From contig JADDRA010000079.1 of NCBI GenBank assembly GCA_016781105.1, positions 3,659 to 55,198 on the forward strand: a DNA stretch of 51,540 nt, written 5' to 3'. The position numbers were made by a program, and so were the translations under genes. Numbering within the stretch: the first letter of the stretch is position 1; each line of letters begins with the position of its first letter. Below, piece after piece: positions 1 to 51,540 of the stretch. The DNA comes from Actinomycetota bacterium. Its GTDB lineage: Bacteria > Actinomycetota > Acidimicrobiia > Acidimicrobiales > CADCSY01. The notes beneath the pieces were generated by a model, which made no database searches, was not told the origin of the DNA, and saw only the letters and a list, made by a program, of their open reading frames with translations.

Positions 1-136
1 GGCCGGGCCCCGCCTCAGCCGGGTCTCGCCACCCGCCGGCCCTCCCGCCGGCCCTCCCCCGCCGGCAGCGGCGGCGCCGTAGGCCCCAGCCGATCCGCCC
101 GGCCAGCCCCGCCTCCACCGGCTGTCCCGGCCCCAG

Positions 137-1270
137 GTGCGCTCGGTGGCGCCGTCGCCCTCGCTCGCCCTTGCGGCGACGCCAGGGGCCGTCGCCGTCG
201 TCCCCACCGACGCCGGCGCCCTGCCGCTGGGCAAGGGGATGTGGCTCTACCTGCCCGAGGAGGTCGAGGGGGGCGACGTCGAGGCCCTGGTGGCCCGGGC
301 CCGCCAGGTGGGCCTCACCCACGTCTACGTGCGCACCGGATCGTCCAAGGGTGGGTTCTACGCCCAGGGCTACCTGGACGAGCTCCTGCCCAAGGCCCAC
401 GCCGCCGGGCTGCGGGTCTACGGGTGGGACTTCCCCTACCTCGACGACGTCGAGGCCGACGTGTCCAGGGCGCTGGCCGCCATCGCCCACACCACACCCG
501 GCGGAGAGCGCCTCGACGGCTTCGCCGCCGACATCGAGACGGCCTCGGAGGGGACCAACCTCAGCGCCGAGCGGGCCGGCGCCTACGGGCAACTCCTGCG
601 GGCGCGCGTCGGCCCGGCCTATTCCCTCGTGGTCGTGGTCCCCCGGCCCTCGGCCAAGATGCAGACCCGCTACCCCTACCAGGCCGTCATCCCTCCGTTC
701 GACGCGGTGGCGCCGATGACCTACTGGCTGAACCGCCAGCCGGACTCCGACGTGGTCAACGACGTCACCTTCCTGGCCTCCTTCGGCAAGCCGGTGCTGC
801 CCATCGGCCAGGCCTACGACGGTTCGCCCGAGGGTGGGCGGCCCGGCCCACCGCCCCCCGAGGAGATCCGGCGCTTCCTCGGCGCGGCCCAGCAGGTGGG
901 CGCGGCCGGGGTGTCGTTCTGGTCGTGGCAGCACGCCACCCAGGCCATCTGGGACACGATCCAAGCGGCGCCCGAGTTCCGCTGGGAGGCGGGGTCCCCG
1001 GGCGAGCTGCGGCCCGAGCAGGTGCGGGCGCTGCAGTTCCAGCTCAGCCGGCTCGGCTTCCCCGTCGCCGCCAGCGGGACCTGGGACGAGGCGACCGCGG
1101 CGGCCCTGGCCGACTACCAGCAACGGGCGCTCCTGCCCAGGACCGCGGTCCTCGACGCCGCCACCCTCGCCGTGCTCATGGAGCCCTTCAACCCCCCGCT
1201 GGCCGACCTCCCCGGCCAGGGGCACGACCGCGGCCGGCTCGACCTCGGCCTGCTCCGCCTCGGCGGGTAG
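137..1270 (+). CDS. Putative glycoside hydrolase-like (TIM-barrel) protein with C-terminal peptidoglycan-binding domain
   Basis: GKGMWLY...GLTHVYVRTG, FAADIE (DxE-like), SFWSWQH; C-terminal VRALQFQLSRLGF...GTWDEATAAALADYQ resembles PG_binding_1. Start uncertain; in-frame TAG at 80-82. Confidence 0.55.
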   Translation: MRSVAPSPSLALAATPGAVAVVPTDAGALPLGKGMWLYLPEEVEGGDVEALVARARQVGLTHVYVRTGSSKGGFYAQGYLDELLPKAHAAGLRVYGWDFPYLDDVEADVSRALAAIAHTTPGGERLDGFAADIETASEGTNLSAERAGAYGQLLRARVGPAYSLVVVVPRPSAKMQTRYPYQAVIPPFDAVAPMTYWLNRQPDSDVVNDVTFLASFGKPVLPIGQAYDGSPEGGRPGPPPPEEIRRFLGAAQQVGAAGVSFWSWQHATQAIWDTIQAAPEFRWEAGSPGELRPEQVRALQFQLSRLGFPVAASGTWDEATAAALADYQQRALLPRTAVLDAATLAVLMEPFNPPLADLPGQGHDRGRLDLGLLRLGG

Positions 1271-1335
1271 GCGGAACGGCCCCCGCCGGACGGCCACCGG
1301 CCGCGTGGCCAGCGGCGTGCCTGCCCCGTCGCTGT

Positions 1336-1386
1336 GGCTTTGTGGGCACTTGTGGACCTCTACGGTTCGGAACTGCCCACAAAGCC
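1336..1386. repeat. 51-bp hairpin element (13-bp perfect arms, 25-nt spacer), copy A
   Basis: GGCTTTGTGGGCA (1336-1348) / TGCCCACAAAGCC (1374-1386), between convergent genes; same geometry as 48205-48255. Confidence 0.75.
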
Positions 1387-2247
1387 CGGGTGTGGCGGGC
1401 GTGGCTGCTGGGGCTGGTTCCACTCGCTCCAGCCCGCACCGGTGCGCCCGTCGGCTACGCGGTAGCGGCACAGCGAGCGGGCCAGGCGGCTCGTGCGTGC
1501 CCCGGGGCCCACGACCAGGACCGGCGCGTGGTGGAGCGCCTCGACCGCGACCTCGGTGGTGGTCCCGGGGAGGACGAGGCGGCCGGGACGAGGCAGGCCC
1601 TCGGGGCCGAGGGCCGGTGCCGAGCCAGAGCGGTGGTCGTGCCAGGGCAAGCCGTCGTCCAGGCGCCCGCGGGTGTCGCACCACGTGTGCTCCCACCACC
1701 GCCGGTCCCCCCAGGCGTGGCTGCGCCCACCCCACCCGTCGACGCCGAGGACCTCGGGGCCCACGAGCACCTCGCCGTGGACCTGGCAGGGCAGGTGGTA
1801 CCCGTCGGGGTGGGGGTGGTGGTGGGCGCCGCCGGTCGTCTCCCACTCCAGGTCCAAGCCGAGTGCGGTGCGGTCGCCCCGCCCGCTGCGGTAGGCCTCG
1901 GTGGGGTCGTCCAGGGCGACGCCGAAGGCCTCCAGCCCCACGCTCCAGTGCTCCAGGGGCGTCTCGCAGGTGAGCGAGGTCCACAACCCCTCGGCCCGCA
2001 GGTCCAGCGAGGGGGAGCCAGGGGCCGGCAGCCTGAGCTCGTGGTCGACGACCGTGACCAGGGGCCGGCCCCGGCCCACCAGGGCCGCCCAGAACCAGGC
2101 GACCTGCCGGCCGGGTCGCAGGGTCAGGCGGACGTAGCCGGCGAGCTCGGCCTCGGCCGTGTGGAACTCGAGGTCCCACGATTCCTCCCACTCCGGCTGG
2201 CCCGGATCGAGACGGTGCCGACCCTCGTCGCCGGGCACCAGCTCCAT
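1360..2247 (-). CDS. Conserved hypothetical protein (Trp-rich, probable beta-barrel, tocopherol-cyclase/lipocalin-like)
   Basis: DEGRH...WEESW, GYVRL, CETPLEHW, GRSHAWG motifs; TACCCT -10 box 7 nt before the ATG. Confidence 0.6.
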   Translation of the reverse strand: MELVPGDEGRHRLDPGQPEWEESWDLEFHTAEAELAGYVRLTLRPGRQVAWFWAALVGRGRPLVTVVDHELRLPAPGSPSLDLRAEGLWTSLTCETPLEHWSVGLEAFGVALDDPTEAYRSGRGDRTALGLDLEWETTGGAHHHPHPDGYHLPCQVHGEVLVGPEVLGVDGWGGRSHAWGDRRWWEHTWCDTRGRLDDGLPWHDHRSGSAPALGPEGLPRPGRLVLPGTTTEVAVEALHHAPVLVVGPGARTSRLARSLCRYRVADGRTGAGWSEWNQPQQPRPPHPGFVGSSEP

Positions 2248-2300
2248 CGTGGGCAGGGTAGTGAGGGGCCCGAGCCGGGCCGTCCTGCCAGGATGGCGCC

Positions 2301-2690
2301 GTGGCCCGCTTCCTCAGCCCCGACTGGATTGCCGAGGCGTCGGCGACGGCCGCAGCGAGCGACGAGCTGGCGGCGCCGACCGCGGGCGTGACGCTGGTGG
2401 TCCAGCAGGTCGTGACCGGTGGGCCGGACGGCGAGGTGCGCTACGTGGTGACGATCGACGACGGGCACGTCGCCCTGCGCGCCGGCGAGGACGGTGAGGC
2501 CGACGTCACCTTCACGCTCGACTGGGACACCGCGGTGGCGATGGCCACCGGTGGGATCGGCGGCCAGGAGGCGTTCACCAGCGGGCGCCTGCGGATGCGG
2601 GGCGACGTCGGCGTCCTGTTGCGCCACGGGCCCACGCTGGCCGGCCTGAGCACGGTCTTCGCCGGGCTGCGGGAGCGGACGACCTACTGA
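2301..2690 (+). CDS. SCP2 sterol-binding domain protein
   Basis: FLSPDW N-terminus, ADVTFT, AFTSGRLRMRGDV typical of SCP2. Confidence 0.8.
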   Translation: MARFLSPDWIAEASATAAASDELAAPTAGVTLVVQQVVTGGPDGEVRYVVTIDDGHVALRAGEDGEADVTFTLDWDTAVAMATGGIGGQEAFTSGRLRMRGDVGVLLRHGPTLAGLSTVFAGLRERTTY

Positions 2691-2710
2691 CGGCGTGCGA
2701 CGGCCGACCG

Positions 2711-3079
2711 CTAGGCCCCGAGGAAGGCCAGCAACAGGGCGCTCCCGACGAAGGGCAGGATGAAGAACAGCACGAACGTCGCCGCTCCTATCCATCCCAG
2801 CACGATGCCGGCCGTCGCCATGCCGGCACCACCTTCGCCCCGCTCGGCGATCTGGCTCTTGGCCACGTAGCCGAAGACCAGGGCGAGGATCGAACCGATC
2901 CAGAAGATCCACACGATCCCCAGCACCATGGAGGCAACGGCCATGCCGTTGGTGGGGCGAGGTTGGCCGTAGGCCCCGTACTGCCCCGCCTGCGGGGGCG
3001 GCGCCCACTGTTGGGGTGGCGGCTGGCCCCATCGGGGGGACGGGTTCGGGCCGGGCTCGTGCGGATCCGTGTGGGGCAT
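2711..3079 (-). CDS. DUF4190-family membrane protein
   Basis: Pro/Gln-rich N-terminus, then TNGMAVASMVLGI...FGYVAKSQI...G.GMATAGIVLGW. Confidence 0.85.
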   Translation of the reverse strand: MPHTDPHEPGPNPSPRWGQPPPQQWAPPPQAGQYGAYGQPRPTNGMAVASMVLGIVWIFWIGSILALVFGYVAKSQIAERGEGGAGMATAGIVLGWIGAATFVLFFILPFVGSALLLAFLGA

Positions 3080-3243
3080 CGGGCTGTCCTCCGGCTGGTG
3101 ACGCTACTTCCCTCACCGATCCGGGCGTGACGCCTTCCCGCGAGGCGGTGCCGCACATTGCCCCTCAAGCCCGCGGCAACCGCTCCCGATAGTGGCCGTG
3201 GAAGCCGGCGCCGAGCCAGCCGGCCTGACCGACGAGGGGCAGG

Positions 3244-3741
3244 ATGATGCCACCAGGCACCACAGGGACGAGCCGGGATCAGCCGAGACGGTGGTCGCGG
3301 CGCGTTCGTGGCCAGCGAGGAGCGGTGCTCGTCGAGTTCGCCCTCGTGGTCGTCCTGCTGTTCTTCGTCCTCTACGGCATCGTCGCCTACGGCATGGCCA
3401 TCGCCCTGCGCCAGAGCATGGGCCAAGCCACGGGCGAGGCGGTTCGCGCCGCGGTGGTGTCAGCTGCCGCCACGCCCGCCGAGCGGGAGGCCGAGGCCGA
3501 GGCGTTCGCCGAGGCGTCCACCAACGGCTTGGGCAAGCCCGGCTACGGCGACGCCGATGCGACCGTCGCCACCTGCGCCAGCTTCGCGCCGGCCGCGACG
3601 CCGCCTCCCGGCGGTCAGTGCATCGAGGTCGTCTTCACCTACGACTACCGCGGTGACGGCGCCATCGTGCCCGGCGGACCCTTCGGGGTGGTCCTCCCCG
3701 ATACCCTCACGGCCAGCGCCGTGGGCCGGATCGTGCCATGA
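3244..3741 (+). CDS. TadE-like pseudopilin
   Basis: QRG|AVLVEFALV prepilin cleavage motif followed by a hydrophobic helix. Confidence 0.8.
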   Translation: MMPPGTTGTSRDQPRRWSRRVRGQRGAVLVEFALVVVLLFFVLYGIVAYGMAIALRQSMGQATGEAVRAAVVSAAATPAEREAEAEAFAEASTNGLGKPGYGDADATVATCASFAPAATPPPGGQCIEVVFTYDYRGDGAIVPGGPFGVVLPDTLTASAVGRIVP

Positions 3742-5384
3742 GCACCGGTTCCCTGCTCCGACGCAACGCCGACGGTGAGCGAGGCGCCGTACTGGTCTTC
3801 GCCGCGGTCGGCCTGGTCGTGGCCATCTTCGCCGCCGCCATGGCCATCGACGTCGGCTCGGTCATCTGGCGCAAGCGCGACCTGCAGGTGGTCGCCGACC
3901 TGGCCGCAACCGACACCGCCCAGCAGCTGGCCACCCTGACCGGTGGCGCCACCCAGGCCGCCGCCGACCAACTGGCCCGGGAGAGCGCCACCCGCAACGA
4001 CTTCGCCTTCGCCGCCACCGGCAACAGCCTGGTGGTCGAGCTCGGTACCTTCGGTCCGACCGGGAGCTTCGTGCTCTCGGCGCCGGCCGACGCCACCGCG
4101 GTGCAGGTCACGGCCCGGCGCCTGGTCGACCACACCTTCTTCCCCGGCGGCACCGGCACCACCGTCACCACCCGGGCCGTCGCCTCCTTCACCAACGAGC
4201 CCCGCGCCGCGTTCTCCATCGGCTCCAAGCTGGCGTCACTCGACACCCGGACCAGCAACGTGCTCGGGCCGGTGCTCAGCGAGTTGCTCGGCGTGAACCC
4301 GGCGCTGACCGCAGGCGTGGCGACCTACGAGGGGTTGGCCTCGAGCGCCGTCGCGCTGGGTGACCTGGCCGCCGAGCTGGGCTTCGCCACCGTCGATGAG
4401 CTCCTCGCCGCCAACGTCCGCGTCCCCCAGCTGGCGGACGCCGCCGCCCAGATCTTCGATCGGGACGGCACCGTCGACGCCAGCGTGGTCAACGCCCTCC
4501 TCGCCATCGCCGTCGACGGCGACAGCAGCGTGGACAGCCGGGTCGTCGCCTTTGGCAGCATCGTCGAGGTCGAGCAGGGCCAGGGCGACGCCGCTGCAGC
4601 CATGGGCGTCAACGTCCTCGACCTGCTCACCAGCGCCGGCCAGCGGGCCACGGTCGCCAGCGGGACGAGCTTCCTGACCGTCCCCCTGAACGTGGCCATC
4701 CCCGGGCTGGCCTCGTCGTCGCTGCGCCTCGACCTCATCGAACCCGCCGTCATCTCGGCCTTTGGCCCCGTTGGCACACAGGCCGAGACCGCCCAGATCG
4801 AGACCACCCTCACGACCCGCATCGAGGTGACGACGCCCAGCATCTGCGTGCTCCTGGTCTGCATTCCCCGCCTGCTAACGGTCGACCTCCCGATCGTGGT
4901 CACCGGCGCCGACGCGGTCGGCACCATCTCCGACATCCGCTGCCTGGTCCCCGAACCCGAGAGCGAGGTCGACATCACCGTCGTCACCGGAGGAGCGTCG
5001 GCGACGGCGAACGCCACGGCCAGCATCGTCGACATCGGCGTCGACGCGGCCAGCGCCGGGCCCATCGAAATCGGTCCCGATGTCACCAACCCACCGCTCA
5101 CCTTCCCCGGTCCCGCCGATCCCAGCCCCATGGTGTTCCCCTCGGCGATCCAGTCGACGCCCGGGGCACAGACGCTGGCCACCAGCTTGATCACCGATGC
5201 GCAGCTGAGCCTGGCGGGCCTCGACGCCGGACAGCTCCTGAGCCTGGTGCGGCCGGTCACCGACCAGATCGACGCCGTCATCCTCAACCCGTTGTTCGAT
5301 GCCCTCGGGCTCTCGGTCGGCGGTGCCGACCTTCGCACCCGGGGAGTGGAGTGCGACGGGGGGTCGTCCCGGCTGGTGCAGTAG
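3738..5384 (+). CDS. TadG-like pilus assembly protein (Tad domain, large C-terminal extracellular region)
   Basis: ERG|AVLVF, AIDVG...KRDLQVVADLAA motif; ATGA overlap with the TadE gene. Confidence 0.75.
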   Translation: MSTGSLLRRNADGERGAVLVFAAVGLVVAIFAAAMAIDVGSVIWRKRDLQVVADLAATDTAQQLATLTGGATQAAADQLARESATRNDFAFAATGNSLVVELGTFGPTGSFVLSAPADATAVQVTARRLVDHTFFPGGTGTTVTTRAVASFTNEPRAAFSIGSKLASLDTRTSNVLGPVLSELLGVNPALTAGVATYEGLASSAVALGDLAAELGFATVDELLAANVRVPQLADAAAQIFDRDGTVDASVVNALLAIAVDGDSSVDSRVVAFGSIVEVEQGQGDAAAAMGVNVLDLLTSAGQRATVASGTSFLTVPLNVAIPGLASSSLRLDLIEPAVISAFGPVGTQAETAQIETTLTTRIEVTTPSICVLLVCIPRLLTVDLPIVVTGADAVGTISDIRCLVPEPESEVDITVVTGGASATANATASIVDIGVDAASAGPIEIGPDVTNPPLTFPGPADPSPMVFPSAIQSTPGAQTLATSLITDAQLSLAGLDAGQLLSLVRPVTDQIDAVILNPLFDALGLSVGGADLRTRGVECDGGSSRLVQ

Positions 5385-5387
5385 GCC

Positions 5388-5948
5388 CTAGCGGGCGAAC
5401 AGCTCCCGGACGCTCAGGTTGAAGCCGGGGAGCTGGGGCGAGCCCAGCTCGTGCTCGGTCACCAGGGTCAGGTGGACGTCGAACACCGGGGCCTCGGGCG
5501 ACGAACGACGGTGGACCAGGACCACCTCGGCCTCGGTGTCGACCAGCCACAGCTCTGGCAGCCCGGCCCGTTCGTAGGTGTCCTTCTTGACCTCGGTGTC
5601 GTGGCGCCAGGTCGACGGCGAGCTGACTTCGACGGCGAGGTCGGGCGGACCTTCCAGGCTGCGTGCACCCTCACCTGGACGACGCGCCTCGGTCACCCAC
5701 CACAGGCCCGGGGCGAACACGTTGCGCTCGTCGAGCACCACGTCGACCGCGATGCCGGCCTCGCCTCGCCCCGGCCCCTCCTCGGTCCACTCGGCGAGGC
5801 AGCGAGCCAGGAACATGACGATGCGCTGGTGACGGAAGCTGGCTTCGGTCACGATGATCTCCCCGTCGATGAGCTGGGTGAAGCGGTACTCGTCGAGGGG
5901 AAGCTCGAGGAACTCGTCGGCCGTGAGCCCTTGATCGGCCAGCGCCAT
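5388..5948 (-). CDS. Uma2-family (PD-(D/E)xK) endonuclease-like protein
   Basis: LTADEF, QLIDGEI, RHQ, PDLAVEVSSPST, KKDTYERAGLPELWLVD; ATG at 5948. Confidence 0.85.
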   Translation of the reverse strand: MALADQGLTADEFLELPLDEYRFTQLIDGEIIVTEASFRHQRIVMFLARCLAEWTEEGPGRGEAGIAVDVVLDERNVFAPGLWWVTEARRPGEGARSLEGPPDLAVEVSSPSTWRHDTEVKKDTYERAGLPELWLVDTEAEVVLVHRRSSPEAPVFDVHLTLVTEHELGSPQLPGFNLSVRELFAR

Positions 5949-5984
5949 CAAGACCAGGCTACCCACGCCCTGGGACAGGGTCGC

Positions 5985-6989
5985 TCAGCCGAGCAGGCCC
6001 AGGGCCTCCACCGCTTCGGCCTCGTCGACCAGCTCCGACACCGAGGCGTCGATCCGTTCCCGCGAGAACCGACCGATCTCCAACCCGGCGACGATCGACC
6101 ACTCGCCGTCGGCACACGTCACCGGGAACGACGACACCAGGCCCTCGGGCACCCCGTAGGAGCCGTCGGAGACCACCGCCATCGACGTCCAGTCGTCGTC
6201 GGGGGTGCCCGCCACCCAGTCGCGCACGTGGTCGATGGCCGCCGCCGCGGCCGAGCCGGCACTCGACGCGCCGCGGGCGGCGATGATGGCGGCCCCCCGC
6301 CCCTGGACCCCGGGGACGAAGTCGCCCTCGAGCCAGGCCTGATCGTCGTGCAGCGCGTCCAGGGCCGGCCTCGAACCCACCCGGGCGTGGGACACGTCGG
6401 GGTACTGCGTGGACGAGTGGTTGCCCCAGATCGTCATGCGGCTGACCTCGCCGACCGACACCCCCACCCTGGCTGCCAGGCTCGCCTTGGCCCGGTTGTG
6501 GTCGAGGCGGGTCATGGCGCTGAAGTGGCGGGGGTCCAGGCCGGGGGCGTTGCGCTGGGCGATGAGGCAGTTGCTGTTGGCCGGGTTGCCGACCACGAGC
6601 ACCCGCACGTCGGGCGAGGCCCGCTCGGCCAGGGCCCGGCCCTGGACGCCGAAGATGGCGCCGTTGGCCTCCAGCAGATCGGCCCGCTCCATCCCCGCGG
6701 TGCGAGGCCGGGACCCGACCAACAGGGCGAGCTCGACCGAATCGAAGGCGGCACCGGAATCGTCGCTGCAGGTCAGCCCCTCGAGCAGGGGGAAGGCGCA
6801 GTCGGCCAGCTCCATGGCCACGCCCTCCAGCGCAGGCAGGGCCGGGGCGATCTCCAGGAGCTGGAGGACGACGGGCTGGTCGGGACCGAGCAGATCGCCG
6901 GCGGCGATGCGAAAGACCAGGCTGTAGCCGATCTGGCCCGCTGCCCCGGTGACGGCGACCCGGACGGGAGCGACGGCGGGCGGCGGCAT
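5985..6989 (-). CDS. mdh: Malate dehydrogenase (type 2)
   Basis: [38 protein letters not shown]; start trimmed to ATG 6989. Confidence 0.95.
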
Positions 6990-7023
6990 CGCGCCAGTCA
7001 AGCGCACTTCCCGGCCCCGACAC

Positions 7024-7076
7024 CGTTCTGGCCCCACGAGAGGCCGGAAGTCGACGGTCTCGTGGGGCCACAAGCG
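7024..7076. repeat. Hairpin element between lon and mdh
   Basis: TGGCCCCACGAGA (7029-7041) / TCTCGTGGGGCCA (7058-7070), perfect 13-bp arms, extendable to a CGTTCT terminus. Confidence 0.65.
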
Positions 7077-7087
7077 GAGGAGAGGCC

Positions 7088-7107
7088 GCGGCTCAGGCGG
7101 CGGCGGC

Positions 7108-7119
<12 letters not shown>
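7088..7119. repeat. 15-bp tandem duplication spanning the lon stop codon
   Basis: GCGGCTCAGGCGGCG at 7088-7102 and 7103-7117. Confidence 0.7.
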
Positions 7120-9558
<2,439 letters not shown>

Positions 9559-9567
9559 ACCGGTTGT

Positions 9568-9594
9568 AACGATGATTACGGGCTGGCTATTTCC
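9568..9594 (-). promoter_or_regulatory. SigR/SigH-type ECF sigma promoter candidate for lon
   Basis: Minus strand GGAAAT-N18-GTT, ending 9 nt before the lon ATG. Confidence 0.55.
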
Positions 9595-9637
9595 ACCCCA
9601 GCCTGCCGACAGCCAGTTCTCGACGCGGCGGCACCCG

Positions 9638-11068
9638 CTAGCGCTGGATGGCCTTGGTCTCCAGGTACTCCTCCAGCCCGGCCACCCCCAGCTCCCGACC
9701 GTTGCCCGACTGCTTGTAGCCCCCGAAGGGGGCCCGGGGGTTGAACATGGCCCCGTTGATCTCCACCTGCCCGGTGCGCAGGCGCCGGGCCACGGCGAGG
9801 GCACGCTCGGGGTCGGCCGACCACACCCCCCCGGCCAGGCCGTAGTCCGAGTCGTTGGCCAGGGCGACCGCCTCCTCCTCGGAGTCGTAGGCCAGGATGG
9901 CCAGCACCGGCCCGAAGACCTCCTGGCGGGCCAGGGCGCTGTCGGGCCGCACCTCGGAGAAGATCGTCGGGCGCACGAAGTACCCCCGATCCAGTCCCTC
10001 GGGCGGCTCGGGCCCCCCCACGACGAGCCGGGCGCCCTCCTCGAGCGCCTGGAGGATCGCGGCGCGCACCCGCTCTCGCTGCTCGAAGGATGCCAGCGGC
10101 CCGATCGTGGTTCCCGCCGCGAAGGGGTCACCGGGGACGTAGGTGGCCGCGGCCTCGGCCGCCCGGTCCTCGACCTCGGACAGCGCGGCCCGGGGCACCA
10201 GCAGGCGGGTGAGCGCCGAGCAGGTCTGGCCGGCGTTGAGGAAGCACTTGGCCACCCCGTCGGGCACGGCCTGGTCGAGGGGGGCGTCGTCGAGGACGAC
10301 GTTGGCCGACTTGCCCCCCAGCTCCAGCGCCACCCGCTTCACGGTCCGGGCCGCCACCTCGCCCACCCGCCGGCCGGCGCCGGTCGAGCCGGTGAAGGAC
10401 ACCATGTCGACCTCGGCGTGGGACACCAGGGCCTCACCCACCGGTCCCGCCCCGGTGACCAGGTTGAGCACGCCGGCGGGGAGCCCGACCTCCTCGGCCA
10501 GCTCGGCCAGGACGAAGGCCGACAGCGGCGCCACCTCAGAGGGCTTGAGCACCACGGTGCACCCGGCGGCCAGGGCCGGCGCGACCTTGGCCACCGCCTG
10601 GTGCAGCGGGTAGTTCCAGGGGGTGACGGCGGCCACCACCCCGACCGGCTCGCGCACGACGAGCGACGGAGGCTCCTCCACCTCGAAGGGGAAGTCGGCA
10701 ACCAGCTCGGCGGCGTGGGCCAGGGTGAGCGTGGGCAGCCCGACGTGGATCAGCACGCTCAGGTTCTCGGGCGTGCCCACCTCCCGGGCCACGAGGGTGG
10801 CGATCTCGTCGGCGCGCGCCGCCATCGCCGCGCCCAGCGCCGACAGCAGGCCGGCCCGCTCCGGCACCGGCGTCTGCGACCAGGCGGGCAGGGCATGGCG
10901 CGCCGCGGCCACCGCCCGATCGACGTCGGCCGGGCTCGCCTCGGGGACACTGCCCATGACCTCCTCGGTGGCCGCTTCGATCACGTCGCGCGAGCCCGAG
11001 CCGTCGGGCACCACCCACCGTCCGCCGAGGTAGAGCCGGTCTCGCCGGTGGAACGGGCCTCCCGTCAC
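9638..11068 (-). CDS. NAD(P)-dependent aldehyde dehydrogenase
   Basis: [44 protein letters not shown]. Confidence 0.95.
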
Positions 11069-11075
11069 CGGCTCA

Positions 11076-12272
<1,197 letters not shown>

Positions 12273-12281
12273 CGGGAGAGG

Positions 12282-13181
12282 TTACCGGCGGTCCGCGATG
12301 ACGTCGAAGGGTGGTCTCCCCGGGCCGAGGCCGAGGTTGGCGTAGATCTCCCTGGTCGCGGTGGAGCGGTTGAGGGTGTAGAAGTGCAACCCCGGCGCCC
12401 CCCCGTCGAGCAGCTCGGCGCACAGCTCGGTGGCCACCTCCACCCCGATTCGGCGCACGTCCTCGGGGCGGTCGGCCACGGCCTGGAGGCGCTCGGCCAG
12501 CTCGGGCGGGAAGGCCGCCCCCGAGAGGGCGGCGAAGCGCTCGACCTGGCCCACGTTGGTGACGGGCATGACCCCGGGGACCACCGGGCGCTCGACGCCC
12601 AAGGCGTCGAGCTCCTCGACCATGGTGAAGTAGTCGCGTGCCCGGAAGAAGAACTGGGTGATGCCGAAGTCGGCGGCAGCCAGCTTGGCCGCCAGGTGGC
12701 GGCGGTCATCGGTGCGGGTCGTCGAGCGGGGATGGCCCTCGGGGTGGGCGGCCACGCCCACCGAGAACGGACCCCGCTCCCGGACGAGCTCCACCAGCTC
12801 CAGGGCGTAGCGGAAGTCGACGGGAGGGGGTGCGGACGTGGTGCCTGACGGGGGGTCCCCGGCCAGGGCCAGGATGTTCTCCACGCCGGCCTCCCGGTAG
12901 CCGTCGAGGATCTCGACCAGCTCGGCTCGCCGGTGGCCGGCGCAGGTCAGATGGGCCATGGGGGTCATCGACGTGGCCGCCAGGATGTCGAGCACGATCT
13001 CGCGGGTGCGGGCCCGGGTGCTCCCGCCGGCACCGTAGGTGACCGACACGAACGAGGGGGCCAACGGCTCCAGCTCGGCCAGGGCCTTCTCCAGGGCTCG
13101 TGCCGCCTCGTCGGTGCGGGGCGGGAAGAACTCGAAGGAGACGCAGGGGCCGGCGCCGAGGAGCTCGTGGACCTTGGCCAT
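12282..13181 (-). CDS. metF: 5,10-methylenetetrahydrofolate reductase
   Basis: SFEFFPP, SVTYGAGGS, AHLTC, GDPP, HPEGH, ITQFFF, HFYTLN; start ATG 13181. Confidence 0.93.
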   Translation of the reverse strand: MAKVHELLGAGPCVSFEFFPPRTDEAARALEKALAELEPLAPSFVSVTYGAGGSTRARTREIVLDILAATSMTPMAHLTCAGHRRAELVEILDGYREAGVENILALAGDPPSGTTSAPPPVDFRYALELVELVRERGPFSVGVAAHPEGHPRSTTRTDDRRHLAAKLAAADFGITQFFFRARDYFTMVEELDALGVERPVVPGVMPVTNVGQVERFAALSGAAFPPELAERLQAVADRPEDVRRIGVEVATELCAELLDGGAPGLHFYTLNRSTATREIYANLGLGPGRPPFDVIADRR

Positions 13182-13308
13182 GGGGCGCCTCAGGCTAGCC
13201 CTCGGATCTCGGCGCCTCGGGGCTTCAGGCCTCGGCCCCACCTGCCGATACGAGGAGGAGGAGGAGCGGGGGCGACGGGTGCCCACCGCCGGGCAGGAGG
13301 AGCCACCC

Positions 13309-13491
13309 ATGGCATGGCCGATGCACCTCAAGCAGCGCCACCGTGACCACGTCGTGCACCGCTGGGAGCGGCCGCCCCAGGTGGAGGAGGGCCAGATTGC
13401 CCTGGTCCACGCCCCTCGGGCCGGCGTCCTCCTCGAGCACCGGGCGGCCGATGCCGACCAGCCCGAGGACGTCGTCGACCAGCCGGTCTGA
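13309..13491 (+). CDS. Small hypothetical protein (60 aa)
   Basis: AGGAGG (13295-13300) 8 nt before ATG; MAWPMHLKQRHRDHVVHRWE...DVVDQPV; GC3-rich codons. Confidence 0.45.
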   Translation: MAWPMHLKQRHRDHVVHRWERPPQVEEGQIALVHAPRAGVLLEHRAADADQPEDVVDQPV

Positions 13492-13603
13492 ACGACCAGC
13501 CCCGCGTCCCGCGCCACCTCCCGAGCCCATGTCGTCGCCCATGGCCGACCTGCTGGTAGGAAAGAGTCGAACGCAGCGTCGAGACGATCCGGGAGGTGAC
13601 GAG

Positions 13604-14374
13604 GTGGCTGATCCGATCCGTCCCTGGCGCCGGCCCCCGCCTCCCCCGCCCGACCCGTCCATCCTGCCCCCCGATCTGGTGGCCCGGGCCCGGGGCCTGC
13701 GCCTCCAGCTGGGCGACAACATGGGCGGGGGATCCGAGCACCGGCGCCGCACCCGCAACGCCTACGACGAGGCCCTGGTCCAGGTGGCCGACCTGCTCGA
13801 GCTCCCCGGCGCCCCCGACCCCGAGCTGGTCATCGGGCGGCGGGTGCTCACCACCCTGGAGCGCTCGCTGCTGGAGAAGGCGGTGGTCGCCCGGGGCGTC
13901 GACCTCGGCATCGCCGAGCGGCCGCGGCTCCGGGCCCTTGGTCCCGGGCCCCAACCCACCGGGCCCCCGGCTGCCGGCCGGACGCCCACCCCCGGACCTC
14001 CTGCCGCCAGTTCCCCTGGGTGGGACGGGCGCCGTCGCACACCCCCGAGCCCGAGCGTCGACCCGGCCCCGCCGGCCCCGCCCCCGCCCGTGCGGAGCCG
14101 CCGCGACAGCCTCCTGGTCGAGGCCCGAGCCATGCGCCGGCGCCTCGACCTCTACGAAGCCGACGACCGGTTGTGGCCGACCAAGGTGCAGGAGTGGTGC
14201 GAGGACCTCGACACCTACGACGGCCTGCTCATCGACCTCGCCGTGGCCACCGGCCTCCCGACCTCGGTGCTGCCCGAGGGTGACCGGCGGCGGCTGCTGG
14301 CCGAGGAGCGGGCCGGCATCGAGGGCGGCCTGGCCCGAGCCGGCCACGAGCTCGATCGCGACCGCGCCCACTGA
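13604..14374 (+). CDS. Hypothetical protein with an internally duplicated helical domain
   Basis: GGGAGG RBS before GTG 13604; two copies of a YDxxL...ERxxxE...G motif separated by a Pro-rich linker. Confidence 0.6.
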   Translation: MADPIRPWRRPPPPPPDPSILPPDLVARARGLRLQLGDNMGGGSEHRRRTRNAYDEALVQVADLLELPGAPDPELVIGRRVLTTLERSLLEKAVVARGVDLGIAERPRLRALGPGPQPTGPPAAGRTPTPGPPAASSPGWDGRRRTPPSPSVDPAPPAPPPPVRSRRDSLLVEARAMRRRLDLYEADDRLWPTKVQEWCEDLDTYDGLLIDLAVATGLPTSVLPEGDRRRLLAEERAGIEGGLARAGHELDRDRAH

Positions 14375-14474
14375 GCTGGGCGTCCTTCACCCTCGAGCCG
14401 GCGGCGTGCGCCGCTCGGGCTCCGGGGTAGGCTCCGGCTCGTCCCGATGTTCCTCCTTCCCTGCGAGGTGTGAG

Positions 14475-14768
14475 ATGGCTGTGGTGACCGGGCTGCGCGA
14501 CGACGACATGGAGACCACGTGGCTCCGGCCCGGAGTGACGGCCATGAGCTCGGACACCCCCCTCGGGACCGACGCCGACGGGACCGACGCTGACAGCGCC
14601 GACGTGGTCGACGGCGACAGCACCGACACCACCGACGGCGACACCGCCGACACGACCGACAGCACCGACACGACCGACAGCACCGACAGCACCGACACGA
14701 CCGACAGCACCGACACGACCGACGTCGACTCGACCGACGTGGTCGACGGCGACACCGCTGGCGCCTGA
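14475..14768 (+). CDS. 97-aa Asp/Thr/Ser-rich repeat peptide, candidate RiPP-like precursor
   Basis: GAGGTG RBS (14465-14470) then ATG; about 32-aa non-repetitive leader (LRDDDMET) followed by a DxT/DxD repeat core; overlaps the JmjC frame. Confidence 0.75.
   Translation: MAVVTGLRDDDMETTWLRPGVTAMSSDTPLGTDADGTDADSADVVDGDSTDTTDGDTADTTDSTDTTDSTDSTDTTDSTDTTDVDSTDVVDGDTAGA
14568..14756 (+). repeat. Coding tandem repeat (about 9-bp unit ACCGACAGC/ACCGACACG)
   Basis: Encodes D-T-T / D-S-T triplets. Confidence 0.85.
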
Positions 14769-16017
14769 GGCCCCCGCCGCAGTCGGCGGCGCGCTGGCCC
14801 GCTGCGTCGGCGACGCCGCCGACTTCCTCGACCGGAGCTGGGCCCGCCGGCCCCACCGCCTCGACCCCCCCGACCCCGGAGCCTTCGCCGACCTGCTGTC
14901 GCTGGCAGCCGTCGACCACGTCCTGTCGACGACCGCCCCGCGCACGCCCTCCTTCCGGCTGGTCGCCGACGGCACCCCCCTGCCCGAACCCTCCTACACC
15001 CGGTCGGGCCAGGTGGGGGGCAAGCCCTACCGGGGGGCAGCCGATGTCGCCCGGCTGTCCCAGGCCTTCGCCGACGGGGCCACCGTCGTGCTCCAGTCGC
15101 TGCACCGCTCGTGGGCGCCGCTGGCCCGCTTCTGCCGTGACCTGGAGCTGACCCTCACCCATCCGGTGCAGGCCAACGCCTACCTCACCCCGGCCGGGGC
15201 CACCGCACTGGCGCCCCACCACGACACCCACGACGTGTTCGTGCTGCAGATCCACGGCCACAAGCACTGGCGTGTGGCCGAGCCGGTGGTGGAGGCGCCC
15301 CTCCCCCGCCACCGCTCCCGCCAGGCCCTGGCCGCCGCCCAGCCGCTGCTGTTCGAGGCCGACCTGACCCCGGGCGACTGCCTGTACCTCCCCCGGGGCT
15401 TCGTCCACGCCGCCACCGCTCAGGACGGCGTCTCCCTGCACGTGACCATCGGGGTCCACGCCGTGACCGCTCACGACGTGCTCGCCGCCGTGGTCGACCG
15501 GGCCGCCGAGCACCCGGCTTTGCGGGTCCCCCTGCCCGTCGGCTTCGCCCGCGACCCCGAGGCGGCGACCCTTGCGGTGCAGGCATGCGTGGCCGAGGTC
15601 GGCCGCTGGCTGTCCTCGCTCGACCCGGTCCCGGTGGCCGAGGGGCTGCGGCGGCGGTTCTGGTCGCAGCGCCAACCCCTCCTGGAGGGCCAGCTCATCC
15701 AGCTCGTCGACCTCGGCCGCCTCGACGACGACTCGGTGGTGATCCGCCGCCCCGGTGCCATCTACGAGCCGGCGTCCCCTGGTGACGGGTACGGTGACGG
15801 GGCCGGGAGCGGGGGCGACGGGGGCCGGCTGCGCCTGCTGCTGGGCGACCGGGAGCTGGTCCTGCCCGCCGAGCTCGGTCCCGCCCTGCACCGGTTGCTC
15901 GACGGCGATCCACGACCGGTGTCAGACCTCGCCGACCTGCTCGACGAGCCGAGCCGCCTGGTCCTGGTGCGCCGGCTGGTGCGCGAGGGCCTGGTGCAGG
16001 TCGTGGCCCATGTCTGA
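14758..16017 (+). CDS. JmjC/cupin Fe(II)-2-oxoglutarate oxygenase of the ROX (RoxA/YcfD, NO66) family
   Basis: NAYLTP, H-x-D in APHHDTHDVFVLQIHGHKHW, PGDCLYLPRGFVH, C-terminal winged-helix-like LVRRLVREG. The frame is open upstream of the called GTG 15013 and encodes ALARCVG..FLDRSWARRP; probable CTG start at 14758. Confidence 0.85.
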   Translation: MAPEAPAAVGGALARCVGDAADFLDRSWARRPHRLDPPDPGAFADLLSLAAVDHVLSTTAPRTPSFRLVADGTPLPEPSYTRSGQVGGKPYRGAADVARLSQAFADGATVVLQSLHRSWAPLARFCRDLELTLTHPVQANAYLTPAGATALAPHHDTHDVFVLQIHGHKHWRVAEPVVEAPLPRHRSRQALAAAQPLLFEADLTPGDCLYLPRGFVHAATAQDGVSLHVTIGVHAVTAHDVLAAVVDRAAEHPALRVPLPVGFARDPEAATLAVQACVAEVGRWLSSLDPVPVAEGLRRRFWSQRQPLLEGQLIQLVDLGRLDDDSVVIRRPGAIYEPASPGDGYGDGAGSGGDGGRLRLLLGDRELVLPAELGPALHRLLDGDPRPVSDLADLLDEPSRLVLVRRLVREGLVQVVAHV

Positions 16018-16993
16018 GGGGGCCGCTCCCCAGGCGACGGTGTCGGTGACCTGTGCCGCGGCCTCCCTGGGCCGCCACGAGGCGTTGGTGGCCAGTGCCT
16101 CCCGGGTGCGGTCGTGGCTGCTGATCGAGCAACCCGGGTCCTGGGGCCGGGACGCCCTGCTCGAGAGCGGCCTCGACCCCGTCCTGGCGTCCGCCCTCCT
16201 GGCTCGGTGCCGGCGGGCGGGAGTGCGCCCCATCCTGATCCGGCGCCCACCCTCGCTGCACTCGGCCGCTCCCGGCGCCCTTGGCCACCGGCGTTGCTAC
16301 CTGGCCCACTCCGGGATTCACCGGAGCTGGTCGGAGGCCCTCGACCTCGACGATCCCGCCTCCCTCCTCGACCTCGACCTCGGCCTGCTGGCGTCGGACC
16401 GGCCACCGGGCCTGGGGGCCGCCGAACCCGGACCGCTGCTGTTGGTCTGCACCAACGGGCGCCACGACCGCTGCTGCTCCGACCTGGGGCGCCCCCTGGT
16501 CCGGGCCCTGGTCGAGGCCGGCTCGCACGACGTGTGGGAGTGCTCCCACATCGGCGGAGACCGCTTCGCCGCCAACCTCGTGTGCCTGCCCGAGGGCGTC
16601 TACTTCGGACGGGTGGCGGCTACCGCCGGCCCAGGGGTGGTCGCCGACTACCGGCGCGGCCAGCTCAGCCTCGAGCACTACCGGGGTCGGTCGTCCCACC
16701 CCTCGCTGGTGCAGGCCGCGGAGCTGTTCGTGCGCCGGGCCAGTGGCCTGCTCGGGCTCGACGCCCTCCTGCCTCGCGCGGTCGAACCGCTCGGCGAGGA
16801 CGAGGCCGAGGTCACCTTCGTCACCGCGGGCGCCCCCGCCTCCTCGCCGCCGGGGTGGCGGGCCCGGGTGGGCCGGCGGCGCTCCCCGTGCCCGGCGGTG
16901 CTCACCTGCCGGTCGGACCGGGCCTCCTGTCCCTGGGAGTACCACCTGGTCGACCTGTCGCCGCTGGCCCTGGCCCCCTCGTCTCCCGCCTGA
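16010..16993 (+). CDS. Sucrase/ferredoxin-like (thioredoxin-like 2Fe-2S, Apd1/Aim32-like) protein
   Basis: WLLIEQPGSWG, LLVCTNGRHDRCC, WECSHIGGDRFAAN, YRGRS; ATG 16010 overlaps the JmjC stop by 8 nt. Confidence 0.85.
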   Translation: MSEGAAPQATVSVTCAAASLGRHEALVASASRVRSWLLIEQPGSWGRDALLESGLDPVLASALLARCRRAGVRPILIRRPPSLHSAAPGALGHRRCYLAHSGIHRSWSEALDLDDPASLLDLDLGLLASDRPPGLGAAEPGPLLLVCTNGRHDRCCSDLGRPLVRALVEAGSHDVWECSHIGGDRFAANLVCLPEGVYFGRVAATAGPGVVADYRRGQLSLEHYRGRSSHPSLVQAAELFVRRASGLLGLDALLPRAVEPLGEDEAEVTFVTAGAPASSPPGWRARVGRRRSPCPAVLTCRSDRASCPWEYHLVDLSPLALAPSSPA

Positions 16994-17008
16994 GCAAGCC
17001 CGGCGCGC

Positions 17009-17866
17009 TCAGCGCCGGCGCCGCTCGGCGGCGGCCACCGTGTTGGCCAGGAGCATGGCCACCGTGGTGGGGCCCACTCCGCCCACCCGAGGTGTGATCC
17101 ACCCGGCCACCTCGGCCACCGACTCGTCGACGTCGGGCAGGATGCGCCGACCCTGGTAGCGCACCCCACCGCCCACCACCACCGCGCCGGGGCGGACGTG
17201 GCCGAGCTGGAGGATCCCGGGAACGCCGGCGGCGGCGATGACGACGTCGGCCCGCCGGGTGTGCTCGGCCCACTCGGGCACCCCGGTGTGGACCACGGTG
17301 ACCGCGGCGTTGGCCGTGGGCCGCTTCTGGCTGAGGAGCAGGGCCAGGGGCCGCCCGAGAGTGAAGCCCCGGCCCAGGATCACGACGTGGCGCCCGGCGA
17401 CGGGCACCTCGTAGTGGGCCAGCAGCGCTTCGATGCCGGCCGGGGTGCAGGGGACGGGACCGGGCATCGACAGGGCCAGGCGACCGAGGTTGGCCGGGTG
17501 GAGCCCGTCGGCGTCCTTGTCGGGGTCCATGGTGGCCAGGGCGGCCTCGTAGTCGATCTGGGCCGGCGTGGGGTGCTGGACGAGCATGGCGTCGACCGCG
17601 TCGTCGTCGTTGAAGTCGCGGATGGCGCCCACGAGGTCGTCCTGGGTGGCGTCGGCCGGGAGGTGACGGTGCGACGAGGCGATGCCGAGCTCGTCGGAGC
17701 GGGCGTGCTTGCCCCGGATGTAGCCGGCGCTGGCCGGGTCGTCGCCCACCAGGATGGTCCCCAACCCGGGCCGGTGCCCGGCAGCCACCAGCGCCTCGAT
17801 CCGGGGCCGCAGGCCGGCCAGCACCGCCTCGGCCACCGGTCCCCCGGGCATGAGCACGGCGGTCAT
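17009..17866 (-). CDS. folD: Methylenetetrahydrofolate dehydrogenase/cyclohydrolase
   Basis: [34 protein letters not shown]. Confidence 0.93.
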
Positions 17867-17927
17867 GCCGGCGACTTCTCCCGGTCCTCTCCACCGGTTC
17901 CGGGGCCGGATGCGGGAGGGGTGGGCG

Positions 17928-19451
17928 TCAATGGAGGAACTGGCGCTCGCCGGTGAGGACCATGGCCAGGCCCAGGCGGTCGGCGGCGGCGGTGACCTCG
18001 CCGTCGCGCACCGAGCCCCCCGGTTGGACCACCACGGCGACCCCGGCCGCGGCCGCCGCCTCCACCCCGTCCGGGAAGGGGTAGAACCCGTCGGTGGCCG
18101 AGGCGCCCCCGGCGGCGCGACCCCCGGCCTTGGCCGCGGCGATCTCGGCCGCCCCCACCCGGCTCTGCTGGCCGGCGCCGATCCCCACGGCCATGCCCGC
18201 CTTGACCAGGGCCACGGAGTTGGACGTGACGTGCCCGCACAGCCGCCAGGCCAGCTCGGCGTCGGCCCACTGCTCGTCGGTGGGCGCGAGCTCGGTCACC
18301 ACCCGCCAGGCATCGCGCCCGGCGACGAAGCGGGGCGCCTCCTGGACCAGGAAGGCACCGGCGAGCTGGCGGAGCTGGAGCCGGTGGGCCACGGGCGCCG
18401 GCGCGCTGAGGACACGAGTGTTCCTGCGCTTGGCCGCCAGCAGCTCGACCACCCCGTCGTCGTAGGCGGGGGCGATGACGACGTCGGCCTGGGCGGCGGC
18501 GACCATGCGCTCGGCGGTGGCGGTGTCGACCGGGCGGCTGAGCGCCACGATGCCCCCGAAGGCCGACTGCTCGTCGCCCTCGTAGGCCCGCTGGTAGGCC
18601 TGGGCGAGATCGGGGGCCACGGCCGCGCCGCAGGGGTTGGCGTGCTTGACGATGGCGACCGCACACCCGTCGCCGGCCAGGGGGACGAGATCGTGCACCA
18701 GGGCCCAGGCCGAGTCGGCGTCGTAGAGGTTGAGGTACGACAGCGCCAGGCCCTGGTGCTGGACCACGCCGTCCCACCAGGTGGTGGTCCCGACCGGTCG
18801 GTAGCGGGCCCCGGCCTGGTGGGGGTTCTCGCCGTAGCGCAAGTCCTGGGCCCGCTCCAGGGCCAGGTGCACGGTGGGTGGGAGGGGGCCGGCGGGGGCG
18901 GGGTCGGTGGCGTCGAGCCAGCCCACGATGGCGGCGTCGTAGGCGGCGGTGTGGGCGAAGGCGGCCCGGGCCAAGCGCCGGCGGGTGGCGTCGGCCAGCG
19001 ATCCTGTCGACCGAAGCTCGTCGAGCACCGGGGCGTAGTCGCCCGGGTCGACGACCACGCCCACCGAGGCGTGGTTCTTGGCTGCGGCCCGCACCATGGT
19101 GGGCCCGCCGATGTCGATCATCTCGATCGAGGGATCGGACCGGAAGGGGTAGAGGTTGGCCACGACCAGGTCGATGGGCTCGATGCCCCGGGCGTCGAGC
19201 TGGGCCAGGTGGGCGGGCTCGGACCGGTCGGCCAGGATGGCCCCGTGCACGGCCGGGTGCAGGGTCTTGACCCGGCCGTCGAGCATCTCGGGGGCGCCGG
19301 TCAGGTCCTCCACCGAGCGCACGGCCAGGCCGGCCTCGGCCAGGGTCCGGGACGTTCCGCCGCTCGACACCAGCTCCCACCCCAGCTCGGCCAGGCCCGA
19401 GGCCAGCTCGACCAGCCCGCGCTTGTCGTAGACCGACAGCAGCGCCCTCAC
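17928..19451 (-). CDS. purH: AICAR transformylase / IMP cyclohydrolase
   Basis: [47 protein letters not shown]; GTG 19451 overlaps the purN stop. Confidence 0.95.
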
Positions 19452-20011
19452 CGAGCGCTCACCTGCTCGACGAAGGCCCGGATGGTGCGGGGGTAGAGCC
19501 GGCGCTCGACCGCCTTGATGCGCTCGTGAAGGGTGGCGGCGGTGTCCCCGGCGAGCACCGGCACCCGCTCCTGGGCCAGGATGGGCCCGGCGTCGACCTC
19601 CAGGGTGGCCAGGTGCACGGTGCACCCGGTCTCCTCCACCCCCGCCTCCAGCGCCCGGTCCACCGCGTGCCACCCGGGGAAGGCCGGCAACAGCGCCGGG
19701 TGGGTGTTGAGGATGCGACCGCCAAAGGCGTCGTGGACCGGTGTGTCGAGCACCGTCGCGAACCCGGCCATCACGACCAGCTCGACCCCATGGACCTCCA
19801 GGGCGTCGACGATGCGGTGGGTGAAGTCGAGACGGTCGAAGTCGGCGCCGAAGCTCTCCCGGCGCACCACCTCGGCCGGCACCCCGGCCCGCTCGGCCAC
19901 CTCGGTGGCCCGGCACGGCCGGTCGACCACCACCACGGCCACCTCGATGCCGGCGGCGAGGATGGCCTCGAGGATGGTGCCGCTGCCCGACGCCAGCACC
20001 CCGATGCGCAC
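19448..20011 (-). CDS. purN: Phosphoribosylglycinamide formyltransferase
   Basis: VLASGSGT, LNTHPALLPAFPG, TGCTVH, VDAGPI. Confidence 0.95.
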   Translation of the reverse strand: MRIGVLASGSGTILEAILAAGIEVAVVVVDRPCRATEVAERAGVPAEVVRRESFGADFDRLDFTHRIVDALEVHGVELVVMAGFATVLDTPVHDAFGGRILNTHPALLPAFPGWHAVDRALEAGVEETGCTVHLATLEVDAGPILAQERVPVLAGDTAATLHERIKAVERRLYPRTIRAFVEQVSAR

Positions 20012-20099
20012 CGGCGGGACGGTACCAGCGGTCCGGCCACCACCCTGCCTGCCGCCCGCTCGAGCTACCCCTGCCGGTGGCGGCGGCGGTGGGAGGGCG

Positions 20100-20984
20100 T
20101 CAGGTCAGGGAGGCGACCGTCTCGGCCACCAGGCGGGCGGCCTCGCTCGGGTCACGGCCCACGGCCACCCCCGCCGCTTCCAAGGCATCGATCTTGGCCC
20201 GGGCCGTGCCCCGAGTGCCCGAGACGATGGCCCCAGCGTGGCCCATCCGCCGCCCCGGCGGGGCCGTGACCCCGGCCACGTAGCCCACCACGGGCGTGGC
20301 CATCCCGGCCACGTACTCGGCCGCCTCCTCCTCGGCCGAGCCGCCGATCTCGCCGATGAGCAGCACCACCCGGGTGTCGGGATCGGCCTCGAACAGGGCC
20401 AGGCAGTCGACGAAGGTGGTCCCCGGCACCGGGTCGCCCCCGATGCCCACGCAAGTGGTCTGGCCCACCCCGGCCTGGGTCAGCTCGTGGAGGGCCTGGT
20501 AGGTGAGCGTGCCCGAACGGCTCACGATGCCCACCGGGCCTCCGCCCCGGCCGATCTCCCCGGCGGTGATGCCGATGTTGGTCCGTCCCGGGCTGATCAC
20601 CCCCGGGCAGTTGGGCCCGAGCAGGCGGGTGCCGGGGAAGTCGTGCACCAGGGCGGCGTGCATGCGGGCCTGGTCGTGGGTGGGGACGCCCTCGGTGATG
20701 ACCACCACCAGCTCGATGCCGGCGCCGGCCGCCTCCAGCACCGCCGGGGCCACGCCTGGAGCCGGCACGAAGATGCACGAGGCGTTGGCCCCGGTGGCGT
20801 CCACCGCCTCGCCCACGGTGGCGAAGACGGGGATGCCCTCGACGTCGGTCCCTCCCTTGGTCGGGTGGGTCCCGGCCACCACCTGGGTGCCGTAGGCCCG
20901 GTTGCGCAGCCCGTAGAAGCGTCCCTGGCTCCCGGTGAGCCCCTGGTAGACCACCCTGGTGGTCTCGTCGGCCAGGATGGTCAC
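20100..20984 (-). CDS. sucD: Succinyl-CoA synthetase alpha subunit
   Basis: [32 protein letters not shown]. Confidence 0.96.
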
Positions 20985-22156
20985 GCCACCGGCGCTCCCG
21001 CTGGCTCCCCCGTGGCTGCGGCCGCCAGCTCCACCGCCGTGCGGGCTGCCTCCACCATGGTGGGCCGGGAGCGCAGGCGGGCCGACTCGTGGCCGGCCAG
21101 GATGGCTCGGCCCTCGGCCGCGTTGGTCCCGTCGAGGCGCACGACGATCGGTGAGGTGATCTCGACGCGCTCGAGCGCCTCGACGATGCCCCGGGCCACC
21201 TCCTCGCCCCGGGTGATGCCACCGAAGATGTTGACCAGGATGGCCGCCACCTCGGGGTCGGCGTTGACCAGCTCCAGGGCGGCGGCCATGACCTCGGCCT
21301 TGGCTCCTCCACCGATGTCGAGGAAGTTCGCCGGCCGGCCGCCCACCTGGGCGACGACGTCGAGGGTGCTCATGGCCAGGCCGGCGCCGTTGGCGATGAT
21401 CCCCACGCTGCCGTCCAAGCCGACGTACTGCAGGCCCCGGGCCCGGGCCGCCCGCTCCCGCTCGTCACCCTCCTGGGTGGCGGCGTAGCGGTCCCAGTCG
21501 GGGTGGCGGTAGGCGGCGCTGTCGTCGAGGGTCACCTTGGCGTCGAGCGCCACCAGCGAGCCGGCAGCGGTGACCACGAGGGGGTTGACCTCGACCAGCT
21601 CGGCGTCGCCCTCGCTGTAGGCCACCCACAGCCGCCCGAGCAGCTCGATCAGGTCCCGGGCGCCCGGACCCGACAGCCCGGCGGCGGCGATCCAGCCCCG
21701 GCAGCCGTCGGTCGTCAGACCCTCGACGGGATCGATGTGCAGGCGGGCCACGGCGCCGGGATCCTCGGCCGCCACGGCCTCGATGTCGACCCCGCCCCGG
21801 GCCGAGAGCAGACCCAGGTGGGCCCGGGCGGCGCGGTCGAGGGTGAAGCTGACGTAGTGCTCGGCGGCGATCTCCGCCGCCGCCTCCACCCAGACCCGCT
21901 CGACCAGGTGGCCCGAGATGTCCATGCCGAGGATGGCCTCGGCCGCCGCCCTGGCCTCGCCGGCGTCGGCGGCCACCCGGACGCCCCCGGCCTTGCCCCG
22001 GCCGCCCACCCGCACCTGGGCCTTGACCGCCGCGGGGAACCCCAGCTCCTCGGCCGCGGCCACGGCCTCGTCGGCGTCGGTGGCTACCTTTCCGGCGGGA
22101 ACGGGGACCCCGAAGGAGCCCAGGAAGCCCTTGCCCTGGTACTCGAAGAGGTCCAC
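20981..22156 (-). CDS. sucC: Succinyl-CoA synthetase beta subunit
   Basis: MDLFEYQGK, GGRGKAGGV, EVNPL, NGAGLAM, NIFGGI; GTG 22156. Confidence 0.96.
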   Translation of the reverse strand: MDLFEYQGKGFLGSFGVPVPAGKVATDADEAVAAAEELGFPAAVKAQVRVGGRGKAGGVRVAADAGEARAAAEAILGMDISGHLVERVWVEAAAEIAAEHYVSFTLDRAARAHLGLLSARGGVDIEAVAAEDPGAVARLHIDPVEGLTTDGCRGWIAAAGLSGPGARDLIELLGRLWVAYSEGDAELVEVNPLVVTAAGSLVALDAKVTLDDSAAYRHPDWDRYAATQEGDERERAARARGLQYVGLDGSVGIIANGAGLAMSTLDVVAQVGGRPANFLDIGGGAKAEVMAAALELVNADPEVAAILVNIFGGITRGEEVARGIVEALERVEITSPIVVRLDGTNAAEGRAILAGHESARLRSRPTMVEAARTAVELAAAATGEPAGAPVA

Positions 22157-22175
22157 CGGGGCCGATACTACGACG

Positions 22176-22640
22176 GTGGGGGCCCGGCGCTCGGTGGTGG
22201 TCGGCCTGCTCGCCGTGGCCTTCGGTGTGGCCCTGTTCGCCGCCCTGGCCGTGCTCGGCAGCTCGGGGCAGGTCGAGGTGCGCCTGGGCGACGACGTGTT
22301 CCAAGCCGGCCAGGTCGAGCGGTTGGCGGCCAACGTGGCCCGGGACGGCCCCATCGCCATCCCCGACGCCTCACCCGAGCGGGCTCGTGACATCTACCTC
22401 CAGCACCTGGGCGCCAGCCCCGAGGTGGGCTGGCTGGCCTTCGCCGCCCAGGCTCCGGGGGCGCCGCGGTCGTGCCTGCTCCAGTGGGTGGCCACCGAGC
22501 GCCACTTCGTCGATCCCTGCAGCGGGCTTCGCTACCCGGCTGACGGTGAAGGGCTTCCCCAGTACCGGACGACGGTGGCCGAGGGTGTGCTGTCGGTCGA
22601 TCTGCGCCAGCCCGGGCCGGCCGGCGCCCGCGTGCCCTGA
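22176..22640 (+). CDS. Membrane-anchored hypothetical protein with a degenerate Rieske-like domain
   Basis: N-terminal TM helix; SCLLQW...FVDPCSGLRYPADG.GLPQY...VDL mirrors the Rieske layout without the His ligands. Confidence 0.55.
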   Translation: MGARRSVVVGLLAVAFGVALFAALAVLGSSGQVEVRLGDDVFQAGQVERLAANVARDGPIAIPDASPERARDIYLQHLGASPEVGWLAFAAQAPGAPRSCLLQWVATERHFVDPCSGLRYPADGEGLPQYRTTVAEGVLSVDLRQPGPAGARVP

Positions 22641-22644
22641 CCCT

Positions 22645-22993
22645 CTAGGCCAGGAGCATCCGCATGGGTTGGAGCCGGCGCGAGAAGGGGTTGAGGACGA
22701 GCCCGAGGATCTCGAGGGTGACCACCCCGAGGAGGGCCTCGTCGTGCCTCGCCGAGGATGACCGGGGTGTGGGCCCGGCCCTGGGGCAGCGAGATCTCAC
22801 ACTCGGACACGCCCCGCTGGAGGGGGCTGCCGTCGGCCAGGCCGAAGGTGAGGGTGCGGCTCGGCTGCAGCTCGAGGCGCTGCCACACCTCGGCCGGCAA
22901 CAGGGTGTAGGTGGCCCCGCTGTCGACCAGGAACCGGACGGGCTCCTCGCCTCCGGGCCCCCGGACCTCGCCGTCGATGAAGGTGAGCCCCAC
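22645..22993 (-). pseudogene. Clan AA (retropepsin-like) aspartyl protease, frameshifted near 22744
   Basis: MGLTF..FLVDSGATYT...LADG...VILGEA continues in another frame as DEALLGVVTLEILGLVLNPFSRRLQPMRMLLA-stop. Confidence 0.75.
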
Positions 22994-23019
22994 GCCCACC
23001 GAGCCTACGGCTGGCCCGC

Positions 23020-25296
23020 TCACCCACCCCGCTCGAGCGGGGTCCAGCACAGCAGGACCCGCTTCTCCCCCGCCCCCGGGAAGCGGATGAGCGCCTCGGC
23101 CTTGTCGCCCGAGCCGCTCACCTCCAGGACCACGCCGTCGCCCCACTTCTTGTGACGCACGTCGTCGCCCACCCGCAGGCCCAGGTGCTCCGCGCCGGTG
23201 CTGGGTAGCGGCCGTGACGGGGCCAGCGCCGACTCCACGATGCGCGGCCGGGCCCCGAACACCCGCCCCTCGGGCTCGTCGCCCCCGTCGAAGGCCCCCC
23301 CGGCGCGCCGCCGGCCGGGCCCCTCGGTGCCGGTGGCGGTGGCGGTGGCCCGGGCTCGCCCCGGCGGCCCCCCGACCATGCGGACCAGGTGCTCGGGCAG
23401 CTCCCGCAGGTAGCGGCTGGGCGGGTTGTAGCTGGTGGCGCCGAAGAGGCTGCGGCGCCAGGCGGAGCTGAGGTAGAGCCGCTCCCGGGCCCGGGTGATG
23501 CCCACGTAGGCCAGTCGGCGCTCCTCCTCCAGCTCGGCCGGCTCGGTCAGGGTCCGCAGGTGGGGGAAGACCCCCTCCTCCAGCCCGGTCAGGAACACCA
23601 CCGGGAACTCCAGGCCCTTGGCCGAGTGCAGGGTCATGAGCAGCACCGACGACTCGTCACCGTCGATCTCGTCGGTCTCGGCCACCAGGCTGACCGTCTC
23701 CAAAAAGGCGTCGACGGTCTCGGCCTGCTCGGCCACCCCCACCAGCTCGGCCAGGTTCTCGATGCGACCCTGGGCCTCGACGCTGCGCTCGGCCTCCAGC
23801 TCGGCCCGGTAGCCGCTGGCGCCGAGGGCGGCGTCGAGCACCCTGGCCGGTCCCTCCCCGGCTTCGACGAGCGCCCGCAGCTCGGCCAGCAGCCCCAGGA
23901 ACGCGCCGATCCCCTTCAGCGCCGCGCTCTTGACGTCGGCCTCCCCGGCGTGCTCCAGGGCGCTGCAGAAGGGCACGCCCCGGGCCTGGGCCCAGGCGTC
24001 GAGGCGGGCCAGGGTGGTGTCGCCCACCCCCCGGCGGGGGACGTTGAGGACCCGCTTGAGCGACACCTCGTCGGCCGGGTTCACCGTGGCCCGCAGGTAG
24101 GCCAGGGCGTCCTTGACCTCCCGGCGGTCGTAGAAGCGGGCCCCGCCCACCACCTTGTAGGGCACGCCCGCCCGCACGAGCTGCTCCTCGAACACCCGGC
24201 TCTGGGCGTTGGTGCGGTAGAAGACGGCCGCGTCGCCCCAGCGGTAGGTGCCGCCGTCGTGCAGGCGAGCCAGCTCGCCGACCACGAAGGCGGCCTCGTC
24301 GTGCTCGTCCTCGGCGGTGTAGCGCACGAGGGGTTCGCCCCCGGCCTGCTCGGTCCACAGCTCCTTGGGCGCGCGGCCGAGGTTGTGGGCGATGACGGCG
24401 TTGGCGGCGTCGAGGATGGTCTGGGTGGAGCGGTAGTTCTGGGCCAGCACCACGACCGAGGTGTCGGGGAAGGCCTTCTCGAAGTCGAGGATGTTGGAGA
24501 TGTCCGCGCCTCGGAAGCGGTAGATCGACTGGTCGCTGTCGCCGACGACGAAGACGTTGCCGTGGCCACGGGCGAGCAGGACCACCAGCTCGTTCTGGGC
24601 CCGGTTGGTGTCCTGGTACTCGTCGACCAGCACGTGGCGGAAGCGGCGCTGGTAGTGCTCCAGCACCGCCGGGTGCTCCCGGAACAGGCGCACCGTCTGG
24701 GCCAGGAGGTCGTCGAAGTCCAGGGCCCCGGCCTGGGCCAGGCGCTGCTGGTACTCGCGGTACACCTCGGCGATGCGACGCTCGAAGATGGTGCGGGCCG
24801 CCTCGGCGTAGGCGGCCGGCCCCACCAGCTCGTTCTTGGCCGTGCTGATCGCGGCGTGCACCGCGCGCGGCGCCATCCGCTTGGGGTCGATGTCGAGGTC
24901 GCGCAACACGTAGCCGGTGAGGCGCACGGCGTCGGCCTGGTCGTAGATCGTGAACGACGAGGGGTAGCCCAGCACACCGCCGTGGCGCCGCAGGATGCGC
25001 ACACAGGCCGAGTGGAAGGTGGAGACCCACATGCGCTCGGCCACGGGGCCGACCAGGGCGGCCACCCGGGCCTTCATCTCGTCGGCTGCCTTGTTGGTGA
25101 AGGTGATGGCCAGGATCTCGAAGGGCGACACCCCCTGGGCGATGAGGTGGGCGATGCGATGGGTCAGCACCCGGGTCTTGCCCGAACCGGCGCCGGCCAC
25201 CACCAGCAGGGCACCCTCACCCGAGGTCACCGCCTCGGCCTGGTCGGGATTCAGGCCGTCGAGCAGGCCAGGACGGGATGGTGGACCGCTCACCAT
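23020..25296 (-). CDS. pcrA: PcrA/UvrD ATP-dependent DNA helicase
   Basis: AGAGSGKT, TFHS, VDEYQD, GDSDQSIY, NYRS, TLHSAKGLEF, YVGITRA, C-terminal Tudor-like VRHKKWGDG. Confidence 0.95.
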   Translation of the reverse strand: MVSGPPSRPGLLDGLNPDQAEAVTSGEGALLVVAGAGSGKTRVLTHRIAHLIAQGVSPFEILAITFTNKAADEMKARVAALVGPVAERMWVSTFHSACVRILRRHGGVLGYPSSFTIYDQADAVRLTGYVLRDLDIDPKRMAPRAVHAAISTAKNELVGPAAYAEAARTIFERRIAEVYREYQQRLAQAGALDFDDLLAQTVRLFREHPAVLEHYQRRFRHVLVDEYQDTNRAQNELVVLLARGHGNVFVVGDSDQSIYRFRGADISNILDFEKAFPDTSVVVLAQNYRSTQTILDAANAVIAHNLGRAPKELWTEQAGGEPLVRYTAEDEHDEAAFVVGELARLHDGGTYRWGDAAVFYRTNAQSRVFEEQLVRAGVPYKVVGGARFYDRREVKDALAYLRATVNPADEVSLKRVLNVPRRGVGDTTLARLDAWAQARGVPFCSALEHAGEADVKSAALKGIGAFLGLLAELRALVEAGEGPARVLDAALGASGYRAELEAERSVEAQGRIENLAELVGVAEQAETVDAFLETVSLVAETDEIDGDESSVLLMTLHSAKGLEFPVVFLTGLEEGVFPHLRTLTEPAELEEERRLAYVGITRARERLYLSSAWRRSLFGATSYNPPSRYLRELPEHLVRMVGGPPGRARATATATGTEGPGRRRAGGAFDGGDEPEGRVFGARPRIVESALAPSRPLPSTGAEHLGLRVGDDVRHKKWGDGVVLEVSGSGDKAEALIRFPGAGEKRVLLCWTPLERGG

Positions 25297-25406
25297 TGCC
25301 CTCGGGACCCTACCGGGGGCCTGGGACAGCGGGGCGACCCCCTCCGCCGGCCAGGACCTGGCCGACCCGGTGCACGATCGGGCGCCGCAGGGGCGAGACT
25401 GGGACC

Positions 25407-26678
25407 ATGACCACGACCGAGGCCGCCACCCCCACGATCGGTCCCGCCGACGCCCTGCTCTTCGAGCTCCTGGCCACCCCCGAGGGCAGAGCCGACCCCT
25501 ACCCTCGCTACGCCCAGCTGCGCGAGCACTGGCCGGTCCACCGCCTCGCGCTCGAGATCCCTGGCTCCTCGGCGGGCACCTGGGTGCTCACCCGCTTCGA
25601 CCACTGCCAGGCCGTCCTGCGCCACCCCCGGGTGGGCAAGGACTTCAACGCCATGCAGCGACGCTGGGGCCTGAGCGGCGAGGAGCTGGCGGCCCAGCAG
25701 ACCTTCAGCAGCGAACGGCCGTCGATGCTCTTCAGCGACCCCCCCGACCACACCCGGCTGCGGGGCCTGGTCTCCAAGGCGTTCACGCCCCGCACGGTCG
25801 AGGCGTTGCGGCCCCACATCGTGCGCCTGGCCGACGAGGTGCTCGACGCCATCGGTGAGGGGGAGGTCAACGTCATGGCCGCCCTGGCCTTCCCCCTGCC
25901 GGTCAGCGTCATCGGCGAGATGCTGGGGGTGCCCGCCGCCGACCGCCCCCAGTTCCAGCGCCTGGTCCGGGCCTCGGCCGCCGCCCTCGAGCCCTTCGTC
26001 TCCGCCGAGGTGCTCGAGGCGGCCAACGGGGCCACCCTGGAGATGGAGGACTACTTCCGCCACCTGGTGGCCGAGCGTCGCCGGAGCCCCGGTGACGACC
26101 TGTTGACCCAGCTCATCGCCGCCGAGGACCACGGCGACCAGCTGAGCACCCAGGAGCTGCTCTCGACGGCCATCCTGCTCTTCGCCGCCGGCTTCGAGAC
26201 GACCACCAACCTGATCGGCAACGGCCTGCTGGCCCTGCTGCGCCACCCCGACCAGCTCGAGCGCCTGCGCCGGGACCCCGGCCTGCTCCCGTCTGCGGTC
26301 GAGGAGCTGTTGCGCTACGACAGCCCGGTGCAGGTCAACGGCCGCATCGCCGGGGACGAGATCGAGATCGACGGCCACGCCTTCCCCGCCGGGGCCACGC
26401 TGTTGATCCTCCAGGGCGCGGCCAACCGGGACCCTCGCCGCTTCCCCGATCCCGACCGGCTCGACGTCGGCCGGGCCGACGGCGCCTCCATGAGCTTCGG
26501 CACCGGCATCCACTTCTGCCTGGGCGCGGCCCTGGCCCGGGTCGAGGGTCAGGTCGTCTTCGGCCGCCTGCTCGAGCGCTACGGGCGCATCGAGCTGCTC
26601 GACGACAGCCCCAGCTACCGCGACAGCATCACCCTGCGGGGCCTGGCCGAGCTGCCGGTGCGCCTCCAGGCCGCCTGA
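25407..26678 (+). CDS. Cytochrome P450
   Basis: DPPDHTRLR, AAGFETT I-helix, EELLR (ExxR), SFGTGIHFCLG heme motif; ATG 25407. Confidence 0.95.
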   Translation: MTTTEAATPTIGPADALLFELLATPEGRADPYPRYAQLREHWPVHRLALEIPGSSAGTWVLTRFDHCQAVLRHPRVGKDFNAMQRRWGLSGEELAAQQTFSSERPSMLFSDPPDHTRLRGLVSKAFTPRTVEALRPHIVRLADEVLDAIGEGEVNVMAALAFPLPVSVIGEMLGVPAADRPQFQRLVRASAAALEPFVSAEVLEAANGATLEMEDYFRHLVAERRRSPGDDLLTQLIAAEDHGDQLSTQELLSTAILLFAAGFETTTNLIGNGLLALLRHPDQLERLRRDPGLLPSAVEELLRYDSPVQVNGRIAGDEIEIDGHAFPAGATLLILQGAANRDPRRFPDPDRLDVGRADGASMSFGTGIHFCLGAALARVEGQVVFGRLLERYGRIELLDDSPSYRDSITLRGLAELPVRLQAA

Positions 26679-26683
26679 CCCGG

Positions 26684-26710
26684 GCTACTCCCACTCGCTA
26701 CTCCCACTCG
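26684..26710. repeat. 13-bp tandem duplication of the guaA 3' end (GAGTGGGAGTAGC twice on the minus strand)
   Basis: GCTACTCCCACTC at 26684-26696 and 26697-26709. Confidence 0.85.
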
Positions 26711-28233
26711 ATGGTGCCCGGGGGCTTGGACGTGATGTCGTAGGCCACCCGGTTCACCCCCGGCACCTCGTTGACGATGCGGCTCGACAGGCGCTCGAGC
26801 AGCTCGTGGGGCAGCCGGGCCCAGTCGGCGGTCATGGCGTCGTCGCTGGTGACGGCCCGGAGGATGACGGGCGAGGCGTAGGTCCGCTCGTCGCCCATCA
26901 CGCCCACTGAGCGGATGTCGGCGGCCAGCACGGCGAAGGCCTGCCAGATCTCACGCTCGAGGCCGGCTGCCTTGATCTCCTCCCGCACGATGGCGTCGGC
27001 GTGGCGCAGCACGGCCAGGCGCTCGGGCGTGACCTCGCCCAGGACGCGCACCCCGAGCCCGGGTCCGGGGAAGGGCTGGCGCCAGACGATCTCGGGAGGC
27101 AGACCGAGCTCCTCGCCCACCCGGCGCACCTCGTCCTTGAACAAGGCCCGAAGAGGCTCGACCAGCTCGAAGTCGAGGTCGGCGGGCAGTCCGCCGACGT
27201 TGTGGTGGGACTTGATGCGGGCCGCGTCGGGCGTGCCCGACTCGATCACGTCGGGGTAGAGCGTGCCCTGGACCAGGAAGCGGGCGTCGGACAGCCCCTG
27301 GGCCGCCACCTCGAACTCCCGGATGAAGCGCTCCCCGATGGCCTTGCGCTTCTCCTCGGGGTCGACCACACCGGCCAGGCGCTCGAAGAAGCGCTCGGCC
27401 GCTCGCACGTGGACGAGCTCGATGCCGTGGTGACGGCGGAACGTCTCGACCACCTGGTCGCTCTCGCCCTCGCGCATGAGGCCGGTGTCGACGTAGACGC
27501 AGGTGAGCTGCTCCCCCACCGCCTTGTGGACCAGGGCGGCGGCCACGGCCGAGTCGACGCCGCCCGAGAGGCCGCAGATCACTCGCTCGGCGCCCACCTG
27601 GTCGCGCACCGCCTCGACCTGCGATTCGATGATCGAGGTCATCGTCCAGGTGGGCCTGGCGCCGCACACGTCGTGGAGGAAGCGAGCCAACAGCTCCTGG
27701 CCCCGCGGGGTGTGCACCACCTCGGGGTGGAACTGAACCCCGAAGATCCTGCGGGCCGGGGATTCCAGGGCGGCGACCGGCGCCTCGGCGCTGCGGGCGG
27801 TGGCGGCGAAGCCCTCGGGCACCCCCACGATGGAGTCGCCGTGGCTCATCCACACGCTCTGGCCGCCCGCCACCTCGAACAGGGCAGAGGGGGCGTCGAC
27901 CTCGAGGGCGGTGCGGCCGTACTCGCCCCGGCCGGTGCGGGCCACGGTGCCGCCTAGGCTGGCGGCCACCAGCTGGGCCCCGTAGCAGATGCCGAGCAGG
28001 GGGACGTCGAGCTCGAAGACCTCCGGGTCGAGACCCGGCGCCCCGGCGACGTGGACCGACTTGGGCCCTCCGCTCAGGATGACGCCGACCGGGTTGCGGG
28101 CGGCCACCTCGGCGGCGGTGATCGTGTGGGGCACGATCTCGCTGTAGACGTGGGCCTCCCGCACCCGCCGGGCGATGAGCTGGGCGTACTGGGCCCCGAA
28201 GTCGACGACCAGGACGGTGTCGAAGTCGCTCAC
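26698..28233 (-). CDS. guaA: GMP synthase (glutamine-hydrolysing)
   Basis: [40 protein letters not shown]. Confidence 0.97.
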
Positions 28234-28312
28234 CCGTCCCGCCTCCTCACGTTCCGGCAGCTCGAGTGGTCGAAGAAGCAGCCCGTCGTGCTGCCGGAAG
28301 GAGGTTGGGGGC

Positions 28313-29482
28313 TCACCCCGAGCGGCCCATGCCGATGCCCTGGGAGCGCTGGAGGTCCTTGCCCTCGGTCTGGAGGGCGGGGGCGACCATCACCTCGGCC
28401 TTCTGGAACTCCTTGACCGTCTCGTAGCCACAGGTGGCCATGGAGGTGCGCAGGGCGCCGCAGAGGTTCAGGCGGCCGTCGTTCTCCCGGGCGGGGCCCA
28501 CGAGGATCTCCTCGAGGGTCCCGCGCACGCCGACGCGCACCCGGGCGCCCCGGGGCAGGGTCGGGTGGAAGGTGGCCATCCCCCAGTGGTGGCCCCGGCC
28601 GGGCGCCTCGGCGGCGGCGGCCAGGGGCGAGCCGATCATGACGGCGTCGGCCCCACAGGCGATGGCCTTGGCCACGTCGCCACCCGTGCTCATGCCCCCG
28701 TCGGCGATGACGTGGCAGTAGACGCCCGTCTCGTCGAGGTGGCGCATGCGGGCCCCCCGGGCGTCGGCCACGGCCGTGGCCTGGGGCACGCCGATGCCGA
28801 GGACGCCCCGGCTGGTGCAGGCGTTGCCCGGGCCCACGCCGACCAGGACCCCGGCGGCTCCGGTGCGCATGAGGTGCAGGGCGGCGTCGTAGGAGGCGCA
28901 GCCGCCCACCACCACCGGGATCGGCAGCTCTCGCACGAAGCGCTTCAGGTTGAGCGGCTCCACGGTCCGGGACAGGTGCTCGGCGGTCACGACCGTGCCC
29001 TGGATGACCAGCAGGTCGAGCTCGGCCTCGAGCAGGTGGGGGGCGAAGGCCTGGGTGCGCTGGGGCGTGACCGAGGCGCACGAGATGACGCCGGCGTCGC
29101 GGATCTGGCGGATGCGGGGGGCGATGAGCTCGGGCTTGACCGGCTCGGCGTAGATCTCCTGCAGGCGCAGGGTGGCCTTGTCGGTGGGCAGGTCGGCGAT
29201 CTCGTCGAACAGCGGCTCGGGGTCCTCGTAGCGGGTCCACAGGCCCTCGAGGTTCAACACCCCCACGCCGCCCAGCCGGCCCAGCTCGATGGCCGTGGCC
29301 GGGCTGACCACCCCGTCCATGGCCGAGCCCATCACCGGCAGCTCGAAGCGGAAGGCGTCGATCTCCCAGGAGATGTCGATGTCCTCGGGATCGCGCGTCC
29401 GCCGGCTCGGCACGATGGCGATGTCGTCGAAGCCGTAGGCCTGGCGACCGGACTTTCCGATCCCGATCTCGATCTCGGCCAC
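28313..29482 (-). CDS. guaB3: GuaB3-family IMP dehydrogenase
   Basis: EIEIGIGK...[40 protein letters not shown]-terminal EGK.LQ..Q.IGMG. Confidence 0.9.
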
Positions 29483-29589
29483 CGATGCCCCCTCGCTCCC
29501 GCCCCGTCGGAAGGTTCAGCCTATCGCCGACCTGGTTCCGGGACGGGGACCAGGACCGCCCACACTGTGTCGCAGGAGGTCGACGAGGC

Positions 29590-29757
29590 TCAGCCCGCGA
29601 CCTGCTCCTGTTGCACGTCGACCAGCTGCTCCAGCAGCTCGCGCAGGCCGCCCGTCTTGAGGTTGGCCATCACCCGCCCGGGTGTCTCCTCGCCCCGCTC
29701 CCACTCCATCCACTGGGACAGCAGCTTGGTGGGGTCGGGCGGGGGCCGTTCCTGCAT
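29590..29757 (-). CDS. Small hypothetical protein (55 aa)
   Basis: MQERPPPDPTKLLSQWMEWERGEETPGRVMANLKTGGLRELLE; TAGCCT -10 box 7 nt before ATG. Confidence 0.7.
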   Translation of the reverse strand: MQERPPPDPTKLLSQWMEWERGEETPGRVMANLKTGGLRELLEQLVDVQQEQVAG

Positions 29758-29767
29758 CGGGGGCAGG

Positions 29768-30604
29768 CTACCCGCCGCCGAGGTGCACGGTCTCGCCCCG
29801 GGCCACGTAGCGGATGCTCGTGGGAAGCGACGCTCGGGCCACGGCATCTTGGAACACGGCCAGGGGCTCTTTGAACACGGTGTAGTCCTCGTAGTGGATG
29901 GGCACCGCGGTGCGAGGCCGGATGATCCGCAGCGCCTCGATCCCCTGCTCGGCGTCCATGGTCACCAGCACCCCGAGCACCCGGGTGCCGCCGAGGTGGA
30001 GCAGCCCGAGGTCGAGGTCGGGGTAGCGCTGGGGGATCTCGGACAGGCGGTCGTGGACCAGAGTGTCACCGGAGACATAGAGCCGGAAGGCGACCTGCCC
30101 GCTGTGGCCGAACTCCACCACGCTGCCCATGACCGGCGGGAGCAGGGCGGCGAGGGCACCGGGAGCGTGACGTCCGGGGACCGCAGTGACCCGCAGCGTG
30201 GCCTCGCCCCGGACGAAGAGCTGGGACTGCCAGGTGTCGAGGGTGATGGGCCGCACGAACCCCTGGCGCCGCAGCTTGGCGCTGGCGTGGGCGGTGGTGA
30301 CGATGGGGATCGCCTTGTCGAGCTCGGCCGCCGCCACCTCGTCGAAGTGGTCACCGTGGTGGTGGGACAGCACGATGAGATCGAGCGGGGGCAGCTCGCC
30401 GATCGTCAGAGCCGGCTCGGTCAGGCGACGCGAGTGCAAGCCGTAGCCCAACGTGGCGTGGTCGCCCCGGTGCAGGAAGTTCGGATCGGTGAGCAGGGTG
30501 AAGCCGCCGTAGCGGATCAGGACGGTCGCCGTCCCGATGAAGGTCAGCTCCCCGCTCCCGGGTGCGGGAACCTCCGAGGCGTCCAGCTCGACGGGATCGC
30601 TCAC
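29768..30604 (-). CDS. MBL-fold metallo-hydrolase (UlaG-like)
   Basis: TFIGTAT, LTDPNF, SHHHGDH (HxHxDH), SGDT, PIHY; GTGA overlap with the DUF3072 gene. Confidence 0.88.
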   Translation of the reverse strand: MSDPVELDASEVPAPGSGELTFIGTATVLIRYGGFTLLTDPNFLHRGDHATLGYGLHSRRLTEPALTIGELPPLDLIVLSHHHGDHFDEVAAAELDKAIPIVTTAHASAKLRRQGFVRPITLDTWQSQLFVRGEATLRVTAVPGRHAPGALAALLPPVMGSVVEFGHSGQVAFRLYVSGDTLVHDRLSEIPQRYPDLDLGLLHLGGTRVLGVLVTMDAEQGIEALRIIRPRTAVPIHYEDYTVFKEPLAVFQDAVARASLPTSIRYVARGETVHLGGG

Positions 30605-30819
30605 CGACCTCGCCCGGTGCGCTCCTGGAGCTCGTCGATGCGCCGAGAGGCCTCGGCCTTGGTGAGCGAGGGGTCGAACTCCTCTCCGGCCTCCTGGCTC
30701 AAGGTCTCCAGGTACGAGGCCTGCGCCCCGGTCATGGCCTCGTCCCCCGTCACCCACTCATCAGGGTCCTTGGAGACGTTGGACGCAGGCTGCTCACGAG
30801 GATCCGGCGCATCGCTCAT
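30601..30819 (-). CDS. DUF3072 family protein
   Basis: KDPDEWVTGDEAMTGAQASYLETL...LTKAEASRRIDEL. Confidence 0.88.
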   Translation of the reverse strand: MSDAPDPREQPASNVSKDPDEWVTGDEAMTGAQASYLETLSQEAGEEFDPSLTKAEASRRIDELQERTGRGR

Positions 30820-31035
30820 GCGCGGGCTCTACCCACCCCGGGAAGAGGACCGAACCCGAGAACGCGAGACAGCCGGACCTCAACGGTCCGGCCGTCTCGC
30901 CCGACTCACGAAGGAGGGGAAGGAGTGGTGGGCGGGTGGCACCGAGGGGAGGGGCCCACCCACCCGAGCGCAGCGAGGCGTGGGCGGGAGGGGTCCCGCT
31001 CGGTGACAGGACCCGCCGAGCACTCCGGAGGAGAC

Positions 31036-32996
<1,961 letters not shown>

Positions 32997-33048
32997 GTAC
33001 GCCTCCGTAGGGGGTGTTCCGCTGGGACCGGCCACACGAGAGGGGCCG

Positions 33049-33075
33049 TTAGCACTCTCGGGTGCCGAGTGCTAA
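33049..33075. promoter_or_regulatory. CIRCE element (HrcA operator)
   Basis: Perfect TTAGCACTC-N9-GAGTGCTAA upstream of groES. Confidence 0.97.
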
Positions 33076-33134
33076 CGATAGGCGCAGGCGCCCGCGCCCA
33101 CAACCCCCGCCAGGAGGGGCGAGGGGTCCGGCGG

Positions 33135-34142
33135 TCACACCACCGGGAGGCGGAGGTTGGGCTCCACCCCCGCGTCCAGAGGCGTGGGGCCGTCGTGCTC
33201 CAGCCGCCACCACGCGGCGGCGGCCACCATGGCGGCGTTGTCGGTGCACATGGCCCGGCTGGGCAGGAAGGCGGCCAGCCCATCGGCGGTGCAGGCGTCG
33301 AGGACCGCCTCCCGCAGCGCCGAGTTGGCGGCGACGCCTCCGCCCAGGGCGATGCTGGTGGCCCCCACCTCCCGCGCCGCCCGGCGGGCCTTGGCCACGA
33401 GCACGTCGACCACGGCCTGCTGGAAGCTGGCGGCCACGTCCTCGGTCGCCGCGTCGGGGTGCTGGCGCACGTAGGTGACGACCGCCGTCTTCAGCCCCGA
33501 GAAGCTGAAGTCGTAGCCCTGGTCGAGCAAGGCCCGGGGGAAGGGGATGGCGGCGGGGTCACCGGCGATGGCCAGACGGTCGATGGCCGGGCCTCCCGGG
33601 TAGCCGAGGCCGAGGTAGCGGGCCACCTTGTCGAACGCCTCGCCGGCGGCGTCGTCGAGGGTCGAGCCCAGCAGGCGGTACCGGCCCACGTCCTCGACGG
33701 CCACCAACATCGTGTGGCCGCCCGACACCAGCAGGGCCACGACCGGCAGCTCGAGCGTCGGGTCCTCGACGAAGGAGGAGACGAGGTGGGCCTCGAGGTG
33801 GTTGACCCCGACGAAGGGGAGCCCCCACACCAGGGCCAGTGCCTTGGCCCCGGCCACGCCCACCAGGAGCGACCCCACCAGGCCGGGCCCCACGGTGGCG
33901 GCCACCGCCTGCATCTCGGGCCCCTCGGCGCCCGACTCCACCAGCGCCTCGGCCACCACGGGGGTCAACAGCTCCACGTGCGCCCGGCTCGCGATCTCGG
34001 GGACGACGCCACCGAAGCGGGCGTGCAGATCGACCTGGCTGGACACCACCGACGAGCGGATGTCGACGCCCCGGGCCACCACCGCTGCCGCCGTCTCGTC
34101 GCAGCTCGTCTCGATGCCGAGGATCAGCCCGCTCCCGTTCAC
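33135..34142 (-). CDS. tsaD: tRNA t6A biosynthesis protein TsaD
   Basis: LGIETSCDET, GGVVPEIASRAH, NHLEAH, SGGHT, DAAGEAFDK, CTDNAAM. Confidence 0.95.
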   Translation of the reverse strand: MNGSGLILGIETSCDETAAAVVARGVDIRSSVVSSQVDLHARFGGVVPEIASRAHVELLTPVVAEALVESGAEGPEMQAVAATVGPGLVGSLLVGVAGAKALALVWGLPFVGVNHLEAHLVSSFVEDPTLELPVVALLVSGGHTMLVAVEDVGRYRLLGSTLDDAAGEAFDKVARYLGLGYPGGPAIDRLAIAGDPAAIPFPRALLDQGYDFSFSGLKTAVVTYVRQHPDAATEDVAASFQQAVVDVLVAKARRAAREVGATSIALGGGVAANSALREAVLDACTADGLAAFLPSRAMCTDNAAMVAAAAWWRLEHDGPTPLDAGVEPNLRLPVV

Positions 34143-34741
34143 GCCTGCTCCTCGGCGGGAACGGCGGCGGGGGCGACCGAGGTGGTCGCCGTCGTGGAGG
34201 TCACCGCCGCCAGGTCGGCGTCGATGGCGGCCAGGCGGGCGGCGTAGGCGGGCGAGTCGATCTCGTGGGCCCACATGATGAGCGCATCCTCCTTGGTCTC
34301 GGCGTAGTACCCCCGTCGCACCCCGGCGGGGACGAAGCCGAAGCGCCGGTACAGCGCCTGGGCGCCGATGTTGCCCATGCGCACCTCCAGGGTCAGCCCG
34401 CTGCAGCCCTCGTCGACGCCGTGGTGGGCCAGGGCGAGCAGGAGGCGGGTGGCGATCCCCTGGCGGCGCCACCGGGGATCGACGGCCAGGGTGGTGACGT
34501 GGCCCTCGCCCAGACCGACCATCAGGCCCCCGTAGCCCACGACCGACGGGCCGGCGCGGGCCACCAGGTAGCGCCGGCTCGGTCCCGCCCCCAGCTCGGA
34601 CAGGAACAGGGCCAGCGTCCAGGGTCGGGGACAGACCTGGCCCTCGATGCGCAGCACCGAACGCAGGTGGCGCCGGCGCATGGCCTGGATGCGCACGTCG
34701 AGCGGCGCGCCCTCGCACCCCCCGCCCATCGGGCCGCTCAC
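34139..34741 (-). CDS. rimI: Ribosomal-protein-alanine N-acetyltransferase
   Basis: LAVDPRWRRQGIA, LEVRMGN, LYRRFGF, GYY...EDALIM; between tsaB and tsaD. Confidence 0.9.
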   Translation of the reverse strand: MSGPMGGGCEGAPLDVRIQAMRRRHLRSVLRIEGQVCPRPWTLALFLSELGAGPSRRYLVARAGPSVVGYGGLMVGLGEGHVTTLAVDPRWRRQGIATRLLLALAHHGVDEGCSGLTLEVRMGNIGAQALYRRFGFVPAGVRRGYYAETKEDALIMWAHEIDSPAYAARLAAIDADLAAVTSTTATTSVAPAAVPAEEQA

Positions 34742-34743
34742 GC

Positions 34744-35466
34744 TCAGACCACCGGGCCCGGCTGGGGCGGGGCCTGCTCGCGCGTCGACCAGTTGATCTC
34801 GGCGTCGGCCTTGCGCAGGTAGACCGGCGCCAGCTCCCAGGGGTTGATGAACTCCTCGCGCAGGGCCCGGGCGTGGGCGAGCTGCACCAGCGAGCCGGCC
34901 GAGGGGTAGGCCAGGCCGGCCTCGCCGACCTCCACCCTGATGAGCTCCTGGAGCTGCTCGGCGTAGCGCAGGGCGCCGTCGCCCACGGCCAGGCACTCCT
35001 CGCCGGTGGCCAGGATCTCCGAGCACAGCGCCTCGGGATCACCGAGGCGCTGCTCGGAGAGCCGCTGCACCCCGCCGGGGACCTGGCGGTAGAAGCCGTA
35101 GAACACCTCACCCCGGCGGGCGTCGACCACCGACACGATGCGCCGGTGGGTCCAGCGCACCGGGAAGGCGAGCAGGTCGAGGCTGGACACGCCGATGACG
35201 GGCACCCGCAGGGCCATGGCCAGCGCCTTGGCCGTGACCACGCCGACCCGCAGCCCCGTGAACAGCCCCGGCCCCACGTCGGCGACGACCGCGCCGATCT
35301 CGTCGAGCTCGACCCGGGCCTGGCGGCGGATGAAGTCGATGGCCGGGGCCAGGGTCTCGGCGTGGCGCCGTCCCCGGGCGGCGTGGAACGAGGCGAGGAC
35401 CCCCTCGTGGCCCCCGATGGCGCAACCGACCTGGGGAGTGGCCGTCTCGATGCCGAGGATCAGCAC
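34744..35466 (-). CDS. tsaB: tRNA t6A biosynthesis protein TsaB
   Basis: LGIETAT, GPGLFTGLRVG, DARRGEVF, PVYLR. Confidence 0.93.
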   Translation of the reverse strand: MLILGIETATPQVGCAIGGHEGVLASFHAARGRRHAETLAPAIDFIRRQARVELDEIGAVVADVGPGLFTGLRVGVVTAKALAMALRVPVIGVSSLDLLAFPVRWTHRRIVSVVDARRGEVFYGFYRQVPGGVQRLSEQRLGDPEALCSEILATGEECLAVGDGALRYAEQLQELIRVEVGEAGLAYPSAGSLVQLAHARALREEFINPWELAPVYLRKADAEINWSTREQAPPQPGPVV

Positions 35467-35966
35467 GCGGGCCCCCTCGCCGGCGCCCACGGGGCCAGCA
35501 CCGCGCCGAGGGCCCGCTCCCGGGCCGCCCAGGCCGGGCCCACCGTCCGCAGGCACAGCGACCGGTGGTCCCCGGCCTGGTCCCCGTAGGCCAGGCGGAC
35601 CTCGAGGAAGTCGGCGGGCAGCGCCGGGACCACCGCGTCACCCCACTCGATGAGGGTGACGGCGGGGTCGTCGACCATCTCGGCCAGGCCCAGGTCGATG
35701 ACCTCCTGCAGGTGCTCCAGGCGGTACACGTCGACGTGGTTCATGCGCAGGCGGCCCCCGGGATAGGTCCGCACCAGCGTGAAGGTGGGGCTGGTGACGA
35801 CCTCGTCGACCCCCAGCCCGGCGGCGAAGCCCTGAGCGAAGGCGGTCTTGCCCGCGCCCAGCTCGCCGGCCAGCAGGACCAGGTCGCCGGCTCGGGCCAG
35901 GCCCGACAGCGCGCCGGCCAGGGCCCGGGTCTGCTCCACCCCGGTCGTGCCCGCCACCAGGTTCAT
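35460..35966 (-). CDS. tsaE: tRNA t6A biosynthesis ATPase TsaE
   Basis: GELGAGKT, VTSPTF, HVDVYRL, IEWG. Confidence 0.93.
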   Translation of the reverse strand: MNLVAGTTGVEQTRALAGALSGLARAGDLVLLAGELGAGKTAFAQGFAAGLGVDEVVTSPTFTLVRTYPGGRLRMNHVDVYRLEHLQEVIDLGLAEMVDDPAVTLIEWGDAVVPALPADFLEVRLAYGDQAGDHRSLCLRTVGPAWAARERALGAVLAPWAPARGPAC

Positions 35967-36544
35967 CCCGCACCCGCCACGGCGTGAGGATCGCCGGCCA
36001 GGGCGAGCTTGGCCCGCACCAGGTCGGCCCGCATGCCGGCCATGGCCCCGGGGCTGCCCCGCAGGACCGCCGAGGGGTGGTAGGTCGGGATCAGCAGGCG
36101 CCCCGCCCAGGGGTAGGCCCGTCCCCGGAGCTGGGTGATGCCCTCCCGGCGACCGAGCAGGGCCCGGGTGGCCACGTTGCCCAGGGTGACCACCACGCGA
36201 GGAGCGAGGTGGGTGAGCTTGACGTCCAACCACGGGCGGCACGCCGCCATCTCCTCGGGACGCGGATCTCGGTTGTCGGGCGGGCGGCACATCACCACGT
36301 TGGCGATGTAGCAGTCGGAGCGCGCCAGGCCCATCTCCTCGGCGATCAGGCGGTCGAGGAGCTTGCCCGAGCGCCCCACGAAGGGCAGGCCGGCGGCGTC
36401 CTCCTCGGCGCCCGGCCCCTCGCCCACGAAGAGCAGGTCGGCCTCGACGTCACCCGTGCCGAAGACCACCTGGGTCCGGCCCTGGGCCAGGGCGCAGCGG
36501 GTGCAGCTGGCGGCCTCGGCGGCGGCTACGTCCAGGTCCGACAC
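35963..36544 (-). CDS. Uracil-DNA glycosylase family 4 (Fe-S)
   Basis: CTRCAL, VGEGPG, PFVGRSG, CRPPDNR, YHPS. Confidence 0.92.
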   Translation of the reverse strand: MSDLDVAAAEAASCTRCALAQGRTQVVFGTGDVEADLLFVGEGPGAEEDAAGLPFVGRSGKLLDRLIAEEMGLARSDCYIANVVMCRPPDNRDPRPEEMAACRPWLDVKLTHLAPRVVVTLGNVATRALLGRREGITQLRGRAYPWAGRLLIPTYHPSAVLRGSPGAMAGMRADLVRAKLALAGDPHAVAGAG

Positions 36545-36566
36545 CCCGGCGATGGTACCCCGGTGC

Positions 36567-37754
36567 TCAGGGGCCGGAGCCGTCCGCCCGCGCCCCCAGG
36601 TGGCACCGCGGGACCCGGGCCGAGATGGCGCACACCACCTCGTAGGCGATGGTGCCCAGGCGCTCGGCCCACTCCTCGGCCCCGATCCGCTCGTCCCCCT
36701 GCTCGCCGATGAGCACCACCTCGTCGCCGGGAGCGACGGCGGCGGCGAGGGGCTCGTCCGCCGCCCCGCAGTCGACCAGGAGCTGGTCCATGGTGACGGT
36801 GCCCACCACCGGCCGGCGCCGGCCCCCGAGGAGGACCTCGCCTCCGACCTCGGAGAAGCGGCGGGGCACACCGTCGGCGTAGCCCAGGGGAACGGTGGCG
36901 ACCACCGAGTCCCGGGCGCAGCGGTGGACCAGCCCGTAGGAGAGGCCCTCCCCGGCGGGCACGGTCCGCACCAGCGAGACGCGAGCGACCAGGCGCAGCG
37001 CCGGGCGCAACGGGGCGCGGCCGTGCAGGGCGGGGCTCGGGTCGAGGCCGTAGACGGTGATGCCGCAGCGCACCAGGTCGTGGCGCAGCTCGGGGCGGTC
37101 GAGGGCGGCGGCCGAGTTGGCGACGTGGACGAGGGGAGGGCGCAGGCCGGCGAGGGACAGCTCCTCCACCACGGCGGCGAAGCGCCGGGCCTGCACCGTC
37201 GTGAAGGGATGGGCCGGCTGGTCGGCCACCGCGCAGTGGGTCCACAGGCCCTCGAGCACCAGCTCGGGCTGCTCGGCCACCGCTGCGGCCAGCACCCGCG
37301 CGTCGCCGGTGGCCGCTCCCACCCGGTGCATCCCGGTGTCGACCTTGAGGTGCACCGGCAGCGTCCCGGCGCCGGCCCTGGCCACCGCCGCGGCCAGGCC
37401 CTCGATCCCCTGGCGGGTGTAGACGGTGGGGCGCAGGCCGAGAGCCACCACCGCGTCGTGCTCGCCGGGCGAGGGCTCGGCCAGGACCAGGACCGGCGCG
37501 TCGATGCCCGCCTCCCGCAGGGGCACCGCTTCGGCGGCCATGGCCACCGCAAGCCACGATGCCCCGGCCCCGAGCGCGGCCCGGGAGACGGCGAGCGCGC
37601 CGTGGCCGTAGCCGTCGGCCTTGACGACCGCGCACAGCCCGGCCGGCGCCACGACGCCACAGAGGGCCCGGACGTTGGCCGCCACCGCCTCCAGGTCGAC
37701 CTCGGCCCACACCGGTCGGCCGCCCGCGCCGAGCGCGGTGTCGACCGCGGTCAC
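36567..37754 (-). CDS. alr: Alanine racemase
   Basis: AVVKADGYGHG, HLKVDTGMHRVG, GYADG, TIAYEV. Confidence 0.95.
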   Translation of the reverse strand: MTAVDTALGAGGRPVWAEVDLEAVAANVRALCGVVAPAGLCAVVKADGYGHGALAVSRAALGAGASWLAVAMAAEAVPLREAGIDAPVLVLAEPSPGEHDAVVALGLRPTVYTRQGIEGLAAAVARAGAGTLPVHLKVDTGMHRVGAATGDARVLAAAVAEQPELVLEGLWTHCAVADQPAHPFTTVQARRFAAVVEELSLAGLRPPLVHVANSAAALDRPELRHDLVRCGITVYGLDPSPALHGRAPLRPALRLVARVSLVRTVPAGEGLSYGLVHRCARDSVVATVPLGYADGVPRRFSEVGGEVLLGGRRRPVVGTVTMDQLLVDCGAADEPLAAAVAPGDEVVLIGEQGDERIGAEEWAERLGTIAYEVVCAISARVPRCHLGARADGSGP

Positions 37755-38224
37755 GACGGCGGGTAGCCCATCACCGCCCGCAGGATGTCGCCCCTGGCGA
37801 TGATGCCGACCAGGTGCCCGTTGGCGGTGACCGGCAGCCGGCTGACGTCGTGCTCGTGCATCAGCGTGGCCGCCCGCTCCAGGGTGTCGTCGTCGGCACA
37901 GGCGAGGGGGTCGGGGTGCATGACGTCGCCCACGGTGGCCCCCACCGCCCGGCGGAGGTCCTCTTCGAACCTGCGGTGCGACGAGGGCAGCTCCAGGTAG
38001 GCGCCGAACAGCGAGATGACGGTCGGGTAGTGCAGCTTGGTCTCCTGGACCAGCAGGTCCCCGCTCGTGAGCATGCCCACCAGGTGCCCGTGCTCGTCGA
38101 CCACGGGACCGCCGTCGACCCCCCGCTCGACCAGGCGGCGGGTCGCCTCCTGCACCGGCTCCTCGGGGGTGAAGGTCACCACGTCGGTGGTCATGACCTC
38201 GTGGACGAGGGTGGTACGGGGCAT
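37751..38224 (-). CDS. CBS domain pair protein
   Basis: Two CBS repeats (VHEVMT...LVGML; VGDVM...LVGII). Confidence 0.9.
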   Translation of the reverse strand: MPRTTLVHEVMTTDVVTFTPEEPVQEATRRLVERGVDGGPVVDEHGHLVGMLTSGDLLVQETKLHYPTVISLFGAYLELPSSHRRFEEDLRRAVGATVGDVMHPDPLACADDDTLERAATLMHEHDVSRLPVTANGHLVGIIARGDILRAVMGYPPS

Positions 38225-38228
38225 CGGC

Positions 38229-39599
38229 CTACCTCGGGGACGGGCCGCACCGGTCGCTCGGCGCGGGCGGGAGCACGGCGGGCAGCAGATCGACCAGATC
38301 GCCGGCGACCAGCCCCCGGGGCCAGCCTAGGCTCCCGGCCCGTCCGTGGACGTGAGCGGCGGCGGCGGCGGCCGCCAGGGGATCGAGGCCGGCGGCGAGG
38401 AAGGCGGCCACCACCCCCGAGAGGACATCGCCGGTGCCGGCCGTGGCCAGCCGGGGCCCCCCGCTGGTGGTGAGCAGCACGTCCCCGCCGGGCCCGGCCA
38501 CCACCGTGGTGGAGCCCTTGAGCAGCACGGTGGCGCCGCGGGCGGCGGCCAGGGACCGGGCCGCCTCCAGGCGGTCGGGACCGGGAGGGTGGCCGGCCAG
38601 GCGGGCGTACTCGCCGTCGTGGGGCGTGAGCACGGTGGTGGGGGCCAGCGACAGCTCCGCGCCGGCCAGGGCGCTCAGCCCGTCGCCGTCGACCACCAGG
38701 GGGAGCGGGCAGGACCGGGCCAGGTGGCGCACCTCGGCGGCGGCCAGGTCGTCGCGCCCGAGGCCGGGGCCCACGACGACGCAGCGGAAGCGGTCGAGGC
38801 CGGCCAGCACGACCTCGGCCCACCCCCTCGCCGGCAGCGGGACGCCCACGGCCTCGAGGGGCGCGCCCTCGCCCGTCTGCCCCCCCGGTGTCGACAGACG
38901 CACGTAGCCGGCGCCGGCCCGCTGGGCGGCACGGCAGGCCAGGGTGGCGGCCCCGGTCATGCCCGGGCTGCCCGCCACCACCCACACCGCCGCCCGCCAC
39001 TTGTGGCTGTCGAGGGGCCGGTCGGGCAGCCAGGCGGCCACGTCGTCGCCGCCCACCAGGTGGGCCCGGGCGACGCCGGCGGCGTCGAGGCCGATGTCGG
39101 CCACCTCGACCCTCCCGGCCAGCTCCCGGCCCGGGGCGAGCACCAGGCCGGGCTTGAGGGCGGCGAAGGTCACCGTGCGCACCGCGGCCAGGGCCTGCCC
39201 CTCGACCTGCCCGGTGCCTCCGTCGACCCCGCTGGGTACGTCGACGGCGAGCACGGACGCTCCGGCGGGATCGGGCGGGTCCCAGGTGCCCCGGAAGCCC
39301 GTGCCGTAGGCGGCGTCGACCACCAGGTCGCAGGCGGGCACGACCGGGGCCCCGGCGGCGGCGTCGAGGACCTCGACCCGCACGCCCTGGCGCCGCAGCC
39401 GCCGGGCCGCCTCCCGGCCGTCGGCACCGTTGTTGCCCTTGCCCGCCACCACCACGACCCGCCGGCCGTAGGACCCTGCGAGGAGGTCGAGCGCGGCCCG
39501 GGCCACGGCGGCGCCGGCCCGGGCGATGAGCACCTCCACGGGTTCGGGAGCGGCGGCGTCGACCGCCGCCATCTGCGCAGGCGTGACGACGGGGATCAC
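38229..39599 (-). CDS. nnr: Bifunctional NAD(P)HX epimerase/dehydratase
   Basis: GKGNNGADG, AVDVPSG, VDGDGL, LTPHDGE, LATAGTGDVL. Confidence 0.92.
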   Translation of the reverse strand: MIPVVTPAQMAAVDAAAPEPVEVLIARAGAAVARAALDLLAGSYGRRVVVVAGKGNNGADGREAARRLRRQGVRVEVLDAAAGAPVVPACDLVVDAAYGTGFRGTWDPPDPAGASVLAVDVPSGVDGGTGQVEGQALAAVRTVTFAALKPGLVLAPGRELAGRVEVADIGLDAAGVARAHLVGGDDVAAWLPDRPLDSHKWRAAVWVVAGSPGMTGAATLACRAAQRAGAGYVRLSTPGGQTGEGAPLEAVGVPLPARGWAEVVLAGLDRFRCVVVGPGLGRDDLAAAEVRHLARSCPLPLVVDGDGLSALAGAELSLAPTTVLTPHDGEYARLAGHPPGPDRLEAARSLAAARGATVLLKGSTTVVAGPGGDVLLTTSGGPRLATAGTGDVLSGVVAAFLAAGLDPLAAAAAAAHVHGRAGSLGWPRGLVAGDLVDLLPAVLPPAPSDRCGPSPR

Positions 39600-39640
39600 C
39601 CGACCATTCTCCCCCTCCGCCCGCGGTAGCCTGCCCCGCC

Positions 39641-40441
39641 ATGCCCGACGAGGACCCCAAGGCTCGCGTCCTGCGCCGCCAGCTCCTCTGGCAGGGGTTG
39701 GTGGGGGCCGGGGTGCTGGCCGCCGGCCCCACCCTCTTCCGGTCGGTGCTGGCGGCCCCGCCCTCGGCGGGTGCGGTCGATCTGGGGCCGGCCCGGCTGA
39801 TCGCCGCCGTGCCCGCTCCCCCGGTGGTCACCCGCTCCCAGTGGGGCGCCGACGAGCGCCTGCGCCGGGGCAGCCCCGACTTCGCCCCCATCCGCCAGGT
39901 GATCGTGCATCACACGGTGACGGCCACCCAGGAGCCCGACCCGGCGGCGCGGGTCCGGGCCATCCACGCCTTCCACGTGCAGGGCAACGGCTGGTCCGAC
40001 ATCGGCTACAACTTCCTGGTCGACCAGGCCGGGCGGATCTACGAGGGCCGGGCCGGGGGGGCCGGGCCGCCCGGCGAGGACGGGGCCGGTCGTGGTGTCG
40101 TCGGCGCCCACGCCGAGGGGCACAACGCCGGCAGCGTGGGGGTGGCCATCCTCGGCACCTTCACCGAGGACGGGGTGACGCCCTCCGATGCCGCCCTCGA
40201 CGCGGTCGCCGCCGTCGCCGCCTGGAAGCTCGGGACCCGGGACATCGACCCGGTGGCCCCGGGTGCGCTCATCGGCCACCGCGACGTGGTGTCCACCGGC
40301 TGCCCCGGGGCCGGCTGCCAGCGCCGCCTCCCCGAGCTGCGCGACCGGGCCCGGGCCCGCATCGCCGGGGCCTCCTCCCAGCCTGAGGACGGCGGCCTGA
40401 TCGAGGAGGTGCTCGAGGCGGTGGGCGGCCTGCTCGGCTGA
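39641..40441 (+). CDS. N-acetylmuramoyl-L-alanine amidase (Amidase_2/PGRP-like) with probable Tat signal
   Basis: LRRQLL plus hydrophobic stretch; RSQWGA, IVHHT, GWSDIGYNFLV, GHRD...CPG. Confidence 0.88.
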   Translation: MPDEDPKARVLRRQLLWQGLVGAGVLAAGPTLFRSVLAAPPSAGAVDLGPARLIAAVPAPPVVTRSQWGADERLRRGSPDFAPIRQVIVHHTVTATQEPDPAARVRAIHAFHVQGNGWSDIGYNFLVDQAGRIYEGRAGGAGPPGEDGAGRGVVGAHAEGHNAGSVGVAILGTFTEDGVTPSDAALDAVAAVAAWKLGTRDIDPVAPGALIGHRDVVSTGCPGAGCQRRLPELRDRARARIAGASSQPEDGGLIEEVLEAVGGLLG

Positions 40442-40451
40442 CGAGCGCCGC

Positions 40452-40817
40452 TCAGAGGGCCACGGCGACGGCCTGAGCCAGCCCGGAGGTGTGGCTGAGG
40501 CTGAGGCGCCACTCGGCCACCCCGTGCTCGGCGGCCACCGCCGCCGCCCGTCCGTGGAGGCGCACCGTGGGGGCGCCCGACGCCGACCGGCACACCTCCA
40601 CGTCGCGCAGGGGGAAGCGGCCCAGGCCCACGCCCAGGGCCTTCATCACCGCCTCCTTGGCCGCAAAGCGGGCCGCCAGCCCCTCGACGGGGTTGTGGCG
40701 GCGCCCGACGTCGGCCCGCTCGGCCTCGTGGAAGAGCCGCTCGGCCAGGCCGGGGGTGCGGGCCAGGGCCCGGCGGAAGCGCTCGACCTCCACCAGGTCG
40801 GTCCCGATGCCGATCAG
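40452..40817 (-). CDS. acpS: Holo-[acyl-carrier-protein] synthase
   Basis: IGIGTDLV, ARFAAKEAVMKALG, SLSH; probable CTG start in a CTGA overlap with the glmS stop. Confidence 0.9.
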   Translation of the reverse strand: MIGIGTDLVEVERFRRALARTPGLAERLFHEAERADVGRRHNPVEGLAARFAAKEAVMKALGVGLGRFPLRDVEVCRSASGAPTVRLHGRAAAVAAEHGVAEWRLSLSHTSGLAQAVAVAL

Positions 40818-43800
40818 CTCGCTCTCCAGTGCCGGGCCAGTACGTGGACGGGCTCGGTCAGCAGCTCCACGATGGGCACCTGGCCCAGCACCTCGTCGGC
40901 GAAGGCGGGCTCGGTCTCGGTGACGGCGTCGACCAGGGCGCCGTAGCGACCCTGGTAGCCCTCCAGCACCGCCCGGGCCACCTCGGGCGCCAGCCGCCCG
41001 GCGAAGCGGACGTGGAGCAGGACCAGGCCCGTCGTCCTGCTCTCCCGGCTCTCGGGGACGATCAGCACGGTCCGACCGTCGCTTGCCCCCACGGCGGCCG
41101 TCACCTCCCGCTGGGTGGCCACCCGGTGCTTGGTCCCCCGCAACTCGGGGGAGCGCTCGGCCCGGGAGACGAGCCCGGCCGCGATGCCCTGCTGGTCGAG
41201 CACGCCCAGCCGGGCCGTTCCCTCGGCCACGGTGCCGTCGATGCGGTAGCGGGTCGACCCCAGCACCTCCTCCACGGCCGGACCCAGGGCGGCCAGGGTG
41301 CGCAGGGCCCGGTAGCCGAGGCGCTCCCGGGCCCCGCCGGCGGCCAGCACGGCGCCCACCAGCGGGGCACCCAGGAGGGCGTCCTCCGAGCGGGAGATGC
41401 CCACGGTCACCGTCTTGGCCTGGTGCTTGATGGCGTCGACCGGTCGGGTCAGCGCCTCGATCCCCCGGGTCAGCGCGTTGGTCAGGTCCTCGACCACGAC
41501 GCTGGGCAGGCCGAGGCGCCCGTGGTCGGACTCGTAGGCCTCGAGGGGGGCGACCCCGGTGGCGTAGCGCAGCAGGGACGCCACCTCGACGGCGACCGAC
41601 GCGTCGAGGCACCCGTCCAGCGCGCCGGAGCGCAGGGCGGCGTGGATGGTCGCCGCCGCCGGGCGCAGCGCCGGCGCCAGCCGCTCGAGCAGCCCGGCGC
41701 CGTCGGGCTCGGCCAGCACGTCCTCGACCGCGGCCCGGGCCTGGCGCAGGAGCCGGGCCTGGGCGTCGATGGCCAGGGCCGCCTCGTAGCCGAAGAGGTG
41801 CCCGGCCATGGCCGACAGCACGAAGGCCAGAGCGGGGTGCACGGCCGGCACCGGCAGCGTGGCCAGGGCGCCGACCAGCTCCTGGCCCTCGGTGGCCACC
41901 ACCACCGGCGCGGCCCGGTGGGCCCGGTAGATCGCCACCTCCTTGGCCACGTCGTCGGCGTTGGGTCCCTCCAGACCCGCCGCGCACACCAGCACCAGCG
42001 GCTCGGAGGACAGGTCGATGTGCTTCTTGTCCTCGGTGGCGTCGCAGGCGATCGACTTGTAGCACAGCTCCGACAGCTTGATCCGCACCTCCTCGGCGGC
42101 GATGCGGTTGACGCCGTTGCCCACCACCGCCCAGGACCGGCGGGAGGGGGCGTGGACCCGGGCCGCCTCGGCGATGCGCTCCCGCCCGGCCAGCACCTCG
42201 GCCATGGCGGCGGGGAGGTCACCCAGCCCGGCCAGCACCGCCGCGGCCCGGTCCCGGTCGGCGCAGCCCAGGGCGTCGGCGATGCCCTCGGCCAGCAGGA
42301 AGCCGGCCGCCACCTGGGCGTAGAACGCCTTGGTCGAGGCCACGCTCATCTCCACGTCCCGCCCGTCGGAGGTGAACAGCACCCCGTCGGCCTTCTCCAC
42401 CAGGTCGCTGTTGCGCCGGTTGACGATGGCCACCACCGCCGCGCCCCGGGCCCGGACCAGGTCGACGGTGCGGTTGGTGTCGGTGGTGGTCCCCGACTGG
42501 CTGACGGGGATGACCAGCGTGTCGGACATGTCGTCGTCGAGGCCGAAGCCCGACAGCTCGGTGGCCAGGGCGGACTCGACCCGCAGCGGGGAGCGGGCAC
42601 ACGCGGCGGCCACCGCGCTGGCCACGCTCTGGGCGGCGACGGCCGCCGTCCCCTGGCCGATGACCAGCACCCGGGCGAGGGAGCCGTCACCCAGCGCCTT
42701 GCGCAGCGGCTCGGGCAGGACGTCGTCGTCGAGGGTGACGCAGGGCCGTCCCTCACGGGTGCCGATGCGCCCACGCAGGGTCCGGGCCAGCGACCGGGGC
42801 GCCTCGGACAGCTCCTTGAGCAGGTAGTGGGGGAAGTGGCCGCGGTCGATGTCGCGGGTGGTGATCTCGGCCACCGCCACGTCGCCGTCGCCCACCGGCA
42901 GGGGCGTGCCGTCGTAGGACCAGCGCCGGACCCCCTCGAGGCCCTCGGCAGCAGGGTCGACCACGACCACCTGCCCCCGGGCCCCGGCCGGCCCGTGGGC
43001 GCTCTCCCCGTCGATGCGCAGGTAGCGGCGGGTCTCGCCCACCACGCCGTACGGCTCGCTGGCCACGACGTAGGTATCCTCGGCCAGGCCCACGTAGAGC
43101 GCCTGGCCGCTCCCCCGCACGGCCAGGGCCAGGCACCCGGGGGTGGCGCCCAGGCTGGCCGCCACCGCCATGGAGCCCTCCAGGCCGGCGACGGCTCGGC
43201 GGAAGGCCTCTGCCGGGGTCGAGCCGGCGGCCACCTCGCGGGACACGAGGGCGGGTACCACCTTGGAGTCGCAGGAGATCTCCACCGGGATGCGAAGGTC
43301 CCGCTGGCGCCGCAGCTCGAGGTGGTTGTCGACGTCGCCGTTGACGGCCACGGCGACGTAGGGCCTGCTGGAGGGCGCGCCGTCCTCTCCCTCCTCCTCC
43401 TGGTCGAGGGGGTGGGCGTTGGCCTGGGAGACGGTGCCGACGCTGGCCCAGCGGGTGTGGCCGAGCACGCTCACCCTGGCCGTGGGCGCGGCCAGCGCCC
43501 GGTGGAGGAGGTCGTCGCCGCGCACCTCCTGGCGCAGCGCCCGGGTGTTGTCGCCCAGCTCACCGATCTCGGCCGCGGCCTTGTACACCAGGGCCAGGCG
43601 CCCGCCCGGGGTGCGCACCGCCCCCGAGGTGAACAGCGGGTCACGCCGGGCCTCCAGGGCGGCGGCGAGCTCGGGATCGGAGAGGTCCAGGCCGTGCCCG
43701 TCGACCAGCAGGTGGAGCCCGGCCGAGTCCCGCCCGCGGACCTCGAGGCGGTCGAGGGCCGACAGGGCGACCTCCACGGCTAGGAAGGCCCCTACCGCGG

Positions 43801-44245
43801 CCCGTCCCGGGTCGGGGCCGGCGAGGTCGGCCACCGCCCGAGCCGCGCCCAGGCGGTCGCGCCCGAGCGCCCAGGACGCATCCTTCAGCCGGACCAGGGC
43901 GACGTTGTGGGCCTCCAGGGCCCGGCCCGACAGCTCTGCGGCCCGGAGGTCGAGCTCGCCGTCGAGGCGACGGAGGGTGGCTTCGGTGCGCTCGGCCACT
44001 GCGTGGATCTCCTCGGCCACCGCCGGATGGTCGAGCAGGAACTGCACGCCCGGGGCGCCCCGCAGCGCCGCATCGAGTGACTCCAGCGGGGCAGCGGCAG
44101 CCACCATCGCCGCCGTGGTGGACGCACCCTCGTCACCGGTGGCGGCCAGGGCGGCGTCGACCTCGGCGAGCAGGGCGCGCACCTCGGCGGCTCCCGGCGG
44201 CACGCGCTCGGACGGCCGGCCGACGACGGCGATGATCCCGCACAT
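40814..44245 (-). CDS. glmS: Glutamine-fructose-6-phosphate aminotransferase, extended form (1143 aa)
   Basis: MCGII, LEVRGRDSAG, GHTRWA, NAHP, SQSGTT.DT, VASTKAF, AKTVTV; located between glmM and acpS. Confidence 0.85.
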   Translation of the reverse strand: MCGIIAVVGRPSERVPPGAAEVRALLAEVDAALAATGDEGASTTAAMVAAAAPLESLDAALRGAPGVQFLLDHPAVAEEIHAVAERTEATLRRLDGELDLRAAELSGRALEAHNVALVRLKDASWALGRDRLGAARAVADLAGPDPGRAAVGAFLAVEVALSALDRLEVRGRDSAGLHLLVDGHGLDLSDPELAAALEARRDPLFTSGAVRTPGGRLALVYKAAAEIGELGDNTRALRQEVRGDDLLHRALAAPTARVSVLGHTRWASVGTVSQANAHPLDQEEEGEDGAPSSRPYVAVAVNGDVDNHLELRRQRDLRIPVEISCDSKVVPALVSREVAAGSTPAEAFRRAVAGLEGSMAVAASLGATPGCLALAVRGSGQALYVGLAEDTYVVASEPYGVVGETRRYLRIDGESAHGPAGARGQVVVVDPAAEGLEGVRRWSYDGTPLPVGDGDVAVAEITTRDIDRGHFPHYLLKELSEAPRSLARTLRGRIGTREGRPCVTLDDDVLPEPLRKALGDGSLARVLVIGQGTAAVAAQSVASAVAAACARSPLRVESALATELSGFGLDDDMSDTLVIPVSQSGTTTDTNRTVDLVRARGAAVVAIVNRRNSDLVEKADGVLFTSDGRDVEMSVASTKAFYAQVAAGFLLAEGIADALGCADRDRAAAVLAGLGDLPAAMAEVLAGRERIAEAARVHAPSRRSWAVVGNGVNRIAAEEVRIKLSELCYKSIACDATEDKKHIDLSSEPLVLVCAAGLEGPNADDVAKEVAIYRAHRAAPVVVATEGQELVGALATLPVPAVHPALAFVLSAMAGHLFGYEAALAIDAQARLLRQARAAVEDVLAEPDGAGLLERLAPALRPAAATIHAALRSGALDGCLDASVAVEVASLLRYATGVAPLEAYESDHGRLGLPSVVVEDLTNALTRGIEALTRPVDAIKHQAKTVTVGISRSEDALLGAPLVGAVLAAGGARERLGYRALRTLAALGPAVEEVLGSTRYRIDGTVAEGTARLGVLDQQGIAAGLVSRAERSPELRGTKHRVATQREVTAAVGASDGRTVLIVPESRESRTTGLVLLHVRFAGRLAPEVARAVLEGYQGRYGALVDAVTETEPAFADEVLGQVPIVELLTEPVHVLARHWRAS

Positions 44246-44304
44246 CGCCGCGAGGCTAGTGGTGGCCCCGGCCCGGCTTCCCCTTCGCCCGGGCACGCAC
44301 CCGC

Positions 44305-45690
44305 TCAGCGAGCCTGATCGAGGGATCCCGACGCGGCCATCACGGCGGCGGCCAGACGATCGGCCTCCCGCTCGGCCGACTCGACCGTTGGTGCCTCCAC
44401 CATGATCCGCACCACCGGCTCGGTGCCGCTGGCCCGCACGACCACCCGGCCGCGGTCGCCCAGCTCAGCCTGCACCTGGCTGACCTCGGGTGCCACCCGC
44501 TCGGCGAGGCCGGCGGCCACGCCGGCCACCGGCACCGCCCGCAGCACCTGGGGCAGCCGGGTCATGGCTGACCCCGCCAGCTCCGCCAGCGGAGTGCGAC
44601 GGCGGGCCACGACGCCGGCCAGCACCAGGCCGGTGAGCAGCCCGTCACCGGTGGTGGCCAGGTCGTGGAGGATGACGTGCCCCGACTGCTCCCCGCCGAG
44701 CGACCACCCGCCCCGGTCGAGCGCGGCCAGCACGTGGCGGTCGCCCACGGGCGTCTCCACCACCTCGATCCCCTGCGCCGACATGGCCCGGCGCAGCCCG
44801 AGGTTGGCCATGACCGTGACCACCACCGTGTCGCCCCGCAGGCAACCTCGCTCCTGGAGGTCGATGGCCAGCACGGCAATGATCTGGTCGCCGTCGACGA
44901 GCAGGCCCCGGTGATCCACGGCGATGACCCGGTCGGCGTCCCCGTCGAGGGCCAACCCGAGGTCGGCGCCGGTGTCGACCACCGCCCGGCACAGCGCTTC
45001 GGGGTGCGTGGAGCCGCAACCGGCGTTGATGTTGCGACCGTCGGGATCGGCGTGGAGGACCTGCACCTCGGCCCCGGCCCGGCGCAGCACCTCGGGGCCG
45101 ACGCCGGAGGCGGCCCCGTGGGCGGCGTCGAGCACCACCGCCAGCCCGTCGAGGCGGCGATCCTCCAGGCACGCCAGGAGATGCTCGACGTAGGCCGGTC
45201 CGGCGTCGCCACGGTCGGCGACCGGCCCGGGGGCTGGACCCGGCTGCCCGGCGGCAGCGAGGGGGGCGGCCCCGACCGCGGTGGCCACGCGCCGGTCGAG
45301 CTCGGCCTGGAGGCGGGCCTCGGCGCCGTCGGGCAGCTTGCGCCCCCCGGGCCCGAAGAACTTGATCCCGTTGTCGGAGAACACGTTGTGGGAGGCCGAG
45401 ATCACCGCTGCGGGCACCTCCTCGGTGGCCGAGACCCAGGCCACCCCGGGGGTGGGCAGGATCCCGAGGCGCTCCACCGCCACCCCTTCGGCAGCCAGTC
45501 CGGCGGCCAGCGCCGACTCGACGAAGGGGCCGGAGCGACGGGTGTCGCGCCCCACGACCATGCGGGCGTCCGGCCCCGGGGCCAGGACCACGGCTGCGGC
45601 CCGTCCGAGGGCGACGACGAGCTCGGGGCCCAGTTCGGTCTCGGCGCCCCGGATGCCGTCGGTGCCGAAGCGCAGGCGAGCTTCGCTCAC
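44305..45690 (-). CDS. glmM: Phosphoglucosamine mutase
   Basis: FGTDGIRG, ISASHN, DGDADR, GGEQSGH, RASGTEP; start approximate. Confidence 0.93.
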   Translation of the reverse strand: MSEARLRFGTDGIRGAETELGPELVVALGRAAAVVLAPGPDARMVVGRDTRRSGPFVESALAAGLAAEGVAVERLGILPTPGVAWVSATEEVPAAVISASHNVFSDNGIKFFGPGGRKLPDGAEARLQAELDRRVATAVGAAPLAAAGQPGPAPGPVADRGDAGPAYVEHLLACLEDRRLDGLAVVLDAAHGAASGVGPEVLRRAGAEVQVLHADPDGRNINAGCGSTHPEALCRAVVDTGADLGLALDGDADRVIAVDHRGLLVDGDQIIAVLAIDLQERGCLRGDTVVVTVMANLGLRRAMSAQGIEVVETPVGDRHVLAALDRGGWSLGGEQSGHVILHDLATTGDGLLTGLVLAGVVARRRTPLAELAGSAMTRLPQVLRAVPVAGVAAGLAERVAPEVSQVQAELGDRGRVVVRASGTEPVVRIMVEAPTVESAEREADRLAAAVMAASGSLDQAR

Positions 45691-45818
45691 CTCAGGCGAG
45701 CTGCGCTCGCCGCCAAGGGCAGGCTCGCTTCGCTCGCCGGAAACGGCAGGGTGCCGCCTTCGGCGGCGCTCATCTCCGTTCCGACGGTGCAGGCTCGCTG
45801 CGCTCGCCGCACCGTCGG
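45673..45818. repeat. Cluster of REP-like short palindromes between rpsI and glmM
   Basis: CAGGCGAGCT(T/G)CGCTC(A/G)CC twice, GCAGGCTCGCT(T/G)CGCTCGCCG twice, GCCGCCTTCGGCGGC, outer 10-bp IR CCGACGGTGC/GCACCGTCGG. Confidence 0.7.
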
Positions 45819-46214
45819 TCAGCGCTTCGAGTACTGGGGGGCTTTGCGGGCCTTCTTCAGGCCGTACTTCTTGCTCTCCTTCTCGCGGGCGTCGCGCAGC
45901 AAGAAGCCGGCCCGCTTGAGCTCGGCCCGCAGGTCGGAATCGAGGCTGATCAGGGCCCGGGCCACCCCCAGGCGCATGGCCCCGGCCTGGCCGGTCGTCC
46001 CGCCCCCGTCCATGGTGCACTCGATGTCGTAGGCGCCCTCGGTGTTGGTCAACCGGAGCGGCTCGGTCACCACCATGCGCTGGCTCTCCGAGGGGAAGTA
46101 GTCGTCGAGGGAGCGGTGGTTGACCGTGATGGCGCCCTCACCGTGGCGCAGGCGGACCCGAGCCACGGCCTGCTTGCGGCGTCCCGTCGTCTGGACCAGC
46201 GGCTTGTCGGCCAC
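45819..46214 (-). CDS. rpsI: 30S ribosomal protein S9
   Basis: [33 protein letters not shown]; GGAGG RBS before GTG 46214. Confidence 0.97.
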
Positions 46215-46222
46215 GTTGCCTC

Positions 46223-46696
46223 CTAGCTCGCGCCCTGGCCGGGACCGCTCTGGTCCCGGCGGGCGGACGGGAGGTCCCATGCGACCGGCTGCTGGGCGGC
46301 GTGGGGGTGGGTGGGACCGGCGTAGACCTTCAGCTTGCGCAACGTGGCCCGCCCGAGCCGGTTCTTGGGCAGCATCCCCCGCACCGCTCGGCGCACCGCC
46401 TCCTCCGGCCGGGTCCGCAGGTCGTCGGCGTAGCGCGTGGCCCGCAGCCCTCCCGGGTAGCCGCTGTGGCGGTAGACGATCTTCTTGTCGGCCTTGTCGG
46501 CGGTCAGCACCACCTTGGCCGCGTTGACCACGATGACGTGATCACCGGTGTCGAGGTGGGGGGCGAAGGTCGCCTTGTGCTTGCCCCGCAGCACCCGGGC
46601 CACCTCGCTGGCCAGGCGGCCGAGGACCAAACCGTCGGCGTCGACCACGTGCCAGGCGCGGGTGAGGTCGGATTTCGCAGGGGAGAACGTGCGCAC
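46223..46696 (-). CDS. rplM: 50S ribosomal protein L13
   Basis: [33 protein letters not shown]. Confidence 0.97.
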
Positions 46697-46774
46697 GGAA
46701 CCTTCTCGAGTTCGGCCGGCTTGCTCGGGAACGTGCCAGCTTAGGGTCGACGCTCCGCCGGCGACAACCGCCGG

Positions 46775-47386
46775 TCAGGGACGCCCGTCTCGACCCTCCC
46801 GGGACGCCGCCGGGGGCGGCCCGGTGGGGGGCGAGGCCGGCATGCCGGGGCGGGCGCCGAGGGCCGGAGGGACGTCGCTCGTGCTGTTCGCCGGGCTGGG
46901 ACCGGCCGGGGGTGGGGAGGACGAGGGCACGCGCTGCAGCTCTCGGGAAGCCCAGAGGGCCCCCGTGCCGGCCACCAGCACGAGAGCGAGGTCGCGCACG
47001 ATCGTGCCCGGACCGACCAGGGTCGGCACCTGGACGCCGGGATCGGCGACCAGCCCGAGATCGGCCACCAGGCGTAGGAGGAGCAGGAAGGTCGAGGCTG
47101 CCCCGACCGCGGTCGCACCCAGCACCACGCTCCTCGTGGCCTGGAGGTGCGGTGCGGCCCCACCGGGCTCGACCAGGCGGGCCAGGAGCACGGCCAGGGG
47201 GACCAGCACCAGCACGCCGAGGTCGAGGAGCTGGGTGCCGAGCTGGATCCGGGCCAGGAGGCCGAGCCGGACCTGCGAGGCGGCGCCCGGAAGGGCGAGC
47301 ATGTCGATCACCGCCGCGAGCAGCACCAGGGCGGTCGCGCCCACCAGGGCCAGGGCCAGGACCAGCCGGGGTGGTGCCTCGGTCAT
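46775..47386 (-). CDS. Hypothetical integral membrane protein
   Basis: About four hydrophobic helices and a Pro-rich tail; ATGA overlap with truA. Confidence 0.6.
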   Translation of the reverse strand: MTEAPPRLVLALALVGATALVLLAAVIDMLALPGAASQVRLGLLARIQLGTQLLDLGVLVLVPLAVLLARLVEPGGAAPHLQATRSVVLGATAVGAASTFLLLLRLVADLGLVADPGVQVPTLVGPGTIVRDLALVLVAGTGALWASRELQRVPSSSPPPAGPSPANSTSDVPPALGARPGMPASPPTGPPPAASREGRDGRP

Positions 47387-48180
47387 CCCGGGTCAGCTTC
47401 GCGCGCTGCCCGTGCCCGCGCCGCCGGCCCGTAGTCGACCCCCCACAGGCACAAGCCGTGGGGCGGGGCCAGCTGGCCGGCGCGGGACCGATCGCCCGAG
47501 GCGACCACCGCCCGCAGCTCACCCGCCCGCCGCCGCCCGGTCCCGGCCTCGACCAGGGTGCCCACCACGCTGCGCACCATCTGGTGGCAGAACGAGGAGG
47601 CCTCGATGTCGAAGCGCAGGATCCCCTCCCCCAGGTCGTGCCAGCGGGCGTCGAGCACCCGGCGCACCAACGAGGGCGGGCCCTGGCCCGGTCCCGGCCG
47701 GGGGCGGCGGCAGAAGGCGGCGAAGTCGTGCTCGCCGATCAGGGGGTCGCAGGCCAGACGCAGGGCGGCCAGGTCGAGGGGGGCGCCGATCCACCAGGCG
47801 GTGGGGGCCAGGAACGGGTCGGGCACGGGCCGGTTCACGATGGTGTAGCGGTAGCAACGGGCCCGGGCCGACCGGCGGGCGTCGAAGCCCTCGGCGGCCA
47901 CCTCGGCCTCGCGCACCACGATGCGGGGACCGCACTGGCGGTTGACGCCGCGCTGGAGCGCCACCAGGTCGACGTCGAGGCGCGGGGTGTCGAAGCTGAC
48001 CACCTGGCCCCAGGCGTGCACCCCGGCGTCGGTGCGACCCGCGCAGGTCAGGACCACCGGGTGGCCGAGCACCCGCCCCAGAGCGCCGGCCAGCGTCCCG
48101 CCCACCGTCTCCACGCCGGGGTTGGGGGCGAAACCGGAGAACCCCGCCCCGTGGTAGGCGATGGTCAGGCGCAGCCGCAC
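47383..48180 (-). CDS. truA: tRNA pseudouridine(38-40) synthase
   Basis: AGRTDAGVHA, FDARRSA, GEHDFAAF, FCHQMVR, APPHGL. Confidence 0.95.
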   Translation of the reverse strand: MRLRLTIAYHGAGFSGFAPNPGVETVGGTLAGALGRVLGHPVVLTCAGRTDAGVHAWGQVVSFDTPRLDVDLVALQRGVNRQCGPRIVVREAEVAAEGFDARRSARARCYRYTIVNRPVPDPFLAPTAWWIGAPLDLAALRLACDPLIGEHDFAAFCRRPRPGPGQGPPSLVRRVLDARWHDLGEGILRFDIEASSFCHQMVRSVVGTLVEAGTGRRRAGELRAVVASGDRSRAGQLAPPHGLCLWGVDYGPAARARAAREADPG

Positions 48181-48204
48181 CCGAGAGATCCCTCCTCCCG
48201 TTCC

Positions 48205-48255
48205 CGTTCTTTGTCGCCTTGCGAACCCAGGGGGTACGGAAAGCGACAAAGAACG
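48205..48255. repeat. 51-bp hairpin element (13-bp perfect arms, 25-nt spacer), copy B
   Basis: CGTTCTTTGTCGC (48205-48217) / GCGACAAAGAACG (48243-48255), just downstream of rplQ. Confidence 0.75.
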
Positions 48256-48263
48256 AGGGACTC

Positions 48264-48617
48264 CTAGACCAGCTCGATCCTCGCCATGGGGGCGTTGTCG
48301 CCATGGCGGGGACCGAGCTTGAGGATGCGGGTGTAGCCCCCGTTGCGCTCGGCGTAGCGGGGTCCGATCTCCTCGAACAGCTTGTGGGCCATGTCCTTGT
48401 CGCCGAGGAACGACACCACCTGGCGGTGGCGGTGCACGCCGCCCTTCTTGGCCTTGGTGATCATCTTCTCGGCCACCGGGCGCACGGCCTTGGCCTTGGC
48501 CACGGTGGTGACGATCCCCTCGGCGGCCACGAGGGAGGCCACCAGGTTGGCCATCATGGCCTTGTGGTGGGCGCTGGAGCCGCCGAAGCGACGGCCCTTG
48601 GGAGGCGTCCCGGGCAT
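48264..48617 (-). CDS. rplQ: 50S ribosomal protein L17
   Basis: [29 protein letters not shown]. Confidence 0.97.
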
Positions 48618-48620
48618 CTG

Positions 48621-49559
48621 CTACTCCTTGGTCCGCAGCGACAGGCCGCGCTCGTCGAGCTTCTCGGCCACCTCGTCGAGGGACTTCTGGCCGAAGTTGG
48701 TGATGGCGAGCAGGTCCTCCTCGGTCTTCTGCAACAGCTCGCCGATGCTGTTGACCTGGGCCCGCTTGAGGCAGTTCCGGGGCCGCTCGGAGAGGTCGAG
48801 GTCCTCGATGGGCAGGTCGAGGTCGGGAGATCCCACCGTCGAGCGGCCCACCTCGCCCAGCTCCAAACCGTGGGCGGCGTCGCTCATGTCGGCCACCAGC
48901 CCCATCAGCGACCGCAGCGTCTGGCCGGCCGAGGCCAGGGCCTCCCGCGGGGAGACCGACCCGTCGGTCTCGATGTCGAGCACCAGGCGATCGAAGTTGG
49001 TCGACTGCTCCACCCGGGTGGGCTCCACCGCGAAGGTCACCCGGCGCACGGGCGAGAAGATGGCGTCGACGGGGATGAGCCCGATGGTGGCCACGGTGCT
49101 GGCCCGGTCGGCCGAGACATAGCCCCGGCCCTGCTCCACGGTCAGGTCGACCGACAGCCTGCCCTTGGCGTTGAGGGTGGCCAGGTGCAGCTCGGGATTG
49201 AGGATCTCGACCTCGGCGCTGGCCTGGATGTCGCCGGCGGTCACCTCGGCCGGCCCCCGCACGTCGAGGCGCAGGACCACGGGGTGGTCGGCCACGCTGG
49301 TGAGCACCACGTCCTTGACGTTGAGGATGATGTCGGTCACGTCCTCGGTGACCCCGGCGATGGTGGTGAACTCGTGCAGGGCGTCGTCGAAGCGCACCTG
49401 GGTCACCGCCGCGCCCGGGATCGACGAGAGCAGGGTCCGGCGCAGGGCGTTGCCCAGCGTGTGCCCGAAGCCGGGCTCCAGGGGGCTGATGGCGAAGCGC
49501 TGCCGATTGGCATCGCGCTCGGTGACGGACTCGACGCTCGGACGTTGGATGACCAGCAT
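48621..49559 (-). CDS. rpoA: RNA polymerase alpha subunit
   Basis: PLEPGFGHTLGNALRRTLLSSIPG, NCLKRA, NFGQKS. Confidence 0.98.
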   Translation of the reverse strand: MLVIQRPSVESVTERDANRQRFAISPLEPGFGHTLGNALRRTLLSSIPGAAVTQVRFDDALHEFTTIAGVTEDVTDIILNVKDVVLTSVADHPVVLRLDVRGPAEVTAGDIQASAEVEILNPELHLATLNAKGRLSVDLTVEQGRGYVSADRASTVATIGLIPVDAIFSPVRRVTFAVEPTRVEQSTNFDRLVLDIETDGSVSPREALASAGQTLRSLMGLVADMSDAAHGLELGEVGRSTVGSPDLDLPIEDLDLSERPRNCLKRAQVNSIGELLQKTEEDLLAITNFGQKSLDEVAEKLDERGLSLRTKE

Positions 49560-49620
49560 TGGCCCTCTCTCCTTGTGATCCCGGTGTGGGTCCCGAGCCG
49601 GACGGGCGGCCCGGTGACGC

Positions 49621-50250
49621 CTACTTGCTGTAGAGCTCGACGATCAGCTGCTCACGGACGGGCACGTCGATGTGCTCCCGGAGCGGCACGTCTCGCACGG
49701 TGACCGACGCCGACTGGGGGTCCCCCTCCAACCACGGCGGCACCTGGCGGTCGAGCGTGTCGAGGTTGTGGCGGATCACGATCATGGCCTTGGCCCGCTC
49801 GCCCAGCTCGACGGCATCGCCCTTGCGCACGTTGTAGGAGGGGATGGTGACCCTCCGGCCGTTCACCTTGACGTGGCCGTGGCGCACCAGTTGACGCGAC
49901 TGGGAGCGGCTCGCTCCCCAGCCGGCGCGGAAGACCACGTTGTCGAGGCGCAGCTCGAGCATCCGCAGCAGGTTCTCGCCGGTGACGCCCTTCTGGCGGT
50001 TCGCCTCCTGGTAGAGGTTGCGGAACTGGCCCTCCATGAGGCCGTAGATGCGCCGAGCCTTCTGCTTCTCGCGCAGCTGCACCAGGTACTCGGAGTCCTT
50101 GCGCCGGAGCTGGGTGCGACCGTGCTCACCGGGCGGGTAGGGGCGCCGCTCGATGGGGCACTTCATGGTGTCGCACTTGGCCCCCTTGAGGAACAGCTTC
50201 ATCTTCTCGCGCCGGCACAGCCGGCACACCGGGCCGGTGTAGCGGGCCAT
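49621..50250 (-). CDS. rpsD: 30S ribosomal protein S4 (Cys-rich, Zn-binding type)
   Basis: [38 protein letters not shown]. Confidence 0.97.
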
Positions 50251-50648
50251 CAGACACGCCTCCGCTTGGGAGGACGGCACCCGTTGTGGGGCATGGGGGT
50301 GACGTCCTTGATGCCGGTGACCTCGATCCCCACGCTCATGATCGAGCGGATGGCCGTCTCCCGGCCCGAACCCGGTCCCTTGACCAGGACGTCGACCCGG
50401 CGCACGCCGTGCTCCATGGCTCGCCGGGCGCACTGCTCGGCGGCCATCTGGGCCGCGTAGGGGGTCGACTTGCGGGAACCCTTGAAGCCCACGTTGCCGG
50501 CCGAAGCCCAGGCGAGCACGTTGCCCTCCTGGTCGCTGATGCTCACGATGGTGTTGTTGAACGAGCTCTTGATGTGGGCGATCCCGTAGGTCACGTTCTT
50601 GCGCTCGCGTCGCCGGGGTCGGCGCCCGCCTGGCTTGGGCTTGGCCAC
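50250..50648 (-). CDS. rpsK: 30S ribosomal protein S11
   Basis: [34 protein letters not shown]. Confidence 0.97.
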
Positions 50649-50652
50649 GTCG

Positions 50653-51030
50653 CTACTTCCTGACCTTCTTCTTGCCCGCCACCGTCTTCTTCGGACCCTT
50701 GCGGGTCCGGGCGTTGGTGTGGGTGCGCTGGCCGTGCACGGGCAGGCCCCGGCGGTGGCGCAACCCCTGGTAGGAGCCGATCTCCATCTTGCGCTTGATG
50801 TCGGTGGAGACCTCGCGGCGCAGGTCGCCCTCGACCCGCAGGTTCTGGTCGACCCAGCCCCGGATCTGGGCCACCTCGTCGTCGGTGAGGTCGCGCACGC
50901 GGGTGTCGGGGTCGACCCCCACGGCGGTGCACACCTCCCGGGCCCGGCTGGGCCCCACACCGTAGATGTAGGTGAGTGACACCTCCAGGCGCTTCTCGCG
51001 AGGGATGTCGACTCCTGAGATCCGTGCCAT
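50653..51030 (-). CDS. rpsM: 30S ribosomal protein S13
   Basis: [36 protein letters not shown]. Confidence 0.97.
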
Positions 51031-51032
51031 GG

Positions 51033-51146
51033 CTACCCCTGCCGTTGCTTGTGGCGAGGATTGGTGCAGATCACACGCACGCGGCCGTGCCTGCGGATCA
51101 CCTTGCACTTCTCGCACATCGGTTTGACGCTCGGACGTACCTTCAT
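51033..51146 (-). CDS. rpmJ: 50S ribosomal protein L36 (absent from ORF track)
   Basis: [37 protein letters not shown], read directly from the sequence. Confidence 0.95.
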
Positions 51147-51370
51147 CACTTGTACCTGTAGGTGATCCGGCCCCGGGTGAGGTCGTAGGGGGTGAGCTCC
51201 ACCTGGACGCGATCCCCGGGCAGGATGCGGATGTAGTGCATCCGCATCTTTCCCGAGATGTGGGCGAGGACCTGGTGGCCGTTGTCGAGCTCGACCCGGA
51301 ACATGGCGTTGGGCAGCGGCTCGGTCACCTTCCCCTCCAGCACGATCGCGTCTTCCTTGGGCTTTGGCAG
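51146..51370 (-). CDS. infA: Translation initiation factor IF-1
   Basis: [39 protein letters not shown]; probable CTG start after a GGAAGG RBS. Confidence 0.95.
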
Positions 51371-51540
51371 TGTCGATCCTTCCGGGGGTGTGGGTGGAAC
51401 GAGGAGGGGACGCATCCCTTCACCCGTCGCCGGACAGGACGCGCCGCGGCCCGAGGGCCGGTTCTTCATGGTAGCCACTCGCCCCCCCGCTTCCACAAGC
51501 GATGGGTGGACGGCAACCCGCGGGGGCACCCGGACGGCCC

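Follow-up and report, generated by a model that had tools for sequence, protein, structure and literature searches.

A 51,540-nucleotide stretch of DNA from an Actinomycetota bacterium (GCA_016781105.1 JADDRA010000079.1:3659-55198; hereafter the window) encodes a conserved trio of genes that looks like an undescribed peptide-modifying system. We put at roughly one in two the probability that the trio is a dedicated leader-guided peptide hydroxylation module, in which the head of a small protein would be recognised, its Asp-rich core modified by a ROX-type JmjC oxygenase, and a Suc_Fer-like protein would act as the partner. The sequence-only reading of this DNA had proposed a RiPP-like system, and our in silico analysis supports that view in part: the gene anatomy, conservation and protein families stood, and binding of the head to the oxygenase is predicted, whereas Asp as the modified residue, iterative modification, metal binding and the role of the ferredoxin are proposals.

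A conserved three-gene locus

The trio lies on the plus strand and consists of a peptide ORF (14475-14768), a ROX-type JmjC gene (to 16017) and a Suc_Fer-like gene (16010-16993), whereas the flanking genes (Iso_dh, MTHFR, FolD, PurH and a formyltransferase) are on the minus strand. Frames, Pfam matches and flanks confirm the three plus-strand genes previously read within a minus-strand run, with a correction: a fourth plus-strand ORF (ORF-X, 13343..14374) precedes the peptide gene. ORF-X is Pro-rich and has a GC3 of 0.97 in frame. It had no match in Pfam or NCBIfam, its tblastn matches were confined to close relatives, and it is kept only in the window's genus and family. From these comparisons, it is doubtful that it belongs to the system. 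None of the four proteins (ORF-X, the peptide, JmjC and the Suc_Fer-like protein) fell into an NCBIfam family, and Atlas look-ups with the peptide and ORF-X returned only unnamed actinobacterial clusters with scores below 0.9. A promoter and terminator scan of positions 13000-17400 gave 0 sites, as expected at this base composition. The sequencing runs with the locus are 12 DNA runs from 3 studies, and no RNA run is listed.

Relatives of JmjC are encoded in 586 of 600 pattern-matched stretches from species-representative genomes, of which we kept the best 80. The module is not rare, with at least 586 species-level genomes carrying a close JmjC relative. A small ORF of the peptide family is found directly 5' of the JmjC gene in all 76 loci with at least 250 nt of upstream sequence, even if the loci come from related organisms and such counts are not independent. 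Leader and acidity identified it in 70 of these loci, and inspection of the leader in five others (L044, L048, L056 and two from Micromonospora, where the Gly/Ala/Asp repeat is less acidic); the last one is N-masked over the head and has an acidic tail. The head motif is present in 75 of the 76. In 65 of 74 loci, the Suc_Fer-like gene follows directly 3' of the JmjC gene in the same orientation. Another 5 loci have it in convergent orientation and 4 lack it, so it is dispensable. Eight of nine loci examined in relatives show the trio arrangement, and the ninth is divergent. The expected co-occurrence of an acidic repeat ORF and a Suc_Fer-like gene with JmjC is recovered across genomes and, judged by these loci, the conservation of the trio is beyond chance. 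Outside the trio, no neighbouring gene is conserved across the 26 scanned loci. Among the 88 neighbouring ORFs of these loci we found no protease or transporter recurring beside the trio, in line with the earlier remark that no protease, transporter or signal peptide is evident. The cassette was missing from four metagenome-assembled genomes of the same genus. We dismissed this as evidence: the neighbouring folD was not found in three of them and was incomplete in the fourth, and the assemblies probably lack the whole region.

The acidic repeat protein and the start of the oxygenase gene

The small gene (14475..14768, plus strand) encodes a putative precursor or substrate of 97 residues, including 27 Asp and 25 Thr. 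A GAGG at 14465..14468 on the same strand, 6 nt 5' of the ATG, reads as a candidate Shine-Dalgarno-like element, and the upstream amino-acid contexts of genus relatives have this stretch too. The N-terminal head (residues 1-19, MAVVTGLRDDDMETTWLRP, 14475..14531) is conserved and is a putative recognition (leader) sequence. Its core motif is L-x-D-D/E-D/E-I/M-x-T, in which L7, D9, D11 and T14 are invariant among the 19 peptides compared. It is followed by an Asp/Thr/Ser repeat core of xTD units (14564..14740, plus strand), in which Tandem Repeats Finder reports DNA periods of 9, 18 and 27. Short-read contigs end inside this core.

Across 70 distinct peptides, the proteins are 52-131 aa long with 12-48 Asp per core, and the core composition is 32% Asp, 2.8% Glu, 17% Gly and 14% Thr, xTD being the most frequent unit. 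The head is conserved and the core hypervariable, both in length and in sequence, which is the pattern of precursors in RiPP systems and bears out the description of a leader followed by repeats. No residue other than Asp is enriched in all cores, and this holds for the Micromonospora type, with its little Thr, as well. The excess of Asp over Glu points to an Asp-specific chemistry rather than to charge alone. The family comprises at least 215 database clusters, in which any name given is 'hypothetical protein', and has no Pfam domain; the head matched no Pfam family at E-values up to 10. The peptide is single-copy in genome G000.

One could take the small ORF for a frame that is open by chance because the DNA is rich in GC, or for the wrong frame of something else, since all six frames hold long ORFs at 75% GC and the Atlas structure of the peptide is disordered (pLDDT 0.23). 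We find this hardly credible. GC3 over the ORF is 0.85-1.00 in the peptide frame and 0.45-0.68 when the identical bases are read in the JmjC frame, the head motif is kept while the core varies, and the ORF is present in every one of the 76 loci and among 215 called homologs. The peptide gene also stands alone: its frame relation to JmjC is 0, +1 and +2 in 19, 36 and 15 of 70 loci, respectively, and in one locus (L010) it is divergent, on the strand opposite to JmjC.

The JmjC gene had been read as one of three overlapping reading frames, and a second correction concerns its 5' end. At the junction (14758..14796, plus strand), the peptide stops at TGA 14766-14768 and the JmjC frame, which is the peptide frame +1, is open through this stop. 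It has no ATG, GTG or TTG before 15013, even if the conserved N-terminus starts near 14788. The only near-cognate candidates at the junction are CTG 14758-14760 and CTG 14794-14796, and the sequence indicates that the start is upstream of about 14794. Among relatives, a canonical start (including GTG and TTG) adjoins the peptide stop in 42 of 70 loci and is absent or distant in 28. These patterns suggest that translation of JmjC is coupled to that of the peptide ORF; in the window a near-cognate codon would then result in much peptide and little enzyme. Among public gene calls, 59 of 120 JmjC calls start at or after the conserved N-terminal motif, and 13 of 120 start in a wrong-frame Pro/Thr-rich overlap. 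The true start is often non-canonical.

We rejected a general +1 frameshift because the frame relation varies between loci, GTG or TTG starts lie next to the stop and one locus is divergent. In a narrower version, the window's clade would make a single polypeptide by a +1 frameshift at GCC-UGA, and the acidic repeat would be an N-terminal disordered arm of JmjC. Besides the +1 relation and the lack of a canonical start, this version accounts for the spacers of 25, 34, 37 and 43 nt in the window's genus and its sister genus, all of which preserve the +1 relation, and for a database homolog (P0039) in which the head, an acidic stretch and JmjC are fused in frame. The junction is also free of indels in contigs from runs of two studies, which span 14694-15100. 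We nevertheless consider it very unlikely. In 34 of 70 loci JmjC is in frame 0 or +2 relative to the peptide, a canonical start lies beside the stop in the 42 loci mentioned above, and the peptide gene of L010 is divergent. Frameshifting in prfB relies on re-pairing and a stimulator; in the junction sequence, the Ala tRNA on GCC-TGA could not re-pair in the +1 frame and no Shine-Dalgarno-like run is evident upstream.

The oxygenase, its winged helix and the Suc_Fer-like protein

The JmjC gene (14767..16017, plus strand; 416 codons when read from the peptide stop) matches the JmjC_2 profile PF08007 with 98.5 bits (cut-off 22, E-value 2.6e-28). Its nearest solved relatives are NO66 and MINA53 (E-value about 1e-31). 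The AF2 model (pLDDT 82.3, pTM 0.77) shows the three-domain build of ROX enzymes, i.e., a JmjC barrel, a helical dimerisation domain and a C-terminal winged helix, and a Foldseek search with it retrieved NO66 (E-value 7e-22, TMq 0.63, about 470 columns) and YcfD (E-value 1.4e-15). The putative iron-binding facial triad is made of H151-x-D153 in the family-invariant HHDTHD motif (15217..15225), which aligns to HYD of NO66, and of the distal H214 in PRGFVH (15406..15408), which aligns to PRGFIH. K166, in a G-x-K-x-W motif (15262..15264) aligned to GRKLW of NO66, is the predicted ligand of the C5-carboxylate of 2-oxoglutarate, a role that we assume from ROX structures. All four residues are invariant across 14 homologs. 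The assignment to a ROX-family JmjC with an intact HxD...H triad is therefore upheld, and the loss of the triad in other genomes, which would have spoken against the proposed system, is not observed in these homologs.

The winged helix (residues 354-416, 15826..16014, plus strand) has an RRE-like fold and is the predicted docking site of the peptide head. Modelled alone (pLDDT 81.9), the domain shows an N-terminal strand followed by E37-42, E45-50, H51-60, H68-73 and H77-89, the order of elements in RRE-type winged helices. VIA-align placed MINA53 (Z 11.1) and NO66 (Z 8.1) on top, followed by TigE (7.2), the PbtF RRE (6.6), TbiB1 and MccB (6.4 each), ThcOx and MibB (6.3 each), PqqD (6.2), the lasso B1 protein (6.1) and other RiPP enzymes down to LynD (4.8). 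The RRE chains thus have Z-scores of 4.8-7.2 over 72-82 aligned residues, where Z 5-7 is a range that the tool calls common. Foldseek with the domain alone gave no match at E-values of 0.001 or less; its ROX and RRE rows were weak, with RREs at 0.05-0.7. No PqqD/RRE or other family matched residues 312-416 (105 aa) in Pfam at E-values up to 10. A winged helix is a general feature of ROX enzymes, ribosomal oxygenases included.

Modelling the peptide with JmjC, which the sequence-only reading had proposed as a check, placed the head against this domain. The ipSAE was 0.72, compared with 0.00 for the best of three controls. Among solved complexes 116 of 157 attain the mark, and among mismatched pairs 2 of 215 (rough counts because we used our own alignments). 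At least 27% of contacts are shared between the runs, with a partner pLDDT of at least 38. The predicted contacts link residues 1-19 of the peptide with positions 360-373 and 389-407 of JmjC: the leader would add a strand beside the last strand of the sheet, with a hydrophobic residue packed against the last helix. The score is the confidence of a model, and since solved RRE-leader complexes exist, a passing value may reflect likeness to them. In summary, the head is predicted to bind the winged helix of JmjC.

Confident placement in the model is limited to the head, and the model does not show the core in the active site. This fits an alternative in which JmjC is a ribosomal or protein oxygenase with its real substrate elsewhere, perhaps a ribosomal protein as for RoxA. 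The acidic protein could then be a regulator, adaptor or inhibitor sitting on the winged helix, or the small gene could be a uORF gating JmjC synthesis. The proximity of JmjC to the ribosomal oxygenases NO66, MINA53 and YcfD, the apparent dependence of its translation on the peptide ORF, and the lack of a conserved nearby protease or exporter, unlike in classical RiPP clusters, agree with this alternative. We think it unlikely, because a pure uORF needs neither a conserved docking motif nor a long, expanding, Asp-specific repeat. The coupling is also dispensable, given the divergent locus L010 and the Micromonospora loci, where JmjC has a separate start. A leader protease or exporter in the cluster is not universal for RiPPs.

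The third gene (16010..16993, plus strand) starts at an ATG that overlaps the JmjC stop by 8 nt and encodes a Suc_Fer-like protein of 327 aa, a family of thioredoxin-like ferredoxins. PF06999 matched above its curated cut-off (65.6 bits vs 34.9, E-value 8.4e-18; profile positions 97-191 of 191), in agreement with the earlier family assignment, and the N-terminal 147 aa matched no Pfam family at E-values up to 10. The candidate cluster ligands are C147 and C155/C156 in a C-x7-CC motif and H180 and D184 in H-x-G-G-D (16448..16561), each kept in all of the 61 aligned homologs. The protein may bind a cluster through these residues. The PF06999 proteins Apd1 and Aim32 of yeast have comparable C-x7/8-C and H-x3-(H/D) motifs, and clusters of the Apd1 type are held by two Cys and two His. 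Here, in contrast, the position of the second His is Asp184 in 61 of 61 homologs, and the gene adjoins that of a JmjC enzyme. We know of no function assigned to bacterial Suc_Fer-like members.

Proposed chemistry and comparison with known systems

In the module that we favour, the small gene would provide a disordered protein made of an N-terminal recognition motif and a hypervariable core, one third of which is aspartate. JmjC would dock the motif on its C-terminal winged helix, in the style of a RiPP recognition element, and oxidise side chains of the tethered core. Hydroxylation of Asp at the beta-carbon, at many positions, is the most likely reaction, and a beta-carbon is the usual target of ROX and FIH-type enzymes. 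The Suc_Fer-like protein would probably be a redox partner with a [2Fe-2S] cluster, maintaining or restoring the Fe(II) state of the oxygenase iron, or alternatively it may act on the product. Since we found no conserved protease or exporter nearby, the modified protein would most likely stay in the cell with its head still attached, where it could serve as a metal-binding or buffering polyanion.

The enzyme might also modify the core in another way, e.g., by hydroxylating Thr, Ser or other residues or by forming a cross-link, or there could be an additional oxidative step for which the Suc_Fer-like protein is a second maturase instead of a reductase. We regard this as rather improbable, considering that beta-carbon hydroxylation is typical of ROX/FIH-type enzymes and that Asp alone is enriched in all cores, even where Thr is scarce. 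Thr and Gly are nevertheless frequent in the cores and xTD is their commonest unit. Two further Cys of the Suc_Fer-like protein, Cys15 and Cys300, are invariant and exceed a minimal cluster site, which would suit a second maturase. The JmjC enzymes characterised in RiPP systems target other residues: the PF08007 enzyme PhaI and the JmjC enzyme BipG hydroxylate ornithine in the precursors (PMC8784127, PMC12707348), and CzlI hydroxylates Phe (PMC11575548). A RiPP-macrocyclising 2OG dioxygenase is cited in PMC12710340.

The closest relatives of JmjC, the ROX enzymes NO66/RIOX1, MINA53/RIOX2 and YcfD/RoxA of E. coli, share PF08007, the three-part build, the HxD...H triad and the Lys. Their targets are His or Arg residues in ribosomal proteins, and they are not known to be paired with a small gene of their own, whereas here JmjC comes with its own acidic peptide and with a Suc_Fer-like gene, and its winged helix is predicted to hold the head. 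To our knowledge, the residues modified are His or Arg for known ROX enzymes and Orn or Phe for known JmjC enzymes of RiPP systems, and no ROX member has been shown to hydroxylate Asp. Human AspH and FIH are Fe/2OG enzymes that form beta-hydroxy-Asp in proteins. In bacteria, this residue is attributed to the Fe/2OG enzyme SmaO of a graspetide cluster (PMC12186529), and CinX of cinnamycin is named as an Asp beta-hydroxylase in PMC11575548. These four enzymes perform the chemistry proposed here at single sites, and all of them except FIH are from other 2OG subfamilies.

PhaI (phaeornamide), BipG (biphenomycin) and CzlI (curacozole) are Fe/2OG enzymes of the JmjC type acting on ribosomal precursors. 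They are encoded in multi-enzyme clusters that include proteases and exporters, and they modify a short core a single time, at Orn or Phe. The trio differs in that it has no recognisable maturase besides the oxygenase, the repeat is long and rich in Asp, and neither a protease nor an exporter is conserved with it. Fusions of RRE-like folds to PF08007 domains are noted in PMC12710340. RREs (PqqD-like; PbtF, TbiB1, MccB, NisB, LynD) and the modelled JmjC domain have the same order of strands followed by three helices, but the latter has no sequence match to PqqD/RRE families, is an ordinary ROX winged helix, and its binding is predicted. Bufferins and methanobactins also combine a ribosomal peptide with an iron enzyme to make a metal binder (PMC11626156). 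They use MNIO enzymes on Cys, signal peptides and export, whereas here the enzyme is a JmjC, the peptide has neither Cys nor signal peptide, and metal binding is hypothetical. We found no paper on a trio of Asp-repeat peptide, JmjC and Suc_Fer-like protein in a literature search that covered few subscription journals.

If the favoured reading is true, the trio adds to ribosomal peptide modification a new type of precursor, the long Asp repeat, and a new pair of enzyme and partner, a ROX JmjC with a thioredoxin-like ferredoxin. It would also provide ROX oxygenases with their first genetically linked, non-ribosomal substrate in bacteria and would assign a job to their winged-helix domain. A bolder version, which we find doubtful, is that of an Actinomycetota-wide ribosomal class in which a ROX JmjC, served by a private [2Fe-2S] protein and translated by non-AUG reinitiation after the stop of its substrate, turns Asp repeats residue by residue into poly-beta-hydroxy-aspartate, an intracellular metal chelator or buffer. 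The winged helix would then be a true RRE, and that of ROX enzymes would descend from, or still be, a peptide-recognition element. Three carriers are cultured, Nocardioides ferulae (L085), Micromonospora lutea (L074) and Micromonospora sp. HNM0581 (L084), which makes the hypothesis directly testable.

Gene content and conservation of the cassette

The window has a G+C content of 75%, and its closest proteins come from Acidimicrobiia/Acidimicrobiales MAGs, judging by the source names of database entries. Four plus-strand ORFs sit between minus-strand housekeeping genes: those for isocitrate dehydrogenase and MTHFR lie upstream, and those for FolD, PurH, and a formyltransferase lie downstream. 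The GC3 frame analysis shows clean hand-overs along these ORFs, from ORF-X (frame 2, up to 14374) to the peptide (frame 0, ~14440 to ~14740), the JmjC gene (frame 1, ~14740 to 16000), and the Suc_Fer-like gene (frame 2, 16000 to 16990). The last three had been proposed from the sequence alone as a RiPP-like system, and all were confirmed as genes: the peptide ORF (14475–14768), whose ATG follows a GAGG with a 6-nt gap; a PF08007 JmjC_2 protein (ending at 16017; Pfam, E 2.6e-28); and a PF06999 Suc_Fer-like protein (16010–16993; Pfam, E 8.4e-18). ORF-X (13343–14374) is Pro-rich with strong GC3, was assigned to no family by family profile searches, and lies upstream of the cassette in close relatives only.

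A 14-homolog profile of the JmjC protein is closest to NO66 and MINA53 (E ~1e-31), and more distant from YcfD/RoxA (~1e-10) and YxbC. The AF2 model (pLDDT 82.3, pTM 0.77) aligns with NO66 along its full length (E 7e-22, TMq 0.63), and H151, D153, H214, and K166 align to the iron and 2OG ligands of NO66.

The JmjC gene was found in 11 of 41 genomes of relatives, and a pattern scan using one genome per species retrieved at least 586 JmjC relatives among 600 matched stretches. Our census covers the best 80 of these at least 586 relatives, which come from related organisms, so that the counts below are not independent events. The loci belong to Acidimicrobiales, Nitriliruptorales, Nocardioidaceae, Micromonospora, a Mycobacteriales MAG, and a single MAG labelled Deltaproteobacteria. 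Cultured strains account for three of them, among these Nocardioides ferulae SZ4R5S7 (L085) and Micromonospora lutea NBRC 106530 (L074). Among the 76 loci whose upstream sequence spans at least 250 nt, the peptide was detected automatically in 70, and its N-terminal motif was seen by inspection in five others (L044, L048, L056, L074, and L084). In the last one, L038, the N-terminus is N-masked and an acidic tail is visible. In 65 of 74 loci the Suc_Fer-like gene follows directly in the same orientation, in five it is convergent, and in four it is absent; none lies behind JmjC in the two Micromonospora loci (L074, L084). A scan of 88 neighbouring ORFs from 26 loci revealed no other conserved neighbour, and no recurring protease or transporter. 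The trio is real and conserved. It is also unexplained in the literature searched, which leaves out most subscription journals and contained no description of it.

Some neighbours are clade-specific. One clade has a luciferase-like monooxygenase upstream on the same strand (L019, 2646–3713; L024, 2668–3732; L034, 2679–3713). A second clade, which includes N. ferulae, has a LAL-type LuxR regulator (AAA_16 and GerE) in the same position and orientation (L066, 622–3663; L073, 353–3556; L085, 550–3576).

The junction between peptide and oxygenase

The JmjC frame, which is +1 relative to that of the peptide, is open from 14548 and contains no ATG, GTG, or TTG before 15013. A start at 15013 would cost ~80 conserved residues, including positions invariant in the 14 homologs as well as modelled (AF2) helices and strands. 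The switch between frames occurs exactly at the peptide TGA (14766–14768). It is not an assembly slip because contigs of public runs from two studies have no indels over 14694–15100, and because seven other genomes, from the window's genus and a sister genus, show the same junction. At 14783 these run contigs have C instead of T, a change that replaces Val by Ala in the JmjC-frame spacer linking the peptide stop to the conserved motif.

We surveyed start codons in the 70 loci with a peptide. A canonical JmjC start lies in the interval from −45 nt of the peptide stop to the conserved motif in 42 loci, only far inside the peptide ORF in 16, and nowhere in 12. The oddity of the window, a missing or distant canonical start, thus recurs in 28 of these related loci. 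The frame relation from peptide to JmjC is 0 in 19 loci, +1 in 36, and +2 in 15. Loci with relation 0 have GTG or TTG within a few codons past the peptide stop, and those with relation +2 usually overlap by CTGA (nine loci) or GTGA. Both CTGA overlaps and an ATT at −5 are found repeatedly in related loci. These patterns suggest non-AUG reinitiation for JmjC, and in the window the candidate near-cognate starts are CTG 14758 and CTG 14794 on the plus strand (junction 14758–14796). Two database homologs (P0048 and P0054) begin at the position matching CTG 14794, with L and V, respectively.

One could instead propose that a +1 frameshift fuses peptide and JmjC in the window's clade. In this clade the spacers measure 25, 34, 37, or 43 nt, all of which preserve the +1 relation, and one in-frame fusion exists, P0039. 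We regard it as very improbable. The frame relation varies between loci, the Micromonospora JmjC has its own ATG ~120 nt downstream, and in a single locus (L010, genome G021) the peptide gene is divergent from JmjC, lying upstream of it on the opposite strand. Because of these observations, peptide and JmjC are best read as two separate genes that are usually tightly coupled in translation, often via near-cognate codons. The L010 peptide has the N-terminus SLTDEDIKTE and the core DADTTDxKDADTTDS. P0039 (487 aa, on a 315 kb contig) has the N-terminal motif, an acidic stretch, and JmjC in one frame, and is either a natural fusion or the result of an assembly that differs by one base from L009-type loci.

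The N-termini of public gene calls for this JmjC family are often wrong. Among 120 homologs (P0004–P0123), 59 start at or past the conserved motif; contig ends may have truncated some of these. Thirteen begin within the peptide ORF in its alternative, Pro/Thr-rich frame, and one is fused.

Predicted leader recognition and relation to known systems

The 70 distinct peptides are 52–131 aa long (median 71) and have a common N-terminal motif, L-x-D-D/E-D/E-I/M-x-T, with L7, D9, D11, and T14 invariant in an alignment of 19 peptides. We refer to residues 1–19 as the head, a putative leader. In the predicted complex with JmjC (ipSAE 0.72; best of three controls 0.00), the confident interface joins the head to JmjC residues 360–373 and 389–407, i.e., the last sheet strand and last helices of a C-terminal winged helix. 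Residues 12–15 of the peptide run along JmjC 363–365, L7 packs against 392–400, and the core is left unplaced. Contact agreement between runs was at least 27% and partner pLDDT at least 38. In the calibration of the tool, 116 of 157 solved complexes attained the mark for this score, against 2 of 215 mismatched pairs; these counts are only rough here because our own alignments were used as input. The head is thus predicted to bind the winged helix, in a pose like that of leaders on RiPP recognition elements (RREs). Since RRE–leader complexes have already been solved, the pass may partly reflect this likeness.

Folded alone (pLDDT 81.9), the C-terminal domain best matches the winged helices of MINA53 (Z 11.1) and NO66 (Z 8.1). 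The next matches are RREs of RiPP enzymes: TigE (7.2), PbtF (6.6), TbiB1 and MccB (6.4), ThcOx and MibB (6.3), PqqD (6.2), lasso B1 (6.1), TbtB (5.5), McbB (5.4), MadB, CteB, and NisB (5.0 each), and LynD (4.8); Z values below 8 are common according to the tool's own warning, and the Foldseek E-values of these matches are weak. The recurrence of one functional class among the modelled domain's matches is nevertheless notable, and agrees with a published remark on the occurrence of RRE-like folds in fusion with PF08007 domains (PMC12710340).

JmjC/PF08007 hydroxylases are established RiPP tailoring enzymes: PhaI and BipG target ornithine (PMC8784127, PMC12707348), and CzlI targets Phe (PMC11575548). 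Asp beta-hydroxylation of RiPPs has been described for members of other 2OG families, SmaO (PMC12186529) and CinX (named in PMC11575548). Relative to these systems, the type of precursor is new, as are the ferredoxin-family partner, the obligate pairing of a private peptide with a ROX-type enzyme, and the lack of a conserved protease or exporter nearby. The RiPP-like interpretation of the sequence-only reading is the best available, and now has in silico support for recognition of a leader; the chemistry and physiology it proposed, centred on poly-beta-OH-Asp, are hypotheses.

Peptide cores and the putative redox partner

The window peptide, present in a single copy in its genome, has 27 Asp and 25 Thr among 97 residues, and its core is a tandem repeat at the DNA level (period 9/18/27). 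Across the 70 peptides, cores have 12–48 Asp, which make up 32% of residues, with only 2.8% Glu, and the usual C-terminal ending is TDA, TDS, or DAS. Such a strong bias towards Asp and away from Glu speaks for an Asp-specific role of the core rather than mere charge. Asp density is not absolute in the family, since Micromonospora cores are Gly/Ala/Pro-rich with fewer Asp. The two Micromonospora loci (~3630–3880) have the same head, MPLNDDDMQTT, and a core of Gly/Ala/Pro/Asp repeats that also contains His and Gln. In the cores of the 70 loci, 71% of Asp residues precede a Gly, Ala, or Ser, the neighbours that most favour succinimide/isoaspartate formation. The peptide family has at least 215 clusters in the database; every named one is a 'hypothetical protein', and Pfam assigns no domain to any of them.

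In an alignment of 61 Suc_Fer-like homologs, C147, H152, D153, C155, C156, H180, and D184 do not vary, and C15 and C300 are almost invariant. These residues would fit a thioredoxin-like [2Fe-2S] site such as that of Apd1/Aim32. The ligands of the latter include a second His, where the Suc_Fer-like proteins have Asp. We infer that the protein may reduce the oxygenase iron. Locus L038, which lacks a Suc_Fer-like gene, encodes downstream a pyridine-nucleotide disulfide oxidoreductase (5682–6989) and an FNR-like reductase (7636–8694), a pair that may be a substitute redox partner.

Follow-up and report, generated by a model that had tools for sequence, protein, structure and literature searches.

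A Conserved Aspartate-Repeat Peptide Gene Ahead of a ROX-Type JmjC Hydroxylase Gene in Actinobacteria: A Candidate Peptide-Modifying Module

The Locus and Its Acidic Peptide Gene

Three genes that overlap or abut one another lie on the plus strand of a stretch of DNA of ~75% GC that forms part of an Acidimicrobiia metagenome-assembled genome. Here, the window denotes the whole stretch that was analyzed, 51,540 nucleotides of contig JADDRA010000079.1 (assembly GCA_016781105.1), and all positions are counted from its first letter. The first gene encodes a small acidic peptide, the second a JmjC hydroxylase that resembles the ROX enzymes, and the third a protein with a ferredoxin-like fold. The features are as follows.

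14465..14470, plus strand: Shine-Dalgarno-like GAGGTG, 4 nt 5′ of the peptide ATG (read directly)
14475..14768, plus strand: acidic peptide gene, stop included, from ATG 14475-14477 to TGA 14766-14768 (translation of 97 aa)
14493..14522, plus strand: N-terminal motif LRDDDMETTW, residues 7-16, with the L(X)4[I/M] pattern (conservation table of 59 peptides)
14571..14753, plus strand: Asp-x-x repeat tail, residues 33-93 (repeat finding and composition)
14758..16017, plus strand: JmjC_2 (ROX-type) Fe(II)/2-oxoglutarate hydroxylase gene, its start a candidate CTG (PF08007, E 3.5e-28)
16010..16993, plus strand: Suc_Fer-like (thioredoxin-like ferredoxin fold) gene (PF06999 match), its ATG overlapping the JmjC stop as ATGTCTGA

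A preliminary description of this DNA had placed an uncalled gene with its own GAGGTG ribosome-binding site and ATG within the tail of a 390-aa ORF, and both the sequence and the GC content of third codon positions (GC3) agree. The peptide ORF makes up the 3′ end of the program-called ORF 13596..14768, and the actual gene upstream of the peptide occupies 13343-14374 in a different frame. By codon position, the GC content of the peptide frame is 0.61/0.57/0.96, GC3 is 0.58 in each of the other two frames over the repeat, and it is ~0.9 in genes of the same genome, from which we conclude that the Asp frame is the one that is read. The in-frame GC3, the Shine-Dalgarno-like sequence and ATG, and the Shine-Dalgarno or leaderless-type starts of the relatives described below leave us with very little doubt that the acidic peptide ORF is a genuine gene that relatives conserve. 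The genome contains it once.

The peptide divides into two unlike parts. Residues 1-32 are free of repeats, and residues 33-93 contain 23 Asp separated by gaps of only 2 or 3 residues, exactly the spacing first described for them, with nothing but T, S, V, A and G in between. The absence of basic, aromatic and Cys residues was likewise described correctly, as K, R, H, F, W, Y and C are all missing from residues 33-97. The computed net charge of the 97-aa peptide is −26. At the DNA level, Tandem Repeats Finder reports repeats over 14615-14723 with periods of 9 (12.4 copies), 18 (6.2 copies) and 27 (3.1 copies), a repeat count without independent confirmation because the public contigs of two studies, which are identical to the window in all letters of 14300-14676 and 14694-15100 with no indels, break inside the repeat. 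The peptide is predicted to be intrinsically disordered (Atlas pLDDT 0.23), and structure matches are meaningless for such a model. In the Protein Atlas, it matches only Actinomycetota clusters (0.86-0.88). A search of the peptide against Pfam and NCBIfam returned 0 families at E ≤ 0.01, and its database homologues, 10 clusters of 59-76 aa, are all named "hypothetical protein"; the label "BatC", which had been brought up for peptides of this kind, therefore finds no backing.

The Peptide among Relatives of the Hydroxylase

The JmjC protein was used to sample 401 Acidimicrobiales and 401 Actinomycetota genomes, and homologues were found in 41 of the former (25/215 genera) and 73 of the latter (47/249 genera). 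The fetched matches of the order and phylum samples were read upstream, giving 66 distinct loci with a JmjC N-terminus, a figure that overstates independence, since they are relatives of each other. This set excludes four duplicates (L014-L017), the 3′ fragment L011, and L013 and L018, where the sequence stops short of JmjC. Four loci (L024, L035, L058 and L062) come from genomes flagged as unpublished, and no conclusion depends on these four alone. A small ORF on the same strand, combining the N-terminal motif with an Asp-rich tail, stands directly 5′ of the JmjC_2 (PF08007) gene in 62/66 loci, so the check for leaders upstream of homologous JmjC genes that was suggested at the outset gave a positive answer. 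The remaining loci are a tail alone at a contig end (L006), a motif and tail in different frames (L069), an atypical upstream ORF made of repeats of the motif D-x-D-[IV]-x-T itself (L040), and a JmjC gene with no such ORF upstream (L010). In the first genome search, all 9 of the 9 loci that display the region upstream of JmjC have the same ORF right before it. A search of genome contigs with the peptide alignment found 6 loci, 4 of them duplicates and 2 that stop at a contig edge before JmjC.

Anchoring 59 peptides on the motif gives the consensus L-x-D-[DE]-D-[IM]-x-T-x-W, an L(X)4[I/M] pattern. Position 0 is D/E and position +1 is I/M/V/F in 59/59 peptides (I alone in 48/59), L/I/V occupies position −4 and D position −2 in 55/59 each, T is found at +3 in 51/59, and W at +5 in 27/59. 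The bipartite layout proposed from the one sequence thus extends to the relatives, with D, I and T standing at three fixed positions of a conserved N-terminal part. The rest of the peptide varies. Whole peptides range from 55 to 124 aa and the type of repeat differs between relatives (units include DTTDST, DADGTD, DDGDG and PTEDDENLDAPGEHSxDTGDE), in line with the expectation that tail length would be variable. Composition is the feature that the tails hold in common: pooled over the 59 peptides, they are 35% D, 16% G, 16% T, 13% A and 2% E. These tails contain 1151 Asp vs 77 Glu, an excess of ~15-fold that exists despite GAC and GAG being equal in GC. Signals for translation also accompany the gene, as GAGGTG is kept at the same position in relatives of family f1 and other relatives have GGAGG or a TAnnnT box. 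In some relatives, the peptide ATG lies 6-7 nt 3′ of the TAnnnT box, and such starts probably belong to leaderless actinobacterial mRNAs.

The Hydroxylase, the Ferredoxin-Fold Protein, and Their Neighborhood

The genome has a single PF08007 gene, the JmjC gene of this operon. Sequence comparison with the PDB pairs its product with MINA53, NO66 and YcfD and brings the HxD...H residues into register, with "PHHDTHD" and "VHAAT" falling on the metal ligands of MINA53; H154, D155 and H213 are among the columns that are invariant over 30 homologues. In structural terms, the protein is predicted to be a NO66/MINA53/YcfD-type hydroxylase throughout its length and to end in a winged helix. An AF2 model (pLDDT 89) gave full-length Foldseek matches to NO66, MINA53 and YcfD (E 2e-24 to 5e-16, TM 0.5-0.69) at 17-24% identity to these structures, and the matches indicate the same build of a JmjC domain, a helical dimerization domain and a C-terminal winged helix. 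The enzyme therefore shares with the ROX enzymes (human NO66 and MINA53; YcfD/RoxA of E. coli and Rhodothermus) the PF08007 domain, the HxD...H Fe(II) triad and the three-domain architecture. Unlike those enzymes, it is encoded behind a gene for an Asp-rich peptide and before a gene for a ferredoxin-fold protein. PDB titles of ROX structures name ribosomal-protein substrates. The constant pairing of the enzyme described here with the peptide suggests a substrate other than a ribosomal protein. The winged helix could be called RRE-like, a putative assignment, and does not by itself indicate leader binding because it is also present in the ROX enzymes that modify ribosomal proteins.

The third gene matches PF06999, the Apd1/Aim32-type family, and C15, C147, C155, C156 and H180 of its product are invariant in 28/28 homologues. 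We presume that the protein resembles the thioredoxin-like [2Fe-2S] proteins of that type, and it may bind a cluster. By sequence, it matched none of the solved structures. A PF06999 gene lies directly 3′ of JmjC in at least 47/64 loci, a crude count in which the longest downstream ORF was chosen and a number of the negatives stem from contig ends or from picking the wrong ORF. The genes 5′ of the module differ between loci (GGDEF, luciferase-like, M1 peptidase, citrate synthase and others). Because the upstream neighbors vary and the Suc_Fer-like gene follows, we take the conserved unit to be the peptide, the hydroxylase and the ferredoxin-fold protein. The junctions within this unit are tight, with the peptide stop inside the JmjC frame and ATGTCTGA joining JmjC to the third gene.

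The surroundings of the operon are those of central metabolism. It has MTHFR and an unknown ORF at one end, folD, purH and purN at the opposite end, and sucC also near, so its neighbors are folate, purine and TCA genes. Pfam annotation of the neighbors identified no leader protease or exporter beside the window operon. No ATP-grasp ligase flanks it either, the ATP-grasp domain of sucC being that of succinyl-CoA synthetase; among the relatives, 12 loci (L045-L048 and L050-L057), mostly of one genus, are the only ones with a PGM1-like ATP-grasp gene next to the module. A scan for promoters and terminators returned 0 sites, and Rfam returned 0 matches at E ≤ 0.1.

The Peptide/JmjC Junction and a Missing Start Codon

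Relative to the peptide, JmjC is read in the +1 frame, and it shares the last 11 nt of the peptide gene. Its frame is open from 14548 and has no ATG, GTG or TTG before the GTG at 15013, yet 14770-15012 is coding in this frame (GC3 0.95), and conserved JmjC protein sequence starts at ~14794 (LARCVGD), with conservation running from "ALARCVGD" onward. An assembly slip is not the reason for the absent start, because the public contigs of two studies match 14694-15100 without indels. At 14737, the window has ACG where the nearest database homologue, P0013, has ATG. The best candidate for the JmjC start is CTG 14758, at the end of the peptide gene. Three codons 5′ of the peptide stop stands an NCT codon that makes this CTG in the JmjC frame, and NCT-G is kept in 6/8 family loci even though the first base, and hence the residue (A, T or S), changes. 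T-ending codons make up only 3-10% in the ORFs that keep NCT-G. Our best guess is that JmjC is translated by coupled re-initiation at a near-cognate codon.

Among the relatives, 16/64 loci have no canonical start within 25 codons of the conserved R-C motif, and all 16 are found among the 35 loci of the order sample, with 0 among the 29 further phylum loci. The other 48/64 loci have an ordinary ATG, GTG or TTG for JmjC, often past a spacer of 15-50 nt. In the 12 loci with the PGM1-like neighbor, the JmjC ATG is formed from GAT-G (an Asp codon plus G) in the last peptide repeat, so that the peptide and JmjC genes overlap there too; ACG 14737 is the equivalent position in the family of the window. 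A hydroxylase gene that lacks a canonical start and overlaps its neighbor is a further peculiarity, one specific to the lineage of the window.

A coding stretch without a start raises the question of whether the peptide is a separate product at all. It might instead form the front end of the hydroxylase, with programmed frameshifting or readthrough where the Asp-rich ORF ends linking the two. The start-less window gene and the 16 start-less relatives would fit such an arrangement, as would family f1, where the distance from the peptide stop to the JmjC N-terminus changes by whole codons only, and the database homologue P0048, a 487-aa protein in which leader, tail and JmjC run in a single frame. 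A single programmed frameshift as a general rule was considered and rejected, since frame relations differ between loci: the start-less ones include +1, −1 and in-frame (with a stop) arrangements, and no single recoding event fits them. Furthermore, the 48 loci with an ordinary JmjC start speak for two products, a slippery site was looked for at the peptide stop and none was seen, and a search with the peptide alignment for longer fused forms found none, which counts only weakly. P0048 itself could be explained by one extra base relative to an arrangement like that of locus L021. We therefore give this explanation little credence. In an AF2 model of P0048 built on aligned JmjC homologues, the leader and tail (residues 1-67) had pLDDT <50 and lay undocked; the leader had no alignment depth in this model, since MAFFT put the peptides, both times, onto the JmjC segment "FDDVLSLADVD" and not onto the N-terminus of the fusion.

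The same overlap could mean that the act of translation matters more than the peptide. As a regulatory upstream ORF, its 27 GAC codons might sense Asp-tRNA, for example, or gate the coupled translation of the hydroxylase, and the overlap and the lack of a canonical start do suggest that translation of JmjC relies on ribosomes terminating at the end of the peptide ORF; Asp codons also dominate in every lineage. Against this, the N-terminal motif is kept at the protein level across the phylum while codons diverge. The leader peptides of attenuators are generally far shorter than these ORFs of 55-124 codons. No terminator or antiterminator was detected, no Rfam element overlaps the site, and the genes downstream encode a hydroxylase and a ferredoxin-fold protein instead of enzymes of an Asp pathway, so the cognate amino-acid operon of an attenuator is missing as well. 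We give this explanation about as little credence as a fused protein.

A Probable Dedicated Substrate for the Hydroxylase

We consider it on balance probable, with modest confidence, that the peptide is the hydroxylase's own dedicated, leader-guided substrate in a RiPP-like system. Several lines of evidence point this way: the ORF with motif and Asp tail on the same strand upstream of JmjC in 62 loci, the specificity of the tails for Asp over Glu, the natural fusion of leader, tail and JmjC in P0048, and the precedents within PF08007 and for leader recognition that are discussed below. The peptide gene leads a conserved operon of three translationally coupled cistrons, and in the mechanism that we propose the hydroxylase would bind the N-terminal motif as a docking site and then modify the peptide repeatedly, most plausibly at the β-carbons of the tail Asp residues. 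The ferredoxin-like protein may keep the iron of the enzyme reduced, or it may act on the product. That product would be a modified, polyanionic, metal-binding peptide and not a secreted natural product; since neither a protease nor an exporter accompanies the operon, it is probably intracellular. Taken as a whole, the module looks like a peptide-modifying system of soil actinobacteria that has so far gone undescribed, and we found no description of a peptide-JmjC-Suc_Fer module in a search of the main texts of openly accessible papers.

The site of modification is a matter on which the data could be read differently. In the substrates of protein hydroxylases, the modified part is usually the conserved part, which would make the N-terminal motif the target instead of the tail. 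The upstream ORF of L040 repeats the motif, and for this reason too the motif may itself be modified.

Precedent for a PF08007 enzyme acting on a ribosomal peptide comes from RiPP biosynthesis. PhaI of the phaeornamide pathway (PMC8784127) is described as a PF08007 Fe/2OG enzyme that acts on a RiPP precursor, and BipG of the biphenomycin pathway (PMC12707348) as a PF08007/JmjC-type hydroxylase of a RiPP precursor. The module shares with both the Pfam family or JmjC type and a ribosomal precursor encoded nearby. PhaI and BipG hydroxylate ornithine within multi-enzyme clusters that include proteases and transporters; in contrast, the unit in the window has three genes, a tail without Arg/Orn, and no genes for export or cleavage. 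CzlI is a further JmjC-type peptide hydroxylase (PMC11575548).

Leader recognition has a parallel in MppG of Moorena producens (bioRxiv 10.64898/2026.10.04.756588), an Fe/αKG peptide hydroxylase that ends in an RRE and is active only on a leader with an L(X)4L pattern. The L(X)4[I/M] pattern of the acidic peptide is similar. The precursor of MppG, MppE, has a long, folded, Nif11-type leader and a lanthionine-cyclized core, whereas the peptide here has a short acidic leader and an Asp-repeat tail. Fusions of PF08007 to an RRE are also on record (PMC12710340), and bacterial relatives of these fusions are found in RiPP-like contexts.

Repeated cores have their own precedents. As described in PMC13097080, plesiocin and corallotide have precursors with several repeated motifs, each of which is modified, the corallotide repeats are paired with a 2OG oxygenase, and SmaO is cited as an Asp β-hydroxylase in a graspetide cluster. 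Plesiocin and corallotide depend on an ATP-grasp macrocyclase. A graspetide assignment calls for such a macrocyclase beside a precursor with Thr/Ser and Asp/Glu repeats, and none is encoded beside the window operon. The broader idea of a repeat-core RiPP precursor, put forward in the preliminary description, holds in part. The two-part layout of a conserved leader region and a variable region, the adjacency to a modifying enzyme and the PF08007 precedents all favor it; the leader protease or exporter of a typical RiPP operon is absent.

Housekeeping neighbors such as MTHFR, folD, purH, purN and sucC, with no leader peptidase or transporter nearby, in fact weigh against a substrate and lead to the alternative that the peptide is a partner of the enzyme. 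It would then remain an unmodified accessory, close to the unmodified Ca-binding repeat protein that the preliminary description had considered: it might, for example, buffer Fe(II) or Ca(II), serve as a chaperone, or inhibit by mimicking a polyanion. The true substrate of the enzyme would be a ribosomal protein, as it is for YcfD, NO66 and MINA53. A full-length ROX look-alike that is the sole PF08007 enzyme of its genome could well have that role, and an operon set among housekeeping genes without an exporter or protease would suit it. The predicted disorder of the peptide is also in keeping with an accessory. Many relatives have tails of the DADGTD/DGD type, which we take to resemble Ca-binding DxDxDG loops; the peptide, however, matches no Pfam Ca-binding family. 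A general modifier of ribosomes would be oddly distributed if it occurred in only 41/401 and 73/401 of the sampled genomes and nearly always with the peptide, and the conserved docking-type motif and strict first-cistron coupling suit a substrate at least equally. Weighing these points, we judge an unmodified partner unlikely, if still a serious contender.

The dedicated-substrate reading can be extended to all three genes and the junction at once, although we regard the full combination as tentative and rather unlikely to hold: an intracellular poly-(β-hydroxy)aspartate peptide made by an iterative ROX-type enzyme with an Fe-S reductant, serving in metal handling and governed by CTG re-initiation. 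The ROX-type JmjC enzyme would grip the short acidic leader through its L(X)4I pattern and work along an Asp repeat of variable length, and the dedicated thioredoxin-like iron-sulfur protein would be its reductant. The product would amount to a protein-sized analogue of the hydroxy-aspartate ligands of siderophores and would handle iron or calcium across Actinomycetota. In Acidimicrobiales, JmjC would be made only by re-initiation at the CTG inside the end of the peptide gene, which would tie synthesis of the enzyme to completed synthesis of its substrate.

Leader-guided peptide hydroxylation by Fe/2OG enzymes is already a known kind of chemistry, and the peptide-JmjC-Suc_Fer module would be a further form of it. 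If the peptide is the substrate, the module would represent a widespread and unannotated unit for peptide modification, with nearly all of the examined JmjC loci carrying the peptide, and it would provide an example of a ribosomal-oxygenase-type enzyme that acts on a dedicated small substrate. It would also offer a bacterial model for substrate recognition by ROX-type JmjC hydroxylases, suggest a role for the winged-helix domain of these enzymes, and open a possible ribosomal route to poly-hydroxy-Asp metal ligands.

A practical point concerns annotation, since the module is poorly served by gene callers. They miss the peptide and truncate JmjC, as in the window's own database record (P0014), which starts at 15013; other gene calls extend JmjC upstream through a Pro/Thr-rich shadow frame of the repeats.

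Start of the JmjC Gene

The reading frame of the JmjC hydroxylase gene in the window contains no ATG, GTG or TTG start codon between 14548 and 15012, and yet the first 80 N-terminal codons of the gene are conserved and coding. This absence of a canonical JmjC start is shared by 16 of the 64 related loci, all of which come from the Acidimicrobiales sample. A candidate start and a second codon of note lie in the JmjC frame, and a third feature marks the far end of the gene:

14737-14739, JmjC frame, ACG
14758-14760, JmjC frame, CTG, candidate start
16010-16017, start ATG of the Suc_Fer-like gene overlapping the JmjC stop (ATGTCTGA)

Six of the eight family loci keep NCT-G three codons upstream of the peptide stop, which yields CTG in the JmjC frame. 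Because the Suc_Fer-like ATG overlaps the JmjC stop, the peptide, JmjC and Suc_Fer-like cistrons all abut or overlap.

In database proteins that include P0056, P0066, P0068, P0083, P0086 and P0111, gene callers often carry the JmjC ORF too far upstream, into the shadow frame that the Asp repeats produce, which is Pro/Thr-rich ('MTPPTPRKTSTAPTTPTAS...'), or cut it short; the window's own record (P0014) begins at 15013. With such calls the peptide gene goes uncalled. A natural fusion is also found in the databases (P0048, 487 aa), with leader, Asp tail and JmjC in one frame. Its junction, 'SDA|RPDRLLS', is identical to the -1 frame reading of two related loci (L009 and L021), so a single extra base would account for the fusion.

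MAFFT twice placed the peptides' 'ADVITGLSDDDI' (residues 2-12) on the JmjC enzyme's own 'FDDVLSLADVD', a nearly invariant segment at residues ~39-49 (window ~14884-14916). Two acidic sequences could align like this by chance, or the likeness could be real mimicry.

Upstream Signals and Neighbors

Inspection of the 18 nt before the peptide ATG revealed a TAnnnT box 6-7 nt upstream, in place of a Shine-Dalgarno site, in loci L024, L026, L027, L030-L033 and L036. This replacement suggests that transcripts there would be leaderless and start at the peptide start codon.

One upstream gene is conserved in the window's own family (f1) and lies outside the module in other families:

13343-14374, + strand, 343-aa ORF with C-terminal 'RLWPTKVQEWCEDLDTYDGLLIDLA...'

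Pfam and NCBIfam gave no match for this ORF. In 12 loci (L045-L048 and L050-L057), a gene for a PGM1-like ATP-grasp ligase (PF24923, PF18105, pre-ATP-grasp) adjoins the peptide gene upstream on the same strand (for example, L045:1-1161). Genus g250 accounts for 11 of these loci and g387 for the remaining one. The ligase may add a further step of peptide ligation or cross-linking in this lineage.

Atypical Loci

One related locus (L040, ~1100-1400 in oriented coordinates, upstream of the JmjC match) has an acidic ORF without the single N-terminal motif; instead, D-[TSA]-D-[VI]-[ST]-x-[TY] is repeated about six times. These repeats hint that the unit recognized or modified by the enzyme may be the N-terminal motif itself. 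Two other loci may reflect assembly errors or gene copies in decay. A frameshift within the repeat puts the peptide leader and Asp tail of L069 in different frames, and L010 lacks the peptide and has a split JmjC N-terminus, whose 'AALAR' and 'CVGD' are not read in the same frame.
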